DNA of 11,693 nt from Conexivisphaerales archaeon (GTDB lineage Archaea; Thermoproteota; Nitrososphaeria; Conexivisphaerales; DTJL01), in NCBI GenBank assembly GCA_049509455.1, contig JBEKZX010000048.1, positions 1-11,693 of the forward strand. The letters are read 5' to 3'. The position numbers and the translations under genes were made by a program. Numbering within the stretch: the first letter of the stretch is position 1; the number at the start of each line of letters is the position of its first letter. Positions 1 through 11,693 of the stretch are shown here, piece after piece. The notes under the pieces were generated by a model. That model saw nothing but the letters and a program-made list of their open reading frames with translations. It did not search any database and had not been told where the DNA came from.

Positions 1-1
1 T

Positions 2-841
2 GCCGACCCAGGAACCGGCGACCCCTTGAAGGACTTCGAAGAGATCGAGGGGGAGCTCGTGTCATGGTATCAGAAGATTATCGAGAGTAATCACGATAGG
101 ATAGTGAAGCGCCTCGATGCTCACCGAGCTCCGCTGGCCATCGCGGAGCCGCTAAAGGGAATGCGCGTGTCGGAGGACGACGTCTCCAAGGCGCTGGAGC
201 TAACGAAGCTCAATGGCTCTGAGTTCGACTCCTGGACCGGCGAGCAGCTCTGGAAGTTTACGGGGTTCCTCAGAGAAGTGTCCAAGCCCACCATATTGGT
301 AGCCAACAAAATGGATCTCCCTGGCGCCGTGAAGAACTATCGCAGGCTCCGGGACGCCAACCCGGACCTGATTACAGTGCCCGCCAGCGCAGAAGCCGAG
401 CTGGCCCTCCGGAAGGCTGAGCTGGGGAAGCTGATCAAGTACAACCCGGGCGACGAGAGCTTCGTCGTCTTGAATGACAAGGCCATGACGGAAAGGCAGA
501 AGTGGGCGCTCCAACACATCCAGAACATGGTTTTCAGGGAGTTCATGAGGACGGGCGTCCAGTTCGCCATAAACACGTCGGTGTTCAAGCTGCTGCGGAT
601 GAACGTCGTCTACCCCGTGTACGACCCCGAGAGGTTCTCCGACAAGCATAGCCACGTGCTCCCTGATGCCTATCTCGAGAAGGACGGTTCGACGGTGTCC
701 GACCTGGCCCAGGCCGTCCACACGCAACTGGCGAAGGGTCTGCTGTACGCCGTGGACGCCAGGACAAAGCTAAGGCTCCCCAACGACTACCACCTGAAGG
801 ACAGGGACGTCCTCAGCCTCGTCACCGCCTCCCAGAGGTAA
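2..841 (+). CDS. ychF: YchF/Obg-family translation-associated GTPase/ATPase, archaeal (Ygr210-like) type; 5'-truncated by the window edge
   Basis: The frame is open from position 2 (ADPGTGDPLKDFEEIE...), so the track's TTG at 26 is not the true start. It has a G4 motif (KPTILVANKMD), a G5-like SAEAEL and a C-terminal TGS domain (LPDAYL..GSTVSDLAQAVHT..AKGLLYAVDARTK..DRDVLSL). Stop TAA at 839-841. Confidence 0.9.
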   Translation, partial: ADPGTGDPLKDFEEIEGELVSWYQKIIESNHDRIVKRLDAHRAPLAIAEPLKGMRVSEDDVSKALELTKLNGSEFDSWTGEQLWKFTGFLREVSKPTILVANKMDLPGAVKNYRRLRDANPDLITVPASAEAELALRKAELGKLIKYNPGDESFVVLNDKAMTERQKWALQHIQNMVFREFMRTGVQFAINTSVFKLLRMNVVYPVYDPERFSDKHSHVLPDAYLEKDGSTVSDLAQAVHTQLAKGLLYAVDARTKLRLPNDYHLKDRDVLSLVTASQR

Positions 842-1385
842 GCTGCCCGCCGGCCACGACCCTTAGCCTCCGTCCCACGGCGTAGGCCAGCGCAGCCTTG
901 ATTGCATCCCAGGCCATGAAGGGGGAAAACGAGGTGGCGACCGCCAGGACGTCGCCGGACCTGAAATAGAGAAGGAAAAAGGCTATTCCCAGCGTGAAGA
1001 CGATAGTGAAGGCGCCTGCCAGGGCAATGATGTCCCCTCCCCTGCGCCTCCGCCCGGCAAGGATGGATTCCGCTAGAGCGGCGAGCGGGAACGCCAGCAG
1101 GAATCCCCCTGTCGGCCCCAGCAGAACCTGCGGGCCCCCTCCTCCATTGGCGAAGACGGGGAGCCCCGCCGTCCCCAGCAGGACGTAGAGGACCTGGCTT
1201 CCGGTGGCAGCCCATGGGTCGAGCACCAACCCCACAAGGTAGACGAAGAAGGTCTGCAGCGTGAAAGGCACCTCTCCGATGGGTATCGCTAGGTATGCCC
1301 CCAGGGCCATAAGCACGGCGAAGAGCGCCGAATAGGTCACTCGCTGCGCTCGCGACGCCACGTCGGGTCCTGAGGAAGGACTCAT
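822..1385 (-). CDS. bioY: BioY biotin transporter (ECF S-component)
   Basis: 187-aa hydrophobic protein with BioY motifs VPFTLQT, YVLLGTAGLPVFANGGGG and LLGPTGGFLLAF. It lies divergent from birA. Confidence 0.93.
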   Translation of the reverse strand: MSPSSGPDVASRAQRVTYSALFAVLMALGAYLAIPIGEVPFTLQTFFVYLVGLVLDPWAATGSQVLYVLLGTAGLPVFANGGGGPQVLLGPTGGFLLAFPLAALAESILAGRRRRGGDIIALAGAFTIVFTLGIAFFLLYFRSGDVLAVATSFSPFMAWDAIKAALAYAVGRRLRVVAGGQLTSGRR

Positions 1386-1393
1386 TTAATATA
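1385..1393 (+). promoter_or_regulatory. Putative archaeal TATA box for birA (TTTAATATA)
   Basis: AT-rich octamer in GC-rich context, 30-38 bp upstream of ATG 1423. The same TTTAATAT occurs at 10296-10303 before the PhoU regulator. Confidence 0.55.
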
Positions 1394-1423
1394 GTTAACC
1401 GGAGTCGTCCTCCTTGGTTAACA
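1393..1423. promoter_or_regulatory. Putative BirA operator: AGTTAACC-N15-GGTTAACA
   Basis: Perfect 7-bp inverted repeat GTTAACC (1394-1400) / GGTTAAC (1416-1422) between bioY and a wHTH-bearing birA. It resembles the known bioO architecture (E. coli TGTAAACC-N16-GGTTTACA; B. subtilis TGTTAAC-N16-GTTAAC). Confidence 0.75.
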
Positions 1424-2406
1424 TGGAGGGCCCTGTTCGTGAGCGGCTCCTCCCCCTTCTAAAGGTGGGCGAGGCCGTCTCCGGCGAAGAGCTGGCGGCG
1501 CGCCTGGGCGTGTCTCGCGTCGCCGTATGGAAGGGGATTAAGGAGCTCAAGGGTAGGGGAGTTCAGGTCGCTTCCGGTAGGAGGGGTTACTGGCTGTCGC
1601 AACCCGCCGACCTCATCTCCATCATAGCCCTGGAGGCCCTGCTGAAAGGGTGCCTCGTGGGGGGAACGATCGTGTACCGCGAATCGGTTGACTCCACCCA
1701 GTCGCTCGCCAGGGCCCTCGTTGAAGGAGGCGCCCATGATGGCCTCATCGTGGTGGCCGAACGGCAGTCGGAGGGCAGGGGAAGAATGGGCCGCAAATGG
1801 GTTTCGGACGCTGGCGGACTGTGGTTCACCATCGCCATACGGCCGAAGGTTTCGCCGGCCTTCCTCCAGGCGTGCACCTCTATGGTTTCGCTCAGCGTCC
1901 GCGACTCCATCCGCGCCCTTCTGGGTAGGGAGCCCCTGCTCAAATGGCCCAACGACGTTCTCGTCGGCAAGGGAAAGGTCTGCGGGGTCCTGAGCGAGGT
2001 GGCCGCGTCGGCGGACGAGATACGCTACGTCCTGCTGGGGGTCGGCGTGAACGTGAACAACGATGTAAGGTCCATAGGAGCGCGAGGAACTCCTGCGGCC
2101 TCGCTCAAGGAGCTCCTTGGACACGCGGTGCAGAGAGACGCTCTCCTAGTCTCTATCATCAAAGGTGTGGACATGAGGTATAGACGGGCGAGAAAGGAGG
2201 GTTTCGGCGCCCTCTTGGACGAGTATCGCGCCAGCTGCTCCACCGTCGGCAAAAGGGTGCGCGTGGAGTACACCGATTCAGTGATTGAAGGGATGGCAGT
2301 GGGCATCGACGAATTGGGGGCCCTGGTCGTGAAGTCGGATGGAAAGGTGTTCAAGGCGCACAGCGGAGACGTGGTGCACCTCCGGGCCAGACGACTTAAG
2401 CTCTGA
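1423..2406 (+). CDS. birA: Bifunctional biotin--protein ligase / biotin repressor (group II BirA with N-terminal wHTH)
   Basis: N-terminal HTH (SGEELAARLGVSRVAVWKGIKEL...GY), biotin-binding GRGRMGR, KWPND, KVCGVL and a C-terminal SH3-like domain (GIDELGALVV). Start ATG 1423 is preferred; an in-frame TTG at 1414 is the alternative. Confidence 0.95.
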   Translation: MEGPVRERLLPLLKVGEAVSGEELAARLGVSRVAVWKGIKELKGRGVQVASGRRGYWLSQPADLISIIALEALLKGCLVGGTIVYRESVDSTQSLARALVEGGAHDGLIVVAERQSEGRGRMGRKWVSDAGGLWFTIAIRPKVSPAFLQACTSMVSLSVRDSIRALLGREPLLKWPNDVLVGKGKVCGVLSEVAASADEIRYVLLGVGVNVNNDVRSIGARGTPAASLKELLGHAVQRDALLVSIIKGVDMRYRRARKEGFGALLDEYRASCSTVGKRVRVEYTDSVIEGMAVGIDELGALVVKSDGKVFKAHSGDVVHLRARRLKL

Positions 2407-2422
2407 AGAGTCTTCTGCAGCG

Positions 2423-2429
2423 TTTATTA
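2423..2429 (+). promoter_or_regulatory. Possible TATA box (TTTATTA) for the MoaD/ThiS-like gene
   Basis: The only AT-rich patch in the 56-bp intergenic region, 34-40 bp upstream of TTG 2463. Confidence 0.35.
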
Positions 2430-2462
2430 GGGCGCCAACGGCTTGAGGCGGGAGACTACTCC

Positions 2463-2762
2463 TTGAGCATCACCGTGAAGCTCTACGGAAGGATAAGGGA
2501 CTACTTCGGGACCCAAGAGATCGTTGTGGAGGACGAGGTCGAGACGGTGGGGGATCTAGTCGATATCCTAAACAGGAGGAGCGGTGGCAGGCTGTCCGAC
2601 TTCTTCTTCGACCCAGGGACGAGGGAGATCAGACCATCCTTCATCATGCTCGTCAACGGCCACAGCATACGCCTCTTGCACGGCCTAAAGACGCATCTTT
2701 ACGGGAACAACGACATCGTGATCGATAACATAGACATCTTAGAGACCGAAGGCGGGGGCTGA
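2463..2762 (+). CDS. MoaD/ThiS-family ubiquitin-like (SAMP-type) protein / sulfur carrier
   Basis: Beta-grasp pattern: ITVKLYGRIRDYFG, TVGDLVDIL, FIMLVNGHSIRLLHGLKTHL, and a C-terminal GGG. TTG start with GGAG 8 nt upstream. Confidence 0.85.
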   Translation: MSITVKLYGRIRDYFGTQEIVVEDEVETVGDLVDILNRRSGGRLSDFFFDPGTREIRPSFIMLVNGHSIRLLHGLKTHLYGNNDIVIDNIDILETEGGG

Positions 2763-2810
2763 CGGCTGCCGAGGGCAAAGCAGCTCCCATCAACGCCTAA
2801 TGCGAGAAGG

Positions 2811-2817
2811 TTTTATA
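2811..2817 (+). promoter_or_regulatory. Putative BRE/TATA (GAGAAGG-TTTTATA) for the GNAT-like gene
   Basis: Purine-rich tract followed by TTTTATA, 26-32 bp before ATG 2843, which fits a leaderless transcript. Confidence 0.6.
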
Positions 2818-2842
2818 GCCTAATTGCGGGTAAAGTGCTATC

Positions 2843-3571
2843 ATGCCCTCCAAATGGTCACCTCCGGAGAACGTGACTCTCAGCAAGGTCGAGATCAACG
2901 TCGAGGATCTCGAGCCCATCCTCCGTGGCCTCGAGTCGCCTCTTCTGCAGAACGAGTACCCAGCTAGGTATCTGACCCTCCCTACCGGCGACAAGCTGGT
3001 GGTAAGGAGGGCGAAGAAGGAGGAGGCGCCTCTTGTGATGCAAACGTGCCTCAAGCTCTTCGATAAGTCCACCGACTTCTACGACGTGGTGGCGCCGAGG
3101 GTCTATGCCGAGTTCGTCGGCTGGTACCGCAGCCGCGTCAAGGACCACGTCGCGCTGCTGGGGATTCTCAATGGCGAGCTGGCGGCGATCGCCAACTTCA
3201 GGCTCTGGGACGACAAGACCGCCATCAGCCTTCACACCCTGGCCTTCAAGAGGGGCTCCGGTATCGGCGCGCTCATGTACGTCGCCAAGATGGAGTATGC
3301 ATTCGACTTCATGGGCGTCAACGAGTGGTACGCCTGCTACGAGAGCTACACCGGCTTTCGCTACTGGGGGCTCAAGCTGGCGCAGCATGAGAAGCCCTTC
3401 CCCACGATGCAGCATGAGCTGGGCGGCTCCAGAATATACTTCAACACCAAGGACGACTGGGAACGCTTCGTCAAACCGCTCTTCGCCGAAAGGCTGGGCA
3501 CACGTCCGGTGCCTCCGGATGTCCTGGCCGCTGCGGAGACCGTGAAGATACCCGACAAAGTGGAGATATAG
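2843..3571 (+). CDS. GNAT-fold N-acyltransferase-like protein, substrate unknown
   Basis: 242 aa. It has a GNAT beta1-like LTLPTGDKLVVRRAKKEEA, GILNGELAAIANFR, and the acyl-CoA pyrophosphate-binding motif R-G-S-G-I-G (residues 137-142, fits R/Q-x-x-G-x-G/A). Third-position GC is high. No specific subfamily recognised. Confidence 0.6.
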   Translation: MPSKWSPPENVTLSKVEINVEDLEPILRGLESPLLQNEYPARYLTLPTGDKLVVRRAKKEEAPLVMQTCLKLFDKSTDFYDVVAPRVYAEFVGWYRSRVKDHVALLGILNGELAAIANFRLWDDKTAISLHTLAFKRGSGIGALMYVAKMEYAFDFMGVNEWYACYESYTGFRYWGLKLAQHEKPFPTMQHELGGSRIYFNTKDDWERFVKPLFAERLGTRPVPPDVLAAAETVKIPDKVEI

Positions 3572-3595
3572 AAAGCTGCGGGAAGCCGAGGCCTG

Positions 3596-3625
3596 TCCCT
3601 TCCATCTTTTTCATCCTCCGTTCCC
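3596..3625 (+). terminator. Possible archaeal pyrimidine/oligo-T terminator after the GNAT-like gene
   Basis: Pyrimidine-rich tract with TTTTT at 3607-3611, about 35 bp after the stop. No strong hairpin. Confidence 0.3.
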
Positions 3626-3692
3626 AGCGCGAGCTGTCAGTCATCGTACTCCGACAAGACTTATGAGGACATGCACTTCATAGCTAGGTCCG

Positions 3693-3992
3693 TTGAACAA
3701 CGGCCTGCTCGCCGGGCTCCTCTTCCTTTACATATTCGTCATCCAGTTCGTCCCATTAGCCTATTCGGTCAAGCTGGCGGCGCAGCTATCGATTGGGCTG
3801 GCGGGAGTCCTCCTGGGCTTCTACTTAGCCAAGCTGAACCTCGTGAAGGCCTCCACCTTGTTCCTGCCCGTAGTCGCCTACTTCGCTTTCCTGATCTACA
3901 CGAATTATGATGCGAGCTACATCTTCTTCGCGTCCTTCGGGTTACTCCTGGTCGTCGTGTTCGCCTTGACGTGGAGTATGAGACGCAAGTAG
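3693..3992 (+). CDS. Hypothetical small integral membrane protein (3-4 predicted TM helices)
   Basis: 99 aa, almost all hydrophobic, with a basic C-terminus (MRRK) and mostly G/C third positions. TTG is the only start after the in-frame TAG at 3681. No family recognised. Confidence 0.65.
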   Translation: MNNGLLAGLLFLYIFVIQFVPLAYSVKLAAQLSIGLAGVLLGFYLAKLNLVKASTLFLPVVAYFAFLIYTNYDASYIFFASFGLLLVVVFALTWSMRRK

Positions 3993-4005
3993 CGGCAAGT
4001 TACGC

Positions 4006-4012
4006 TTATATA
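4006..4012 (+). promoter_or_regulatory. Putative TATA box (TTATATA) of the decarboxylase operon
   Basis: Lies 27-33 bp upstream of ATG 4039, typical spacing for a leaderless archaeal transcript. Confidence 0.6.
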
Positions 4013-4038
4013 CGTCTGCAAATCCTTCCACGAACGTA

Positions 4039-4254
4039 ATGACATCCGATGTCGTTGCACCCATCCCCGGAAAGGTTCTTCGCATAAATTGCAGAATTGG
4101 AGACAAGGTGACGGCGGACACTTCGGTCGTCACGCTTGAGTCCATGAAGATGGAGATCGACGTGTACCCCGATGTGGCGGGGACACTCTCCGAGGTTCTT
4201 GTCAAGGTCGGGGATTTTGCCGAGCAGGGGAAGGTTCTAGCCAGAGTCGACTAG
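4039..4254 (+). CDS. Stand-alone biotin carboxyl carrier protein (single biotinyl domain)
   Basis: 71 aa: VVAPIPGKV..I...GDKV, the biotinylation motif LESMKME (Lys37, 34 residues from the C-terminus), and G.L.EVLVKVGD...G.VL. Confidence 0.92.
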   Translation: MTSDVVAPIPGKVLRINCRIGDKVTADTSVVTLESMKMEIDVYPDVAGTLSEVLVKVGDFAEQGKVLARVD

Positions 4255-4265
4255 GTGGAGATGCC

Positions 4266-4397
4266 TTGAGTGAGCTTGGGACGGCGCTCTACACGTCTGG
4301 CATCATATTCATCGTCCTCTTCTCCATGTCTGCCGCCGTGGCAGTGATAATACAGATCATCCACCGGGTGGTAGGTGGAAAGCGGCAGGGGAAGTGA
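4266..4397 (+). CDS. 43-aa single-TM protein, OadG/GcdD/MmdD-like membrane anchor (not in the ORF track)
   Basis: My translation: MSELGTALYTSGIIFIVLFSMSAAVAVIIQIIHRVVGGKRQGK. It has an SD-like GGTGGAG 5 nt before TTG 4266, and its TGA (4395-4397) overlaps the next gene's GTG (GTGA coupling). The G-I-I-F-I-V-L hydrophobic stretch plus basic tail resembles the OadG N-terminus. Confidence 0.75.
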   Translation: MSELGTALYTSGIIFIVLFSMSAAVAVIIQIIHRVVGGKRQGK

Positions 4398-5659
4398 CGG
4401 GAATGGTGGCCTTCGATCCCTCGCAGTTCTTCCCCGCCCTCCTCTCCTTCTTCCAGACGTCTCTTGAATACTCCCTCGTCAGAATAGGCCTCATCGCCGT
4501 GGGCGCCTTCATGGTCTGGACCGGTTACAAGCGCATCACGGAGCCGCTGATCATGATACCCATGGGCATAGGCCTGCTCTTTGTCAACACGGCTCTCTTC
4601 TTCATCACACCTCTCCCTCCTCTTCTCGCCGGCATCTCCAACCCGGACGTCAACCCGCTGGTAGGGGCCAACGCCACGAACTACGTCAACGCCACCTTTG
4701 AGACCAGCGCAGCCAACTCGATCTACTGGCTTCAGCCCATCTATTCCTTCACGTTCACGAACGGGCTCATCGCCTGCCTTGTCTTCTTGGGCATCGGTGC
4801 CATCACCGACCTCGACTTTCTGATCGCGCGGCCGTTTACCTCGATGATCCTCGCGGCCTTCGCCGAGCTGGGCACCGTGCTGACCTTTCCCCTAGCCATC
4901 GCCGCGGGGCTGAACCCTGGGCAGGCGGCTTCCGTCGCCATGGTCGGAGGAGCTGATGGCCCCATGGTCCTGTTCACTTCTCTTGCCCTGGCTAGGGATA
5001 TCTTCGTCCCCATCACCGTGGTGGCCTACATATACCTCTCTGTATTGTACCTCTTCCAAGGGAGGCTCAACGAGCTAACCATACCGGAGAAGCTGCGGGC
5101 CACCTTCATGGACTCCAGACAGCTCCCTAAGATATCTCAGCAGGAGAAGTTCCTGTTCGCGGTCATCGTGGGGACGGTGCTGAGCCTCCTCTTCCCGGTG
5201 GCGTCTCCGCTCTTCGCGGCTTTCTTCCTGGGCAACGCCATCAAGGAGAGCGGCGTGGAGCGCTTCAAGAAGCTAGCCGACGAGGTCATACTGAGCATCT
5301 CGACACTCTTCCTGGGCTTCGTGCTGGGGATGCTGCTCACTCCTACGACCGTGCTGGACTCAAGAATCTACCTCATCCTTGGCCTAGGCATAACGGCCCT
5401 GGTCCTCTCGGCGATAGGCGGGAACATAGGGGGGATCATCGCCTACTACTACACGAAGGGGAAGGTCAACCCTCTCCTGGGCTCGGCGGCCGTGTCGTGT
5501 GTCCCCACTAGCGCGAAGATAGCCCAGCTCAACGCCAGCAAGCTGAACAAGAAGAATTACATCGTCCTCTTCGCCATGGGCCCTAACGTGGCCGGAGTCA
5601 TCACGACGGCCATCGTGTGCGCGGCCTACCTTACGTTGGTGCCTGTGCTCTTCCACTAG
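4394..5659 (+). CDS. madB: Ion (Na+)-translocating carboxybiotin decarboxylase beta subunit (OadB/GcdB/MmdB/MadB family), MadB-like
   Basis: 421-aa polytopic membrane protein with family motifs EPLIMIPMGIG, GIGAITD, GGADGP, NPLLGSAAVS and AMGPNVAGVI. The variants WLQPIYSFTFTNGLIAC, GGADGPMVLF and VSCVPTSAKIAQ match my recollection of MadB rather than OadB (GGADGPTAI, SAVPMAARV). Confidence 0.9.
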   Translation: MTGMVAFDPSQFFPALLSFFQTSLEYSLVRIGLIAVGAFMVWTGYKRITEPLIMIPMGIGLLFVNTALFFITPLPPLLAGISNPDVNPLVGANATNYVNATFETSAANSIYWLQPIYSFTFTNGLIACLVFLGIGAITDLDFLIARPFTSMILAAFAELGTVLTFPLAIAAGLNPGQAASVAMVGGADGPMVLFTSLALARDIFVPITVVAYIYLSVLYLFQGRLNELTIPEKLRATFMDSRQLPKISQQEKFLFAVIVGTVLSLLFPVASPLFAAFFLGNAIKESGVERFKKLADEVILSISTLFLGFVLGMLLTPTTVLDSRIYLILGLGITALVLSAIGGNIGGIIAYYYTKGKVNPLLGSAAVSCVPTSAKIAQLNASKLNKKNYIVLFAMGPNVAGVITTAIVCAAYLTLVPVLFH

Positions 5660-5687
5660 CTGGCGCCGAAATGAGGCCCGAGGCTCC

Positions 5688-6323
5688 TTAGCGCAAGGAA
5701 GGCCTGGTGCCACTGGCCACATAGACGACTGAGTCGCCGATGTAGCAGGCGTGGTCGGCCATCCTCTCAAGGTACCTGATGGCGAGGGTTACCGCCACCG
5801 TGCACCTGGGGTTCGTTATCTTGTTGACGGCTATCCTGTGAATATGCTTCCTGTAGGCGTCGTCGACTTCGTCATCCATCTGCAGCAGCCCCATGGCAGC
5901 GGTGGTGTCCTCGTTGAAGAACGCCTCTACACCGATGTGAACCATCTTCTTCACCTTCTCCCCCATCCGCGTCACTTCACCGCTATCGCAACCTGATAAG
6001 TCTCCGAAGGCGTCGATGATCTGTGCGACGTCATACGCGTACCTCCCCAGCCTGGAGAAACCATAGGAGATTTCGAAGCAAGATTCGATGTAACGCAAAT
6101 CTCCCGCGAGCGGCTGGTACCGTGCGATCAGCTCAACCGCCAAGTCGCTGGCCTGGCCGTGCAGTATGTTCAGTTCCTCCGACCAGCCGAAGATCTCCTC
6201 CGTCACGGGCTTGCTTTCGGTGTAGGCCTTGATCGCTGTTTCGACCGACTGCTCTGAAAGAGTCGCCATCTCCCTCAGCATATGCCTGAGCCTTTCCAGT
6301 CCTGGATCTATTAATCGTGTCAA
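5688..6323 (-). CDS. phoU: Phosphate transport regulatory protein PhoU
   Basis: 211 aa with two PhoU repeats (LIARYQPLAGDLR; MDDEVDDAY; RYLERMADHACYI). Last gene of the pst operon, TTG start. Confidence 0.92.
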   Translation of the reverse strand: MTRLIDPGLERLRHMLREMATLSEQSVETAIKAYTESKPVTEEIFGWSEELNILHGQASDLAVELIARYQPLAGDLRYIESCFEISYGFSRLGRYAYDVAQIIDAFGDLSGCDSGEVTRMGEKVKKMVHIGVEAFFNEDTTAAMGLLQMDDEVDDAYRKHIHRIAVNKITNPRCTVAVTLAIRYLERMADHACYIGDSVVYVASGTRPSLR

Positions 6324-6329
6324 CCTTGA

Positions 6330-7175
6330 TTACCCGAACTTGCCAGTGATGTACCTCTCAGTGAGCTGCTCCCTGGGGTTTTCAAAGAGTCTATCCGTGA
6401 CACCATATTCGATGAGCTCGCCCAGATATAAGAAGGCAGTGTAGTCGGAGACCCTTGCCGCCTGCTGGAGGTTGTGGGTCACTATCACGATGGTGTAATC
6501 CTTCTTCAGCTCAGCCATCGCCTCCTCGATCTTGGCGGTGGCCGTGGGATCCAACGCGGATGCCGGCTCGTCCATGAGAAGGACTTCGGGCTGAACCGCC
6601 AGCGCCCTGGCGATGCAGAGCCTCTGCTGCTGCCCCCCCGAAAGGGCGGCCCCGGACTTCTTGAGCTCGCCCTTGACCTCGTCCCAGAGGAAGGCCATCT
6701 TCAGGCTCCGCTCGACCACTTCGTCGAGCACCTTCCTGTCCCGCACACCGTTCAGCTTCAGGCCGGCCGCGGCGTTGTCATAGACGGACATCATGGGGAA
6801 CGGGTTGGGTTTCTGGAATATCATCCCTATCTTTCGCCTGACTGCCACCGAATCCACGTTAGGCGCGTAGATGTCCTCCCCATCGAGGAGGACTTCACCA
6901 GACACAGTGGCTCCCGGGGTAAGCTCATGTATCCTGTTCAAGCATCTGATGAACGTGGTCTTGCCGCATCCGGAAGGTCCCATGATGGCGGTTATGCTCT
7001 TCTCTTTGAAACTCAGGCTGATGCCCTTCAGCACCTCTGAGGTGCCGAATCCGGCCTTCAGGTTCCTCGTTTCGAGCTTGGCAGCTCCCCTATCAAGCTC
7101 AGGCGAGATGTCCACTTCGACCTTCTCTTCAACCTGTCTACCATACCCCCCTTTCTGCATTTCCATGATCGTCAC
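6330..7175 (-). CDS. pstB: Phosphate ABC transporter ATP-binding protein PstB
   Basis: Walker [19 protein letters not shown], signature [15 protein letters not shown], Walker B LLMDEP, VTHN, and terminal [10 protein letters not shown]. The start could be GTG 7175 or a nearby ATG. Confidence 0.97.
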
Positions 7176-8051
7176 CTAGATCTCCGCCCGCACCGCTGCG
7201 AACTTCCTCCCGATAGTGAGCTTGGTCAGGAGATTGATAGCCAACATCAGCAGCACAAGGATTAGGGCCGCACCCCAGGCGTCAGCTTGCCAGTCGCGAA
7301 ACGGCGAAATGGCGTATGTGTAGATCAAGAGGGAGAGCGCGGCAGTGGGCTGCATGAGGCCACTGGCATAGTATGTGCTCCCCAGGGCGGTGAGGATCAG
7401 GGGGGCTGTCTCTCCAGCCGCGCGGGCGATGGCCAGCAGGATGCCTGTGGCAAGGCCGGCCCTGCCCGTGCTGATGACCACCCCGGTGACGGTCCTGGCC
7501 CTTGAAACGCCTAGCGCCATTGAGCCCTCCCTGAGCGTCCTGGGGACCAGCTTTAGAGATTCCTCCGTGGTCCGCGCGATTATGGGGGTCATGATGATGG
7601 CCAAGGCCAAGGCGCCAGCCAGGGCGGAGAACGTCTTGGTCGTGAGGACCACGACGATGTAGACGAATATCCCGATCACTATCGAGGGGAACTCGGCCAG
7701 CACGTCGTTCAGGAAGCTGGATAGGAAGGAGAGCCTGGACTCAGGCCACTCGGAGAAGAAGATGCCCGCGCCTACGCCCAGTGGGACCGAGATGAGCGTC
7801 GCTATCCCCACCATGGTGAAGGTCCCCAGAAGGGCGTTAGCTATCCCACCACCGGCGATTTCCGGGGGCGTGGGGAGGCTCGTCAGGAACTTCCAGGAGA
7901 TGACCGGTGCACCCCTCGCTACCACTTCGCCCAATATGAGGATAAGGGGGACCATGGCGAGGAGCACCGCCAAGAACACCAAAGCCGTGAAAATCAGATT
8001 AACAACCCTGCGCCTGCGTGCCACACCCGTCGGCAGCTTAAGCTTCTCCAA
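7176..8051 (-). CDS. pstA: Phosphate ABC transporter permease PstA
   Basis: GGGIANALLGT, LAEFPSIVIGIF, the EAA loop (RTTEESLKLVPRTLREGSMALG), ARAAGETAPL and AWGAALIL. Confidence 0.95.
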   Translation of the reverse strand: MEKLKLPTGVARRRRVVNLIFTALVFLAVLLAMVPLILILGEVVARGAPVISWKFLTSLPTPPEIAGGGIANALLGTFTMVGIATLISVPLGVGAGIFFSEWPESRLSFLSSFLNDVLAEFPSIVIGIFVYIVVVLTTKTFSALAGALALAIIMTPIIARTTEESLKLVPRTLREGSMALGVSRARTVTGVVISTGRAGLATGILLAIARAAGETAPLILTALGSTYYASGLMQPTAALSLLIYTYAISPFRDWQADAWGAALILVLLMLAINLLTKLTIGRKFAAVRAEI

Positions 8052-8062
8052 TCCAATTCCAC

Positions 8063-9022
8063 CTACACCCTGAAGCGCGAGAACCGCGTCATCCGCCAGA
8101 GGAGAAGCCTCGCGAAGACGTTTATCACGAGGGCTAGGACGAAGAGCATCAAGCCCAGCTCGACGAGGGATGAGACATAGAGCGGAGAGGTAGCTTCGGT
8201 GAACTCGTTGGCTATCACGCTGGCTAGGGTATAGCCCGGGGAGAACAGGGAGGAGGAGATCCTGGGGGCGTTCCCTATCACCATGGTCACGGCCATCGTT
8301 TCGCCCACGGCCCTCCCTAGGCCCAGGATCGTTGCCCCGAACAGGCCCGATCTGGCGTAGGGTAGGACGCCGTGGCGGATGACCTCCCAGTCAGTGCCAC
8401 CGAGAGAGTAGAGGGCCTCCCGTTGGCTGTTGGGAACGGCATTCAGCACGTTCCTTGAGATGGCGGAGACTGTCGGGATTATCATGGTCGCCAGGATGAC
8501 GCCCGCGGTGAGGAAATCGAGGCCGAAGGGAGTCCCCGTGAACAGGGGAACGAAACCGAGGTAATGGCTGAGGGGCTTCTCCACGTAGTCGCGGATTAGC
8601 GGGCTGAGGACGAACAGACCCCAGAGCCCGAAGATTACGCTGGGAACGGCCGCAAGTAGCTCGACGATTGTCCCGAGGACGTATGCCAGCCCTCTTTTTC
8701 CCCTCAGCTTCTCGACAAGGCAGATGGCCACCCCGAGGCTGATGGGGAGCCCGATCAGGAGGGCGATGGCCGAAGTCAAAAGAGTCCCATAGACGAAGGG
8801 GAGGGCTCCGAAGACAGAATGGACGGGATCCCAAGTGGTGGTCACTATGAATTGGAAGCCGAACGCCTTCAGGGAAAGGCGAGAGCCAGAGATCAGTTCG
8901 TATGCCAGGAGGATCAGAAGAAATAGAACGAAGGCCGAAGCTGCCGCCACGGCCCCCTTCAGTATGACGTCACCGGTGAGCGACGCACGCCGTACCCTGG
9001 GCTGTCCACCCAACAAGCCCAC
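8063..9022 (-). CDS. pstC: Phosphate ABC transporter permease PstC
   Basis: TWDPV...FGALPFVYGTL, ELLAAVPSVIFGLWG, VPNSQREALYSLGGT, GRAVGETMAVTMVIGN and TLASVIANEF. Start is GTG 9022 or TTG 9016. Confidence 0.95.
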   Translation of the reverse strand: MGLLGGQPRVRRASLTGDVILKGAVAAASAFVLFLLILLAYELISGSRLSLKAFGFQFIVTTTWDPVHSVFGALPFVYGTLLTSAIALLIGLPISLGVAICLVEKLRGKRGLAYVLGTIVELLAAVPSVIFGLWGLFVLSPLIRDYVEKPLSHYLGFVPLFTGTPFGLDFLTAGVILATMIIPTVSAISRNVLNAVPNSQREALYSLGGTDWEVIRHGVLPYARSGLFGATILGLGRAVGETMAVTMVIGNAPRISSSLFSPGYTLASVIANEFTEATSPLYVSSLVELGLMLFVLALVINVFARLLLWRMTRFSRFRV

Positions 9023-9047
9023 TCTCCAGCGGATGGAGGAAAGGCGT

Positions 9048-10196
9048 CTATCCTCCCTGATGGAGCTGCTGCCCGTTGTAGGTTATCGACTTTATCGTGG
9101 CTTCGTCAAGGGCAACTATGTTGGACGGAAGCGCTGCATAGCCGTATTTCGCTCCAGCAGTCTGCCCGGTGGTAACCACCCACCAGAGGAAGTTCACAAG
9201 AGCCGTGCCCTTGGCGTGGTCCGTCTGCTGCTGATAGGCCAAGAGGTATGTGAGCGTTGTTATGGGGTAGGCTGTTGTAGCTGTCTGGTTGTTGACGATG
9301 GCATCGATGATTGAAACGTTGGTCCACTGTTGATTTCCCGCCGGCAGTGCAGCTGACCCTCCTGCCGTCAAGGCGTTGGCGATGTTCGTCAGGTTCGCGA
9401 GGACATATGTGCCGGCAGCGTTCTGCACGGCCCCGTATGAGATGAGCCCTGAGTTGATGATTTCATAGGCTATCTCCAGGGGGCCGATCGAATATTGGTT
9501 GCCCTCTATATCGCCCGCCACTCCTTCGTTGCCCTTCCCTCCCAGGCCGACGGGCCAGTTCACTGAACTGCCCTTACCCACCTGACTCTTCCACTGAGGG
9601 CTCACTTGTGAGAGATAGTCGGTGAAGGCGAACATCGTGCCGCTGCCGTCAGACCTGTGCACAACTACGATGGCGTGGTTGGGGAGCGTCACGTTCGGGT
9701 TAATGGCTTGAAGTGTCGGGTCGTTCCACTGGGTGATGTTGCCGAGGAATATCTGGGCCAGTATGGGCCCTGTGAAGTTGAGACCGTTCCCTATCCCGGG
9801 TACGTTATACGCGGGCACTACCGCGCTGGCCGACTCAGGTATGGTCACCAACGTAGCCGGGAGAGCCGCGTACTGTGCAACCGTCAATGGGGCGTCGGAC
9901 CCGCCGAAGTCCACGGTGCCGGCCGTGACCTGCGCGATCCCTGCGCCGCTACCCACGCTGGCGTAGTTGATGTTGATGCCAGGATTGGCCTGTCCGTAGG
10001 CGTACGTCCAGAGCTGCATTACGGGATTGATGAGGGTGCTACCCGCCCCATTGAGATTTGCCGGCACGACCGTGGTCGTCGTCCTCTCACTGCCGCCGTA
10101 AATCTCATAGACACCGATTCCCGCTATCGCAAGCAATATGACGATGCCAACAACAGCGATGCGGCTGATGGCGTTCCTCTTTCTGAACTTGTTCAA
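9048..10196 (-). CDS. pstS: Phosphate ABC transporter substrate-binding protein PstS, N-terminally membrane-anchored
   Basis: GAGST, YASVGSGAG, VDFGGSDAPL, HRSDGSGT, GKGNEGVA and AYPI motifs. A basic N-terminus is followed by a hydrophobic helix. TTG start. Confidence 0.95.
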   Translation of the reverse strand: MNKFRKRNAISRIAVVGIVILLAIAGIGVYEIYGGSERTTTTVVPANLNGAGSTLINPVMQLWTYAYGQANPGININYASVGSGAGIAQVTAGTVDFGGSDAPLTVAQYAALPATLVTIPESASAVVPAYNVPGIGNGLNFTGPILAQIFLGNITQWNDPTLQAINPNVTLPNHAIVVVHRSDGSGTMFAFTDYLSQVSPQWKSQVGKGSSVNWPVGLGGKGNEGVAGDIEGNQYSIGPLEIAYEIINSGLISYGAVQNAAGTYVLANLTNIANALTAGGSAALPAGNQQWTNVSIIDAIVNNQTATTAYPITTLTYLLAYQQQTDHAKGTALVNFLWWVVTTGQTAGAKYGYAALPSNIVALDEATIKSITYNGQQLHQGG

Positions 10197-10229
10197 GTCC
10201 TACTCTGACGCCTACAGCCTTCCAGGCAC

Positions 10230-10235
10230 TATATA
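10230..10235 (-). promoter_or_regulatory. Putative TATA box of the pstSCAB-phoU operon (TATATA within palindromic CTATATAG, 10229-10236)
   Basis: Lies 34-39 bp upstream of the pstS start on the minus strand. Confidence 0.55.
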
Positions 10236-10295
10236 GACAAGGCGCATATTGACTATATTGCAAATGCGATGAATATAGATGTCTTGTCATGATGC

Positions 10296-10303
10296 TTTAA
10301 TAT
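10296..10303 (+). promoter_or_regulatory. Putative TATA box (TTTAATAT) of the AbrB-PhoU regulator gene
   Basis: Lies 22-29 bp upstream of ATG 10325. It is the same octamer as before birA. Confidence 0.55.
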
Positions 10304-10324
10304 GCGCATCGAGTACTCACACTC

Positions 10325-11350
10325 ATGGATTCTGAGGAAGAGATACGCAAGGTGCAGTTCACAGGTCGCGCGTCTTACATCGTTAACCTGCCCAAGAGGT
10401 GGATCATCAAGCAGAACGTCCATCAGGGCGACTCCTTGGTTGTCATCCCTCAGGTTGACGGCTCACTTCGCATTGCCCCGAAGTCCATGGCCAGGGGGGA
10501 TGGATCATTAGAAGCCGTCATGAAGGTGCCGGCAGACCTAGACAACGACGCTCTGACTAGGAGGCTCGTCTCCCTCTACCTCAGCGGCTACAACACCGTC
10601 AGGCTGGTGGCCAGCGGTGGCGTGACGATGGTGCAGAGGGAAGCCGTCAAAGACCTCATCAGGACGCGTTTCGTCGGCACCGAGATAGTCTCCGAGTCCT
10701 CCGACAGCATGACGCTCCAGGTCCTGATGAGCCTGCCCGAGCTTCCAGTCGAGGACGCCCTCAGGAGGATGTCCATCATAACCGGGTTCATGCTCAAGGA
10801 TGCGTTCAGGGCTGTTGAGACGCTAGACAAGAGCCTCGCCAATTCTGTGATGAGGGCGGACGATGAGGTGGATAGGTTCAGCCTCTACGTCATACGGCAG
10901 CTCGTGAACGCCGTCATGAACCAGGTGGTCATGAAGGAGATTGGACTCTCCAGCCCGGCGGAATGCCTCGGCTACAGGGTCGTGGTGAAGACAGTAGAAA
11001 GGATGGCTGACCACGCGGCCAGGATAGCCAGCACCGTGATTTCGATGGATAGGAAGCTGGATAGCTCGACCCTCGCCGACCTCGCCGAATTCAAGGCGCT
11101 GGACGCCCAGGCGCTGGACGCCAGCTTGGCGGCTCTGTTCAAGCGCGACTATTCCATGGCCGAGGGGGTGTTCGCCGTCGTCAGCAGGTGCAGGAAGCTG
11201 GATGCCAAGGTCCTGGCCCGCATCTCGGAGAAGAAGAGCGGCGACGAAACGACGTCCAGACTGGTCGCCGAAGACTTGAGGAGATGGGCAGAATATGCCG
11301 CCGACATAGCAGAGGTCGTCCTCAACCTTACAGTCACTTCCTCTCCCTAG
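10325..11350 (+). CDS. Archaeal phosphate uptake regulator: N-terminal AbrB/SpoVT-type DNA-binding domain plus PhoU domains
   Basis: N-terminal IRKVQFTGRASYIVNLPKRW...GD, followed by PhoU repeats (ADDEVDRF, ERMADHAARIA, DLRRWAEYAADIAE). It lies divergent from pstS. Confidence 0.92.
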   Translation: MDSEEEIRKVQFTGRASYIVNLPKRWIIKQNVHQGDSLVVIPQVDGSLRIAPKSMARGDGSLEAVMKVPADLDNDALTRRLVSLYLSGYNTVRLVASGGVTMVQREAVKDLIRTRFVGTEIVSESSDSMTLQVLMSLPELPVEDALRRMSIITGFMLKDAFRAVETLDKSLANSVMRADDEVDRFSLYVIRQLVNAVMNQVVMKEIGLSSPAECLGYRVVVKTVERMADHAARIASTVISMDRKLDSSTLADLAEFKALDAQALDASLAALFKRDYSMAEGVFAVVSRCRKLDAKVLARISEKKSGDETTSRLVAEDLRRWAEYAADIAEVVLNLTVTSSP

Positions 11351-11382
11351 CCTCTCCTGCCAAGGGTTCGTCGGGCCGAGAG

Positions 11383-11693
11383 CTAAAGCGGGATGTTGCC
11401 GTGGACACCCCGAGGCTTGACGTTCTTTCTACTCTTGTTGGTGGCAAGCCGGCGGAGAGCAGACGCCAGGAGCCCTCTGGTGGCCGCAGGCTCTGTGACG
11501 ATGTCGACATAGCCCTTGGCTGCCGAGATGTAGGGGTTCATGTACTCGACGCGGTACTCAAGGACCATCTTCCGGAAGGCTTCCTCCTTCTTCTCGGGGG
11601 GCATGGCCTCCAGCTCCTTCTTCCTGACGATTTCTATCCCTCCTTCGGGTCCCATCACTGCGATCTCGGCGGTCGGGTACGCCAGCACGAGGT
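11383..11693 (-). CDS. Acyl-CoA carboxylase/decarboxylase carboxyltransferase subunit (PccB/MmdA-like), C-terminal part; the 5' end is outside the window
   Basis: The frame stays open to the window edge (...LVLAYPTAEIAVMGPEGG). It contains NPYISAAKGYVDIV.EP..TR and the terminal HGNIPL typical of PccB/MmdA. Stop TAG at 11383-11385. Confidence 0.9.
   Translation of the reverse strand, partial: LVLAYPTAEIAVMGPEGGIEIVRKKELEAMPPEKKEEAFRKMVLEYRVEYMNPYISAAKGYVDIVTEPAATRGLLASALRRLATNKSRKNVKPRGVHGNIPL

Follow-up and report, generated by a model that had tools for sequence, protein, structure and literature searches.

Our comparisons of gene content, gene context, family trees and modelled complexes suggest that a three-gene operon of a Conexivisphaerales archaeon probably encodes the membrane module of a biotin-dependent ion pump of the methylmalonyl-CoA decarboxylase type, whose reaction would most likely be the conversion of methylmalonyl-CoA to propionyl-CoA. 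The genes belong to a widespread family that is already annotated in databases, and they are not a new kind of system. Indeed, public annotation already names the beta gene correctly at the family level (the NCBI name within the 90%-identity cluster of its nearest relative). Its distribution is patchy, and we counted this against our preferred explanation: a search of 41 genomes, drawn from across the class of our organism and for the most part from its order, found the gene in 6.

The window, by which we mean the whole stretch of 11,693 nucleotides that was analysed, corresponds to the complete contig C84 of a MAG of 2.05 Mb and 140 contigs (95.5% complete) from a hot-spring archaeon of the Conexivisphaerales. 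An initial annotation had described a three-gene operon with its own TATA box, and all of its open reading frames were located as claimed: a stand-alone, MmdC/MadF-like biotin carrier of 71 aa (4039..4254, plus strand), a single-helix peptide of 43 aa (4266..4397, plus strand) and an OAD_beta protein of 421 aa, the carboxybiotin decarboxylase or ion-translocating beta subunit (4394..5659, plus strand). The TATA-like box, TTATATA, was read from the sequence at 4006..4012 (plus strand), approximately 30 nt before the ATG of the carrier gene, and would presumably function as such. The carrier consists of nothing but a biotinyl domain (PF00364, 54.5 bits), with its biotinyl lysine, K37, in the motif ESMKM, and it scores 27 bits on the MmdC model NF047903 against a cut-off of 200. 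The local bioY and birA genes of the initial annotation were also recovered upstream of the operon, BioY as a biotin transporter component (822..1385, minus strand; PF02632, 117 bits) and BirA as a biotin-protein ligase with an N-terminal HTH domain (1414..2406, plus strand; PF03099, PF02237 and HTH_11, with 184 bits on TIGR00121), and the two would supply the cofactor.

The operon had further been described as having no carboxyltransferase gene, which is true of the operon but not of the window, where we observe a Carboxyl_trans fragment at 11383..11691 on the minus strand, the C-terminal 102 aa of an MmdA-like (12S-type) carboxyltransferase (PF01039, 54 bits) whose gene is cut by the contig end. 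The fragment shares 72% identity with the C-terminal end of a syntenic full-length transferase at a related locus (L009), and in the relatives that are 81% identical the whole arrangement is syntenic and the transferase gene is complete. Such transferases match only TIGR01117 (mmdA), with 700-740 bits (701 bits for the full-length L009 ortholog), all below the cut-off of 998.8. A second, full-length carboxyltransferase is encoded on contig C53 of the same genome, and since both transferases match only TIGR01117, NCBIfam cannot assign MmdA versus PccB and orthology was taken from a transferase tree. In that tree the L009 transferase is sister to the beta-adjacent transferase of locus L012 (SH-aLRT 99), and the C53 transferase is a paralogue of the one at the window end. 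As an observation that we counted against our preferred explanation, the transferase gene of the window is truncated, lies 5.7 kb from the operon and runs on the opposite strand; in this genus a pst cassette separates beta from the transferase, unlike the compact transferase-carrier-peptide-beta operon of the same-order genome G009. Also counted against it were the failure of the transferase models to tell MmdA from PccB and the state of the genome, a MAG in 140 contigs. We nonetheless regard the window-end transferase, by its likeness to these genes, as the matching partner and probable alpha subunit, and the earlier proposal that an acyl-CoA carboxyltransferase partners the beta subunit gains support, as betas of this kind commonly appear to pair in this way.

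Additional support comes through the gene contexts of the relatives. In a Nitrososphaerales-labelled MAG whose beta is 56% identical (L012) we found a complete succinate-to-propionate cluster, in the order DctPQM (a TRAP transporter), CoA-transferase, SucCD, BirA, BioY, transferase, carrier, beta, epimerase, mutase, MeaB and B12 subunit, and a Thermoprotei-type locus has the order peptide-beta-transferase-carrier. The mutase and epimerase genes beside the relatives' betas point to methylmalonyl-CoA, and the genome of the window itself encodes two methylmalonyl-CoA mutase sets, an epimerase, MeaB, SucCD and a family III CoA-transferase. We infer the substrate, the direction of the reaction, the pumped ion and the assembly of the complex to be as follows. 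Methylmalonyl-CoA would be formed from succinyl-CoA via the B12-dependent mutases and the epimerase, the MmdA-like carboxyltransferase would transfer the carboxyl group of (S)-methylmalonyl-CoA to the biotin of the 71-aa carrier, and the 421-aa beta subunit would decarboxylate the carboxybiotin in a reaction coupled to the export of Na+ (possibly H+), with the 43-aa peptide packed on beta in the manner of the OadG helix and having no alpha-tethering tail.

Alternatively, the carrier might act chiefly, or additionally, as BCCP in an ATP-dependent acetyl- or propionyl-CoA carboxylase composed of a biotin carboxylase and the C53 transferase, in which case beta would be run in reverse by the ion gradient or would drain carboxybiotin. 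The assembled genome encodes no biotin domain other than the 71-aa carrier, and a custom HMM run against the six-frame translated genome found no second biotin carrier. The genome also holds a partial AccC (biotin carboxylase) at the start of contig C38 in addition to the full-length second transferase, and G004, of the same genus, has a complete 499-aa AccC that is isolated, with no BCCP nearby and one carrier only. That this genus combines a single carrier with an isolated biotin carboxylase and two transferases was counted against our preferred explanation, since an ATP-dependent carboxylase may draw on the carrier too. We nevertheless judge a principal or shared role as BCCP to be unlikely, as translational linkage ties the carrier gene to those of the peptide and beta and not to accC, and as both enzymes on one carrier would run a futile cycle. 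Moreover, contig C38 starts within accC, and a BCCP gene could have fallen into the assembly gap before it; either this happened or the carrier may be common to the ATP-dependent carboxylase as well. No biotin carboxylase was found in the genomes G009, G012 and G015 (68-95% complete), which have one carrier each, and relatives in further families of the order have carrier and beta with no AccC found, so that the carrier's primary role is more probably in the decarboxylase. An extra PF00364 match in another relative (G002), at the N-terminus of a 360-aa frame, was read as a probable lipoyl E2-type protein and rejected as a biotin carrier.

The beta subunit scores 326.1 bits on PF03977 (cut-off 31.6) and 220.7 bits on TIGR01109, above the cut-off of 190.6, and Salmonella OadB (PDB ID 6IVA) matches it at E 8.8e-42. 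Using a HMMER alignment to 6IVA, we found that all six residue equivalences to K. pneumoniae OadB proposed in the initial annotation hold, with D188, Y214, N359, G363 and S368 of the window beta corresponding to OadB D203, Y229, N373, G377 and S382, and K375 taking the position of R389. The Na+-site and coupling residues are thus all kept, as would be expected of the intact carboxybiotin decarboxylase that had been claimed. Throughout the family the equivalents of D203, Y229, N373 and G377 are invariant (99 of 99 members) and that of S382 nearly so (98/99), and the R389 position divides it, with Lys in 53/53 MadB-like sequences and Arg in 46/46 classical ones. The R389K exchange is accordingly a clade-wide trait in the aligned sequences and not peculiar to the window gene. 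As it is invariant in the MadB-like clade, and as substitutions of R389 in KpOAD caused no severe inhibition (PMC7274780), we ruled it out as a sign of altered function.

Whether the protein is a member of the MadB branch is a separate matter from whether it resembles MadB. The resemblance is real, in that the MadB equivalog model TIGR03136 is its top-scoring model at 376.3 bits compared with 220.7 bits on TIGR01109 and approximately 153 bits on the OadB models, and to that extent the earlier comparison with OadB and MmdB was correct. Membership was not upheld, since the score lies below the cut-off of 596.9 and the sequence lies apart from the betas found beside mad genes. To place it we used a 99-row maximum-likelihood tree containing 80 named bacterial loci, from among the matches listed, plus archaeal loci and proteins; neighbouring open reading frames were clustered and the clusters labelled with Pfam, and the clade labels rest on gene context and NCBIfam cut-offs, not on characterised anchor sequences. 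In the OAD_beta tree a deep split, with SH-aLRT 100 for either side, divides the classical from the MadB-like clade. Contexts in the classical clade consist of OadA, gamma and carrier, or of epimerase, 12S transferase, gamma and carrier. True MadB forms a single derived subclade within the MadB-like clade, made up of six bacterial sequences (support 100), which are adjoined by genes for MadA, malonate ACP, MdcE and MdcG, score 634-734 bits on TIGR03136 and are the only sequences above the MadB cut-off among those tested. MadB-like betas with no mad genes score 346-522 bits on the same model, among them ten archaeal and bacterial relatives (346-505 bits) that fall below the cut-off like the window beta. 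The window beta itself belongs to a separate archaeal subclade of five members (SH-aLRT 99), nesting in ordinary archaeal MmdB/OadB clades, a placement that the initial annotation had itself named as refuting its proposal. Forcing this archaeal subclade together with true MadB costs 115 lnL and is rejected by the AU test (p-AU 8.6e-5), the group having been chosen after the tree was seen.

These results bear on the reading put forward initially, in which the operon encodes a decarboxylase of the MadB branch, combined in a way not described before, that would bypass the malonyl-ACP route by acting chiefly on malonyl-CoA (or another acyl-CoA). Consistent with it are the best score on the MadB model and the claimed lack of malonate machinery, which was confirmed: MadA, malonate ACP and CitG had no match in the 95.5%-complete genome (PF16957, PF06857 and PF01874), on which ground we rejected a mad cluster elsewhere in it, and MdcE and MdcG were likewise not found in the genome. 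We also found no paper in which a MadB-like beta had been studied biochemically together with an acyl-CoA carboxyltransferase, the enzyme is not discussed in the Conexivisphaerales paper, and we know of no MadB-like member outside the malonate system that has been characterised. The combination is, however, common in genomes, with MadB-like betas standing beside a 12S-type transferase, a carrier, an epimerase or a mutase in many bacteria and archaea, so that it cannot be called undescribed in that sense. Given also the score below the cut-off, the position outside the mad-context subclade, the rejection by the AU test and the mutase and epimerase genes beside relatives, which point to methylmalonyl-CoA, we think this reading improbable. 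Because MadB-like betas pair with 12S-type or OadA-type transferases, the MadB likeness of a beta does not indicate its substrate, and judging from these pairings the beta is a module common to several systems in which the carboxyltransferase sets the substrate.

Other substrates are less probable still. GcdA is also among the 12S-type carboxyltransferases, and Syntrophaceae and Desulfobacterales carry MadB-like betas too, as one might expect if the enzyme were a decarboxylase of glutaconyl-CoA or another acyl-CoA. Set against this are the match of the transferase to the mmdA model only and the mutase and epimerase genes that make up the contexts of the relatives, and we hold such a substrate to be very unlikely. 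At the Methanomethylicia locus L111 a MadB-like beta is accompanied by an OadA-type transferase and a carrier of 72 aa. An oxaloacetate decarboxylase of that kind, its alpha subunit split, is most improbable here, and we rejected it because the PYC_OADA domain (PF02436) has no match anywhere in the genome of the window.

We found that the 43-aa peptide between the carrier and beta genes, which would be a small membrane subunit of the preferred methylmalonyl-CoA decarboxylase, is a single hydrophobic helix with a C-terminal end of KRQGK. It starts at a TTG codon with GGTGGAG ahead and stops at a TGA that shares bases with the GTG start codon of beta (GTGA, 4394-4397). The peptide has no Pfam or NCBIfam match, including to OAD_gamma (PF04277), and yet a micro-ORF of approximately 37-55 aa with a single helix immediately precedes beta at most MadB-like loci; this is the case in 5 of the 6 mad-context loci and, on alignment, in all five same-order relatives. 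Modelled as a complex with beta, the peptide reached a score of 0.69 versus 0.00 for the best control, a value attained by 58 of 80 solved complexes and by 2 of 110 mismatched pairs, with at least 98% contact agreement between runs and a partner pLDDT of at least 77. Because the StOAD complex is solved, this pass may reflect likeness only. The modelled interface would involve residues 143-170, 247-266 and 400-420 of beta, and by our own mapping against PMC7274780 these regions correspond to helices T4, T6 and T10 of StOAD, to which gamma is bound. Salmonella OadG is visible through Phe43 in its structure and its tail recruits the alpha subunit (PMC7274780); the visible part of OadG is about equal in length to the peptide, and the tail is missing from the latter. 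Combined with the model, this likeness suggests that the peptide is the equivalent of the OadG/MmdD membrane helix and that it would have no cytosolic alpha-docking tail. PMC11575231 cites the delta subunit as reportedly indispensable for complex formation in V. parvula, and a peptide with neither an OAD_gamma match nor an alpha-docking tail was, by comparison with that delta subunit, counted against our preferred explanation. Going further, we would raise as a tentative and rather doubtful extension that in this genus the single 71-aa carrier serves two opposed machines, an ion-pumping decarboxylase (the window-end transferase with beta) and an ATP-dependent acyl-CoA carboxylase (the lone AccC with the C53 transferase), and that more broadly MadB-like betas with a tail-less micro-subunit form an untethered modular decarboxylase that takes carboxybiotin from any carboxyltransferase present, whether 12S-type, OadA-type or MadC/D.

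For the reading of genomes, these observations suggest that the substrate of such an enzyme is to be predicted by the carboxyltransferase and the gene context and not by the MadB likeness of beta. In Conexivisphaerales and related archaea the transferase and carrier genes may be part of an energy-conserving decarboxylase, yet they could be counted towards propionyl-CoA carboxylase and so taken to mark the hydroxypropionate/hydroxybutyrate cycle. If they do belong to such a decarboxylase, metabolic reconstruction would shift from carbon fixation to the fermentation of succinate or amino acids to propionate. The tail-less subunit of 40-55 aa is often left uncalled and is worth annotating.

Among known systems, the OadGAB complexes of Salmonella (PDB ID 6IVA and 6IWW) and Klebsiella share the beta fold family and the Na+-site and coupling residues, and a gamma-like helix is modelled here on what would be, by our own mapping, the equivalent face of beta; they differ in that OadA was not found in our genome, in that the putative gamma equivalent has no alpha-binding C-terminal tail and in the Lys for R389. 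Malonomonas rubra MadB (TIGR03136) is similar in being described by the best-scoring model, in having Lys at the R389 position and in the micro-ORF directly upstream of beta, whereas our beta, at 376 bits, falls short of the 596.9 cut-off, lies in a separate subclade and comes from a genome in which MadA, ACP, MdcE, MdcG and CitG were not found. MmdABCDE of Veillonella parvula and Propionigenium modestum is alike in its 12S-type carboxyltransferase, separate biotin carrier and OAD_beta membrane decarboxylase, and in its setting with methylmalonyl-CoA mutase and epimerase. The characterised MmdB proteins presumably belong to the classical clade, whereas the window beta belongs to the MadB-like clade and has Lys for OadB R389; the carrier of the window is, in addition, a bare 71-aa domain, a tail-less 43-aa helix replaces the MmdD/OAD_gamma protein, and the pst cassette separates the transferase gene from the operon. 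In bacteria, dispersed mmd genes and small unannotated open reading frames inside mmd operons have been described (PMC11575231). Finally, Staphylothermus marinus (Smar_1503-1504) and Pyrococcus have archaeal pairs of beta and a small subunit, predicted to form a methylmalonyl-CoA decarboxylase with a separately encoded carboxyltransferase (PMC2678158). We liken them to our operon by this published description, in which mutase and epimerase are reported to be lacking, whereas both are present here, and archaeal methylmalonyl-CoA decarboxylases of such a layout have been predicted since at least 2009 (PMC2678158).

A phosphate-uptake cassette of ordinary type (window 5688-11350), encoding PhoU, PstB, PstA, PstC, PstS and an AbrB/MazE-PhoU fusion regulator, sets the beta gene apart from the probable carboxyltransferase, unlike the arrangement in the same-order relative G009, where the transferase gene lies immediately 5' of the carrier gene. 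Between birA and the decarboxylase operon we found a ThiS-like gene of 99 aa followed by a 242-aa gene without a family match (window 2463-3571, forward strand), and this pair is kept between the same neighbors in the two syntenic loci L009 and L010. Immediately 5' of the carrier gene lies a very hydrophobic 99-aa ORF (window 3693-3992, forward strand), which had zero matches in Pfam and NCBIfam. Its counterpart occupies the same position in both syntenic loci (L009 9301-9573 and L010 9274-9573; beta 81% identical), and the compact operons found in more distantly related genomes lack it.

Elsewhere in the genome, a lone biotin carboxylase, AccC, is encoded on contig C38 (1-933, locus L006), as it is in a same-genus relative (L106, 7384-8883), with no BCCP adjoining in either case. 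Each of these two genomes shows just one biotin carrier, and in each it adjoins beta; this carrier may be common to AccC and the decarboxylase, or accB may have been lost to an assembly gap.

In a Nitrososphaerales-labelled MAG (GCA_029775915.1, JARVKA010000001.1), the locus with the 56%-identical beta (L012, 1-15480) is a complete succinate-to-propionate gene cluster, comprising TRAP transporter, CoA-transferase, SucCD, BirA, BioY, transferase, carrier, micro-ORF, beta, epimerase, mutase, MeaB and B12 subunit. Two Bacteroidales/Prolixibacteraceae loci (L036 and L048, about 7780-11220) carry a classical beta and a MadB-like beta within a single epimerase-transferase-gamma-carrier operon. On a Methanomethylicia contig (L111, 1768-7221), a MadB-like beta is accompanied by a carboxyltransferase of the OadA type lacking a biotin domain, by a carrier of 72 aa encoded separately, and by a sodium:dicarboxylate symporter. 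This gene set resembles an oxaloacetate decarboxylase whose alpha subunit is split.
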